This document shows, in pieces, positions 1 to 64,000 of a DNA stretch of 64,000 nt. This DNA comes from an uncultured Clostridium sp. GTDB lineage: Bacteria; Bacillota; Clostridia; TANB77; CAG-508. Where the stretch lies: the NCBI GenBank assembly GCA_930980855.1, contig CAKNIZ010000006.1, positions 2,189 through 66,188 on the forward strand. The letters run 5' to 3'. The first letter of the stretch is position 1. Each line of letters opens with the position of its first letter. The position numbers were made by a program, and so were the translations under genes. Under the pieces are notes generated by a model. It worked only from the letters and a program-made list of their open reading frames with translations. It made no database searches and was not told the origin of the DNA.

Positions 1-429
1 GAGTACATCTAAATAAGTTGTATCTCCATTTTTATATATTGCTACCAGTCTATCCTGCAATAATTTCATTTTTTTGTCATATTCTGATTGAGCAATTGCT
101 AATTCCTCTTCTGATTTTTTTACCTTTTCTTGCAATTCTTGATATGTTGCATTTACCTCATCTAATTGTTTTTGATATTCTTGTATTCTATCATCTAACT
201 TTTGTATTTGAATTACTGCATCACTTAGTTCTCCTTGAACATAAGTTAATTGTTCTTCAGCTTTTTCTAATTCTTGTTCTACTTGTTCTTTTTGTTCGTT
301 TAAAGATAATGTATTTACCGTATCATTAGAAATGGTATTGTCTTCTGCCATAACAAAGTGGAGGCTAGAAGATAATATAAGAATAGCTACAATTAGCAGT
401 ATAACAGTAGAAACTATCTTATTTTTCAT
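1..429 (-). CDS. coiled-coil secreted protein, N-terminal part only (3' end lies beyond the window); paralog of the M23 peptidase at 452-1624
   Basis: ATG at 427-429 gives MKNKIVSTVILLIVAILILSSS (signal/TM) and stays open to position 1. The Q/E/K-rich coiled coil ends in LQDRLVAIYKNGDTTYLDVL, matching KDRLVAMYKNGGTSYLDVLL in the neighbour. Absent from the ORF track because it runs off the edge. Confidence 0.7.
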   Translation of the reverse strand, partial: MKNKIVSTVILLIVAILILSSSLHFVMAEDNTISNDTVNTLSLNEQKEQVEQELEKAEEQLTYVQGELSDAVIQIQKLDDRIQEYQKQLDEVNATYQELQEKVKKSEEELAIAQSEYDKKMKLLQDRLVAIYKNGDTTYLDVL

Positions 430-451
430 TATCTTTTTGCCTCCTTAAATA

Positions 452-1624
452 TTAACTATATATTAAACTTGGATGATTTGTATGTAATAATGGGTCAACT
501 CTATTTGCTTTTCCTCTTCCACCTATATATACTTCATAATGTAAATGTGGTCCTGTTGAGATTCCTGTATTTCCTGATGTAGCAATTTGTTGTCCTGTTG
601 AAACTACTGTTCCTACACTTACATTAAATCTAGATAAATGTCCAAAAGCTGTATAGTATCCGCCACCATGGTCAATCATTATGTAGTTTCCATAACCTGA
701 TACATAGCCAGCTAAAATTACTTTACCATTTGCTGGTGCATAAACAGGTACATAACTTACACCTATATCTATTGCTCCGTGGTTTGTTGAAGCTCCTGCT
801 GTTGGAGCAGTTCTGTTTCCAAATATGGAAGTTATTCTATTATAACTGTATGATAAAGGCCATTCAAATCTTCCTCCATCAAAGCTTCCTTCATATCCTC
901 CACCTGAATTAATAACATTATCTGTGCTATTTCTGATTTCTTCTTGAGCTTTTTCTATTGCAGCTTCGAATTCTGCAATTGTTTGTTGTAATTTTTTCTC
1001 TTCTTCTGACAAATTATTAATTGTGTTTTGTTTTGATACTTGAGCTGCCTTTAATTGTGCGTTTTTTGCATCTTTTTCTTTTTTTACATTCTCTACTTCT
1101 ACTTTTGAACTTTCTAGTTCTGCTTTTTCTGTTTCTATAGTAGCCTTTTGTTCAGACACTTCGTTTATAAGCTGTGTATCTTTTTCTGCTATTGTTTTTA
1201 CTGCATTATATTTTGTAAACATCTCTACATAGTTACTTGAACCAAGCAATACATCTAAATAAGATGTTCCGCCATTTTTGTACATAGCAACAAGTCTATC
1301 TTTTAATAATTCTTCTTTTCTTTCTAATTCTGCTTGTTTTTCTTCTATATCTTTTTGTTTCTGGTCTATTGATGTATTTAGAGTATTTAATTGATTATCA
1401 AGAGAGGCTATTTCAGATTGAATATCTGATATTTGAGCATTTATTTGGTCTAATTCATCAGATGCTGTTTCTTTTTTATCTTGAACTCCTTCTAATTCGT
1501 TTTGGGCATTTTCTTTTTGTTCATTTAATTCATCTATGTCAGATTGTGTTGCACCTATACTTATACTAGTATATGCCAGAAGTACTCCTATTATAGCAAA
1601 AATTGTTACTACTTTTTTTAACAT
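452..1624 (-). CDS. M23/LytM family metallopeptidase with N-terminal coiled coil (EnvC/PcsB-like FtsEX partner candidate)
   Basis: Signal/TM, long coiled coil, C-terminal M23 motifs (HGAIDIG ... GNTGISTGPHLHYEV). Lies immediately downstream of ftsEX. Confidence 0.9.
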   Translation of the reverse strand: MLKKVVTIFAIIGVLLAYTSISIGATQSDIDELNEQKENAQNELEGVQDKKETASDELDQINAQISDIQSEIASLDNQLNTLNTSIDQKQKDIEEKQAELERKEELLKDRLVAMYKNGGTSYLDVLLGSSNYVEMFTKYNAVKTIAEKDTQLINEVSEQKATIETEKAELESSKVEVENVKKEKDAKNAQLKAAQVSKQNTINNLSEEEKKLQQTIAEFEAAIEKAQEEIRNSTDNVINSGGGYEGSFDGGRFEWPLSYSYNRITSIFGNRTAPTAGASTNHGAIDIGVSYVPVYAPANGKVILAGYVSGYGNYIMIDHGGGYYTAFGHLSRFNVSVGTVVSTGQQIATSGNTGISTGPHLHYEVYIGGRGKANRVDPLLHTNHPSLIYS

Positions 1625-1643
1625 ATAATTACCTCCACTTTTA

Positions 1644-2552
1644 TTAAACTTTCAAATACTTTCTCATTGAAATAACACTTCCTAATATACCTATTCCAAT
1701 TCCTAATACTAAGTAAACTGTTAGTACTAAGAAGAACATTTCTGAGAAACTTAATAGTCCAATTCCTATTGATTGTATTAATACTGATTCTCCTATTCCT
1801 CCCATAACTGCATTATAGCTTAGTCCTAAAATTATTAAAGTAATAATTGCAGATATAAGTCCTATAATTATACCTTCTACTATGAATGGTCCTCTTATAA
1901 AACCATTTGTTGCACCAACATATTTCATTATTGATATTTCTCTTCTTCTTGCATGTACTGTTAATTTTATTGTATAAGAGATAATAAAGATTGATATTAT
2001 AATTAATAAAGCTAATATTATAACTGTCATAATTTGAATGCCATTTGCTAATTCTTGTAATCTATTAATTGTATTATTTTCACTCGCTATTTCATCAACA
2101 TTATCTAAAGCATATATTTTTTCTTGTACTTGTTCATTAAGTGATAAATCTGTTAATGTTACAAAGTATGATGCTGGGAATGGATTTTCTTCATCCCATC
2201 CTTCTAGTAAGCCTTGGTTATCATCAAATACTTCTTTTACTGAATTTAGAGCATCCTCTTTACTTACAAACGTTACTTTATTTACTCCATCTATATTTCT
2301 TATTTCGTTTCCTAGTGTTTCTATATCTGTCTCTGTTGCCTCTTCATCTATAAATATTTGTATTCCTTGTTGCTCTTCTATTTGTTGTATAACACTGTTT
2401 ACATTTTCACCTATTACAAAGAAAAGTCCGAATATAAACATTGTTGCGCACATTATTATTATGGAAGCACTAGTCATTTTCTTTTGTTTAAATGTGCTTT
2501 TAAAACCTTCTCCTATTAAATAACTAATTACATTATACCTCATCATATCCAC
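1644..2552 (-). CDS. ftsX: cell division ABC transporter permease FtsX
   Basis: 4-TM FtsX topology with a large extracytoplasmic loop after TM1. Overlaps the ftsE stop, and the order ftsE-ftsX-peptidase is conserved. Confidence 0.9.
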   Translation of the reverse strand: MDMMRYNVISYLIGEGFKSTFKQKKMTSASIIIMCATMFIFGLFFVIGENVNSVIQQIEEQQGIQIFIDEEATETDIETLGNEIRNIDGVNKVTFVSKEDALNSVKEVFDDNQGLLEGWDEENPFPASYFVTLTDLSLNEQVQEKIYALDNVDEIASENNTINRLQELANGIQIMTVIILALLIIISIFIISYTIKLTVHARRREISIMKYVGATNGFIRGPFIVEGIIIGLISAIITLIILGLSYNAVMGGIGESVLIQSIGIGLLSFSEMFFLVLTVYLVLGIGIGILGSVISMRKYLKV

Positions 2553-3213
2553 CTTTTTCGTCTCTTACAATATTTCCTTGATCTATTCTTATAACTCTTT
2601 TATTCATTTTGTCTACTATATCTTTCGCATGAGTTGCAACAACTACTGTTGTACCCCTTAAATTAATATCATTTAATAGTTCCATAATATCCCATGCTGT
2701 ATTTGGATCCAAGTTACCTGTTGGTTCGTCTGCAATTAGCATTGATGGGTTATTTACTATAGCTCTAGCTAAAGCAACTCTCTGTTGTTCTCCACCAGAT
2801 AATTCATTTGGATATACTTTTGCTTTATTACTTAATCCAACTAGAGATAATACCATTGGTACTTGTCTTCTTATATGTTTTGGTGTTGCTTTTACAACAT
2901 ACATCGCAAATGCAACATTTTCATATACTGTTTTATCTGGTAATAATCTAAAGTCTTGGAACACTATTCCCATACTTCTTCTTAAGAATGGAACTCTACT
3001 AGGTTTTAAGAATGTAGTATCTTTTCCGTTTATAATTATATTTCCTGATGTAGGTTCTTCTTCTTTTAATATTAGTTTTATTATAGTTGACTTTCCTGAG
3101 CCTGAACTTCCTACTAGGAATGCAAATTCTCCTTTGTTTATTTTAAAATTAACATTATGTATTGCTTCTGTTCCCGTATCATATTTTTTACTAACATTTC
3201 TAAATTCTATCAT
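2533..3213 (-). CDS. ftsE: cell division ATP-binding protein FtsE
   Basis: Walker A GSSGSGKST, ABC signature LSGGEQQRV, Walker B LIADEPTGNLD. Length 226 aa. Confidence 0.95.
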   Translation of the reverse strand: MIEFRNVSKKYDTGTEAIHNVNFKINKGEFAFLVGSSGSGKSTIIKLILKEEEPTSGNIIINGKDTTFLKPSRVPFLRRSMGIVFQDFRLLPDKTVYENVAFAMYVVKATPKHIRRQVPMVLSLVGLSNKAKVYPNELSGGEQQRVALARAIVNNPSMLIADEPTGNLDPNTAWDIMELLNDINLRGTTVVVATHAKDIVDKMNKRVIRIDQGNIVRDEKGGYDEV

Positions 3214-3401
3214 CTTAATCGTCCTTTTTAGTATTATAAATCATTGATATCATAACAATAAATTCAAATATTTTCAATAGGTTGCGCTAAAAAAATTGTA
3301 TTATTTTTATCCAATTTAAGAATATTTTGTATATTCTGTTGATTTGTGAAAATTGTGTAAATTTTTTAGTGCTATAATGTTGCAATGTTTTGATGTTATA
3401 A

Positions 3402-3501
3402 AAAAAACTAATATTGATTATTGTTCAAAGCGAGCGAAGGCTTGGAGTGAGCTGTACGGTAACGTCCTCGTACCGGGAACAATAATCAATATTAGTTTTT
3501 T
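3402..3501. repeat. hairpin element copy A: perfect 25-bp AT-rich inverted repeat around a 50-nt GC-rich core
   Basis: 3402-3426 AAAAAACTAATATTGATTATTGTTC is the exact reverse complement of 3477-3501. The core 3427-3476 is about 58% GC and contains GCGAAGGCTTGGAGTGAGC...ACGTCCTCG, which is shared with copy E. Confidence 0.85.
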
Positions 3502-3508
3502 ATTGCAT

Positions 3509-3603
3509 AATATATTTAAATTTTACAGTTTAACACAATTTGAAGCTTGAGAGTTTAAGGAATTTATCAGCGACAGTAAGAAACAAAAAATTAAGTATAT
3601 AAT
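3509..3603. repeat. hairpin element copy B (degenerate, AT-richer relative of copies C and D)
   Basis: TATATTTAAATTTTACAGTT...GCTTGAGAG...CGACAGTAAGAAACAAAAAATTAAGTATATA aligns with copy C (32348-32432). It abuts the pepP-like stop codon. Confidence 0.6.
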
Positions 3604-4665
3604 CTAAATAATTACTATATCCTTAGTTGATTTTGTTAATACTTCTGGTTCATTTCTACCAACTCTAATGGTATCTTCTAGTCTTATTCCATATTTACCA
3701 GGTATATAAATTCCAGGTTCATTTGTAACTACCATATCTTCTTTTAATGATAATTGTGAATTATGGCTCAAAATTGGTAGTTCATGAACACTTAATCCTA
3801 CTCCATGGCCCAAGGCATGAATTAAAGAATAGTTATATAAATAAAACTCATTTTCAACACTTCTAGCAAGCATTTTACAACTAGTTCCTTCTTTTATTTC
3901 TTTAGTAGCTCTTAATTGATTTCTAAGCACAAGTTCATACGTTTCTTTCATTTGTTCATTTACATATCCCGCAAAAATTGTTCTTGTCATATCTGCACAA
4001 TATCCTTTATATTTTGCACCAAAGTCTATAGTAATTGGGTCTCCTTCCCTTATTATTTTATCACTTGGCACAGCATGTGGTTTAGAAGAATTTTCACCAG
4101 AAGCAACAATTGTTTCAAAAGCTTCTCCTTCTGCTCCATTCTCTAAAAAATATTTTTGTATTTCAAGTGCTATTTGCTTTTCTGTCATTCCAATTTTTAT
4201 GAAAGAAGTTATATAATCAAAACATTTATCTGTTATCTCACAGGCTTTTTCAATTTTACTTATTTCATCTTCGTCTTTTACCATTCTCATTTTTTCAATA
4301 ATGCCTTCTGTCTCTTCCATGTTTTTTATTCTATATTTTCGAATTATGTTTTCATACTCTGCAAAGGTTACATAATTTTCTTCAAATCCGACGTTTTCAC
4401 AATTTTGAAAAAAGTTTTGATTGTCTGCATCAGAAATATCTTTGGCATCATATATTACAAACTCATCGTTTATTGTTAAAAATCTGTTTACTTCTTCAAT
4501 ATATCTTGCATCTGTTACAAATATATTTTCTCTATCCGCTATTAAAATTTTCCCTTCTACCGGTATTCCTAGAATATACCTAATATTAATAGGATTAGAT
4601 ATTATTAACCCCTGTATATTTAATAGTTTCATTTTTTCTCTTATACATCTAATTTTATAATTCAT
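3604..4665 (-). CDS. Xaa-Pro aminopeptidase / M24 family metallopeptidase
   Basis: Creatinase-like N-domain plus M24 pita-bread motifs (DFGAKYKGYCADMTRT, HALGHGVGLSVHE, NEPGIY, RLEDT). Confidence 0.9.
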   Translation of the reverse strand: MNYKIRCIREKMKLLNIQGLIISNPINIRYILGIPVEGKILIADRENIFVTDARYIEEVNRFLTINDEFVIYDAKDISDADNQNFFQNCENVGFEENYVTFAEYENIIRKYRIKNMEETEGIIEKMRMVKDEDEISKIEKACEITDKCFDYITSFIKIGMTEKQIALEIQKYFLENGAEGEAFETIVASGENSSKPHAVPSDKIIREGDPITIDFGAKYKGYCADMTRTIFAGYVNEQMKETYELVLRNQLRATKEIKEGTSCKMLARSVENEFYLYNYSLIHALGHGVGLSVHELPILSHNSQLSLKEDMVVTNEPGIYIPGKYGIRLEDTIRVGRNEPEVLTKSTKDIVII

Positions 4666-4684
4666 TTAATCACTATCTTTCTAT

Positions 4685-5419
4685 CTACAATTTATATGTT
4701 CCTAATGTAAATATTTTAAGTAGGGCTATTAACATAATATGTTCAGGTATGAACATTACTAAAAATGTTGCTATAACTATAAATGGTCCAAATGGAATAT
4801 ATTCATTTGATTTTTTCTTTTTACTTACAATTAGAATTATACTAATTATAGCTGCTAATAAGAATGCTAGTATCGAAATTATAACAATGTTGTATGCTCC
4901 AAAAATTATTCCTAGAGCTCCCATTAATTTAACATCACCAAAGCCCATTGCTTCTTTTCCTGCAATAAGTCCACCTAACAATGTGATGATTAAGAATATT
5001 CCTCCTCCAATTGCTAATCCTAATAATTTGTCTATTAATATACTTAATCCTCCAGTTCCTTCAATAAAAGCAAATAATAGACCTATTTCAAATAGTGTTA
5101 AAGTTAATCTATTTGGTATGATTTGCTCTTTATAGTCTATTGCAAATGCTGATACTAACAATGGCGCAACAAGTAAATATTTTATTAATTCTAAATTCCA
5201 CCCACATATAAATAATAGCACAACATATATAATTGCAGTTATATACATGAATTTATAATTTAGTTTCATGTCTTTTATGTATACCTTATAGAAGTCTTTG
5301 CTTAATATTGGTTTGTGATTACTCATTCTTATTGTTGCCCAGTCTAGCAATTGTCCTACTCCCAGCCCTAATAGTCCTATAAAAAAATAATATAATATAT
5401 GAATTTCATTTATGTACAT
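4685..5419 (-). CDS. prepilin (type IV leader) peptidase, A24 family
   Basis: Polytopic membrane protein with the GFGDVKLMGALG motif. Start moved to ATG 5417-5419, behind a GAGGAG RBS. Confidence 0.8.
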   Translation of the reverse strand: MYINEIHILYYFFIGLLGLGVGQLLDWATIRMSNHKPILSKDFYKVYIKDMKLNYKFMYITAIIYVVLLFICGWNLELIKYLLVAPLLVSAFAIDYKEQIIPNRLTLTLFEIGLLFAFIEGTGGLSILIDKLLGLAIGGGIFLIITLLGGLIAGKEAMGFGDVKLMGALGIIFGAYNIVIISILAFLLAAIISIILIVSKKKKSNEYIPFGPFIVIATFLVMFIPEHIMLIALLKIFTLGTYKL

Positions 5420-5438
5420 TTTAATTAATCTCCTCTCA

Positions 5439-5927
5439 CTATTTTGCACTATAATTCTTTAAAATTCTTTTTTCCAATTTTCTTTTTATATTGTTCAATT
5501 TTACTTTTTCTTCACAAATTGGATTTGTTAATATTGAAAACATTTTCATTCTTTTTGCACCTAGGACATCAGTAAATATCTGGTCCCCAACTTCTGCAAT
5601 CTTTTCATTGTTCTGAATATTCATCAATTTTTTTGCTCTTTTAAAACCAATTTTAGTTGGTTTTAGTGCAAAGTACACATAAGGTATATCTAGTATTTTC
5701 GCTATTTTCTCTACTTTACGCTTTTTTATACTATTTGAAATTATGCAAAACTTTATATTGTTTTCTTTCAGCTTTTGAATCCATTCTTGTAATCCTTCAA
5801 GTGGATTCCTATCTAAGTCTATAAGTGTGTTATCTGAATCTAAAAACATATATTCTATATTGTTCTTTTTTAACATTTTTATTGTTATATCTGTAATTTT
5901 ATTCACATGTTCATCTGGTAAAAGCAT
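5439..5927 (-). CDS. YqeG-family HAD-IIIA phosphatase
   Basis: HAD motif I FLDSDNTL, size 162 aa, N-terminus typical of the YqeG family. Confidence 0.8.
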   Translation of the reverse strand: MLLPDEHVNKITDITIKMLKKNNIEYMFLDSDNTLIDLDRNPLEGLQEWIQKLKENNIKFCIISNSIKKRKVEKIAKILDIPYVYFALKPTKIGFKRAKKLMNIQNNEKIAEVGDQIFTDVLGAKRMKMFSILTNPICEEKVKLNNIKRKLEKRILKNYSAK

Positions 5928-5964
5928 TTGTATTTTTCTCCTTAAATTATATCCATATTATATT

Positions 5965-6004
5965 TATAAAAAATATATATGTCAAGGATTATTCCTTGAC
6001 ATAT
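5965..6004 (-). terminator. Rho-independent terminator downstream of tex
   Basis: 12-bp stem ATATGTCAAGGA/TCCTTGACATAT (5977-6004), followed on the minus strand by a U-run. Confidence 0.8.
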
Positions 6005-6005
6005 T

Positions 6006-8159
6006 TTAACCAATATTTTTCATTGATAGCTTCACTTTTTGTCTTTCCTTGTCGATGCCTATGACTCTAACTTTTACAATATCTCCAATAGATACTATAT
6101 CACTTGGTTTCTTTACAAATTTATCACTTAATTCAGAAATATGTACTAGTCCATCATGTTTTACGCCAATATCTACAAACGCTCCAAAATCAGTTATATT
6201 TCTTACAGTTCCTGTTAATACCATTTCTTCTTGTAAGTCCTCAAATTTTAGGACATCATTTCTAAGTATTGGTTTTGGCATATCTTCTCTTGGGTCTCTT
6301 CCTGGCTTTGAAAGTTCTTTGATTATATCTTCTAAAGTCATCTCTCCAATATCTAGTTCTTTTGAAAGTTCTTTTACTTTTACTCCACTTAATTTCTTTC
6401 TTATCTCTTCTAATTTATCTTTTTCTAATAAATCTTCTTTTTTGTATCCAATTTTATTTAATAGTTTTTCAGCTGCTTCATAACTTTCTGGATGGACTGC
6501 CGTAATTTCTAATGGATTTTTTCCGCCTGGTATTCTGATGAATCCCGCACACTGTTCATAAGCTACATTTCCTAATTTAGGTACTTTTAAAAGTTCTTTT
6601 CTTTCTTTTAGTTTACCATTTTCATCTCTATATTTTACAATATTTTTTGCTATTGTTTTATTTATTCCAGAAACATATGAAAGGAGTGATGCTGTTGCTG
6701 TGTTTACGTCAACACCTACTGTATTTACTGCATCTTCTACCACTCCTGTTAGACTTTCAGATAATTTCTTTTGGTCAACATCATGTTGATATTGTCCAAT
6801 TCCTATTGCTTTTGGGTCTATTTTCACAAATTCAGCAAGTGGGTCTTGTAATCTTCTTGCTATTGAAATTGCTCCTCTTAATGAAACATTTAAGTCAGGA
6901 TATTCTTCTGTTGCAAGTTTAGAAGCAGAATATACAGAAGCTCCCGCTTCACTAACTATTGTATAATATACGTCTTTATTAAATTGTTCTTTCACTTTTT
7001 TCAAAGTATTAGAAACAAAGATTTCAGACTCTCTTGATGCTGTTCCATTACCTATTGCTATCATCTGTATATTATCTTTTGCAATAAGTCTAATAAGCTC
7101 TTTTTCTGCTCCTTCTATATCATTTTGTGGCTCTGTTGGATAAACTACTCCTGTATCTAATACTTTTCCAGTCTCGTCTATAACAGCTAATTTGCATCCT
7201 GTTCTATATGCTGGGTCAAAACCTAATACTGTCAAACCTTTTAAAGGTGCTCCTAGTAACAATTGTTTTGCATTTTTTCCAAATACTTCAATCGCCTGTT
7301 TATCTGCTTTTTCAGTCAAGTCAGACCTAATCTCCCTATCTAAAGATGGCTCAATAAGTCTTTTAAAACTATCTTCGATTGTTTCAAGAAGTATTTTTTC
7401 ATATCTAGGATTTTTAATCACTCTTTTTGCTATTAAACCTATAATTTTATCTGCAGGTTTTTCTAAAGATACTTTTAGAAATTCTTCGTTTTCTCCTCTA
7501 TTTATTGCTAAAATTCTATGGCTAGGGATAGTGCTAATTTTTTCACTATAGTCGTTATACATACTATATGTAGGATTTTCTTCCTTAGCATTTTTAGTAT
7601 GTATAATTCCTTCTCTATAGTAAATTTTCTTTATTTGCTTTCTATATTCTGCATCATCAGAAATATCTTCTGCAATAATATCTTTTGCACCACCAATAGC
7701 TTCTTCTACAGTTTTTACTTCATCATTAATGAATTCTTTTGCAATTTCTTCAAGTGGTTTAGTTTCCTTTTGCTCTTTAATAATTTGAGCTAGTGGTTCT
7801 AAACCTTTCGCTTTGGCAACTGTTGCTCTTGTCTTTTTCTTTTGCTTGTATGGCCTATATATATCCTCTACTTCTGTTAGAGTTTGCGCTATTTCCAGAT
7901 TTTTTACAATTTCATCTGTTAGCTTTCCTTGATTTTCTATTGAGGTTTTTACTTCTTCTTTTCTTTCTTCAAGGTTTCTTAAATATTTTAATCTTTCGTC
8001 TAAGTTTCTTAAAACTTCGTCACTTAGTCCTCCAGTTACTTCTTTTCTATATCTTGCAATAAATGGAATTGTATTACCACTATCTATAAGTTCAATAGTT
8101 TTTTCCACTTGATTTTCTTTAACATTTAATTCATTTGCAATAATTTCTACAATATTCAT
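6006..8159 (-). CDS. tex: Tex-like transcription accessory protein (S1 RNA-binding domain protein)
   Basis: 717 aa. Tex N-terminal/HTH, YqgF-like and HhH regions, plus a C-terminal S1 domain (GTVRNITDFGAFVDIG...HISEL). Confidence 0.95.
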   Translation of the reverse strand: MNIVEIIANELNVKENQVEKTIELIDSGNTIPFIARYRKEVTGGLSDEVLRNLDERLKYLRNLEERKEEVKTSIENQGKLTDEIVKNLEIAQTLTEVEDIYRPYKQKKKTRATVAKAKGLEPLAQIIKEQKETKPLEEIAKEFINDEVKTVEEAIGGAKDIIAEDISDDAEYRKQIKKIYYREGIIHTKNAKEENPTYSMYNDYSEKISTIPSHRILAINRGENEEFLKVSLEKPADKIIGLIAKRVIKNPRYEKILLETIEDSFKRLIEPSLDREIRSDLTEKADKQAIEVFGKNAKQLLLGAPLKGLTVLGFDPAYRTGCKLAVIDETGKVLDTGVVYPTEPQNDIEGAEKELIRLIAKDNIQMIAIGNGTASRESEIFVSNTLKKVKEQFNKDVYYTIVSEAGASVYSASKLATEEYPDLNVSLRGAISIARRLQDPLAEFVKIDPKAIGIGQYQHDVDQKKLSESLTGVVEDAVNTVGVDVNTATASLLSYVSGINKTIAKNIVKYRDENGKLKERKELLKVPKLGNVAYEQCAGFIRIPGGKNPLEITAVHPESYEAAEKLLNKIGYKKEDLLEKDKLEEIRKKLSGVKVKELSKELDIGEMTLEDIIKELSKPGRDPREDMPKPILRNDVLKFEDLQEEMVLTGTVRNITDFGAFVDIGVKHDGLVHISELSDKFVKKPSDIVSIGDIVKVRVIGIDKERQKVKLSMKNIG

Positions 8160-8178
8160 TTGATTTTTCCTCTCAATT

Positions 8179-10056
8179 TTAGTCTATTTCAATCGCACCT
8201 GTATATAAAGCATAATACATTCCTTTTTTAGCTATAAGCTCTTTATGGTTTCCTCTTTCTAGTATTCTACCATGGTCTAATACCATAATTAGTTCAGAGT
8301 TTCTTATAGTTGACAATCTATGTGCTATTACAAATACAGTTCTTCCTTTCATTAAGCCATCCATACCTTTTTGAACAATTTGTTCTGTACGAGTATCTAT
8401 ACTAGATGTAGCTTCATCCAATATTAATACTGGTGGATTATATAATGCTGCTCTTGCAATTGATAATAATTGTCTTTGACCTTGTGACAAACCTTCTCCA
8501 CTTCCAGATATTACTGTATCATATCCTTCTGGTAAGTTTCTTATAAAATGGTCAGCATTAGCTAATTTCGCTGCTGCTACAACTTCTTCGTCTGTTGCCT
8601 CTAAATTTGCATATCTTATATTATCTTTTATAGTTCCTGTGAATAAGCTTGTATCTTGTAATACCATTCCTAGTGATTTTCTTAAATCTTCTTTCTTTAT
8701 CTTAGTTATGTTAATTCCATCATATCTAATTTTTCCTTCTTGTATATCGTAGAAACGGTTTATTAAATTTGTTATTGTTGTTTTTCCTGCACCTGTTGCA
8801 CCAACAAATGATACTTTTTGGCCTTCTTTTGCTTCTAGTGTAATATCATGAAGTACCATTTTATTAGGAACATATCCAAAATCTACATTTTCAAATTCTA
8901 CGTGTCCACATAGTTTTTGATATGTAACTCTTCCGTCATGGTGTGGATGTTTCCAAGCCCAAAGACCTGTTCTTTCTTTTGCTTCTACTAGTTTTCCGTT
9001 TTCCATTTTTGCATTTACTAAAGTTACATAACCTTCGTCTACTTCTGGTTCTTCATCTATTAAAGCAAATATTCTTTCAGCTCCTGCTAGTGCCATAATC
9101 ATATAATTCATTTCTTGAGAAACTTGACCTATTGGGTTTGTAAATGATTTTATATATTGTAAAAATGCTGCTATACTTCCTATTGTTAATATATTGTTTA
9201 CAGATAAAATTCCACCAATGATTGCAATAAATACATATCCTAAATTTCCAATATTCATTATACAAGGCATTAATACATTGGCATACATATTAGCATTTGT
9301 ACTACTGTCACATAAGTCTTCATTTATTTTGTCAAATTTTTCTTTTGACTCATCTTCATAGTTAAATACTTTTACAACTTTTTGTCCTTCTATCATTTCT
9401 TCAATATAACCATTTACTTTTCCAATATCTTCTTGTTGTTTAACGAAATATTTAGAACTATTTCCTCCTAAATATTTTGCTATGAATATCATTAAAACTA
9501 CCATTCCAAGAACAATAAATGTCAAGTAAACATTAGTAACAATCATTGATATAAAAATACTTATCATTGTTATAACTGCTGAAAATACTTGAGGTATACT
9601 TTGGCTAAGCATTTCTCTTAAAGTATCAACATCGTTTGTATAAGTACTCATTATTTCGCCGTGTGAATGTGTGTCAAAATATTTTATAGGTAGAGTTTGC
9701 ATATGATTGAACATATCTGAACGTATTTTTCTTAAAACACCTTGTGAAATATTTATCATCAATCTATTGTACACATATGTTGCTGTTATTCCTATTAGGT
9801 ACATTGCACCCATACCTAACACTGCCATAAATAGTGGACCAAAATCTGGATTTTCGGTTCCTAAAAGAGGAGTGATGTATTCATCTATTAATGTTTTTAA
9901 AAATTGAATTCCCATAACATTTGCAATTGAGCTTACAATAATACTAATTATTACAATTACAAATTGAAATTTGTATACACTAGTTGCATATTTTAACAGT
10001 CTTTTTACTGTTTTAAAATTAATATTACTTTTTTTCTTGGTATTTTTACTCATCAT
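8179..10056 (-). CDS. ABC exporter, fused permease/ATPase (heterodimer subunit B)
   Basis: 6-TM exporter domain. GATGAGKTT, LSQGQRQLLSIARA, LILDEATSSID. Confidence 0.9.
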   Translation of the reverse strand: MMSKNTKKKSNINFKTVKRLLKYATSVYKFQFVIVIISIIVSSIANVMGIQFLKTLIDEYITPLLGTENPDFGPLFMAVLGMGAMYLIGITATYVYNRLMINISQGVLRKIRSDMFNHMQTLPIKYFDTHSHGEIMSTYTNDVDTLREMLSQSIPQVFSAVITMISIFISMIVTNVYLTFIVLGMVVLMIFIAKYLGGNSSKYFVKQQEDIGKVNGYIEEMIEGQKVVKVFNYEDESKEKFDKINEDLCDSSTNANMYANVLMPCIMNIGNLGYVFIAIIGGILSVNNILTIGSIAAFLQYIKSFTNPIGQVSQEMNYMIMALAGAERIFALIDEEPEVDEGYVTLVNAKMENGKLVEAKERTGLWAWKHPHHDGRVTYQKLCGHVEFENVDFGYVPNKMVLHDITLEAKEGQKVSFVGATGAGKTTITNLINRFYDIQEGKIRYDGINITKIKKEDLRKSLGMVLQDTSLFTGTIKDNIRYANLEATDEEVVAAAKLANADHFIRNLPEGYDTVISGSGEGLSQGQRQLLSIARAALYNPPVLILDEATSSIDTRTEQIVQKGMDGLMKGRTVFVIAHRLSTIRNSELIMVLDHGRILERGNHKELIAKKGMYYALYTGAIEID

Positions 10057-11785
10057 CTTCTCCTCCTTTCATTTGTGAATTGTACACTTCTCTATATATT
10101 TCGTTAGTTTTAAGTAGTTCTTCTGAAGTTCCAATTCCATTTATTTTCCCTTCATCAAGTACTATTATTCTATCAGCATCCTCAATTGAAGTTACTCTTT
10201 GAGCAATTATTATTTTAGTTGTATTTGGAATTTCTTCTCTAAAAGCTTTTCTTATATAACTATCTGTTTTTGTATCAACAGCACTAGTTGAATCATCTAG
10301 TATTAAAATTTTTGGTTTTTTAAGTAGCGCTCTTGCTATACAAATTCTTTGCCTTTGTCCTCCAGATACGTTTGTTCCACCTTGTTCTATTTTAGTTTCA
10401 TATTTTGCTGGAAATTCTTGTATAAAACCATCCGCTTGTGCTAGTTTACAGGCATTAACTAATTCTTCTTCATCTGCATTCTTATTACCCCATCTTAAGT
10501 TCTCTGCTATTGTTCCTGAGAATAGGACATTCTTTTGTAAAACCATTGCAACTGAGTCACGTAAAGATTCTATATCATAATCCTTAACATTAACTCCCCC
10601 TACTTTTACAGCTCCTTTGCTTGCATCATATAGTCTAGGAATTAATTGTACTAAAGTAGATTTTGAGCTTCCTGTTCCTCCTATAATTCCAATTGTTTCA
10701 CCTGATTTGATTTCTAGGTTAATATCTTTTAATGCATATTTATTAGGGTCTTTTTCATCACTATATGCAAAACTTACATTTTCAAAAGTAATTGAACCAT
10801 CTTTTATTGTTTTTATTGCTTTATCTTTATTCTTAATAGTTGGCTCTTCATCTAATACTTCTATTATTCTTTCTGCTGAAGATTGTGCCATTATTACCAT
10901 TACAAATACCATAGATAAAAGCATTAGGCTCATAAGTATTTGCCAAGCATATGTTATTAAACTAGATAGTTCACCAGTTTGAAGTGTTCCGCCAATTATA
11001 AATCTAGCTCCTATCCATGAAATTATTAATACTGAGAAATATATTACAAACTGCATAATTGGGCTATTAAATGCAATTATTTTTTCTGCTGCTTTAAAGT
11101 TTGTGAATACTTCGTTATTTACTTCTTTGAATTTTTCTTCTTCGTGTTTTTCATTTGCATAAGCTTTTACAACCCTGATTCCTCCAACGTTTTCTTGTAC
11201 AACTCTGTTTAATTTATCATATTTTTTGAAAACCTTTTCAAATTTTGGATGTGCTTTAATTGCAATGAAAAATAATGCTACTCCTAGAATAGGAATTGAT
11301 ACTAAAAATACAGAAGAAAGTCTAGCATCTATGCTAAACGCCATAAGTAGTGAGGCAATTAACATTACTGGTCCTCTTATTAATATTCTTATAATCATCA
11401 TATATGCGAATTGTACATTAGTTACATCTGTTGTTAATCTTGTAATTAAGCTTGATGTTGAAAATTTGTCTATATTTTCAAATGAGTAATCTTGAATCTT
11501 GTAAAACATCGCTTGTCTTAAGTTTTTGGCAAATCCTGATGAAGCTTTTGCCGCAAATCTTCCAGATAATACTCCAAATGCTAATGACATTATTGCTGAT
11601 ATTGTAAGCATTATTCCTATTCTTAATATGTAATTAATATCATTATTTGGTATTCCTATGTCTATTATTCGTGACATAAGTAATGGAATTATTACTTCCA
11701 TTATTACTTCTAAAATTACAAATATTGGTGTTAATATACTTTCTTTTTTGTAATCTTTAATATAACTTGCTAGTTTTTTTATCAT
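10046..11785 (-). CDS. ABC exporter, fused permease/ATPase (heterodimer subunit A)
   Basis: GGTGSSKST, VSGGQRQRICIARA, LILDDSTSAVD. Start set at ATG 11783-11785 after a GGAG RBS. Overlaps the downstream partner by 11 nt. Confidence 0.9.
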   Translation of the reverse strand: MIKKLASYIKDYKKESILTPIFVILEVIMEVIIPLLMSRIIDIGIPNNDINYILRIGIMLTISAIMSLAFGVLSGRFAAKASSGFAKNLRQAMFYKIQDYSFENIDKFSTSSLITRLTTDVTNVQFAYMMIIRILIRGPVMLIASLLMAFSIDARLSSVFLVSIPILGVALFFIAIKAHPKFEKVFKKYDKLNRVVQENVGGIRVVKAYANEKHEEEKFKEVNNEVFTNFKAAEKIIAFNSPIMQFVIYFSVLIISWIGARFIIGGTLQTGELSSLITYAWQILMSLMLLSMVFVMVIMAQSSAERIIEVLDEEPTIKNKDKAIKTIKDGSITFENVSFAYSDEKDPNKYALKDINLEIKSGETIGIIGGTGSSKSTLVQLIPRLYDASKGAVKVGGVNVKDYDIESLRDSVAMVLQKNVLFSGTIAENLRWGNKNADEEELVNACKLAQADGFIQEFPAKYETKIEQGGTNVSGGQRQRICIARALLKKPKILILDDSTSAVDTKTDSYIRKAFREEIPNTTKIIIAQRVTSIEDADRIIVLDEGKINGIGTSEELLKTNEIYREVYNSQMKGGEDDE

Positions 11786-11959
11786 TTTTTCTTCTCCTTT
11801 CATGTTATGTAAAGCTTTTAAAAAGGATACCATTGCAGGAATCCTTTTCTTCTTCTTTTTATTTCTAGTTTTTTTGTCTGATTTGTATTTTACACTATAT
11901 ATTTTTTAATGTCAAGGAAATTTCTTCTACTATATTTCAAATTCATTTCTTTTTTGGCA

Positions 11960-13240
11960 TTATGGTTTGAGAGCTGTAATTGGTACAACATATACTCCAT
12001 CCGGTCTTTTATAGGCTGCATTCGAAAGTCCACATATTACACAAAGAACTGATGGAGCTCTTCCATTCTCAGCTTCTATATCTCTTTTTAAATTTAACAA
12101 ATTGTTCGCTCCTTGTTCAATTTTGTTCACACCAAGTTTTATTTCAAATGCACACCATTCTCCATTTTCTAACTCTATGACGTTGTCAATTTCTCTATTT
12201 TGGTAATCCTGGTAATGGTAACACTTAGCATTAAAACTATCTGCATATATTTTTAAATCTCTTTCAACCATTGCTTCAAATAAAAATCCAAATGTTTCTA
12301 AATCATTTATCAATTTATTTTCTTCTTTTATGTTTAATAATGCACACGCTATAGATGGATCAGCAAAATGTCTTTTTTCTGCTTGTTTAACCCTTATAGA
12401 TGAACGAATATTAGAAGAAAATGGTTCATCATTATCTAGTAAATATAGTTTATCTAATGCATTAAGATATGAAGATAATGTATCTATATCTATATCTTCA
12501 TTATCTACGTCATTTATATCTTTTTTTAATGTCATATTAGAAACAGTTGTACTTTCATTTCTAGCTAAAGATTTTAATAATAATCTTACCTTATGTTTGT
12601 CTCTATTTACACCATCTAACCTTATTAAATCATCATCAATAATTAGTTTTATATATTCATCTATTGCATCACTAGAGTCTTTAGGAGAATATTCAATATT
12701 AGCTGGCCATCCTCCTCTAATTATTAGTCCCGCAAGTTTCCTTAAGTCTACTTCTCCTGTTAATTTTTGTTCCAATTTATTATTGCATAAATCTTTAAGC
12801 GATACATCACCAGTCGAATCTCCTGACTCATATAAACTCATTGTTCTTAAGTGTATCTTTCCATATCTTCCTGCTCCACTATGTGATATTCCTTTTCTAT
12901 TTGGCGTAGAAGACCCTGTTAAAATATATTGTCCTTTCAAACCTGTTCTATCAACGTCAGCTCTAATTTCATCCCATAAGTTTGTTGCTTCTTGCCATTC
13001 GTCAATCAATTTTGGCTTCTCTCCTTCTAAAATCAATGATGGAGATATTTTAGCAAGTTCTACATTGTTTGATGTTCCCCCTGTTGTTTTATGTAACAAT
13101 ATTTCACTGTTTGAATGATAGCGCCCAGCCCATGTTTTGCCACAATATTTTGGCCCTTCTATACAAATTGCACCAAATAATTTTAAGTAGTGTTCTATTT
13201 TTTCATCAACTATTCTTCTTTTATAATTTTTAATTTCCAT
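11960..13240 (-). CDS. AAA+ ATPase with C-terminal DUF4143 domain (COG1373-type)
   Basis: P-loop-like IEGPKYCGKTW and a C-terminal DUF4143-like region. Start set at ATG 13238-13240 after AGGTGGGTGG. Confidence 0.75.
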   Translation of the reverse strand: MEIKNYKRRIVDEKIEHYLKLFGAICIEGPKYCGKTWAGRYHSNSEILLHKTTGGTSNNVELAKISPSLILEGEKPKLIDEWQEATNLWDEIRADVDRTGLKGQYILTGSSTPNRKGISHSGAGRYGKIHLRTMSLYESGDSTGDVSLKDLCNNKLEQKLTGEVDLRKLAGLIIRGGWPANIEYSPKDSSDAIDEYIKLIIDDDLIRLDGVNRDKHKVRLLLKSLARNESTTVSNMTLKKDINDVDNEDIDIDTLSSYLNALDKLYLLDNDEPFSSNIRSSIRVKQAEKRHFADPSIACALLNIKEENKLINDLETFGFLFEAMVERDLKIYADSFNAKCYHYQDYQNREIDNVIELENGEWCAFEIKLGVNKIEQGANNLLNLKRDIEAENGRAPSVLCVICGLSNAAYKRPDGVYVVPITALKP

Positions 13241-13290
13241 GTCCACCCACCTATTTATACTTAATATTCTATCATATATCATTTTATATT

Positions 13291-13373
13291 ATTCCGTGAT
13301 TTTTGTCAAGCTCGTTCCGTGGTTTTTTGCGTTTTTATTCCGTGACTTTTTCATGTTTCATTCCGTGATTTTT
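13291..13373. repeat. array of four direct repeats (A/G)TTCCGTG(A/G)(T/C)TTTT with an exact 23-bp period
   Basis: Copies start at 13291, 13314, 13337 and 13360. The array lies 50-130 bp upstream of the DUF4143 ATPase start. Confidence 0.9.
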
Positions 13374-13429
13374 CTTATCTAAACAACGTCTTTTTTCAAG
13401 TAAAAGATGAACCTTAATTTAATTAAAGT

Positions 13430-14188
13430 TCATCTAAACAATTTCTTTTTAATTTTTTTAGGTGTTTCTGGTTCAAATTCTATACTATTTAATACATTTC
13501 TAGGATTAGTTTCACTTAAGATTTTTAATCTATCATCTCCTATTTTTTTCTTGAACTCTTTTATAATATCATCCATTTTTACATAAATACTATTTTTTCT
13601 GTGAGTATCAGTCCCCAAAAAATGAATTGCATTAGCATCTAAAAGTTTTAATAAAGTTTCTTTTGAATCATTTCCATATCTACCCACAATACTTGCATAA
13701 TTAGCTTGCAAGAAAGCTCCTTGCATAATCCAATCTATTGCTATGCTAGGATTTTCTTGTACTATTCTATATCTTTCTGGATGAGCAATTATTGGAATAT
13801 TACCCATCCCAATAAGTCTCTCAATAACATCATCGATATACATTACTTTTGAATTTAAGGGTAATTCAAAAAGTACATATTTACTATTTGCTATAGTTGG
13901 AATTATTCCTTCCTTTACAAGTTCTGGCATTTCTTCTGAAATATATGCTTCTGCTCCATTATACAACTTAATACTTGTTTCTTCTTGGTCGAGCTTCTTT
14001 TGCAAAGCTTCTATTATGCATTTTCTATCAAGACTATTAAATTCATATTGCCCTTCTATATAATGAGATGTTGCACAAATTTCTGTAAAACCCGCCTCAT
14101 AAGCTTCATGTAACATTTTAAAAGTTTCATCTATGCTTGCCGAACCATCATCTATGTTTGGTAGAATATGTGTATGTATATCAATCAT
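13430..14188 (-). CDS. capsular tyrosine-protein phosphatase, PHP family (CpsB/YwqE-like)
   Basis: MIDIHTHILPNIDDGS N-terminus and later H/D metal ligands (SHY, HPERY, GTDTH). A hairpin at about 13398-13436 overlaps the stop codon. Confidence 0.9.
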   Translation of the reverse strand: MIDIHTHILPNIDDGSASIDETFKMLHEAYEAGFTEICATSHYIEGQYEFNSLDRKCIIEALQKKLDQEETSIKLYNGAEAYISEEMPELVKEGIIPTIANSKYVLFELPLNSKVMYIDDVIERLIGMGNIPIIAHPERYRIVQENPSIAIDWIMQGAFLQANYASIVGRYGNDSKETLLKLLDANAIHFLGTDTHRKNSIYVKMDDIIKEFKKKIGDDRLKILSETNPRNVLNSIEFEPETPKKIKKKLFR

Positions 14189-14196
14189 TTTATCAC

Positions 14197-15222
14197 CTAC
14201 TTATAATTATTGATACTCTCTAAGATTTCTCTTGCTTTATCTGACGGTACTTCTTTTACAGTAGCAAATCGTTTGCCCTTTTCTTTTTCTATTTCTTCCA
14301 TAATTTTTCTTTCTGTATCTTCTACTTTATCATCTATATAGTCTTGTATTATTTTTTCTTCTCTTTTTTTATCCTCACTTTTCTCTTGTTTTAATCTTGT
14401 ATAATCTTTATCTTCTTTAATTTCTTTTTTTGGTTTTATGTATTCATATTCTTTTCTTGGTTTTACTTCTTCTACCTCTTCATTACTTTCTCTATGTTTA
14501 GCCCTTTTTACATTAGTAGATGGTCCCATATTATTGGCATAATAGTACTTATTTGCATATTTTTTACTTGATATTTCTACTCTATTTAATACAACACCTA
14601 TAAGTTTTCCGCCTACACTTTTTATTCTCTTTTTAGCTTCTTTTAAATCATCTACTTTTGTATATTTATGACTTACTACTAAAACGGTTGAGTCCACCAT
14701 TCTTGATATGATTGTAGAGTCTGTAACAAGTAGGCATGGTGCTCCATCAAAGATAATTACTTCATATTCATTTTCTAATCCTTTTATTAATTCTTCTAGT
14801 TTTTCAGTAAGTAATAATTCTGATGGATTAGGTGGTATATTTCCAGATGGAAGCAAAGACAAGTTTTCTACTTCAGTTTTTTGAATACAGTCCATATAAC
14901 TAAACTTTTCTCTTCTTCCTAGTTCATTTACTTCTGATAGATAGTTTGAAAGTCCTGGGCACATTTTTAAAGAAAATATTTTATGTTGCCTAGGTTTTCT
15001 CATATCTGCATCTACAATAACTACTTTTCTACCAGTTTGTGCAAAAGCTGTTGCTAGGTTCGCTGAAACCCAGCTTTTTCCTTCTGCTTGAACTGTACTT
15101 GTAATTAACATTGTTTGCGCTTTTCCTAACCTATTCATAAACTGTAAGTTTGTTCTCAATGCCCTAAAAACTTCTGATACTGGTGATTTTGGATCTGCTT
15201 GTGTTATTACTTCCTTCTTCAT
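14197..15222 (-). CDS. BY-kinase (CpsD/YwqD-like tyrosine autokinase) with a long charged C-terminal extension
   Basis: Walker A region TSTVQAEGKSWVSANLA, DADMRKP, tyrosine cluster KKYANKYYYANN, then about 110 K/E-rich residues. Confidence 0.85.
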   Translation of the reverse strand: MKKEVITQADPKSPVSEVFRALRTNLQFMNRLGKAQTMLITSTVQAEGKSWVSANLATAFAQTGRKVVIVDADMRKPRQHKIFSLKMCPGLSNYLSEVNELGRREKFSYMDCIQKTEVENLSLLPSGNIPPNPSELLLTEKLEELIKGLENEYEVIIFDGAPCLLVTDSTIISRMVDSTVLVVSHKYTKVDDLKEAKKRIKSVGGKLIGVVLNRVEISSKKYANKYYYANNMGPSTNVKRAKHRESNEEVEEVKPRKEYEYIKPKKEIKEDKDYTRLKQEKSEDKKREEKIIQDYIDDKVEDTERKIMEEIEKEKGKRFATVKEVPSDKAREILESINNYK

Positions 15223-15927
15223 TTATTTTCTCCTTCCTCTTCCGTTTGTAAAATCACAAAGTGGTATTTCTGCAAGTACTGGCAGACCTGTGATACTTTC
15301 TATATCCTTTGCTGTTTTTACAGTATTGTCTAGCAAATCAGCAATTATAACATATGCTATTGCTACTACTACACCTATCGCTGCGAACATAATAATATCT
15401 TTTTTGTGATTTATGTTACTTGGTGAAGTTGGAATTTTAGCATCATCTAGCGGTTTTATATTTTCCATATCATATATTTCAGCTACTCTATTAGTAAATA
15501 CTGCTCTTATTTCATTAGCAATCTTAGCTGCTAAATTAGCATCTGCATTCTCAACTGATATTTGAATTACTTGTGTATTTGTAGCAGATGTAACACTTAT
15601 TTGATCTTTTAATGCTTCTGTTGACATGCTAAGTTTTAAATTGCTTATTACTGTATTTACTACAGTTTCACTTTTAGCAATTTCTCTATATGTTGATAAA
15701 AGTGAATTATTAAGTGTAACCTCAGAAGTCGTTACGCCTGCTGAAGTTTCTCCATTTTCTGTATTACTTGTTAAAATAGCTGTTGCAGTTGCTGTGTATA
15801 CTGGATTTGTAAAAAATGTAGTGTACACTGCTCCTATTACTGCAAATATTAATATTATTGCTATTATTCCTAATTTTCTATCCCAAAACATTTTTATTAT
15901 ATTTTTTAGGTCAATTTGTTCTTCCAT
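15223..15927 (-). CDS. polysaccharide chain-length determinant / BY-kinase modulator (CpsC/Wzz-like)
   Basis: Two TM helices flank an extracytoplasmic domain. Basic C-terminus. Stop is adjacent to the kinase start. Confidence 0.85.
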   Translation of the reverse strand: MEEQIDLKNIIKMFWDRKLGIIAIILIFAVIGAVYTTFFTNPVYTATATAILTSNTENGETSAGVTTSEVTLNNSLLSTYREIAKSETVVNTVISNLKLSMSTEALKDQISVTSATNTQVIQISVENADANLAAKIANEIRAVFTNRVAEIYDMENIKPLDDAKIPTSPSNINHKKDIIMFAAIGVVVAIAYVIIADLLDNTVKTAKDIESITGLPVLAEIPLCDFTNGRGRRK

Positions 15928-16010
15928 TGTTACCCCTTTCTTTAGTTTGTTTATTTGTCCTTAACTATTTTAGCATACCACTTTTTTATTATCAATATAA
16001 AAATAAAATT

Positions 16011-16100
16011 TTTCATTATTCTTGATTTCGTGCATTTTATCATGTTTATTATTTTTGATTTCGTGCAACTTGGCTCATTTATTATTTTTGATTTCGTGTT
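16011..16100. repeat. three direct repeats (~33-34 bp period) with core TTGATTTCGTG
   Basis: Cores at 16022-16032, 16056-16066 and 16089-16099, each preceded by (T)CAT(G)TTTATTATT. The array ends just upstream of the -35 of the second DUF4143 ATPase gene. Confidence 0.85.
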
Positions 16101-16106
16101 TTAGTA

Positions 16107-16135
16107 TTGATATATATATTTTTTTATGATAAAAT
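16107..16135 (+). promoter_or_regulatory. sigma-A type promoter for the DUF4143 ATPase gene
   Basis: TTGATA (16107-16112), 17-nt spacer, TAAAAT (16130-16135). Confidence 0.6.
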
Positions 16136-16163
16136 CAATCATAGGAAGGAGTTTAATATTTGT

Positions 16164-17516
16164 ATGAAAAGAAAAATTTATAATACCATTTTAAATTGGA
16201 AAAAAGAAAGTAATGGTAGAACTGCTTTATTAATAGAAGGAGCTAGACGTGTTGGAAAAAGTTATATTGTAGAGCAATTTGCTAAAGAAAACTACAAGTC
16301 TTATATTCTAATAGATTTTTCAAAAGTATCTAAAGAAATAATAGAATTATTTGATAATTATTTAGATAATTTGAATTATTTATTTACATATCTATCTGAA
16401 TATTATGGAGTAAAATTATATGAAAGAGAATCATTATTTATTTTTGACGAAATACAATTTTGCCCTAGAGCAAGAGGTGCAATCAAGCATTTAGTTGCAG
16501 ATGGAAGATATGATTATATTGAAACTGGTTCTTTAATATCTATCAAGAAAAATGTTAAAGATATTTTAATTCCATCAGAAGAAGAAATTATTAAAATGAA
16601 TCCAATGGATTTTGAAGAATTTTTATGGGCTATGGAAAATAATACTTTAATGGATTTCATAAGAGAATGCTATTCTTTAAAAAAGGAACTTGGTCAGGCT
16701 CTTCATAGAAAAGTTATGGATTACTTCAAGGAATATTTAATAGTTGGTGGAATGCCACAAGCAGTGTTAGAATATAAAGAAACAAGAGATTTTGAAAAAA
16801 CTGATAAAATAAAAAGAAATATTTTAAATTTGTATCGTGAAGATATACGAAAACATTCTGACGAACTTAATTTAAAAGTAGAACAAATTTTTGATACAAT
16901 TCCTTCTCAACTACAAAAACACGAAAAGAAATTTAATTTATCAAATTTAGATGATAATGCCAGATACAGAAATTATGAAAGTGCATTTTATTGGCTTTCT
17001 GATGCTTGTCTTATAAATATTGCTTACAATACAACTGAACCTAATATTGGTCTTGGTCAAAGAATTGATGATAATAGTTTAAAATGTTATATGTTTGATA
17101 CAGGATTACTTCTTTCAATGACATTTAATGAACAAAATATAATTAATGAAGAAATTTATAAAAAAATATTATTTGATAAATTAACTTTTAATGAAGGAAT
17201 GATTTTGGAAAATATGGTATCTCAAATGCTTGTTAATAGTGGAAGAAAGCTATATTTCTTTTCAAGAAATAACCGTGAGGATTCAGCTGAAACAATGGAA
17301 ATAGATTTCTTAATATCTGATAACCACATAACATCTAAACACAATATAGTACCTATAGAAGTAAAATCTGGTGATAGGTATACCTTTTCATCACTTTCAA
17401 AATTCACTTCTAAGTATAATGACTATTTGGGTAAACCAGTAATTATTCATACTAAGGATTTGGCTGTAAAAGATGATATTTTGTATTTACCAATATATAT
17501 GACTGGGCTTTTATAA
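16164..17516 (+). CDS. AAA+ ATPase with DUF4143 domain (COG1373-type), second paralog
   Basis: Walker A IEGARRVGKSY, Walker B FIFDEIQ, DUF4143-like C-terminus. Start set at ATG 16164 after GGAAGGAG. It is the only long plus-strand gene in the window. Confidence 0.8.
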   Translation: MKRKIYNTILNWKKESNGRTALLIEGARRVGKSYIVEQFAKENYKSYILIDFSKVSKEIIELFDNYLDNLNYLFTYLSEYYGVKLYERESLFIFDEIQFCPRARGAIKHLVADGRYDYIETGSLISIKKNVKDILIPSEEEIIKMNPMDFEEFLWAMENNTLMDFIRECYSLKKELGQALHRKVMDYFKEYLIVGGMPQAVLEYKETRDFEKTDKIKRNILNLYREDIRKHSDELNLKVEQIFDTIPSQLQKHEKKFNLSNLDDNARYRNYESAFYWLSDACLINIAYNTTEPNIGLGQRIDDNSLKCYMFDTGLLLSMTFNEQNIINEEIYKKILFDKLTFNEGMILENMVSQMLVNSGRKLYFFSRNNREDSAETMEIDFLISDNHITSKHNIVPIEVKSGDRYTFSSLSKFTSKYNDYLGKPVIIHTKDLAVKDDILYLPIYMTGLL

Positions 17517-17522
17517 GTATAG

Positions 17523-17555
17523 TCCCACTACTTACTAATTGAAGTAGTGGGATTT
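17523..17555. terminator. bidirectional Rho-independent terminator
   Basis: 11-bp stem TCCCACTACTT/AAGTAGTGGGA, followed by TTTGAATTT. Lies between two convergent genes. Confidence 0.8.
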
Positions 17556-17586
17556 GAATTTGAACATTTTATTATTCAATAATCAA

Positions 17587-18441
17587 TTAATATTCCATAT
17601 CCTCATATGTAATTGTGCCAGCCCCTCCTGTTGCATATATTGTGTCTCCAACAATCGTTTTTCCCATATCACTTACTAGCATAACTGCTATATTGGCTAT
17701 TTCTTCGGGCATAATAAATCTTTTAATTGGTGAAGATTCTCTATTAATATCAATCTCTTCATCACTAATTAGCATTGGGGTTTTTGTTGGACCTGGCGCA
17801 ACTGCATTTACAGTTATTCCATATTTAATAAATTTTTTTGCCATTCCTTGTGTTAATCCATTCAATGCCCATTTTGACATTGTATATGCTGTAATCGCTG
17901 GTCTTAACGCACTTGAAGATGATACATTTAGTATGTTTCCTTTAACTTTATTTTTTATCCAATAATTTGTAATTACTTGAGAAACAAAATATGTTCCGGT
18001 AATGTTTGTATTTATTACGTCTTGAAAGTCTTCGATTTTTGTACTACCTATTGATGAACCTTTGCATATTCCTGCATTATTAACCAATATATCTATCTTT
18101 CTATCACCAATATTTTTTATTATGTTATTAATATTTTCTTCTATTTTATTGATTTCTGAAATGTCCATTTTAAAGTACATTATTTTGTCCATATATGCTT
18201 TTTCTTCTAATTTGTTTTTTGCATTTTTTAGTTTGTCAAGATTTCTTCCCGTAATAATAACTGTTGCACCGTTCTTTAGAAAGCTTCTTGCTATTTCATA
18301 TCCTATTCCACTACCTCCTCCAGTTATTAGTGCTACTCTTCCATTTAACAATTTTCCATCATATATAGGATAAGGCTCTGGAATCTTTTTTAAATATATC
18401 TTTTTTGCATATTTTTTTATTTTTTTTAGTATGTTTTTCAA
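17587..18441 (-). CDS. short-chain dehydrogenase/reductase (SDR)
   Basis: TGGGSGIG Rossmann motif, NNAG, and the catalytic Y-x3-K in AYTMSKWAL. Confidence 0.9.
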   Translation of the reverse strand: MKNILKKIKKYAKKIYLKKIPEPYPIYDGKLLNGRVALITGGGSGIGYEIARSFLKNGATVIITGRNLDKLKNAKNKLEEKAYMDKIMYFKMDISEINKIEENINNIIKNIGDRKIDILVNNAGICKGSSIGSTKIEDFQDVINTNITGTYFVSQVITNYWIKNKVKGNILNVSSSSALRPAITAYTMSKWALNGLTQGMAKKFIKYGITVNAVAPGPTKTPMLISDEEIDINRESSPIKRFIMPEEIANIAVMLVSDMGKTIVGDTIYATGGAGTITYEDMEY

Positions 18442-18469
18442 ACCTAAAATCCTCCTTAAATTTAGTTTT

Positions 18470-20203
18470 TTATTTTCTTTTCAATATTTTTTTCAGATAA
18501 CGAATTTGTTCTGGTGAAAATATTTTGTTTAATATTTTTTTTACATCACCTTTTATTCCTTCTTCTTTGTTTTTATTCCAAAATCTTTTTAATATGGTTG
18601 CATCTTTATTTGCATCTGTGAATACTTCAAATATTATTGGCTTGTCACTTGTTTTTGCAAACTCTTTTAATCCTTTATCTAGTTCTTCTTGATTTTCTGC
18701 TTTAATATATTTGATATTTTCTGAAATAATAGTATCTTTTATTTTTGTATGATGTCTTGCAGCAACATGCTTATCCAATGTCGGTATCATCTTCAATCCG
18801 AAGTTTTTGTAAAACTCAGCTCCTGCATAATTATTAATTATTAATATTCTCATATTATTTTTATCTATATATTTAATTGAATTTAAATCATATAAAAAGC
18901 TTAAATCTCCCACAAGTAAGAAACTCAATTTATCTGTTGAATTGGCTTCACCTATATATGTAGATAACGCTCCATCTATTCCATCTGCTCCGACATTTGC
19001 AAAACATTTAACATTATTTTTAAATCCAAAATAATTTGAAATTCTTATTGCGTTTAAAACGCTAGCATGCACAATAGAATTTTCTGGTACACTTTTGCAA
19101 AAATCTCTAATAACACTGAAATTAGTGAATCCTAACTCTTCATATTTTAGTTTATTCATTCTTTTCTTCCAAATATCATAGTATTCATGTGAATTAGTTG
19201 TTGAATTATCGTTAATATTCTTCAAAAAAGTAATCGAAGAACATTCAAACACTTTAGTTAATCTTTTAAACCCATCATTTATTTTTCCATCTATAGCTAT
19301 TTGCCAATGCTCAAAATTATATTCTGAATTACTAAAGAAGCTTCTTATTGGAGAGTAAAATACTGTTCCTATTGTAATCATCAAATCCGGCAGCATTTTT
19401 TCAATTTCTGTTTTAGTAACACATTCTCCTAAAACACTAGCATTTATAAATTTTTCTCCATTAATATTACTATAATTATCACATAAAACTACACAATTAT
19501 ATTCTTTTTCAATCTCATTTAGTAAAATACTTAATTGATTATTCTCAGATATATCCATTCCTACATAAAAAATAATTTTTTTCTTATTTTTTAATTCTTC
19601 TTTTATATTATTGTAATCTATATTAGTTTCATCTAGTCTCTTTATTATTCTTTGATTTGGTATAACTTTAGCTGAAAAATCTCCCCAATTTAAAACACTA
19701 TAATTTATTTGAATAGGGCCTTTTCCATTGTGATTTAGCTCAAGTAATGCTTCATTTATGATTCTATTTGAATAAACTTCATCATTTAAACTTTTTACCT
19801 CCGGAACATCTATTGCATATTTTACAAATCCCTCATACATATCTACTTGATTTATTAACTGTTCCTTCATTTGATAAAGTTCGTATCTTTCCCTATCTGC
19901 TGTTAATGCAATTAGCTGTATATTTCTTTCATATGCTTCTTTAATTGCAGGAGCATAATTACAAGTTGCAGTGGCTGCAGTACATGTGATACATACAGGT
20001 TCATCTAAAGCTTCTGAAAGTCCTAATGCAAAGAAAGCTGCACTTCTTTCATCAACTATTGAATAGCATTTAAAATTAGGATCATTTTCAATACTGTGCA
20101 CTAATGGTGTATTCCTAGAACCAGGAGAATTAACAAAATACTTTATTCCATGTTGTTTTAATAGTGATATTAGTATTTGAACATTTTTTACTGTTGAATA
20201 CAT
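18470..20203 (-). CDS. thiamine-diphosphate-dependent enzyme, MenD (SEPHCHC synthase)-like
   Basis: N-terminal PYR domain (SPGSRNTPL, DERSAAFFALG) and C-terminal PP domain (GADGIDGALST...GDLSFLYDLN). No other menaquinone genes are nearby. Confidence 0.75.
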   Translation of the reverse strand: MYSTVKNVQILISLLKQHGIKYFVNSPGSRNTPLVHSIENDPNFKCYSIVDERSAAFFALGLSEALDEPVCITCTAATATCNYAPAIKEAYERNIQLIALTADRERYELYQMKEQLINQVDMYEGFVKYAIDVPEVKSLNDEVYSNRIINEALLELNHNGKGPIQINYSVLNWGDFSAKVIPNQRIIKRLDETNIDYNNIKEELKNKKKIIFYVGMDISENNQLSILLNEIEKEYNCVVLCDNYSNINGEKFINASVLGECVTKTEIEKMLPDLMITIGTVFYSPIRSFFSNSEYNFEHWQIAIDGKINDGFKRLTKVFECSSITFLKNINDNSTTNSHEYYDIWKKRMNKLKYEELGFTNFSVIRDFCKSVPENSIVHASVLNAIRISNYFGFKNNVKCFANVGADGIDGALSTYIGEANSTDKLSFLLVGDLSFLYDLNSIKYIDKNNMRILIINNYAGAEFYKNFGLKMIPTLDKHVAARHHTKIKDTIISENIKYIKAENQEELDKGLKEFAKTSDKPIIFEVFTDANKDATILKRFWNKNKEEGIKGDVKKILNKIFSPEQIRYLKKILKRK

Positions 20204-21087
20204 TATACTTCTCCTTCCATTAATAATATAGTTGCTTCCTTTTGGTTTATGAAATCATATAAAATATCTTTATCATACTTCTTTGCTTTCATTAACTTTA
20301 TATTATTACTATTAGCCCAATTTTTAATCGATTTTTCTTTTAAATCAATATTGCAATTAAATAAAATTATTTTAAAATTCTCATTGATGTACCTATTATT
20401 TAGTATATTTAATTCTAATAAAAACACTTTTGCAGGTATGCACAATATTTTTTTCTTCTTACTTCCTTCTATATATCCCATATATTTTGAAATAATACCA
20501 TATTTATACTTTGCTTCAATATTTTTCAGATTATACTTCTTTGTTTCGATTTCTTTATTATGATTATATAAAATAATTTCATCTTGTTTATTGAGTATTT
20601 CATCAAGGTTCTTCAACAAATTTTCATAGTTATATTGTCCGCTTTTTATTTCATGTTTTAATGTTATTAAAGATGGATAATTTGTTTTTATTGCTTTATT
20701 AATCGAATTTTCGTAATATCTATAATCTTCATCATAAATTCGTATAATGTTCGGCATAACTCTATGCAGGAAATCTGTTTTTATATCATCATATTTAGAA
20801 TATAAAGCTACTACAAATACATTTAACTTTTGGAACCATGTTTCTGTTATTCCAGTCAATATATTTTGAATTTCTTCCCCATTCACAATGATTATACAAT
20901 TATTATGTAAGTTTTCTTTTCCCAAAGCAAAAAATGTTGCTGATCTTACATCATCTATATCTACTTTCAGAAATTCTTTTTCTATATATTCTTTTTCTTC
21001 ATTTTGTAGGCTTTCTTCTATATCCTGTGTAAATATAATACTGTTATATCCATTATTTTTCAAAGTATTTAATACATCTTTTAGCAT
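20203..21087 (-). CDS. hypothetical protein with a degenerate ThDP-enzyme PYR-like N-terminal region
   Basis: DDVRSATFFALGKE resembles DERSAAFFALG of the downstream MenD-like protein. One-nucleotide stop/start overlap. Confidence 0.5.
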   Translation of the reverse strand: MLKDVLNTLKNNGYNSIIFTQDIEESLQNEEKEYIEKEFLKVDIDDVRSATFFALGKENLHNNCIIIVNGEEIQNILTGITETWFQKLNVFVVALYSKYDDIKTDFLHRVMPNIIRIYDEDYRYYENSINKAIKTNYPSLITLKHEIKSGQYNYENLLKNLDEILNKQDEIILYNHNKEIETKKYNLKNIEAKYKYGIISKYMGYIEGSKKKKILCIPAKVFLLELNILNNRYINENFKIILFNCNIDLKEKSIKNWANSNNIKLMKAKKYDKDILYDFINQKEATILLMEGEV

Positions 21088-21097
21088 ATAATATCTC

Positions 21098-22606
21098 CTA
21101 TCTCCTTATTATTTTTCTAATCATATTTTTTTCATCTTCATTCATAGATTTTTTCCAAACAAAAATACCATAAACTATAGTATAAATTACAATTTGTGTT
21201 ATTAATATTAATGAAGAATTTATTGTCCATACTTGTTTTACTATAATTGCAATTACTATTGCAATCAGCATTGGTATTGACATCTTGAAAATATTTTTCC
21301 AAAATAAAGGAATATCTATTTTTATTTCCTTATAGTAAAAGATATTCATAAATATAATTTGTCCTAAAATTACAGAGATTGCGGTTCCTATTGCAGCCCC
21401 TATTCCTCCATATATTTGTGCTAGAATTATACTTACAATTACATTAAGAATTGCAAAAAACAATAAAACCATTACTCTAAATTTATATTTGTTTTTTGCT
21501 TGTAATATATTTAGTCCAACATTCTGTATTAAAGGTACTGTACATGGAATCATTAAAATACAAGCTATAAAGTATGATTGGTCATATTCTGTTCCAACCC
21601 ATAATATATTAATGAATTCTCTGCCAAACAGAACAAATCCTGATATTATTAATGCCATAATTATAAATTGCAATCTTCCAGTTTTTATAAATATCTCTGT
21701 AAACTCTTTATCACTTGCCTTTTTTTCCTCCATTTCTGTTACTCTCGGCAATAACACACCTGATATTGCTGTTGAAAAGTTGATATACATTTGATTTAAA
21801 TTGCCAGCTATTGAATATACTGCTACTGCTGATGTTCCTGCATATATTCCTAATATAAATTGATCTAATGATAAGTTAATTTTATCCATAATGCTATTTA
21901 AGAACACCCATACAGAGTATGCTATTATTTCTTTTAGTAAAGAAATATCTAATTTCCCAAATTTTAACTTAATCTTCAATTTTTTCTTACAATATAAATA
22001 ATTTAAGATTAATGTAGCTATATTTAATACTGTTGTTAATACAACAAGTCCTACTGATCTATATCCAATGTTTAGCAGAATAATCATTATAATGGGATTT
22101 AATATGATTCTTGCTAAATTTAAAGTCTTGGAGAATACAAATTTTTCATAAGCAGTTATGATAGATGAAAAAACACTTAATGGAAAAGTAACTATTAAAT
22201 TAAATGTTAAAATTCCTAATAATATTTTCGCTTTATCTATTTCTTCTGGAGTCATTGAGTTCGCAAACATTGTGTCTGCATTAGCCCAGATTACTGCACC
22301 AATTATCCCAGCAACCACACCAATTATTGTATAAATCAAGAAAAACATTCCATGGAGTTTCTCTTGTTTTTCTTTTTCATTATTTACTCTATATCTTGCT
22401 GTATAAATTATTATTGCATTTCCAAATCCAAAATCTAAAATTGTTAAATAAGAAATAATAGATGTAACTAATGAATACAGTCCATATTCACTCTGTCCTA
22501 ATTTCGCTGTTAATATTGGCGTATATAGTATACCAATTAGCATATTTGCAAATATAATCACATAAGATAGTATTGCTCCGATTTTTATTTCTTTGCTAGA
22601 TTTCAT
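21098..22606 (-). CDS. Wzx-type oligosaccharide flippase (MOP superfamily)
   Basis: 502 aa, about 14 TM helices, located inside the polysaccharide locus. Confidence 0.85.
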   Translation of the reverse strand: MKSSKEIKIGAILSYVIIFANMLIGILYTPILTAKLGQSEYGLYSLVTSIISYLTILDFGFGNAIIIYTARYRVNNEKEKQEKLHGMFFLIYTIIGVVAGIIGAVIWANADTMFANSMTPEEIDKAKILLGILTFNLIVTFPLSVFSSIITAYEKFVFSKTLNLARIILNPIIMIILLNIGYRSVGLVVLTTVLNIATLILNYLYCKKKLKIKLKFGKLDISLLKEIIAYSVWVFLNSIMDKINLSLDQFILGIYAGTSAVAVYSIAGNLNQMYINFSTAISGVLLPRVTEMEEKKASDKEFTEIFIKTGRLQFIIMALIISGFVLFGREFINILWVGTEYDQSYFIACILMIPCTVPLIQNVGLNILQAKNKYKFRVMVLLFFAILNVIVSIILAQIYGGIGAAIGTAISVILGQIIFMNIFYYKEIKIDIPLFWKNIFKMSIPMLIAIVIAIIVKQVWTINSSLILITQIVIYTIVYGIFVWKKSMNEDEKNMIRKIIRR

Positions 22607-22631
22607 TCTACTTCCTTTCTTAGTTCTTCAT

Positions 22632-23696
22632 CTACTGATTTATAGCTTCATTTATATAATCAATTGCTTTTTTTCTTTCTTTTTCTAGGATTTCTATAGA
22701 TTTATCATAATTTATGTTTAATTGTTCTTCTTTAATTTCATTCTTAAACCATCTATCTTCAAGTTCGAATTTTTTTAATAAAGTATCTAATCTTGAATTC
22801 ATCTTTGCATTTGAATCTTCTCTATCAAATACAATGAAAGGTCTTTCAAATAATATTGCAAAAACGCAAGAGTGAAAAGAATCTGTACAAATTAAAAATG
22901 CGTTCTTTTCTAAATATAAAAATTCACTTGGTCCATTTTTATAAAATTCTGATGACTTACTTATTATATCTATAACTTCGCAATCATTTTCTTTCGCGAC
23001 TCTATCAATTTCCTTTTTCCTAGTTTCAGATAATTTTCCTAGAAAATACGTTAATATATATTTTTTAGTTTTTAATTGTTTTGGCTTTATTGCCAACTTA
23101 CTCCATTCTTCTTTTGTCAATAACATAGTTGGGTCTACTAGTACTTCTACATCTTCTCTTCCAGTTAGTTCTTTTATTATTTCTTTTCCTTGATTTTCTC
23201 TTACTGATATGTGATTTAGTCCACTTATTCTTTTTTTGTATAAATCTCTATATTCTTTTTTTATATTATCCACACCAAAACTAGCACTAAAACTATTTCT
23301 CTTTTCTTTTTGACAAAAAGTCGCAAAATATAAATCCGGAACATCAAAATTTGGATTCCAAACTTGATCACTTCCTATAAATATTAAATCATATTCATTC
23401 TCTTTTGGAGAATGTTGATCATCATAAATCTTTCTCGTCAAGTTTATGTTTTTATTAAATCTTATAAATTTTCTGTATCTCTCGTTTTTTATCATTTTAA
23501 TTATAGAGACACATCTATATTTAATTCGTTTTAAGAAGTTAATTAATTTACTGTCATTTTTATTATTTAGTTGTCCTACATTTCTTATAGTTTCTACATC
23601 ATCAGCTTGTCTTATTAAAAATTGTTGACAAGCATAGTTTTGCAATCTATTTCCATAATTATTATTATCAACTTTTGTTATTATACCTATCTTCAT
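22632..23696 (-). CDS. polysaccharide pyruvyl transferase family protein
   Basis: The N-terminus MKIGIIT..NNNYGNRLQNYA and the C-terminal DSFHSCVFAI pattern are typical of PS_pyruv_trans proteins. Confidence 0.7.
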   Translation of the reverse strand: MKIGIITKVDNNNYGNRLQNYACQQFLIRQADDVETIRNVGQLNNKNDSKLINFLKRIKYRCVSIIKMIKNERYRKFIRFNKNINLTRKIYDDQHSPKENEYDLIFIGSDQVWNPNFDVPDLYFATFCQKEKRNSFSASFGVDNIKKEYRDLYKKRISGLNHISVRENQGKEIIKELTGREDVEVLVDPTMLLTKEEWSKLAIKPKQLKTKKYILTYFLGKLSETRKKEIDRVAKENDCEVIDIISKSSEFYKNGPSEFLYLEKNAFLICTDSFHSCVFAILFERPFIVFDREDSNAKMNSRLDTLLKKFELEDRWFKNEIKEEQLNINYDKSIEILEKERKKAIDYINEAINQ

Positions 23697-23697
23697 A

Positions 23698-24729
23698 TTA
23701 ACTAAATTTTCTCCTTCTAATATACTCTTTAATTTTAAAAATGATAATTAAAGTAGTTATTAAGTTACATTTTAAAAGTATTAATGCTAATTTCTTTTCT
23801 TTTGCTATACAATTCAAATTATAGTTTTCATTATCATTTAAATAATTTCTTCTAATTATTTTTATTTGCTTATATGTCTCTTTTATATCTGGACTTCTTA
23901 CAGCATTAGATATTTCTATTGTATATTTTTGTAGTTTATTTTTTAGATATCTTTCTTTATTATCATTATATAAATTTTCTTTTTTTAGGACTTCAACAAA
24001 GTTATTATAAAAGTTTATATTACTTTCAATCATATTATTTAAATATTTATTTAAAGTAGATTCTCCATTTTTATAGTAATTATATAAACAATTTTCTAAC
24101 ACGTAAATCTGATCTACTCTATTATATAATTGTATGACAAATAACAAATCTTCTGCTATTTGAATACCCTCTACAAATCTTAAATTATTGTCTTCTATTA
24201 GCTTCTTCTTTACAAAAGTTCTCCAAACAAGCCCTCTTATTCCTACTTCATTTTCATTTGTTGATATCATTTGAGGAATCAACTCTTCTTTAATTGTCTT
24301 CTTATCTATTTTAATATTTTTCCATGGTAATAAAATTTCTTTTTTACTGCCGTCAGAATAAATTTCATTATAGTTGCAAATTACTACATCAACTTTTTCT
24401 CTATAAGCAGTTTCAATAAATTTTTTTACAAATTTTTTATCTAGTTCATCATCGATATCCATAAAAGCAATAAACTTACCATTTGCTTTTTTTACCCCAA
24501 AATTTCTGGCAGCAGATACTCCCAGTCTTTCTTGGCTATATATTTTTATTCTTTCATCATTATATTCTTTTAATTTATTAATTGAATTGTCTGTAGAACC
24601 ATCATTAATGAAAATTATTTCAATATTCTTATATTCCTGATTCAATATTGAATTCATACATTTATTAATATATTTTTCACCATTATGAAATGGTATTATT
24701 ATGCTAACTAGATCATCTATTTTTTCCAT
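23698..24729 (-). CDS. glycosyltransferase family 2
   Basis: GT-A motifs IIPFHNGEKYI, INDGSTD and DIDD. Confidence 0.9.
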   Translation of the reverse strand: MEKIDDLVSIIIPFHNGEKYINKCMNSILNQEYKNIEIIFINDGSTDNSINKLKEYNDERIKIYSQERLGVSAARNFGVKKANGKFIAFMDIDDELDKKFVKKFIETAYREKVDVVICNYNEIYSDGSKKEILLPWKNIKIDKKTIKEELIPQMISTNENEVGIRGLVWRTFVKKKLIEDNNLRFVEGIQIAEDLLFVIQLYNRVDQIYVLENCLYNYYKNGESTLNKYLNNMIESNINFYNNFVEVLKKENLYNDNKERYLKNKLQKYTIEISNAVRSPDIKETYKQIKIIRRNYLNDNENYNLNCIAKEKKLALILLKCNLITTLIIIFKIKEYIRRRKFS

Positions 24730-25597
24730 ATTTCATTTCCTTCCATAAAACTGCTGGTATAAAAAATATTATAGAATATAATTTTGAAGGAGTATAATCA
24801 AATATTTTCTTCTTATTATTAATACATAATGCATTTAAATTAATTATAGCCTTTATTCTATTTATAACTCTTATATTAAATTTATATTTATTTAATATCT
24901 CATATCTACTTTTAAATAATAATATAGATGCATTAAAACTATTGCTCCAGTTTATAAATAAATTTCTAGTTAGACCATCATCTTTATATTCAAATTGGCA
25001 AATTGGTACATTGACAAACTCAAGTTTTCCATGCTTAGCCAATTTTTGATATAATATTTCTTCACTCATAAATTTTTCATTTTCTATAACAGGGAATGTT
25101 TCTTCTCTTAAGTACTTCGTTTTTATTAATATAGATGTTTCACCTTTTATTTTATATATGTACTTTAAATCAATGATATCTATAAATCTTTTAATTTCAT
25201 TCCAACCATCATTTTTCATATTTTCTTTACTTTTGCGTGGAAAAATTATACCTATTGATTTTTCTTGCATTTTTGACATATAATGATATATTGTTTCAAC
25301 CGCATTTTCTTCCAAAACATCATCGCTGTCAATGCAAATGAAATATTCTGTATCACATAGCTCAGCTCCTTTATTATGAGCTATATATTTACCTGAATTC
25401 TTTTGGTAAGTATAAATAATATCAAACCTTGAATCTTTCTTAAATTCTTTTATTATATCCTCAGTGCCATCTTTTGATCCATCATCCACAATTAGCCATT
25501 TAAATCTAGTATCAGATTGTTTTTGTAAACTATCATATAGCTTAGATAGTTCCTTTTTTCTGTTGTATGTCGGTGTGAATATTGTCAGTCTTATCAT
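24713..25597 (-). CDS. glycosyltransferase family 2
   Basis: IFTPTYNR, VDDGSKDGT, DSDD. Start set at ATG 25595-25597 after GGAGG, which overlaps the 3' end of wzy. The track ORF starts at a TTG at 25633. Confidence 0.85.
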   Translation of the reverse strand: MIRLTIFTPTYNRKKELSKLYDSLQKQSDTRFKWLIVDDGSKDGTEDIIKEFKKDSRFDIIYTYQKNSGKYIAHNKGAELCDTEYFICIDSDDVLEENAVETIYHYMSKMQEKSIGIIFPRKSKENMKNDGWNEIKRFIDIIDLKYIYKIKGETSILIKTKYLREETFPVIENEKFMSEEILYQKLAKHGKLEFVNVPICQFEYKDDGLTRNLFINWSNSFNASILLFKSRYEILNKYKFNIRVINRIKAIINLNALCINNKKKIFDYTPSKLYSIIFFIPAVLWKEMKYGKNR

Positions 25598-26657
25598 CTT
25601 CTTTATGTTCCTCCTTAAATAGTACTGTTGCAATAAATATTAATGAGATATTCATCGATATACTCATAAAGAAACTTTCAGTAAATGCATTTATTATAAA
25701 GAATGCAATTAGTATTAATTCCGGATATTTTTTTTCTCTATAAAATTTATTAGATACTTTCGTCATATAATATGAAACAAATATAAATGCTAATAAACCT
25801 CCTTCATATAACATTGAAATATATCCATTATCTATATTAACATAATTATTATAAATTTCACTTCCAATAATCGGAATAGGAAAATTCATTATTAACTTAT
25901 TCATATACTCTATTCTTCCAGTTAATAATTTATTTATTTGATCTAATATTTCAATATGATTATATCCTAATGCTGATATCAATGTAATAGCAAACATTAT
26001 CCAATACAAATATTTAAAAATAAATGCCATTATTTTTTGTAATTTCTTAATATTTTTAAATATTATGACAATTAGCATTAATAAAGTGATAACTATAAAA
26101 CCTGTTCTTGAATAAGTCAAGAAATACATTCCTATATTAATTATTTCAAATATTATTATATGTGGTATTCTTATTTTTTCCCACCATAAATATACAGATA
26201 GAGCTATAATTATTGCAAATGATAAATGAGTAGTATTTGGATAATCATATCCTAATGAATGTCTAGTTATAAATTCTCCATTTCTATAGAATTCAATGTT
26301 ATTCGATGGAATTATTCCTAAAAGTGATGCAATAACCATTGATGCAAAAGTGATTACTCTAACTATTAATACTATTTTAATTGTTTTCTTTAAATCAACA
26401 TTTTTTAATCCACAAAGTGTAATTGCTAAAAATAAAAATGTTGTTGTCTTTCCTATTATAAAGTTTAATACTCCTATTATCATCATAGTAGACATAATAA
26501 TTATTTCTTTTTTTGTAAACTTTTCATTCAACACTTTACATAATAAGGCAATACATGATAAGCCATATGCTAATAGGTAAACTTTGTTATCTGACTCTAT
26601 TCCTAACCCCTTAAAAATTGAGATTATAATTATGTAGAAATAGAAACATTTTTCCAT
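25542..26657 (-). CDS. O-antigen/EPS polymerase (Wzy-like) polytopic membrane protein
   Basis: 371 aa, 10 or more TM helices, no soluble domains, locus context. Confidence 0.7.
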   Translation of the reverse strand: MEKCFYFYIIIISIFKGLGIESDNKVYLLAYGLSCIALLCKVLNEKFTKKEIIIMSTMMIIGVLNFIIGKTTTFLFLAITLCGLKNVDLKKTIKIVLIVRVITFASMVIASLLGIIPSNNIEFYRNGEFITRHSLGYDYPNTTHLSFAIIIALSVYLWWEKIRIPHIIIFEIINIGMYFLTYSRTGFIVITLLMLIVIIFKNIKKLQKIMAFIFKYLYWIMFAITLISALGYNHIEILDQINKLLTGRIEYMNKLIMNFPIPIIGSEIYNNYVNIDNGYISMLYEGGLLAFIFVSYYMTKVSNKFYREKKYPELILIAFFIINAFTESFFMSISMNISLIFIATVLFKEEHKEDDKTDNIHTDIQQKKGTI

Positions 26658-27380
26658 TTATGTTCTCCTTAGTATATATTTTTTTATAAATTTCTTCAAA
26701 GGTATTAGTCTGTAATTAAATTCTTTTATTAGTTTGTTTCCTTTATACCATGATGCGTCGTAATGGTGTATTGAGTATGTATTTGGCGTTATATTTATTT
26801 TTCTGTGTCCAACTTGCATAGGGCAAAAATATTCTGTCGGATATATTACTATATTTTCTATTTTCTGTAATGTGTTTATTTTTTTCATCCCCATATTTGC
26901 TAATAACTCTGAAGTATATTTCGTACATATAATTTTATTAAATGAGCCATTTGGATCAATTTCAATGTTATCGTAGAACTCCATATTCTTCTTTAACATT
27001 TCTTCACCTTTTACTGACCCCATTCCTAGTCCTGTAGCTATTACACCTGGTGCTTCTAATGCAAAAAACATATCATCATTCAATAAATTGTCTAAATTTT
27101 TTATAACTTCCACATCTGTATCTAAATATATTCCACCATACTTATATAAAACATCTAGTCTTACATAATCAGATACAAAAGCAAACTTTTTATTATTATA
27201 GGCATTTAGCATAAATTTGTTTTTAGTAATGTCATAATTATCTTCATTCCATTGAATTATATTATAATCCGGACAATATTTTTTCCAACTTTCTATGCAT
27301 TTTACTACACTTTCTGGTAGAGGATTTCTTCCAAACCAGCAATAATGAATTGTTTTTGGAATTTTAGTTTGATTATTCAT
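26658..27380 (-). CDS. glycosyltransferase (GT32-like, DXD-containing 'capsular polysaccharide synthesis protein')
   Basis: IPKTIHYCWFG N-terminus and the DXD motif LDTDV. Confidence 0.75.
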   Translation of the reverse strand: MNNQTKIPKTIHYCWFGRNPLPESVVKCIESWKKYCPDYNIIQWNEDNYDITKNKFMLNAYNNKKFAFVSDYVRLDVLYKYGGIYLDTDVEVIKNLDNLLNDDMFFALEAPGVIATGLGMGSVKGEEMLKKNMEFYDNIEIDPNGSFNKIICTKYTSELLANMGMKKINTLQKIENIVIYPTEYFCPMQVGHRKINITPNTYSIHHYDASWYKGNKLIKEFNYRLIPLKKFIKKYILRRT

Positions 27381-27867
27381 ACATTTTCTCCATATATTTT
27401 ACTAAATTCTCTACAAAGTTTTTAGTATTTGATTTATAATTTTTTAATATTTTTCCACTTATTTTTCTGTATTCTTTAATAACCTTTTCTAAATCATTAA
27501 TATCATAAATAGGTATAATATTTTTTTCTTTTTCTTCAATTTGTTTTACAAATTCTAATTGATGATTATTTACATGTTCACTAAATTCTTTTGTTCTTGG
27601 AACTACTATTGGAACTTTTCCATACTGTAATGCCTTAATAAATGATGCTGGGCCACCATGTGTTATTACTATATCTGCATTTTCGTAATTTTTCTCCATT
27701 TCGTCATAATCCATCATTTTTTTACTTATGCAGTTCTTGGGAATATAAGTCGAATATCCATATTGAACAATTATTTTCTCATCGGGCATCTTTTGTGCAA
27801 TCTCATCAATTTTCTCTGTTAATCTATTGAATTGTTGTTCATGTGTTCCTACAGTTACAAAAATCAT
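27373..27867 (-). CDS. Alg13-like glycosyltransferase subunit (Cps14G/PssE family)
   Basis: MIFVTVGTHEQQFNRL N-terminus, Glyco_tran_28_C-like, paired with an Alg14-like gene. Confidence 0.8.
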   Translation of the reverse strand: MIFVTVGTHEQQFNRLTEKIDEIAQKMPDEKIIVQYGYSTYIPKNCISKKMMDYDEMEKNYENADIVITHGGPASFIKALQYGKVPIVVPRTKEFSEHVNNHQLEFVKQIEEKEKNIIPIYDINDLEKVIKEYRKISGKILKNYKSNTKNFVENLVKYMEKMYE

Positions 27868-27879
27868 TTTTTCTCCTTA

Positions 27880-28344
27880 TTAAAATATTTTTCCTAAATT
27901 AATTGCTTTAGGATAAATCTTTAATTGTTCTTCCCATTGAACAATAAATAAATCCGCAAAATTATAGCATATTTTTCCCGATATAGTTCCCTTATCTATT
28001 CTATCATAAACTTCTATATAAATCGTTTTCTTTCTCATTAACTTTCCCAATATAAAAAAAGGTATAGAAATAGCTGCTCCTGAAGAAATAATTATATCTG
28101 GTTTTTCTTTTTTTATAATTTTAAAAGCAAGAATAAAATTTAAAAACAAGTTTTTAAAATTCCTATTTGTAGGATAGTGACACCAGTATTTTTTTTCATC
28201 TTTTAATATACTTTTTGCATCTGCTTTTTCAAAAGTCACCCAAAATCTTTCATTTTCTTTCCATGCATCTTTTACTGTCCATAGATGCGCTAAATGTCCT
28301 CCGCTAGAACATGCTAAACATATTTTTTTGTTTTTTAAGTTCAT
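27880..28344 (-). CDS. Alg14-like glycosyltransferase membrane subunit (Cps14F/PssD family)
   Basis: CSSGGHL motif, 154 aa, adjacent to its Alg13-like partner. Confidence 0.8.
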   Translation of the reverse strand: MNLKNKKICLACSSGGHLAHLWTVKDAWKENERFWVTFEKADAKSILKDEKKYWCHYPTNRNFKNLFLNFILAFKIIKKEKPDIIISSGAAISIPFFILGKLMRKKTIYIEVYDRIDKGTISGKICYNFADLFIVQWEEQLKIYPKAINLGKIF

Positions 28345-29049
28345 TTATATTGCTCCATCCTTTTTTACAACTTTTGTTACAGTTTTCCACACCATTTTTA
28401 AATCATTTTTTATCGACATATTATTTACGTATTCTACATCCAAGTTCATTCTATCTTCAAAATCAAGTTTGTTTCTTCCTCTAACTTGCCATGGTCCAGT
28501 TATTCCTGGTTTTACTTTTATTATTGATGAGTAATATTCTCCCATATCTTTTTGTTCTCTTGGAAGGTATGGTCTTGGTCCAACCAAGCTCATATCTCCT
28601 TTTAAAACATTTATAAATTGAGGAAATTCATCTAAACTAGTTTTTCTTAAAAAGCAACCTACTTTTGTTATTCTAGGGTCATTTTTAAGTTTTTTATATT
28701 TTTTATATTCTTTTCTAGCAACTTCATTTTCTTCTAAATATTTTTTCAATGTTTCATCTGCATTCATGCACATCGATCTATATTTGTACATTCTAAATTG
28801 TTTTCCACTTTTTCCTATCCTAAGTTGCTCAAAGAACAATGGTCCTGTGTTTTCCTTTTTTATTATTCTAACAAACCATACTAATACAGTAATAGGAATT
28901 AACAAAATTGTTCCTACTAATCCTGCTAATATATCTATTGCTCTTTTAGTAATTCTAAAAGCAATATTTTCTTTTCGTTTTTTTACTATAATCGGTTTAA
29001 TTTCTTCTTCGTCTTCGTTTTTTAATAGTACAGCTTCGTTGTCAGACAT
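28345..29049 (-). CDS. undecaprenyl-phosphate sugar phosphotransferase (initiating bacterial sugar transferase, WbaP/CpsE-like)
   Basis: One TM helix plus the conserved C-terminal domain (DEFPQFINVLKGDMSLVGPRP). Confidence 0.9.
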   Translation of the reverse strand: MSDNEAVLLKNEDEEEIKPIIVKKRKENIAFRITKRAIDILAGLVGTILLIPITVLVWFVRIIKKENTGPLFFEQLRIGKSGKQFRMYKYRSMCMNADETLKKYLEENEVARKEYKKYKKLKNDPRITKVGCFLRKTSLDEFPQFINVLKGDMSLVGPRPYLPREQKDMGEYYSSIIKVKPGITGPWQVRGRNKLDFEDRMNLDVEYVNNMSIKNDLKMVWKTVTKVVKKDGAI

Positions 29050-29084
29050 AACTATTATCCCCCTTGCTTAATAGTTTTGTTATT

Positions 29085-30188
29085 TTATTGTATTCCTGTT
29101 TTGTTTATTATTTCGTCACTAATCTCTTGTACTGTTTCAGATGGTGTATAATCTGTTTGACCAAATAATTCTTCATGTAATGATTTTACATTTGCTTCTA
29201 AGTTAATTGGCACACCATAATATACTCCACCTATCATACTGCCTTTATTTTCTTTTGGCCAGCCATCACTTTCTTCTATTTTCATAGATAAAAGAGTTGG
29301 AGCTAACCCTATAATATCATTGCTACTCATATTCGTAGATATTTTTGGAAGCATTATATTAACAACATTTAGTAACTGACTCATGCTTAAAGTTTTAGCT
29401 TTATTAACCATTGCCTCGATTACTTCTCTCATTCTTTCGGCTCTTTTTAAGTCTCCTCCTGCTGTATAACGGATTCTCGAATAAGCTAGAGCTTGAACTC
29501 CATCTAAATTGTATGTTCCTGCTGTTGTAATGTGACTTGAATTATGTCCTGTTACTCTATTATTTTCATCTATATATTTATTGATGTATTTTATTTCTTC
29601 ACTATCAACAGCTATTTTAATTCCACCTAATGCATCTACAGCATCTACTACAGCGTCAAAGTTTACAGTTACATATTCTTGTATATTAAGATCTAAATTT
29701 GCATTTAAAGTACTTACTGCAAGTTCTGCTCCACCATATGAATAAGCATGTGTTACTTTATCTAAATTTCTTCCTGTTAATTTTAAATAAGTATCTCTAT
29801 ATACCGAAACTAGTTTTACTTCACTTGTTTTTTTATTTATAGATGCAATTATGATACAATCACTTCTATTGCCTCTTCCGTAATCATCTGCTCTTGAGTC
29901 TATTCCAAATAAAGCTATATTTCTATAGTCACTTAATTCATCTGCGACAGCATCATCTATACTAATTGCATTTATATCTATTTCCTCTTGGTTCATTTCA
30001 CCAAGTTTACTAGCTATAAATGTGTATCCTGCTGCTAGTATTGCAGCTATTATTACAACAATAATTATTAAGACTATTAAAAAGATTTTTAGTCCTTTTC
30101 TTTTCTTTTTAGGCTTATTCTCCTTATTATTTTTTGAATAATTCTTTTCTGGTTCTCTCATTCTTTTTGCGTTATTATGTGTACTCAT
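29085..30188 (-). CDS. LytR-CpsA-Psr (LCP) family glycopolymer transferase
   Basis: TM anchor plus LCP domain (NIALFGIDSR...RSDCIIIASI). Start set at ATG 30186-30188 after GAGGTG. Confidence 0.85.
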   Translation of the reverse strand: MSTHNNAKRMREPEKNYSKNNKENKPKKKRKGLKIFLIVLIIIVVIIAAILAAGYTFIASKLGEMNQEEIDINAISIDDAVADELSDYRNIALFGIDSRADDYGRGNRSDCIIIASINKKTSEVKLVSVYRDTYLKLTGRNLDKVTHAYSYGGAELAVSTLNANLDLNIQEYVTVNFDAVVDAVDALGGIKIAVDSEEIKYINKYIDENNRVTGHNSSHITTAGTYNLDGVQALAYSRIRYTAGGDLKRAERMREVIEAMVNKAKTLSMSQLLNVVNIMLPKISTNMSSNDIIGLAPTLLSMKIEESDGWPKENKGSMIGGVYYGVPINLEANVKSLHEELFGQTDYTPSETVQEISDEIINKTGIQ

Positions 30189-30361
30189 TATTTCACCTCT
30201 AATATATTTTATTTCTCGACACATTGTAACACTATATATTTGTTTTGTAAACATTTAATTTAAAGTTTTTTAGCTATTTTTTCCTACTAAAAATTAAAAG
30301 AACGCCTATTTTTTTTAGACGCTCTTTTTTAGTTGCAACTTTATTTTTTATTTTATATCTT

Positions 30362-30709
30362 TTATATATCATATTTTCTTGATTTAATAAATGCAAATGC
30401 ACCTACTGATATTGCTATTACAGCTATTCCTGCTACAATATAAACATCTGTCTCTCCTGTTTGTGGTAAGTCTTTTTCTGCATCATTGATTTCGTTCACT
30501 TTTAGAACATTTTCTTTTTCCTCAGCATTGTTTACAGGACGAGCAGTATTTGTGTTTGTGTTATTAGTGTTAGCAGTATTAACATTATTACCATTAGTAT
30601 TAGTTGGTCTTAAGTTAATTCCATTAGCATTTGCTCTTGTCATTGTAAAAAATAAAACTGCAAAGATCATAACTATTGAAATTGTTACATACTTCATTGA
30701 TTTTTTCAT
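30362..30709 (-). CDS. small LPXTG-anchored surface protein, N/T-rich
   Basis: Signal peptide, low-complexity NTNGNNVNTANTNNTNTNTA, then LPQTG, a hydrophobic stretch and an RK tail. Confidence 0.8.
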   Translation of the reverse strand: MKKSMKYVTISIVMIFAVLFFTMTRANANGINLRPTNTNGNNVNTANTNNTNTNTARPVNNAEEKENVLKVNEINDAEKDLPQTGETDVYIVAGIAVIAISVGAFAFIKSRKYDI

Positions 30710-30881
30710 AGTATTCTCCCTTTCTTCTTTAGACTCTAATTTTATTATTTGTTTTTTTCAACAAATTATAGCAAGAAAAATATAACATTTTTTCTACTAC
30801 TATCTATTTTATACTTCTTTTCGACATTCGTCAACATTTTTTAAAAATTTTATTAAATTTTTAGTTTTTTATGATTTTTAG

Positions 30882-30910
30882 TTGCTTTTTACTTTATTTC
30901 CATATATAAT
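30882..30910 (+). promoter_or_regulatory. sigma-A type promoter of the 28-aa ORF
   Basis: TTGCTT (30882-30887), 17-nt spacer, TATAAT (30905-30910). Confidence 0.65.
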
Positions 30911-30960
30911 ACTTCCAATCCTTCTCAAAAGGAATTTCTAGAGAAAGGAGGAAAATATTA

Positions 30961-31047
30961 ATGACATCTTATGATTTAATTTGGTTATTAATATTAGAAT
31001 TATTAAAAAATTCTAATGAAAATAATCAAACTCAAAATGAGGAATAG
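30961..31047 (+). CDS. 28-aa peptide MTSYDLIWLLILELLKNSNENNQTQNEE (candidate type I toxin-like or regulatory small protein)
   Basis: Strong RBS AAAGGAGG 8-9 nt upstream, its own promoter, and its own terminator. Below the length cutoff of the ORF track. Confidence 0.55.
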   Translation: MTSYDLIWLLILELLKNSNENNQTQNEE

Positions 31048-31066
31048 TGTTCGCAACCTATTTCGG

Positions 31067-31094
31067 GAGTGGTCTCGTCAACCACTCTTTTTTT
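31067..31094 (+). terminator. Rho-independent terminator of the 28-aa ORF
   Basis: GAGTGGT-ctcgtca-ACCACTC, followed by seven T. Confidence 0.85.
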
Positions 31095-31098
31095 ACTT

Positions 31099-31175
31099 AA
31101 AAAAAGATATGTGCCGTCTACACATATCCAAATATTAATTGACATCTTATAACTCAAAATGTTACTCGAGTTTAT
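31099..31175 (-). ncRNA. predicted ~75-nt small RNA, convergent with the 28-aa ORF, carrying a ~20-nt complement to its start-codon region
   Basis: Minus-strand promoter at 31182-31210. Minus-strand terminator GATATGTG-n7-CACATATC plus a U7 run (31099-31128). Segment 31130-31150 is a near-exact direct repeat of 30953-30972, so the minus-strand transcript is antisense to the mRNA start region. Confidence 0.5.
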
Positions 31176-31181
31176 AGATAT

Positions 31182-31210
31182 AGTATACTACAATATTTAT
31201 TATATGTCAA
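31182..31210 (-). promoter_or_regulatory. sigma-A type promoter of the predicted sRNA
   Basis: On the minus strand: TTGACA (31205-31210), 17-nt spacer, TATACT (31182-31187). Confidence 0.6.
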
Positions 31211-31229
31211 ACTTTTTTTATTATTCTTT

Positions 31230-32315
31230 TTACACATTAAACTTAAATTCCACTATATCCCCATTTTGCATAACATAGTCTTTTCCTTCTAGTCTAACTA
31301 ATCCCGCTTCTTTTGCTTTTTGGTAAGAACCCTCTTTTATTAAATCATCATATGAAACAATTTCTGCTTTTATGAATCCTCTTTCAAAATCAGTATGTAT
31401 CTTTCCAGCTGCTTGAGGAGCTTTAGTTCCTTTTTTAATAGTCCAAGCTCTAACTTCTTTTTTTCCAGCTGTTAAGAATGACATTAATCCTAATAAATCA
31501 TAACTCTTTTTTATTACTTTATCTAGTCCTGATTCATCAAGTCCCATAGCTTCTAGCATTTCTTGTTTTTCTTCACCTTCTAAGCTTGAAAGTTCTTCTT
31601 CTATTTTTACGCAAAGAGGAATTACTGCTGAATTTTCTTTTTCTGCATATTCTCTTACTTTTTTTACATATTCATTTTCTGTTCCAATTTCTGATTCTGA
31701 AATATTTGCAACATATAATATTTGTTTCATTGTAAGTAAAAAAGCATCTTTTATTATTTCTTTTTCTTCATCTGTAAGTTCTAGTATTCTTGCTGGCTTT
31801 CCTTGTTCTAATACTTCTCTTACTTTTTTAAATGTATCTTCTTCTTGTAAATATTTTTTGTCTCCTTTTGCAAGTTTAGCAGCTCTATCGATTCTTTTAT
31901 TGACAGTTTCCAAATCTGCTAATACTAGTTCTAAATTTATTGTTTCTATATCTCTTATTGGGTCTACACTTCCGTCTACATGAACTATATTGGAATCATC
32001 AAAGCATCTAACAACTTCAACAATTGAATCTGTTTCTCTTATATGTGATAAGAATTTATTTCCTAGTCCTTCTCCTTTACTAGCTCCTTTAACTAATCCT
32101 GCTATATCCACAAATTCAATTATTGCATGTGTTATCTTTTCTGCTACATACATTTTTCCAAGTACATCTAGTCTTTCGTCTGGAACTGGTACTACTCCAA
32201 CATTTGGTTCTATTGTACAAAAAGGATAATTAGCACATTCTGCTCCTGCATTTGTTATACTATTAAATAGTGTACTTTTTCCCACGTTTGGCAATCCTAC
32301 TATTCCTATTTTCAT
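31230..32315 (-). CDS. ychF: redox-regulated ATPase YchF
   Basis: MKIGIVGLPNVGKST G1 motif. Full-length YchF/OLA1 architecture with a C-terminal TGS-like domain. Confidence 0.95.
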   Translation of the reverse strand: MKIGIVGLPNVGKSTLFNSITNAGAECANYPFCTIEPNVGVVPVPDERLDVLGKMYVAEKITHAIIEFVDIAGLVKGASKGEGLGNKFLSHIRETDSIVEVVRCFDDSNIVHVDGSVDPIRDIETINLELVLADLETVNKRIDRAAKLAKGDKKYLQEEDTFKKVREVLEQGKPARILELTDEEKEIIKDAFLLTMKQILYVANISESEIGTENEYVKKVREYAEKENSAVIPLCVKIEEELSSLEGEEKQEMLEAMGLDESGLDKVIKKSYDLLGLMSFLTAGKKEVRAWTIKKGTKAPQAAGKIHTDFERGFIKAEIVSYDDLIKEGSYQKAKEAGLVRLEGKDYVMQNGDIVEFKFNV

Positions 32316-32347
32316 TTCTGCCTCCTAATTTTATTATCTAATTCTTA

Positions 32348-32432
32348 TTGTATATTTTAAATTTTACAGTTCCGCGCAGCTTGGAGAAACTTTAGTTTCG
32401 ACAGCAAGGAACAAAAAATTCAAAATATACAA
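32348..32432. repeat. hairpin element copy C
   Basis: TTGTATATTTTAAATTTTACAGTTCCGCG...CTTGGAGA...CGACAGCAAGGAACAAAAAATTCAAAATATACAA. The terminal arms are inverted repeats around a GC-rich core. Homologous to copy D in reverse orientation. Confidence 0.8.
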
Positions 32433-32461
32433 TTAAATTTTATAGCACATATGTTAATTCT

Positions 32462-34825
32462 TTACTCATCTTTACTAGCTTTTGCATATTTCTTTAGTGT
32501 TTGATATACCATTGCGTTTATTGTTCCTGGTATATCTTTTGTTCCTGCTGGTACTCCTGTTAATATTTCTATTCCTTCGTCTATATTAGAAACTGCGTAA
32601 ATATGGAATTTGCCATTTTTAACTGCATTTACTATTTCATCATCTAGGTTTAAATTTTGTATATTTTGTCTAGGAATTAAAACTCCTTGTTTTCCATTTA
32701 ATCCTTTTAGTTTACAAATTTCAAAGTATCCTTCTATTTTTTCATTTACCCCACCAATTGCTTGTATTTCACCTTTTTGGTTTACTGAACCTGTTACTGC
32801 TATTCCTTGATTTATTGGAACTCCTGAAAGATTTGATAGAAGTGCATATAACTCTGTACTTGACGCACTATCTCCATCTACTCCATTATATAACTGTTCA
32901 AAGCAGATACTAGCTGTAAGTGATAATGGCATATCTTTTGCAAATTTTTCTCCTAAGTATCCATTTAAAATTAATATACCTTTTGAGTGAGATGAGCCAG
33001 AAAGTTCAACTTCTCTTTCTATATCTATTATTCCTTTTTTACCTGTATAAGTATTTACTGTAATTCTTACAGGTTTTCCAAATGAATAATCTCCTATACT
33101 CATTACTGTAAGACCATTTATTTGCCCTACTTTTTCTCCATCTGTATCTATTAGTAGTGTTCCATCTTCTATCATTTGAGTATATTTATCATCATATTTT
33201 TTTAATCTATTTTTTCTTTCATCTAATGCTTTTTCTATATACTCTTTTGTAACTACTTTTGACTTATCTAATCTTGCCCATGTAGCTGCTTCTGCTATTA
33301 CTTGAGCTAGTTCTCCAAATCTTGTTGATATTTTATTTTGATTATTTGAAAGTCTAGTTGAATATTCTGCAAGTCTTGCCACAGCAAATTTATCTAAATG
33401 TGGAAGCTCATCGTCTTCACAATATCCATGAACAAATTTTGCTAAATCTTTTAAGTTTTGCTCATTTAAAGGTGCATCGTCTTCAAATTCTACCTTTATT
33501 TTAAATAGTTTTCTAAAATCGCTATCTACTGAAAGTAGAGTTTGATATACATTTTCATTTCCTATAATTATTACTTTTAAGTCTAATGGTATTGGTTCTG
33601 GTTTTAGTGATACCATTACCATTGATGTTTTTTGGTCAACAGAATTATCTATTCCTAATTCTTTATTTCTTAATACTTTTTTTAGATTATCATAAGCTGC
33701 TGGGTTTGTTAATAAATCATTTGCTTGGAATATTATATATCCACCATTTGCTTTATGAAGAAGTCCTGGTCTTATCATTGTATAGTCAGTTTTTAGTATT
33801 CCATAATGATTTTCATATTCTAGTCTACCAAAAATATTGCTAAAACTATAATTTGAGTCCATTATAACTGGAGCTCCTTCTGTTGCACTATTGTCTACAA
33901 ATAAATTTACTCTATAGTTATCCCAAGGATTTTGTTCTATTATTTTTGGTTGTCCTTCTGGAACTTTTTGTTCATCTTTAGTAAATTTATTTATATTTTT
34001 TAATATATCTTTTCTAACACCATCTAAAAATTTATTTATTTTTTTGTTTCTTTTGAATTTTGATTTTACAAATGATATATGTCCTTCTACAGAAAGTGAA
34101 GCTATACTTGATTGCCATTCTGATACTTTCTTTTCTGATTCTTGTTCTATTTCTTTTATTTTTCCTATTACTTGTATTATTTGCCTTTGAACTATTGTTG
34201 ATTTTTCTTCATATTCTTTTTTTATTTTATCATCTAATTTATCAAATTCTTCTTCTTTGATGATTTCTCCATTTACAATAGGCATCATATATATTCCATT
34301 GTCTGATGCTTTTACTTGGAAGCCATATTTTGATGATTGTACATTTAAATCTTCTAATAGCTTTGTCCTTTTTTCTTGATATTTTTGTATTATTATATTT
34401 TTTTCTTTCTCAAAATCATTGTTATTAAATGTACTTTTTATTTCTGTTTTTATATCTTTGATGAATCTTTCCATTGCATCAACAAATTCTTTTCCTTGTC
34501 CTGCTGGTAAGTTTAATGCTACTGGCTCATTTGGATTTTCGAAATTATATATATAGCACCAATCTTGTGGAGTTTTCTTATTTTTACTTATTTTATCTAA
34601 ATAATTTTTCGTATACATTGTTTTTCCTACTCCAGAAGGTCCTTCTAGATATAGGTTATATCCATTTACATCTACATTTAATCCAAATTTTAGTGAATCT
34701 ACTCCTCTTTCTTGTCCTATCCCAGCATAGTTTCTTTCTAATTCTTCTGTTGTTACAAATTCAAAAATATCTGGATTGCAGACATATTTTAATTTTTTAT
34801 ATGATACTTCCTTTGTATTTTTCAT
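32462..34825 (-). CDS. Lon-like ATP-dependent protease (LonC-type: AAA-like domain with helical insertion plus S16 protease domain)
   Basis: Walker A GPSGVGKT, a long K/E-rich helical insertion, and a C-terminal Lon protease domain (GDSASSTELYALLS...GGVNEKIEG). Start set at ATG 34823-34825 after AAAGGAA. The track start at 34861 is a TTG. Confidence 0.8.
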   Translation of the reverse strand: MKNTKEVSYKKLKYVCNPDIFEFVTTEELERNYAGIGQERGVDSLKFGLNVDVNGYNLYLEGPSGVGKTMYTKNYLDKISKNKKTPQDWCYIYNFENPNEPVALNLPAGQGKEFVDAMERFIKDIKTEIKSTFNNNDFEKEKNIIIQKYQEKRTKLLEDLNVQSSKYGFQVKASDNGIYMMPIVNGEIIKEEEFDKLDDKIKKEYEEKSTIVQRQIIQVIGKIKEIEQESEKKVSEWQSSIASLSVEGHISFVKSKFKRNKKINKFLDGVRKDILKNINKFTKDEQKVPEGQPKIIEQNPWDNYRVNLFVDNSATEGAPVIMDSNYSFSNIFGRLEYENHYGILKTDYTMIRPGLLHKANGGYIIFQANDLLTNPAAYDNLKKVLRNKELGIDNSVDQKTSMVMVSLKPEPIPLDLKVIIIGNENVYQTLLSVDSDFRKLFKIKVEFEDDAPLNEQNLKDLAKFVHGYCEDDELPHLDKFAVARLAEYSTRLSNNQNKISTRFGELAQVIAEAATWARLDKSKVVTKEYIEKALDERKNRLKKYDDKYTQMIEDGTLLIDTDGEKVGQINGLTVMSIGDYSFGKPVRITVNTYTGKKGIIDIEREVELSGSSHSKGILILNGYLGEKFAKDMPLSLTASICFEQLYNGVDGDSASSTELYALLSNLSGVPINQGIAVTGSVNQKGEIQAIGGVNEKIEGYFEICKLKGLNGKQGVLIPRQNIQNLNLDDEIVNAVKNGKFHIYAVSNIDEGIEILTGVPAGTKDIPGTINAMVYQTLKKYAKASKDE

Positions 34826-34864
34826 TTTTACAATTCCTTTCTTATGTTTTATTTTACTCAATTT

Positions 34865-36022
34865 TTAATTTTCTATGTAACAAGTCATTAGTATTGCATC
34901 TTGTCCATTGTAGTATTTACTTCTTTTTCCAACTTCTTCAAAACCAAAACTTTTATATAATTTTATTGCTTGAATGTTATTTTCATTTACTTCCAAATTT
35001 ATTTTTTCAATTTTGTTTTGATGCGCATATCTTATAATAAAACTAAAAAGATTAGATGCAAAACCTTCTTTTCTTTTATCGCATCTTGTGACAACATTCA
35101 TTATTTCCATTTCTTCAAATACTATTCTTATTCCAATAAATCCATATATTTCTTCATTTTGTTTTATTATGTAGTATTTTGAATCATTGTAATCTTCTGC
35201 TAAAACATTGAATTCCCATATATTTGGAAATTTGTCATAATTTAACTTGATTTTTTCTAAGTCTGTATAGCTCATTTCTAATATTGAGATATCGTCTGAC
35301 ATTCCTTCTTTTTGTCTTTGTGCTTGTGGTTTTCTCAAATACATTGGAAATAAATCTTCTGTGTTTTCTCTTATTCCCATATTGTATTTATTTAATGCAG
35401 CAATTGCTATGCCAATTGAAAGTGGTGGCAAATCTTGCAAATATTCATGGCTACATATATCATTACTATTTGCTTTTTCTTTTGCTATTTGTGCCAAGTA
35501 TAATTGCTCTATTTTTTCTATTTCTGCATCTCCCACAAAATATGTTGGTAATTTTAGATTGTCTACATATGTTATCATTTCAGAAATTGCCATTGCTTCC
35601 GGATTTTTATATGTTGAGAATTTGCCATTTTTCATTTTATAAATAGCAAAATAAACATTCTCATTTTTTGCATCGATTATTGAAACATATTCTCCATCAC
35701 CTTTTTGAATTACTCCACAATATGCAAGAGCCTCTAGTGAATTCACGCCTATTACTGGTATGTTTTTTGCGTCTGCAAATGCTTTTGCAGTTGCTATTCC
35801 TATTCTAATTCCAGTAAATGAGCCAGGTCCTTTTGCACATGCTATTAGATTTATATCATCTAATGTAATATTTAATGATTTTAATAGTTCATTAATCATT
35901 GGCATTAATGTTTCTGAATGTTCTTTTTGATTATTATTATGCATTTCTTTTAAGATTTTATTATCTTCTAAAACTGCAATTGAACATATACTAGATGATG
36001 TATCTATTGAAAGTATTTTCAT
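34865..36022 (-). CDS. tsaB: fusion protein: tRNA t6A biosynthesis protein TsaB (YeaZ) + RimI-type GNAT acetyltransferase
   Basis: N-terminal half MKILSIDTSS...GPGSFTGIRIG (TsaB). C-terminal ~150 aa is a GNAT fold. Start set at ATG 36020-36022. Confidence 0.8.
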   Translation of the reverse strand: MKILSIDTSSSICSIAVLEDNKILKEMHNNNQKEHSETLMPMINELLKSLNITLDDINLIACAKGPGSFTGIRIGIATAKAFADAKNIPVIGVNSLEALAYCGVIQKGDGEYVSIIDAKNENVYFAIYKMKNGKFSTYKNPEAMAISEMITYVDNLKLPTYFVGDAEIEKIEQLYLAQIAKEKANSNDICSHEYLQDLPPLSIGIAIAALNKYNMGIRENTEDLFPMYLRKPQAQRQKEGMSDDISILEMSYTDLEKIKLNYDKFPNIWEFNVLAEDYNDSKYYIIKQNEEIYGFIGIRIVFEEMEIMNVVTRCDKRKEGFASNLFSFIIRYAHQNKIEKINLEVNENNIQAIKLYKSFGFEEVGKRSKYYNGQDAILMTCYIEN

Positions 36023-36137
36023 TTTACTATTTCCTTTCATTTTTGCTGCTTTTATTCCCATATTAGTTATATACCACAAATAGACAAAAGTCAACATTTT
36101 GTGAGGATATAAGTACAAATCTCAATTTTTAAAGAGC

Positions 36138-36184
36138 AAAAAAGAATGCCCGCACCCGAACGATCAGCTCGTTCGAATGCAGGC
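36138..36184 (-). terminator. GC-rich Rho-independent terminator of the 86-aa ORF
   Basis: Minus strand reads GCCTGCATTCGAACGAGCTGATCGTTCGGGTGCGGGC then ATTCTTTTTTG. The inner perfect stem is CGAACGA/TCGTTCG. Confidence 0.8.
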
Positions 36185-36191
36185 AAACTCG

Positions 36192-36452
36192 TCATCGTTT
36201 TTCTCCATCTTTGAAAATCAAGATGATTTTCCGGTTTTCCTTCCTCATCTCGATTGCCACCTCTGGATAGTCTTCGATTTGACGAATCCGAAACTCCATC
36301 TCTGCAATGGAGATTTCATTGTCTAGAAACCGTCTGGCTTCTTCGACAATCTTCATCGCAATAGGGTCATACATGAGTCTTGGAGACGAAATCTCCACTT
36401 CCCACAATTCGGATTCTTTCATTGCTGTTGGTTGCTCACGGAATTTTTCCAT
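36192..36452 (-). CDS. 86-aa hypothetical protein, compositionally foreign (about 40+% GC against a high-20s% background)
   Basis: Strong RBS GGAGGG, its own promoter and terminator. Uses G/C-ending codons, including three in-frame CGG. No family recognised. Confidence 0.6.
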   Translation of the reverse strand: MEKFREQPTAMKESELWEVEISSPRLMYDPIAMKIVEEARRFLDNEISIAEMEFRIRQIEDYPEVAIEMRKENRKIILIFKDGEKR

Positions 36453-36487
36453 GATTAACCCTCCTTTTTCAATAGAGTAATATATCT

Positions 36488-36516
36488 ATTATAGCACACT
36501 TCTTTAATTTTTGCAA
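36488..36516 (-). promoter_or_regulatory. sigma-A promoter (extended -10) of the 86-aa ORF
   Basis: On the minus strand: TTGCAA (36511-36516), 17-nt spacer ending in TGC, TATAAT (36488-36493). Confidence 0.65.
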
Positions 36517-36572
36517 ATTTTCGGAAAGTTTATGACTCTTATGGATATTTTTAAGAACTTTAAGAAAGCTCC

Positions 36573-53897: not shown

Positions 53898-55295
53898 TTA
53901 AAATCTAAAATATAAAAATGGATTAAATGATCCAGATACTATATAAGCTACGCAAACAATTAATAAAATTATTAAAAATATCATTTCTAATACATTTATA
54001 GTTTTTGGATATTTCTTTTTTAATTTTTCTGCAATTGTCTTTGCTATTGGCGTTGAACCCACTATTGCTATTAATAGAATAATTAAATAACTCTTTAAAT
54101 AGTAAATGCTTACATTTGAAGCAAATCCTGTAGCTCCTATTCCAAATAATCCTAGTATTTGGCTTAAAATAGTATTCATGTCTGTGCCACTAAATATTAC
54201 GAAGCTAATTGCTACAATTACTAAAACAAGTATGTGTCTAATAAATCCAGGTATTTTTTCTATTATATTTTTGAAAATAGTTTTTTCTAAAATTAGTAAT
54301 ACTCCAAATAGTAATCCCCATATTACAAAGTTCCATGCTGCTCCATGCCATAAACCTGTAAGAGTCCATACTATTAAAATATTTCTAATCCATTTTATTT
54401 TAGATACTCTATTTCCACCTAGTGGTATATATACATAGTCTCTAAAAAATGTACTTAAGCTTATATGCCATCTTCTCCAAAAATCTGTTATACTTTTTGC
54501 AATGTATGGATAATTGAAGTTTTCTAAGAACTCAAATCCTAGCATTTTTCCTAATCCAATTGCCATATCTGAATATCCAGAAAAGTCAAAGTAAATTTGA
54601 AGCATATTACTTATTGCATATAACCAATAGAAAATGACTGTTCCATCTCCATATTCATTAAATACATTAACTAGTTCTCCCATTACATTAGCTATTAGCA
54701 CCTTTTTTGCCAAGCCTATTACAAATCTTCTTACACCATGTGCAAACTTTTCAAAGGTATATTCTCTATTTTCTAATTGCTCTTCTACTGTTGTATATCT
54801 TACTATTGGCCCAGCAATTAACTGTGGGAATAATGAAATATATGTTGCTAGTTTTACAAAGCTTTTTTGAACTTTTGCTTCTCCTCTATATACATCAACC
54901 AAGTAACTAATCATTTGGAAGGTATAGAAAGATATTCCTATTGGTAATATTATTCCAAATATATCTATTTTTTTATCCAACCACAAATTTATATTTTCTA
55001 TCAAAAAGTCAAAATATTTGAAATAAAATAACACTGCTATACTTATAACTATTCCGCTAATTAGTGGAACTTTCTTATATTTTGTATCTTTGAATTTATC
55101 TATGAGTATTCCATGAATATACATTGAAATTATGGATAAAATCATGATCCAACCATATTTAGGTTCTCCGAAGAAATAGAAAAATAATGATGAAATTAGT
55201 AATACTAAGTTTCTAAATTTTTTCGGTGCTATATAATAAATTATTAGTACAATTGGCAAAAAATAAAATAAAAAAGTTATGCTTGAAAATACCAT
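53898..55295 (-). CDS. MBOAT family O-acyltransferase (AlgI/DltB-like)
   Basis: Polytopic membrane protein with the conserved FWRRWHISLS histidine region. Start set at ATG 55293-55295 after AAGGAGGAAAC. Confidence 0.9.
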   Translation of the reverse strand: MVFSSITFLFYFLPIVLIIYYIAPKKFRNLVLLISSLFFYFFGEPKYGWIMILSIISMYIHGILIDKFKDTKYKKVPLISGIVISIAVLFYFKYFDFLIENINLWLDKKIDIFGIILPIGISFYTFQMISYLVDVYRGEAKVQKSFVKLATYISLFPQLIAGPIVRYTTVEEQLENREYTFEKFAHGVRRFVIGLAKKVLIANVMGELVNVFNEYGDGTVIFYWLYAISNMLQIYFDFSGYSDMAIGLGKMLGFEFLENFNYPYIAKSITDFWRRWHISLSTFFRDYVYIPLGGNRVSKIKWIRNILIVWTLTGLWHGAAWNFVIWGLLFGVLLILEKTIFKNIIEKIPGFIRHILVLVIVAISFVIFSGTDMNTILSQILGLFGIGATGFASNVSIYYLKSYLIILLIAIVGSTPIAKTIAEKLKKKYPKTINVLEMIFLIILLIVCVAYIVSGSFNPFLYFRF

Positions 55296-55369
55296 GTTTC
55301 CTCCTTGCAATAAAAAGCTCGCATATGAATAAGTATCATATCGAGCTTTTATAATTAATTTATGTTTTT

Positions 55370-55915
55370 CTAGAATCCATTTTTCTCATATTCATTTCCC
55401 ACAGAACCAGCTAATTCTTTGAATTTGTCATAGACTGGTTTTGCCCAATCTTCACTAGCCATAACTAGCATTGCTACATCTCCACTACTTGTAGAGTATA
55501 CTTTTTCTGCTGATACGCAAATCCATTTATTTGGATTAACAGATTCATTCATCTTAGCTGCTATTTCATCTGCTTTAGTAGCGTTTTCACATTTTACTAA
55601 GATTAAAGAAAAAGCTTGAGAACTAATCATTGGTTCTGAAACGACAATATCTTGAATTCCTTCTGTGCTATCTAACCCTGTATATGTTTTCACTAAATCT
55701 ATATTTGAAAGTTCTAACTTGACTGTATTTAATGATGATGGTATAGCTCCTTCTAGTCCACTATAAATTTGTTCTACTAGATTTCCCATATCCTCTGCAG
55801 AAGCTATATTTAAGTTGTTTTCTACTGGCTTTTTATTTACGAATAATACAATTCCTGCGATAATTGCTATAATAATTATTACTGCTATTACTATAAATAA
55901 TGTTTTCTTTTTCAT
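55370..55915 (-). CDS. DUF4358 domain-containing membrane-anchored protein
   Basis: TM anchor and typical co-occurrence with MBOAT/DHHW genes in Clostridia. Confidence 0.65.
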   Translation of the reverse strand: MKKKTLFIVIAVIIIIAIIAGIVLFVNKKPVENNLNIASAEDMGNLVEQIYSGLEGAIPSSLNTVKLELSNIDLVKTYTGLDSTEGIQDIVVSEPMISSQAFSLILVKCENATKADEIAAKMNESVNPNKWICVSAEKVYSTSSGDVAMLVMASEDWAKPVYDKFKELAGSVGNEYEKNGF

Positions 55916-56003
55916 ATTAATCTCCTTCCATTTTTCATATATTGTTATAAAAGCTCTACTTTTTTGATTATTTTTATTCTAAAAAAGTTTAAAGTTTTTC
56001 ATT

Positions 56004-56029
56004 ATAAAAATGTCAGAAAATATCTGACA
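56004..56029 (-). terminator. Rho-independent terminator after the desulfoferrodoxin gene
   Basis: Stem TGTCAGA/TCTGACA plus a U-run on the minus strand. Confidence 0.55.
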
Positions 56030-56038
56030 CTTTATATT

Positions 56039-56419
56039 TTACTCAACTTCTTTTGACCAAAGTTCATGTTTATTACAATATGCATATAAAATTGCTCCTG
56101 GTTCATAGTGGAACTCTGTTTCTGCAACATCTCCTGGTTTAAAATATTTTGTGCATTCTTTTTTGTCTGTTACCATGCTAATCCATTCTATATAATGTTC
56201 TTCTTCCATAACATGATTTACTTTTACTTTGATTTTACAGTTTTCTACTGTATATTCAGGTACATGTTTTTCTACTGCTGCATCAACTGAATTAGGTTTC
56301 ATTTCTGACATTTGCTCTCCACAGCATCTAATTCCACAGTCATCGCAAGTACAATCTTTTAAAACTTTTACCATTGCACCGCAACTTTTACATTTTTTTA
56401 ATATTAATTTTCTAGCCAT
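56039..56419 (-). CDS. dfx: desulfoferrodoxin (2Fe superoxide reductase)
   Basis: N-terminal desulforedoxin-like CxxC...CC (CKSCGAMV...CGIRCCG) and the centre II ligands (EKHVP, NHVM, HYIEW, CNKH). Confidence 0.9.
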   Translation of the reverse strand: MARKLILKKCKSCGAMVKVLKDCTCDDCGIRCCGEQMSEMKPNSVDAAVEKHVPEYTVENCKIKVKVNHVMEEEHYIEWISMVTDKKECTKYFKPGDVAETEFHYEPGAILYAYCNKHELWSKEVE

Positions 56420-56425
56420 ACTTTA

Positions 56426-56566
56426 TTATTCCTCCACTTTTCTAAACATGTCTTTTCCAACTCCACAAAGAGGACAAGTCCAATCTGCTGGTAAGTCTTC
56501 AAATTTTACTCCTTCTTTTTCTTCATCATAAATATAACCACAAGCTATACATTCATATTTTGCCAT
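56426..56566 (-). CDS. rubredoxin (46 aa; below the ORF-track cutoff)
   Basis: [46 protein letters not shown] carries both CxxCG knuckles. RBS AGGAGG upstream. Confidence 0.9.
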
Positions 56567-56631
56567 ATTTTTTACCTCCTTATAATTTATATTTGCATTT
56601 TATCATTTATATTCTTGTTTGTAAATAGTAA

Positions 56632-57795
56632 TTATAACTGTAAGCTCTTTTCTAATTCTTCTAATTTTTTGTTTGATTCCTCATTTAATTTAGTTTTTAT
56701 AGTAACTACTGGCTCTATTATTTCAATATCTTTCATTTGAGAAAGTATATTTTTTATACAATTAGCTGCATTTGGAGCCCATGAACCATTTTCTATAATT
56801 CCTACTTTTCTACTCTGATAATTCTTTTCTTTTAGTAAATTTAAGAAAGAATTTATTGCCGGGAATATACTCATATTATATGTTGAACATGCTACAACCA
56901 TTTTTGAGAATTTAAATGCCTCAGGAAGTGCATCTGGAACTGGAGTTCTCGCAATATCTATTAATTTTACTATTTGTCCATCTTCTATCAAATCTCTCTC
57001 TAATTTTTTTGCCGCTTCTAATGTGTTTCCATGTAATGAACCACATACAATTACAGTTCCTTCTTGCTCATATTCATATTTGCTCCAGGTATCATATAAT
57101 CCTATATAATATCCTAAGTTCTCTTTTAATATTGGTCCATGCAAAGGACAAATTGTCTTTATATCTAAATTTGATGCTTTTTTTAATACATTTTGTACTT
57201 GAAGTCCATATTTTCCAACAATATTAAGAAAATATCTTCTTGATTCATCTATCCAGTCTTCCTCCGTATCTAATGTTCCAAATTTTCCAAATGCATCTGC
57301 AGAAAATAATATTTTTTCTGTAACATCATATGTCATCATTACTTCTGGCCAGTGTACCATTGGAGTCATTATAAATTGTAAATTGTGTTTTCCTGTATTT
57401 ATTATGTCTCCTTCTTTTACTACTACTTTTTTGTCATCAAATTTTTCATTTATAAATTGTGGTAACATTGAAAATACTTTTTCGTTTGCAATGATTTTTA
57501 TTTCTGGATATTTTCTTAATATATCTTCTATACTACCTGAATGGTCTGGTTCCAAATGTGATATTACTAAATAGTTTGGATTTCTTCCATTTAAAGTTTT
57601 CTCTAAATTCTCAAGCCATTCTTTTGTTTTTCTTTTGTCTACAGTATCCATTATTACTATTTTTTCATCATCAATTAGATATGAATTATATGATATACCA
57701 TTTTTTAATATATATTGATTTTCAAACAAATCCATTTCTTTGTCATCTACACCTACATATTTTATGGTATCTGTTACATTAAATAACTTATTCAT
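56632..57795 (-). CDS. flavodiiron protein (FprA-type O2/NO reductase)
   Basis: Metallo-beta-lactamase-like domain with HLEPDHSG plus a C-terminal flavodoxin domain. Confidence 0.9.
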   Translation of the reverse strand: MNKLFNVTDTIKYVGVDDKEMDLFENQYILKNGISYNSYLIDDEKIVIMDTVDKRKTKEWLENLEKTLNGRNPNYLVISHLEPDHSGSIEDILRKYPEIKIIANEKVFSMLPQFINEKFDDKKVVVKEGDIINTGKHNLQFIMTPMVHWPEVMMTYDVTEKILFSADAFGKFGTLDTEEDWIDESRRYFLNIVGKYGLQVQNVLKKASNLDIKTICPLHGPILKENLGYYIGLYDTWSKYEYEQEGTVIVCGSLHGNTLEAAKKLERDLIEDGQIVKLIDIARTPVPDALPEAFKFSKMVVACSTYNMSIFPAINSFLNLLKEKNYQSRKVGIIENGSWAPNAANCIKNILSQMKDIEIIEPVVTIKTKLNEESNKKLEELEKSLQL

Positions 57796-57994
57796 CCTTT
57801 TCTTCCTTTCCTTCTTCTTGTCTTAGTACAAATAAATTACATTTGCATATTTGCTTTTCTATAAATTCATCACAAGGACAAAGCGTTGTATCATCCACAT
57901 TTAGTCTACAAGGACAATGCCCATCTTTTCTATATATTCCTTCTAATATCTTTCTTACATATTCTTTATCTGGATTTAACATATATCCTTTCAT
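57788..57994 (-). CDS. ferredoxin:thioredoxin reductase catalytic-subunit-like protein
   Basis: The CPC...CPC...CKC cysteine pattern in 68 aa. Lies between trxA and the flavodiiron gene, overlapping the latter by 8 nt. Confidence 0.75.
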   Translation of the reverse strand: MKGYMLNPDKEYVRKILEGIYRKDGHCPCRLNVDDTTLCPCDEFIEKQICKCNLFVLRQEEGKEEKDE

Positions 57995-58004
57995 ATTCTG
58001 CTCC

Positions 58005-58319
58005 TTATAAATATCTCTTTAATTCTTCTTCTAATTCTTCTTTTGGATAATATCCTCCAAGTCTATCTATTGCTGTTCCATTTTTGAATATAATCATTGT
58101 TGGAACTGCTTCTATATCATATTCCATTGCTAATTCTTGTGCTTTATCTACATCTATTTCAATTATGTCAAAATCGTCTCTTTCTTTTGCTATTTCTTCT
58201 AATACTGGCATTAGCATTTGACATGGACCACACCATGTTGCAAAAAAGTCAACTACTACTGTTTTAGAGTTTTTTAATACCTCTTTTTCAAATTCCTCTT
58301 TTTCTATTTTCTTTATCAT
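58005..58319 (-). CDS. trxA: thioredoxin
   Basis: WCGPC active site, 104 aa. Confidence 0.95.
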   Translation of the reverse strand: MIKKIEKEEFEKEVLKNSKTVVVDFFATWCGPCQMLMPVLEEIAKERDDFDIIEIDVDKAQELAMEYDIEAVPTMIIFKNGTAIDRLGGYYPKEELEEELKRYL

Positions 58320-58396
58320 ATTTTCCTCCTAAAATCTATGATTACTTTCAGTCACATTATATACTATGCTATTAGTTTTTTCAATAGGCTATACTT

Positions 58397-58632
58397 TTTT
58401 GAGTTTCGAGATTAAAAAAGATGTTACGATTCATAGCTATTATTGTTTTTTATAATTGTATATTTGAACTTTTTGTTCCTTGCGGTCGCTACGCTCCAAA
58501 CGCACTTCGCTAAAGTCCCTTTAGCTCGTTTGAACGCTTACGCGGAACTGCAAAGTTTCAAATATACAATTTTATTAAATTAATAACAAGTTGCGAATCA
58601 TAACATCTTTTAAAAAATCTCGAAACTCAAAA
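58397..58632. repeat. nested hairpin element copy D: inner element 58456-58569 inside an outer ~50-bp imperfect inverted repeat
   Basis: The inner element TTGTATATTTGAACTTTTTGTTCCTTGCGGTCG...CGCGGAACTGCAAAGTTTCAAATATACAA is the reverse orientation of copy C. The outer arms are 58397-58445 and 58581-58632 (TTTTGAGTTTCGAGATT...). Confidence 0.85.
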
Positions 58633-58688
58633 TTTATACAATATCAAAGCACTTTATATCGCTGTGAATTGTAGCTATTTAAGCAAAA

Positions 58689-59381
58689 TTATTTACAAAA
58701 TCTATGTTTTCCAATAGTTACTGTCATTGGTCTTGACCATATCCATTTATTTGTAGCTGTTGCTGGATTAAAATAATAAATTGCTCCGTATGTTGGGTCC
58801 CATCCATTTAATGCATCTTGCGCTGCTTTTTTTGCTGTTTCATTAGGTGTCAAGTTAATTTGTCCATCAGAAACACAGTCAAAAGCTCCTGATTGATATA
58901 CTACACCAGATATTGTATTAGGAAATGAACTATGTTTTACTCTATTTAATACAACTGCTGCTACCGCAACTTGTCCTGTGTAGCTTTCTCCTCGTGCCTC
59001 TCCATAAACTACTCTACTCAGTAAATTCAGATTACTTGAATTTACATTACTACTCGAATTTGATGAAGAACTACTACTTGAAGAATTAAATATTCCCATT
59101 GCCTCTAGTGTTTGTTTTCCAGCAATTCCATCTACTTTTAATTTATTTTTTTGTTGAAATTTTTTAACGGCTGCTAAAGTACCGCTTCCATATATTCCAT
59201 CAATATTTCCTGAATAATATCCCCATCTTTTTAATTTTGTTTGAATTTGCTTCACCTCTTCTCCTCTTGAACCATATTTAGATAAAGCCTGAACTTCTGC
59301 ATTTCTAACAACAATATTATAACTTACAAAAAGCATAATAGCTAAAATTAATAAAATACCAATTTTTCTTTTACTTTTCAT
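58689..59381 (-). CDS. SleB/CwlJ-family cell wall hydrolase with PG_binding_1 domain (spore cortex-lytic enzyme-like)
   Basis: Signal peptide, peptidoglycan-binding repeat (GIYGSGTLAAVKKFQ), poly-Ser linker, and a Hydrolase_2 domain (VYGEARGE...AVAAVVLNRV). Confidence 0.85.
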   Translation of the reverse strand: MKSKRKIGILLILAIMLFVSYNIVVRNAEVQALSKYGSRGEEVKQIQTKLKRWGYYSGNIDGIYGSGTLAAVKKFQQKNKLKVDGIAGKQTLEAMGIFNSSSSSSSSNSSSNVNSSNLNLLSRVVYGEARGESYTGQVAVAAVVLNRVKHSSFPNTISGVVYQSGAFDCVSDGQINLTPNETAKKAAQDALNGWDPTYGAIYYFNPATATNKWIWSRPMTVTIGKHRFCK

Positions 59382-59436
59382 AAAAAAACCTCACTTGGCA
59401 TTATTTTTACCAAAAGAGGTTTTTTTATACATTTTT

Positions 59437-61089
59437 TTAAAATATTCCTATTATATTTCCACTTTCATCTATATCTATTTTTTCTGCCGCTGGATTTTTT
59501 GGTAATCCTGGCATTGTCATAATTTTTCCTGCTTTTACTACTACAAATTCAGCTCCGTTTTTTATTTCAATAGAAGTTACATTTATATTAAATGGTTCTT
59601 TGCAAAGTAAATTTTTTGGATCATCTGAAAATGAATACTGTGTTTTTGCTATACATACTGGCATATTTTTTGCTAGTTTTTCTATTTTTTCTAAATCATA
59701 AATTGCTTGTTCTGAATAAGTAATTCCTGTTGCTCCATAAATTTCTTTAGCAATTGTCTCAATTTTTTCTCTTATACTTCCAGACAATTCATATATTGGT
59801 TTAAAGTCTTTTTCTTTTTCGCAAATATTTACTACTTTTTTAGCTAAATATATAGCACCTTCTCCACCTTTTGCCCAGTTTTCAAGTAAACTATATTCTA
59901 CTTTTCCTTCTAATAATTTTTTTAATACATCTAATTCTTCTTCAGTGTCTGATGTAAATTTATTAATTGCTACAATTGGGTTTAATCCATATTTTCTTAT
60001 ATTTTCAACATGTTTTAATAAATTATGTATTCCTTCTTTTATGGCTTCGGTATTTTTTAGGTTTACATTTTCTTTTGCGACTCCACCATGATATTTTAAG
60101 GCTCTTAAAGTTGCTACAATAACAACCGCATCAGGTGATTTGTCTAAATTCCTACATTTAATATCTAAGAATTTTTCTGCTCCTAAATCTGCACCAAAAC
60201 CTGCTTCTGTCACAACATAATCTCCTAATTTTAGAGCCATTTTGGTTGCTAAAACACTATTACATCCATGTGCAATATTTGCAAAAGGTCCTCCATGTAT
60301 TATTGCTGGATTATTTTCTAATGTTTGCACTATATTAGGATTTAATGCATCTTTTAAAAGAACTGTCAAACTTCCTTCTGCTTTTAAATCATGACAAGTT
60401 ATTGGCTTACTTTCTTTAGTATATCCTACAATTATATTTCCTAATCTTCTTTTTAAATCTTCAATAGAAGTTGCTAAACAAAGGATTGCCATGATTTCTG
60501 AAGCAACTGTGATATCAAAAGAATCCTCTCTTGGAGACATATTCTTTTCTCCTGAAAGTCCTATTTCAACTTTTCTTAAAGCTCTATCATTAAGGTCTAC
60601 ACATCTTTTCCATACAACTTTATCAAAACCTAATTCATTACCTTGAAATATGTGATTATCTATAATCGCACTAAGCAAATTGTTAGCAGATGTTATTGCA
60701 TGTATATCTCCTGTAAAATGTAAATTTATGTCTTCCATTGGAGCTACTTGAGAATGTCCACCTCCAGTTGCTCCTCCTTTTATTCCAAATACAGGGCCTA
60801 GAGATGGTTCTCGTAAAGTTAGTATAGTTTTTTTATTTATTTTATTTAATGCGTCTGAAAGGCCAATTGATGTAGTAGTTTTTCCTTCTCCTAAAGGTGT
60901 TGGATTAATTGCTGTGACCAATATTAGTTTTCCATCCTTTTTATCTTTTAGTTGATTTAAATAATTTATAGATATTTTTGCCTTATATTTTCCATAAGGC
61001 TCAACTTCATCTTCTGGAATACCTAAGTTGCTAGTTATTTCATTTATATTCTTTAACTTAGCATTTCTTGCAATTTCTATATCTTCCAT
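59437..61089 (-). CDS. fhs: formate--tetrahydrofolate ligase
   Basis: Full-length FTHFS (550 aa) with TPLGEGKTTTSIGL and GFGADLGAEKF motifs. Confidence 0.95.
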   Translation of the reverse strand: MEDIEIARNAKLKNINEITSNLGIPEDEVEPYGKYKAKISINYLNQLKDKKDGKLILVTAINPTPLGEGKTTTSIGLSDALNKINKKTILTLREPSLGPVFGIKGGATGGGHSQVAPMEDINLHFTGDIHAITSANNLLSAIIDNHIFQGNELGFDKVVWKRCVDLNDRALRKVEIGLSGEKNMSPREDSFDITVASEIMAILCLATSIEDLKRRLGNIIVGYTKESKPITCHDLKAEGSLTVLLKDALNPNIVQTLENNPAIIHGGPFANIAHGCNSVLATKMALKLGDYVVTEAGFGADLGAEKFLDIKCRNLDKSPDAVVIVATLRALKYHGGVAKENVNLKNTEAIKEGIHNLLKHVENIRKYGLNPIVAINKFTSDTEEELDVLKKLLEGKVEYSLLENWAKGGEGAIYLAKKVVNICEKEKDFKPIYELSGSIREKIETIAKEIYGATGITYSEQAIYDLEKIEKLAKNMPVCIAKTQYSFSDDPKNLLCKEPFNINVTSIEIKNGAEFVVVKAGKIMTMPGLPKNPAAEKIDIDESGNIIGIF

Positions 61090-61121
61090 TTTACATCTCC
61101 TTTCATAGTTTAAATATATAA

Positions 61122-61243
61122 TGTAAATTTAATAATAATTAATGTTTTACTATTTCACGCCGCGAGGACGCGTCGCCCGACTCACTCTTGGCTACGCCAA
61201 ATCGCTCCTCTGAAATTGAAAACATTATTATTATAAATTTACA
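61122..61243. repeat. hairpin element copy E
   Basis: Arms 61122-61148 TGTAAATTTAATAATAATTAATGTTTT and 61219-61243 form an inverted repeat. The GC-rich core ...CGAGGACGCGTCGCCCGACTCACTCTTGGC... is the reverse orientation of copy A's core. Confidence 0.8.
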
Positions 61244-61253
61244 ATAGGTATTT

Positions 61254-61682
61254 TTAAACTATCAAACCTGTAACTAGTCCTATAAGAGCTCCAGCTGCTA
61301 CTTGCACAGGAGTATGACCAGTTTTTTCTTGTAAATATTCACCTGGAGTCATATCTTTATATTCTTTTACCACTTTATTTAAAATATGTGCTTGTTCTCC
61401 AACAGCTCTTCTCACTCCAGAAGCATCATACATTGTTATAAAAGCAAATAGTGCGCTAAGTGCAAAAACAGGAGAATCGATTCCTATGTACTTTGCTATT
61501 AATGTTGCTAAAGACACAACAACTGCTGAATGTGAGCTTGGCATTCCACCAGCTCCCATGAATCTTTTAAAATCCCACTTTCCTTCTTTCACATATTCAT
61601 ATAATACTTTAAATGTTTGTATACCAAACCATAATATGAATGGTACTATTAAAAATTTATATTGATTAAAAAATTCTATCAT
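61254..61682 (-). CDS. divergent PAP2 family membrane protein (DUF212)
   Basis: The GGMPSSHSA motif, 142 aa, 4 TM helices. Confidence 0.85.
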   Translation of the reverse strand: MIEFFNQYKFLIVPFILWFGIQTFKVLYEYVKEGKWDFKRFMGAGGMPSSHSAVVVSLATLIAKYIGIDSPVFALSALFAFITMYDASGVRRAVGEQAHILNKVVKEYKDMTPGEYLQEKTGHTPVQVAAGALIGLVTGLIV

Positions 61683-61685
61683 TGT

Positions 61686-61904
61686 TTACTCCTCTGCTTT
61701 AATTGTAAAGTCTTTTTCTTCCCCATCTATTAATATAGTTATTTTCTTTTCCGCTTCTTGTAACATTTCATTACATTTTTTAGATAACTTCATTCCTTCT
61801 TCAAATTTTTTAACAGATGTGTCTAAATCTAAATTGTCTTTTTCTAATTCATCTGCTATTTTTTCTAATTTTTGCATTGCTTCTTCGAAACTTAATTCTT
61901 CCAT
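61686..61904 (-). CDS. xseB: exodeoxyribonuclease VII small subunit
   Basis: 72-aa helical protein (FEEAMQKLEKI...LE) directly downstream of xseA. Confidence 0.9.
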   Translation of the reverse strand: MEELSFEEAMQKLEKIADELEKDNLDLDTSVKKFEEGMKLSKKCNEMLQEAEKKITILIDGEEKDFTIKAEE

Positions 61905-61912
61905 ATTTCCCC

Positions 61913-63106
61913 CTATTTATCAATTACTTTAGTTATTACATTTCCATCAATAAATCGCAAAGTAATTTTATCTTCTAAATTAACATCTTGCTTTTTAGTT
62001 ATGATTTTTCCATCCTTTTCTGCAATGTTATATCCTCTAGCTAAAGTTTTTAAAGGACTTAATGCATCAAGTTTTGTTATTATTTCTACTGCACTTGTCT
62101 TTGATTTATGTAATTTATTTTGAATACTATTTTGTATTGATTTTACTAAAATATCTAAAGTAATTGCTCTTTCATTTATTTTTTGCAATGGTTCTTTAAA
62201 TACTCTTCTCGTCATACATTTTTCATATCTTAATTTCATGAGTTCTACTCTTCTTTTAAGAGCTACTCTATATCTATTTTGATATGTTTTAATTGTATAT
62301 TCCACATCTTCTATATTAGGAACTGCTAATTCCGCTGCAGCAGAAGGAGTTGGTGCTCTTAAGTCAGACACAAAATCTGCTATTGTAAAATCTGTTTCAT
62401 GTCCTACTGCTGAGATTATTGGTAAATCAGAATCATATATTGCTCTTGCTACAACTTCTTCATTAAAAGGCCATAGGTCTTCTAATGAACCTCCTCCTCT
62501 TCCTATTATCAGGACATCGGCTAATTTTTCTTCGTTCATTTTTTTAATGCCTTCTGCTATTTTTTCAGCAGCGCCCTGACCTTGTACTGGTACTGGAAGA
62601 AGTCTAATATGCACATTTGGATTTCTTCTTGTAGATACATTAATTATATCTCTTATAACAGCTCCTGTTGATGAAGTAAGAACTCCTATTGTTTTTGGAA
62701 ACATTGGAATTTTCTTTTTATGAGAATCATCAAATAGTCCTTCTTTTTCTAGTTTAGCTTTTAGTTTTTGATATTCTTCATAAAGGTCTCCTATTCCTTC
62801 TTGTTTCATAGCTTTGCAATATACTTGGTATTGTCCATCTCTTTCAAAAACCGAAACTGTACCTAATATTACTACTTTCATACCATCTTTAGGCATAAAT
62901 TGTAAATGAGGAGTATAACTTTTAAACATCACACACTTTATTAATGAGTTTTCATCTTTTAGAGTGAAATACATATGTCCTGAATAGTGAAGTTTAAAAT
63001 TTGATATCTCCCCTTTAACATAGACATTATTAAGATATTCATCATTATCTATTTTATTTTTAATATATTTATTTAATTCTTGAACTGTGATTGGTTTTAT
63101 TTCCAT
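61913..63106 (-). CDS. xseA: exodeoxyribonuclease VII large subunit
   Basis: N-terminal OB fold (VKGEISNFKLHYSGHMYFTLKD) plus the catalytic domain (IGRGGGSLEDLW, VGHETDFT). Confidence 0.95.
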   Translation of the reverse strand: MEIKPITVQELNKYIKNKIDNDEYLNNVYVKGEISNFKLHYSGHMYFTLKDENSLIKCVMFKSYTPHLQFMPKDGMKVVILGTVSVFERDGQYQVYCKAMKQEGIGDLYEEYQKLKAKLEKEGLFDDSHKKKIPMFPKTIGVLTSSTGAVIRDIINVSTRRNPNVHIRLLPVPVQGQGAAEKIAEGIKKMNEEKLADVLIIGRGGGSLEDLWPFNEEVVARAIYDSDLPIISAVGHETDFTIADFVSDLRAPTPSAAAELAVPNIEDVEYTIKTYQNRYRVALKRRVELMKLRYEKCMTRRVFKEPLQKINERAITLDILVKSIQNSIQNKLHKSKTSAVEIITKLDALSPLKTLARGYNIAEKDGKIITKKQDVNLEDKITLRFIDGNVITKVIDK

Positions 63107-63110
63107 TATT

Positions 63111-63527
63111 TTATCCTTCTATGCCACTTTTTTTAACGACACTTGCAAGCACTCCATTTACAAAAGATTTGGAATTATCATCTCCATATTTTTTTGAAAG
63201 TTCTACAACTTCGTTTATTACTACTTTATATGGTAATTTTGAATAAACAATTTCAAAAATTCCTAATTTCAATAATGCTAAGTCTATTTTTGAAATTCTT
63301 TTAATATCCCAATCATCTTTTATATTTTCTGATATTAGAGACTCTATTTTATCATTTTCTTTATTTGTTCCTTCTATTATATTACTAATATATTTTATTG
63401 CTTCCTGGTCGTTTATTTCGTTTTCATCTAAGAATATTTTTACTTGCTCTTCTATATTTTTTTCTGTCATGATTTGCAAACTATATAATAGTTTGAAAGC
63501 TTCTTCTCTTGCCTCTGTTCTTTTCAT
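63111..63527 (-). CDS. nusB: transcription antitermination factor NusB
   Basis: MKRTEAREEAFKLLY N-terminus, 138 aa, conserved asp23-nusB-xseA context. Confidence 0.95.
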   Translation of the reverse strand: MKRTEAREEAFKLLYSLQIMTEKNIEEQVKIFLDENEINDQEAIKYISNIIEGTNKENDKIESLISENIKDDWDIKRISKIDLALLKLGIFEIVYSKLPYKVVINEVVELSKKYGDDNSKSFVNGVLASVVKKSGIEG

Positions 63528-63536
63528 ATTCTCCCC

Positions 63537-64000: not shown

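Follow-up and report, generated by a model that had tools for sequence, protein, structure and literature searches.

The window analysed here is a 64,000-nt stretch of a single contig (CAKNIZ010000006.1) from an uncultured Clostridium sp. By exact protein matches it corresponds to sequence in the ENA metagenome contig ERZ27234787:k141_116613. Almost all of its genes lie on the minus strand; the only long plus-strand gene encodes an AAA_14/DUF4143 ATPase, and the other genes checked have housekeeping or sporulation functions. A first-pass annotation had proposed five intergenic hairpin elements (A to E) in the window. All five are present, and each lies where that annotation had placed it, after a stop codon and ahead of the next gene, which runs in the same direction on the minus strand. 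The neighboring genes are ordinary: an M24 peptidase and ftsE, a Lon-like protease and ychF, sleB and thioredoxin (trx), and DUF212 and formate–tetrahydrofolate ligase (fhs). The elements and the larger palindromes that contain them are as follows.

3402–3501, no strand assigned: element A, with perfect AT-rich arms of 25–27 bp (3402–3426 and 3477–3501) around a 50-nt core (3427–3476) of 58% GC; an A-run flanks it on one side and a T-run on the other, with T8 after the stem.
3508–3602, plus strand: element B, a short-type copy of the B/C/D family, decayed to the point that its hairpin is lost.
32348–32432, plus strand: element C, an intact short-type family member with arms TTGTATATTT... and core CAGTTCCGCG...GCAAGGAAC.
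58456–58569, minus strand: element D as first drawn, a long-type family member.
58416–58611, minus strand: the full-length D element, which takes in the terminal inverted repeats on its outside (AAAAGATGTTAYGATTC...) and is the segment inverted in contigs L002 and L155.
58388–58633, no strand assigned: the whole D-locus palindrome, in which an outermost 13-bp stem GAGTTTCGAGATT (58401–58413 and 58616–58628) surrounds the full D element.
58629–58675, minus strand: remnant of a second copy at the D locus, left half only (GCTACAATTCACAG, a spacer and ATTGTATAAATTTT), directly after the sleB stop codon.
61122–61243, no strand assigned: element E, with AT-rich arms of 20–27 bp around a single-copy 62-nt core of 61% GC.
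61101–61266, no strand assigned: the whole E-locus palindrome, with outermost arms at 61101–61118 and 61249–61266.

Four of the five elements fold as hairpins with GC-rich cores, as had been supposed (z against shuffled sequence −7.1 for A, −7.0 for C, −6.5 for D, and −5.3 for E); the cores contain 49–61% GC, as compared with 24–31% for the window. Element B, at z +0.9, is no longer a hairpin. The inverted repeat of A consists of 25-nt arms with 100% complementarity, separated by 50 nt; that of C spans 26 nt at 85%, and that of D spans 28 nt at 82% inside a 40-nt outer pair. Element E combines a 20-nt repeat at 85% with an 18-nt outer pair at 89%. The sizes originally assigned to these elements were too small: a single DNA hairpin is predicted for the whole D locus (246 nt, z −9.9) and another for the whole E locus (172 nt, z −9.4), each nearly filling its spacer.

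A promoter scan at the four element loci placed strong ftsE and trx promoters outside the palindromes, with only weak AT-rich matches within the arms and no promoter-like site in the GC-rich cores. Canonical intrinsic terminators (a G+C-rich stem, a short loop, and a T-run) were absent by scan at all four loci. Element A may still terminate transcription, as T8 follows its stem and it stands in the place of an ordinary terminator in a sister species. Element C lies 30 nt after the stop codon of the Lon-like gene and 33 nt before the ychF start; C and E are both probably transcribed within operons, with start codons 32–33 nt downstream and no good promoter between.

The first-pass annotation had treated all five cores as related. 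For B, C, and D this relationship is well supported: the three elements are homologous by blastn-short within the window (E 6e-5 to 1e-3), by nhmmer (E 3e-21 for D, 9e-21 for C, and 8e-12 for B), and by a covariance model, R1 (101.5 bits for C, 84.5 for D, and 39.6 for B). At least 12 distinct family copies or loci were found. A copy is 85–190 bp long, non-coding, and almost wholly palindromic, and complete copies show three layers: outer terminal inverted repeats with consensus GTTACAATTCACAG; AT-rich arms, TTGTATATTTnAAAyTTT; and a centre, GC-rich and palindromic in its own right, of the form CAGTTCCGCG...TTGGAG...CGACnGCAAGGAAC. Ends of the GTTACAATTCACAG type are found at D and in contigs L013, L014, L158, and L163. 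Ten distinct copies could be aligned over arms and core, and the inner TTGTATATTT arms are common to all of them. The earlier picture of a conserved loop carried on variable stems is not supported for this family, in that the arms and the outer terminal repeats are also common to most copies. Relative to the short type, the long type has an extra palindromic insertion of 37 nt in its interior, which adds a tip hairpin and a partner for the conserved GTTTGGAGC.

So far as is visible, the family is confined to two gut Clostridia, this uncultured low-GC species and a sister species. When 185,579 GTDB species representatives were scanned with a strict pattern, one true match and 48 chance matches were returned, the true match being copy C in a MAG of the same species ("uncultured Clostridia bacterium BRZ_ES__bin90"). 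This rejects a high-copy repeat shared across species, and since the strict scan finds only C, the other family copies must be diverged. A plasmid or phage origin was rejected: D and E had no relevant blastn match among 72,556 plasmids, and three pattern scans of viral contigs produced no match for D-type or A cores, while the E pattern returned only chance matches of 19–25 nt in phages of 62–72% GC.

Comparison with about 60 contigs (L numbers) of the same uncultured Clostridia species and of the sister species, whose FTHFS is 86% identical in protein and about 83% in DNA, shows that strains differ in which family copies they have; this is the outcome of the empty-site test that the first-pass annotation had recommended. 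A profile of B, C, and D finds copies in other same-species contigs at three sites that are empty in the window.

5430–5449, minus strand: phosphatase/A24 peptidase spacer with no hairpin and one CAAAATAG; a full short-type copy occupies it in L014.
5977–6004, minus strand: intact terminator with a 12-bp stem, ATATGTCAAGGA-ATAA-TCCTTGACATAT, after tex; a long-type copy occupies it in L013 and L016.
55313–55350, minus strand: hairpin of an intact terminator ahead of the MBOAT gene; L002 and L155 have a short-type copy placed exactly in the loop.

The L014 copy, bounded by GTTACATTCACAG...CTATGAATTGTAAC, is flanked by an 8-bp duplication (CAAAATAG / CAAAATAA). Between tex and the phosphatase gene, the L013/L016 allele keeps one terminator arm, and 11 nt covering the loop and the remainder of the other arm are replaced; in the filled L002/L155 allele before the MBOAT gene, the host stem is longer and more perfect than in the window. 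Three more family copies occur within 9.6 kb past the window end. One of these, in L154 at about 213–313, has a long-type core set within unrelated perfect 18-bp arms (R1 score 42.5 bits). The sister-species copy (L158) is complete, with near-perfect terminal repeats, and has an extra 24-nt hairpin nested in its core; its flanks, AATTATTT/AATAATTT, form an 8-bp duplication with 7 of 8 bases alike. Flanking 8-bp duplications are accordingly found at two of five full copies (L014 and L158); at D, L013, and L163 there is no flanking duplication, and inverted symmetry continues into the flanks.

Turnover is also observed at the loci that are occupied in the window. In L163–L166, which are 98% identical to the window, the sleB–trx spacer holds a complete short-type copy rather than the long-type D, and this copy starts with the same terminal repeat as the window remnant at 58629–58675, which comprises the left 47 nt only. 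Element B is missing in L174 and L175 (95% identical), where the empty allele joins GTAATTATTTA to AATATATAATGCAAT at a junction with a repeated ATTTA and retains the tip of the right arm of B; this absence could reflect either an empty site or a slippage deletion. The same two contigs contain one further family copy. Altogether, five presence/absence or replacement polymorphisms were counted. The "empty" alleles at B and at E could both be deletion products, as each keeps sequence resembling one arm tip.

Searches for a mobilizing partner covered several sources. No terminal-repeat pair at insertion-sequence spacing was found in about 150 kb of same-species sequence, and neither a transposase nor a recombinase was identified among 16 scanned window proteins (from genes flanking the elements and atypical ORFs). 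Two ISLre2/UPF0236 transposase genes adjoin the window and were considered as a partner; their element ends are unrelated.

Elements A and E stand apart from the family. Their cores are single-copy in all 1.4 Mb fetched, and the core similarity that the first-pass annotation saw between them does not exceed chance (p 0.03–0.2 by dinucleotide shuffles, depending on scoring). Two profile HMMs of the family do not match either element, and global alignment of A and E gives p 0.26 and 0.85. With filters off, R1 assigns about 22 bits to the arms of A and E, about equally on both strands, a score attributable to the long AT-rich stem and, in E, also to the arm tips TTGTAAATTT, which are one base off the family tips TTGTATATTT. 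These tips qualify the earlier statement that the stems are unrelated, which is otherwise in part correct. A single five-member family is therefore rejected, in that local and global alignments, both profile HMMs, and the covariance model link neither the A nor the E core to the other or to C and D. The core-alignment test is of low power, as the truly homologous C and D cores give p values of only 0.04–0.18; A and E are thus better described as unproven than as excluded relatives.

The sister species is informative on the history of both elements. At the position of A it has an ordinary AT-rich terminator, AAAAAAAGTAAATAGTAGAGCATTATT-AAAAA-AATAATGCTCTACTATTACATTTTT, with a 5-nt loop; the outer stem and T-tail of this terminator align with A, such that A resembles this terminator carrying a GC-rich stretch of 50 nt in the loop. 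The DUF212–fhs spacer of the sister species is 33 nt long and contains no hairpin and no E, as compared with 164 nt in the window. A metagenome scan with the FTHFS protein returned relatives of at most 71% identity, with spacers of 25–114 nt, some of which contain ordinary hairpins. The last codons of DUF212 (61249–61266) recur, copied in inverted orientation, as the outermost right arm of E (61101–61118, beside the fhs ribosome-binding site). As these codons are present in the sister species they are ancestral, and part of the E stem was therefore made from flanking host DNA. Our reading is that A and E represent the same kind of process, in which foreign or rearranged GC-rich DNA is lodged in, or forms, a hairpin; their membership in the family is unproven.

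The first-pass annotation had raised the possibility that a GC-rich element inserts into the loops of pre-existing terminator hairpins. Three cases conform to this suggestion (L002 at 55313–55350, L013/L016 at 5977–6004, and A as compared with the sister-species terminator), as does the L154 core in its unrelated arms. As a general rule it fails on the L014 insertion, with its 8-bp duplication, and on the empty E site of the sister species, neither of which involves a host hairpin. The strongest form of the idea holds that the GC-rich core alone is mobile and integrates specifically into single-stranded loops of AT-rich hairpins, the common arms and outer repeats being hairpins that were colonized once and later copied along. 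The terminator-loop and L154 cases would follow directly, and the 24-nt hairpin nested in the core of the sister-species copy and the relation of long to short type by internal insertion are in keeping with it. However, the arms are shared along with the core in 9 of the 10 aligned copies, the L014 insertion brought arms and outer repeats as well as the duplication, and core/arm junctions show no visible conserved target motif. Mobility of the core by itself is an unlikely explanation.

The two arms of family copies co-evolve. RNAalifold gives a structure with 23 pairs, in which 97.4% of cells are paired; compensatory (two-sided) changes affect 8 of the 23 pairs, as compared with 4.2 ± 1.1 in shuffles (none of 500 reaching 8) and 0–2 in slid controls. 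The tip stem illustrates this in a compensatory series from GCTAAAG/CTTTAGC to GCTGGAA/TTCCAGC to GCTTAAA/TTTAAGC. A comparable series exists in A, where one arm pair is G-C in the window, G·T in L020, and A-T in L174 and L175. Copies occur in both orientations relative to transcription, the genes being uniformly on the minus strand, and in copies having G·T pairs these fall on the non-transcribed orientation. On both grounds, arm symmetry is assigned to selection or correction of a hairpin at the DNA level rather than to RNA function.

These observations bear on the structured-RNA reading that the first-pass annotation had also entertained, in which a small RNA, or a cis-acting hairpin that processes or stabilizes mRNA, would be under RNA-level selection. 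The strong predicted folds and the compensatory changes are what such a family would show, and C and E, given their probable transcription within operons, are suitably placed. However, the elements have no Rfam match at gathering thresholds, which rejects a known RNA family and is the outcome of a check that the annotation had called for; at E ≤ 5 the sole match was A to mir-315, on both strands and with 33 bits where the gathering score is 63, a generic artefact of long hairpins. The mixed orientations, the placement of G·T pairs, the inversion of three elements between lineages without loss (see below), their presence or absence between near-identical strains, and orthologous sites in relatives that lack them all argue against RNA-level selection, and we consider this reading very unlikely.

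REPINs, in which two inverted REP units form a hairpin that a RAYT (Y1/HUH) transposase acts on as single-stranded DNA, offer a further comparison. As described, they are symmetric, extragenic palindromes with frequent compensatory changes (PMC3116915), replicating as a hairpin doublet and with evidence of excision and insertion (PMC3116915; PMC3333891); the absence of target duplications at most copies of the present family would also suit them. However, no REP unit exists within either half of a copy, the arms being simple mutual complements without an internal palindrome. The genes called at the fetched loci include neither a RAYT gene nor any Y1 transposase, 8-bp duplications flank two copies, the host is an AT-rich Firmicute, and copy number is apparently modest. 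A REPIN-type family of this kind is very unlikely.

Three of the palindromes are inverted between lineages. Contigs L002 and L155, at 93–95% identity to the window and with collinear flanks, have D and E on the opposite strand. For D the inversion is a 236-nt minus-strand match at 90% identity, with breakpoints at the inner edge of the terminal repeats; for E it is an opposite-strand match of 133–148 nt at 93–95% identity, and the arrangement fits inversion between the outermost E repeats. The 50-nt loop of A is reversed in L020, L174, and L175 (lineage II), three independent assemblies that share substitutions. Element C has the same orientation in 10 contigs. An assembly artefact was considered and rejected: the D arms contain no perfect repeat longer than 13 nt, the inverted alleles have substitutions of their own, and for A the three assemblies agree.

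Among contigs at 97–100% identity no flips were observed (about 9 contigs at A, 11 at C, 10 at D, and 14 at E), which speaks against rapid phase variation, and at the level of assemblies orientation tracks SNP haplotype. All three flips fall in one divergent lineage (94–95% identity) and none within the other, which is not as simple clock-like random flipping predicts. Nothing points to A, D, or E as a phase switch. A further account, which we regard as very unlikely, makes A, D, and E programmed invertons, in which a site-specific recombinase would turn the segments over and so regulate ftsE, trx, and fhs downstream: gut bacteria commonly have such intergenic segments, found in both orientations between inverted repeats (PMC11892184), the D breakpoints lie within a few bases of GATTC, and the restriction of flips to one lineage could mean a lineage-specific enzyme, but orientation is fixed in every contig at 97–100% identity across many samples and follows haplotype, the palindromes exclude the strong promoters of ftsE and trx and have no promoter of their own, the arms of A, D, and E have no common recombinase site, no invertase was found nearby or recombinase among the scanned window proteins, and the segments are very short, at A just 50 nt.

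The closest precedent for these flips is the flip-flop of hairpin loops in plastid genomes, where loops of 5–50 bp between inverted repeats of 11–24 bp likewise alternate between related lineages, with no dedicated recombinase (PMC12928735). In contrast with the plastid inversions, those reported here occur in a bacterial chromosome, involve segments of 50–236 nt that include whole mobile elements, and are seen only between lineages about 5% apart.

Taken together, these data favor, with some confidence, an interpretation of B, C, and D as selfish palindromes of a MITE/REPIN-like type, able to persist within terminator hairpins and to be flipped when their own arms recombine. Copies are gained, lost, or exchanged between close strains; they cluster, nest, and occur in either orientation, often within terminator hairpins. 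A palindromic insert in a hairpin would only lengthen that hairpin and may be tolerated there for that reason, while insertion elsewhere in the very short spacers would be expected to strike promoters or ribosome-binding sites. Mobilization would probably occur in trans, by an enzyme encoded outside the window; either a DDE transposase, as the 8-bp duplications at two copies might indicate, or an enzyme acting on single-stranded hairpins could serve. The co-evolution of the arms could arise because the hairpin is selected for, or through template switching and mismatch correction inside it. Long palindromes can invert whole, as A, D, and E have done between the two lineages, presumably by recombination or template switching between their own arms, and the E locus suggests that a palindrome may also grow outward by inverted copying of its flanks. 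Any cellular effect would be secondary, for example as a terminator or as an mRNA-end or processing hairpin.

A more speculative proposal, which we regard as rather unlikely, is that the elements represent a hitherto undescribed kind of self-propagating palindrome. At a hairpin tip, in single-stranded or cruciform DNA, a GC-rich seed would draw flanking host sequence by inverted copying into longer, copy-specific perfect arms and would flip as a unit, perhaps with a lineage-specific hairpin-processing enzyme; A, E, and the odd-armed copy in L154 would then represent stages of this process.

The selfish-palindrome interpretation places the B/C/D family closest to known miniature elements. Bacterial MITEs include the Correia elements of Neisseria, ERIC in enterobacteria, RUP in pneumococcus, and bcr1 in Bacillus cereus (PMC3184786). 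Like the present family, MITEs are shorter than 200 bp, lack an ORF, carry terminal inverted repeats around a core, form long stem-loops in intergenic regions, vary between close strains, and sometimes have target duplications (PMC3184786); in size, shared terminal repeats, multiplicity, and strain polymorphism, the family has the properties that define the class. It differs in being almost entirely palindromic, with co-varying arms and a centre twice as GC-rich as the genome. Moreover, only two of five full copies have duplications, there is no known parent insertion sequence, and copies nest in and extend host hairpins. Residence of mobile DNA within an existing extragenic hairpin is known from palindrome-targeting insertion sequences (IS1397/ISKpn1 and IS110-family elements inserting into REP; PMC1525189; PMC3184786). 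However, those are full insertion sequences with a defined target, whereas the present family is a tiny palindrome with unrelated terminator hosts and some insertions outside hairpins. SPRITE, a pneumococcal repeat resembling a Rho-independent terminator (PMC3184786), is likewise an intergenic Firmicute repeat of about 100 bp with a terminator-like stem-loop; the present elements fail the canonical terminator scan, and A and T runs occur at A only. The literature yielded nothing directly comparable on inversions of bacterial terminator loops or on Clostridium MITEs in terminators.

This family of palindromic mobile repeats is genuine, had not previously been named, and is species-restricted; two singletons of similar build, A and E, accompany it in the window. 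It provides a strain-resolved example of small palindromic selfish DNA in very AT-rich uncultured gut Clostridia, where such repeats are essentially undescribed, and brings together three behaviors: turnover between strains, residence in terminator hairpins, and inversion of whole palindromes. There are practical consequences as well. The elements break metagenome assemblies, with contig ends or gaps located exactly at them; they would appear as false positives in inverton screens; and they are handy strain markers. The flipping and the flank-derived arms are the points that merit follow-up, and if arms truly grow by inverted copying of flanking sequence, these elements would constitute a natural system for the study of palindrome formation and template switching in bacteria.

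The interval from the yebC terminator to spoIIIAA holds two GC-rich units arranged as inverted 49-nt arms with 86% complementarity, which enclose a 132-nt AT-rich segment (window 41866-42095); each unit is itself a palindrome of ~29 nt (CGACCAAGGGGGACGCCCCTTTTTGGTCG). This layout is REP-like or inverton-like, and the units are not related to the hairpin family, the small mobile palindromic repeat present in the window as copies B, C, and D. In a contig of the 98% lineage (L161 16272-17013, as compared with window 42431-50766), yebC comes immediately after the CBS-domain gene; the window sequence from roughly 43014 to 49471 (~6.4 kb) is absent there or has been relocated. Upstream of tex, the window carries an ABC-transporter-like gene, and gene order differs in two contigs of lineage II (L174 and L175, 95% identical to the window); in that lineage the metK-tex interval contains a further short-type copy of the hairpin family (L174 1784-1868 and L175 129-213).

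Window 36131-36452 comprises a GC-rich hairpin (36145-36190) adjoining a minus-strand ORF of 86 codons (36192-36452). This ORF, located between a tsaD-like gene and spoIIIAH, has ~47% GC in a genome of 28% GC and no Pfam match, and it looks foreign. Three direct repeats of 21 nt (TTyATTATTyTTGATTTCGTG), spaced at exactly 33 nt, occupy window 16012-16098 immediately upstream of an AAA_14/DUF4143 ATPase gene (16107-17516), the sole long plus-strand gene in the window. Their arrangement resembles an iteron or operator array.

In lineage II contig L002, an extra 36 nt without a counterpart in the window (AACATATTTATTTTAAAATCGTTTCATTGATATTGA; 1036-1071) lie between the DUF212 stop codon and the inverted form of E, a single-copy long hairpin, and adjoin the latter. 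The family copy of the sister species (L158 ~20170-20195) carries a 24-nt AT-rich hairpin (TGTAAAATTCGAAGAATTTTAGCA) within its GC-rich core, and thus represents a palindrome within a palindrome. Palindromes additionally coincide with breaks in assemblies: contig L021 starts at the exact end of the arm of A, likewise a single-copy long hairpin, and in L163 (98% lineage) a run of Ns at 10991-11090 falls exactly on the terminator hairpin of window 55313-55350, where L002 has a family copy.

Just past the right end of the window, L154 encodes two ISLre2-family (UPF0236) transposases (3616-5055 and 6989-8473). The copy closest to the window is missing from its site in L152 and L156, and therefore reflects a strain-specific insertion; the end of this element is unlike the terminal repeats of the hairpin family.

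In L073, a relative with ~70% protein identity, GC-rich palindromic motifs (two occurrences of GGGACTGTCCC) directly follow sleB (~7460-7530), suggesting that GC-rich palindromes in AT-rich spacers may be common across this wider clade.

Follow-up and report, generated by a model that had tools for sequence, protein, structure and literature searches.

A mobile cassette of a small-protein gene and a predicted convergent antisense RNA in uncultured gut Clostridia, a candidate type I toxin-antitoxin-like module of par-like design

The hallmark of type I toxins is a hydrophobic, potential transmembrane domain, and homology searches for the known toxins of this type have been largely unsuccessful in Clostridia (both PMC6563280). 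[quoted passage not shown] The pairs tisB/istR, zor/orz and shoB/ohsC are instead divergent, with sRNAs that pair in the 5' UTR and not over the start codon (PMC4147584). Here we describe a cassette whose layout is closest to that of par of Enterococcus faecalis pAD1 and of par-like loci of Firmicutes, including SprA1/SprA1AS of S. aureus (PMC7472228).

The cassette lies in the window, by which we mean the whole 64-kb stretch of DNA that was analysed. It very probably comprises a real small-protein gene repressed by a neighbouring convergent sRNA. With moderate confidence, we read the sequence as that of a type I toxin-antitoxin (TA)-like pair of par-like design, and probably of a new family of RNA-controlled TA-like modules.

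Layout of the cassette and the repeat within it

The cassette site is a 520-nt spacer between the gene for a 115-aa LPXTG-anchored protein (30362-30709, minus strand) and ychF (31230-32315, minus strand). The sequence-only reading had proposed a self-contained small-ORF gene at this site, together with a convergent sRNA that is antisense to its translation-initiation region. This core reading is supported by the conservation of the cassette in four lineages and four genomic contexts, by purifying selection on the peptide, by sRNA promoter hexamers that stay invariant around a variable spacer and by the lineage-specific matching of sRNA and mRNA, and the individual signals on which it was built are all present in the sequence.

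On the plus strand, the promoter TTGCTT-17-TATAAT (30882-30910) has a perfect -10 hexamer (30905-30910), which does not vary among lineages B, C and D. The -35 hexamer TTGCTT (30882-30887), 17 nt upstream, is weak, with only three of its six positions fitting TTGACA, and for that reason the promoter is absent from the list returned by the promoter scan. A strong Shine-Dalgarno (SD) sequence, AAAGGAGG (30944-30951), lies 9 nt 5' of the ATG of the 28-aa ORF (30961-31047), which encodes MTSYDLIWLLILELLKNSNENNQTQNEE. The intrinsic terminator of the small-protein mRNA (31065-31096), identified in the terminator scan, consists of a stem-loop at 31065-31089 followed by a T run, giving a predicted mRNA of ~180 nt. 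The start of the ORF carries a signal of its own. GGAGG-N5-10-ATG occurs 13 times in 128 kb (both strands of the window); the 28-aa ORF is the sole case on the plus strand, and 11 of the other 12 instances are the starts of ORFs of at least 46 aa. The pattern is a specific marker of true starts in this genome.

On the minus strand, the promoter TTGACA-17-TATACT (31210-31182; 11/12) is the best promoter-like site of the region in the promoter scan and looks stronger than the promoter of the mRNA. Together with an intrinsic terminator that has its own hairpin (31098-31129, hairpin at 31129-31105, again from the terminator scan), it bounds a predicted sRNA of ~77 nt (31098-31175), which had been put at ~75 nt from the sequence. 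The two terminators face each other with their 3' ends a few bases apart, and their hairpins are 15 nt apart in the window. A search of positions 29500-32500 with Rfam covariance models gave two chance-level snoRNA matches (E = 7-10), both outside the cassette.

The sRNA gene and the mRNA share a direct repeat, which had been noticed from the letters alone and was verified here: 31130-31150 is identical to 30953-30972 except for a single inserted T. A second common word, the 11-nt AACTCAAAATG, is found at 31029-31039 and at 31151-31161, and in the sRNA gene it directly adjoins the first repeat. Because the two units are convergent, the predicted sRNA is complementary to the mRNA from the SD-AUG spacer through the AUG to codons 2-4. 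The score of the repeat (17, at +1/-3/-3) is beyond chance, being equalled in one of 20,000 dinucleotide-shuffled versions of the sRNA and in none of the 6,346 real 78-nt windows of the 64-kb sequence; when the comparison was confined to the initiation region from -20 to +15, none of 20,000 shuffles reached it. Lenient scoring (+1/-1) discriminates less, with ~1% of real windows of this 28% G+C sequence reaching the score of the repeat. Nor is this a common genomic repeat, a concern that accompanied the original proposal, as the 64 kb contain the 20-mer a single time and the 11-mer core at these two places alone.

Conservation, predicted pairing and mobility

We compared the DNA of four lineages of the cassette, each in a context of its own. 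Lineage A is that of the window, between ychF and the LPXTG-protein gene; lineage B (contigs L104-L118) lies between mgtE and htpG, lineage C (L119) beside a sigma-70 fragment and lineage D (L120 and L121) downstream of an FtsW/RodA-like gene. The last three are mutually close, and the 29-aa variants P0097, P0098, P0100, P0101 and P0231 stand outside this comparison. All lineages share one order of parts, namely TATAAT, an SD-occluding hairpin, GGAGG, the ORF, the plus-strand terminator, the minus-strand terminator, the antisense segment and TATACT-17-TTGACA; the encoded protein is 28-29 aa long throughout. The conserved block begins with the mRNA promoter and stops exactly at the -35 of the sRNA. 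Identity among B, C and D is 92-100% in the functional parts, as against 15-57% in the flanks.

The promoter and terminator of the predicted sRNA are conserved across this comparison. TTGACA, TATACT and the distance of 17 nt separating these hexamers show 100% conservation across the lineages; the sequence of the spacer itself has an identity of 71-76% in comparisons of B, C and D and of 41% between A and B. The sRNA terminator has an invariant stem and a varying loop. In the mRNA terminator, 9 of 9 stem pairs are kept in six sequences, with only G-C, G-U and A-U exchanges. Lineage D has a third hairpin between the two terminators, and the homologous predicted sRNAs of B, C and D are 68-69 nt long.

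Folding predictions suggest two constraints on translation of the mRNA. In the minimum free energy (MFE) fold, a 5' UTR hairpin (30919-30949), in which the anti-SD sequence UCCUUCUC pairs with GAGAAAGGA, covers most of the SD sequence; the unpaired probability across 30946-30953 in the full-length mRNA is 0.25. An SD-occluding hairpin of this kind is predicted in all four lineages, with differing loop sequences. In the predicted fold of the sRNA itself, hairpins form at the 5' end and at the terminator, and the middle part, which contains the antisense sequence, is largely accessible. When the two RNAs are folded together, sRNA nt 15-46, corresponding to the 32-nt antisense segment at 31130-31161, pair contiguously with mRNA positions 30953-30974 and 31031-31039, with a gain of about -20 kcal/mol over the separate folds. 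The first of these stretches is target site 1, which comprises the SD-AUG spacer, the AUG and codons 2-5. The second falls within target site 2, AACUCAAAAUG (31029-31039, repeat D1), close to the 3' end of the ORF, which complements sRNA nt 15-25 and is found in lineage A only. An internal mRNA hairpin (30975-31035, inverted repeat I1), retained in the cofold and flanked by both paired stretches, sets the two sites side by side.

Predicted duplexes of 24-33 bp span from -10 to +19/+30 in all four lineages, and B, C and D carry an equivalent direct repeat that differs in sequence from that of A. In A, the SD-AUG spacer reads AAAAUAUUA and the sRNA gene carries AAATATTAAT; in B-D, the spacer reads UGAACAUCUA and the sRNA gene carries GAACATCT, each sRNA fitting its own spacer. 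Codons 3-7 of B-D (ATCTTTTGATCTT), which depart from those of A by Y4F and one synonymous change at L6, are likewise matched by the sRNAs of B-D. Cognate duplexes are predicted at -32.4 kcal/mol for A and ~ -25.5 kcal/mol for B-D, as against ~ -20.5 kcal/mol for crosses between A and B-D. Lineage-specific sequences maintain the complementarity at a pS of 0.4-0.75. These matches make a good but not overwhelming case that sRNA-mRNA complementarity co-varies between lineages, as the case consists essentially of one deep comparison, A against B-D, because B, C and D are close to one another. The same pattern would arise if gene conversion made the repeats evolve in concert, which too would imply that the repeats are maintained.

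Comparison of contigs at the ychF site establishes the cassette as a discrete insertion (about 30852-31229) that is polymorphic in presence between ychF and the LPXTG-protein gene. Among contigs encoding an identical or 93-98% identical LPXTG protein, three of the same species (L081, L082 and L107) have the cassette, at no less than 99.7% identity, and L083, L098, L100, L101 and L102 have a different long-hairpin element of ~100 nt at the same site. L002 has a 445-aa ORF there. L001 has neither the cassette nor the hairpin element, and its ychF stop codon almost abuts the LPXTG promoter region. The best YchF matches, at 87-92% identity, are from MAGs and from Clostridium sp. CAG:793, the organism being one of the uncultured gut Clostridia, and the cassette was absent next to ychF in 80 of 80 related loci from 80 related species. 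At the mgtE/htpG site, too, the cassette is an insertion, since relatives (L123-L130) with an MgtE at 85% identity have a spacer of only 89 nt and no cassette. Because close relatives have such empty sites, we regard the cassette as a discrete, mobile unit. A partner protein gene travelling with it was found in none of the four contexts.

A few copies of the cassette are damaged. In L122, the -10, the SD sequence and the first nine codons are replaced and the sRNA is intact (a single metagenomic contig); L118 has a premature stop and L107 has lost its stop codon (one metagenomic contig each). These three copies fit a TA life cycle.

The small protein and its relatives

We searched 1.8 billion representative proteins exhaustively with HMMER, using a 30-codon query stretch that extends two codons beyond the 28-codon ORF. 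The search recovered five relatives, peptides of 29-45 aa with identities of 70-78%, and a word search found further homologues. The commonest variant, P0226 (MTSFDLIWLLIQELLKSKNENNQENNKKD), is called on 497 contigs. In annotations, the gene is usually missing or is given a false 45-aa N-terminal extension that starts within its own promoter.

The pattern of substitution marks the 28-aa ORF as a protein-coding gene under purifying selection. Among B, C and D, seven of the nine nucleotide changes in the ORF are synonymous, compared with 16% of sites being synonymous (P = 6e-5), and pN/pS is 0.04-0.07; between A and the others it is 0.18-0.30. The alignment has 13 invariant columns, comprising M, S, the run D-L-I-W-L-L-I, E, L-K and a single Q in the tail. 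The family has L, Q or R at residue 12, with Q or R in most homologues. The polar tail varies in sequence and in charge, with net charges among homologues of -4 to 0. G and P do not occur in the family.

Residues 3-16 form an amphipathic helix with a hydrophobic moment (muH) of 0.35-0.57, and AF2 predicts a single helix, with a pLDDT of 88-92 over the first 20 residues and ~63 for the tail. The peptide has no signal peptide. Its N-terminal half had been described from sequence as hydrophobic or amphipathic. The peptide is not a typical hydrophobic toxin. Apolar runs do not exceed 6-7 residues, and a 19-residue segment averages at best 0.2-0.6 on the Kyte-Doolittle scale, where a threshold of ~1.6 applies, so that a transmembrane-length segment is absent. 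As the peptide thus lacks typical hydrophobic-toxin character, we speak of it only as a putative toxin.

Searches for known relatives were negative. The peptide of A matched nothing in Pfam, NCBIfam or PHROGs at E <= 10, and that of B nothing in Pfam at E <= 1; the peptide motif occurred in none of the papers in the collection searched. The cassette, compared by blastn with plasmids and phages, and the peptide, compared by tblastn with plasmids, gave nothing or chance A/T-rich matches, and IMG/VR, scanned with the core of the sRNA and with two degenerate patterns for the peptide, contained no match. A metagenome scan with a pattern requiring Y4 and a hydrophobic residue 12 (which excludes B-D, with F4/Q12) gave 14 matches, all unrelated. 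These are transmembrane segments, with YD..W...LD.VK, of large proteins that presumably resemble P-type proton ATPases.

Proposed mechanism, rival readings and known systems

In the mechanism that we propose, the cassette forms a two-gene unit that is complete in itself and horizontally mobile. Its plus-strand promoter, perfect at -10 and weak at -35, would drive an mRNA of ~180 nt for a protein of 28-29 aa, whose translation would be held by two locks, the SD-occluding 5' hairpin and the sRNA. The latter, of 68-78 nt, would be transcribed convergently from a near-consensus promoter just downstream, end at its own terminator and pair from about -10 to +19/+30 around the AUG. Such pairing would block ribosome binding and perhaps make a substrate for RNase III. 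The small protein would be harmful when made without the sRNA. We infer from the sequence comparisons that both transcripts exist and that the sRNA represses translation of the small protein. Toxicity of the protein is suggested by the double lock, the autonomy of the cassette, its strain-variable distribution over several contexts and the lack of a partner gene. A more specific and distinctly tentative version of this proposal is that the cassette represents a new type I TA-like class, in which a putative toxin that does not span the membrane, made up of a soluble or interfacial 16-residue amphipathic helix and a disordered polar tail, has an intracellular target, and in which a par-like design with two terminators and no kissing loop evolved independently of Fst and hops between intergenic sites of uncultured human-gut Clostridia.

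The same architecture could also serve a product other than a toxin, such as an sRNA-gated accessory micropeptide, for instance with a regulatory or stress function, that binds a cellular target and whose expression threshold is set by the sRNA. A 16-residue amphipathic helix with the invariant D-L-I-W-L-L-I-x-E-x-L-K suits protein binding or oligomerisation, and the peptide has no transmembrane-length hydrophobic segment and matches no toxin HMM. We nevertheless consider this reading rather unlikely, given that the cassette moves autonomously between unrelated intergenic sites and varies between strains, as is typical of selfish TA cassettes, that a double lock with a stronger antisense promoter would be unusual for a harmless product, and that there is no conserved neighbouring partner gene. 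Short amphipathic helices with a polar tail are also known from peptides of the phenol-soluble modulin (PSM) or delta-toxin type, and the short amphipathic helix, the polar tail and the missing signal peptide would suit an exported peptide of this kind, whether a PSM-like cytolysin, a bacteriocin or a signal, with its production controlled by the antisense RNA. No transporter, immunity, receptor or modification gene is found in the four contexts, however, and the net charge of -4 to 0 argues against a conserved membrane-lytic cationic surface, making export improbable. The missing partner genes in every context likewise make a RiPP or quorum-peptide precursor unlikely, and a leader peptide or attenuator is excluded, there being no downstream gene on the plus strand.

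A reading that dispenses with a dedicated sRNA would take the hairpin as the terminator of ychF, the promoter-like site as a product of chance and the repeat as a neutral local duplication. In the window, the minus-strand unit does lie directly downstream of ychF on the same strand, and A/T-rich genomes yield many promoter-like sites (11 found in the scan, 7.8 expected). Already disfavoured by the other genomic contexts, which contradict the notion of the sRNA as a mere 3' UTR of ychF, this reading is very improbable: no minus-strand gene upstream reads into the sRNA unit in B, C or D, the promoter hexamers and their spacing stay invariant around a spacer only 41-76% identical, and complementarity persists through lineage-specific sequences at the synonymous divergence given above.

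We return to the TA-like reading and to its place among known systems. In type I systems, a protein of <60 aa is encoded by an mRNA bound by a dedicated antisense RNA, and by computed pairing the cassette would be of this kind. The peptide departs from the usual transmembrane toxin pattern, as judged by Kyte-Doolittle hydropathy and by the single amphipathic helix predicted by AF2. To our knowledge, type I TA pairs and sRNA-controlled micropeptides are almost unknown in the uncultured, A/T-rich Clostridia, which are abundant in the human gut. The cassette offers a cleanly bounded, widespread family (with ~500 contigs for the main variant) in which each regulatory element has comparative support. 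Should the peptide be toxic, it would widen the range of type I toxins and provide a compact orthogonal RNA switch for Clostridia; if it is not, the cassette would be a rare instance of a mobile gene for a micropeptide that is kept in check by a dedicated antisense lock of its own.

The pairs tisB/istR, zor/orz and shoB/ohsC, which the sequence-only reading had named as analogues, resemble the cassette in having an sRNA gene that is adjacent to, and does not overlap, the small-protein gene, in a complementarity of ~20 nt and in an sRNA that acts on translation, as it is predicted to do here. Their divergent arrangement and pairing in the 5' UTR (PMC4147584) make them less apt than par/Fst-RNA II, as they have long 5' UTRs with standby-site pairing, whereas the cassette is convergent with a predicted duplex over the spacer, the AUG and the first codons. 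The type I TA pairs of C. difficile (CD2517.1/RCd8 and others; PMC6563280) share with the cassette a host among the Clostridia, a convergent arrangement, small genes that escape annotation and an accessory, variable distribution. Unlike the cassette, they overlap extensively and have true cis-antisense RNAs, and their toxins, of 30-56 aa, have a transmembrane N-terminus and a lysine-rich tail (PMC6563280). Many of these pairs reside in prophages, whereas the cassette has no match in IMG/VR or in the phage and plasmid collections.

The comparison with par is the closest, and it too has its limits. The shared bidirectional terminator of par is absent, with two hairpins of unrelated sequence in its place in all lineages, and because no terminator is shared, the cassette also lacks the complementary terminator loops from which the kissing complex of par begins. 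Unlike Fst, the cassette peptide has no transmembrane-length helix and no P/D/S/TxxxG motif, and it matches no Fst or other Pfam or NCBIfam model; the W of Fst stands between the transmembrane helix and the tail, whereas W8 of the cassette peptide lies within a short apolar run. [quoted passage not shown] What it has in common with par is the design. As in par, promoters are convergent (30882-30910 on the plus strand and 31210-31182 on the minus strand), direct repeats (30953-30972 with 31130-31150, and 31029-31039 with 31151-31161) give complementarity over the start codon and the SD region, and an intramolecular 5' stem-loop, here a predicted one, sequesters the SD sequence. The peptide measures ~30 aa and is hydrophobic in its N-terminal part and charged or polar in its tail, and the interaction sequences are poorly conserved among homologues while the architecture is retained. 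A double lock combined with an apparently stronger promoter for the sRNA is the logic described for par-like type I TA systems (PMC7472228).

Start of the peptide gene

Gene callers often assign the small-protein gene of the cassette a product of 44-61 aa, as at L108 (4001-4138), a locus with the mgtE/htpG context, and at other loci of lineages B, C and D. The called ATG of these products falls within the promoter of the cassette itself, where it overlaps the TATAAT or slightly precedes it; the additional N-terminal residues are an artefact that arises from minimum-length rules. The true start of the peptide is the ATG preceded by a Shine-Dalgarno sequence, which lies 15-32 codons downstream of the called one, depending on the call. 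Across the window (1-64000), where the minus strand carries almost all long ORFs, the small-protein gene is the sole plus-strand start with a GGAGG-N5-10-ATG signal.

Damaged copies and terminator spacing

Three copies of the peptide gene are damaged. At L122 (405-554) unrelated sequence stands in place of the -10, the Shine-Dalgarno sequence and codons 1-9, with the sRNA gene intact; at L118 (4001-4117), of lineage B, there is a premature stop at codon 23; and in the same-species carrier L107 (714-905) the stop codon is lost, giving a 63-aa read-through, and the terminator stem is changed. As each of these copies comes from a single metagenomic contig, the damage is possibly assembly error. 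In lineage D (L120, about 575-605, and L121) an extra 30-nt hairpin, GGAAAGT TCT ACTTTCC, is inserted between the two cassette terminators, and therefore the distance separating the convergent 3' ends is without constraint.

Neighbouring genes and spacers

The cassette adjoins a minus-strand gene for an LPXTG-anchored protein of 115 aa (window 30362-30709), the middle part of which is low-complexity and N/T-rich. This protein evolves fast, with 62-77% identity in other homologue clusters, against 65-92% for YchF in related species; none of its roughly 90 homologue clusters is named. In a related MAG without the cassette (L002), whose YchF is 91% identical, a 445-aa ORF (5154-6491) with a P-loop-like motif, GARQTGKST, sits in this ychF-LPXTG spacer, which is thus an insertion hotspot whose contents differ from lineage to lineage. 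In L123, a relative with an empty site, the first mgtE copy is preceded by a called 29-aa ORF (8-97) that has no relation to the peptide family. A terminator-like hairpin, which may be part of an mgtE leader or riboswitch, overlaps this ORF.

Long hairpin elements

Long imperfect hairpins, 85-110 nt in length, make up a family of elements whose ends are conserved as TTGTATATTT(T)AAATTT ... AAATATACAA. The window has one copy between lon and ychF (32349-32431), and other strains of this species carry another where the cassette would lie (L083, 2192-2305; also L098, L101 and L102). The copy at the cassette's site has an RNA fold of -42.8 kcal/mol (z = -4.3), and the element may be REP/MITE-like or a long terminator.
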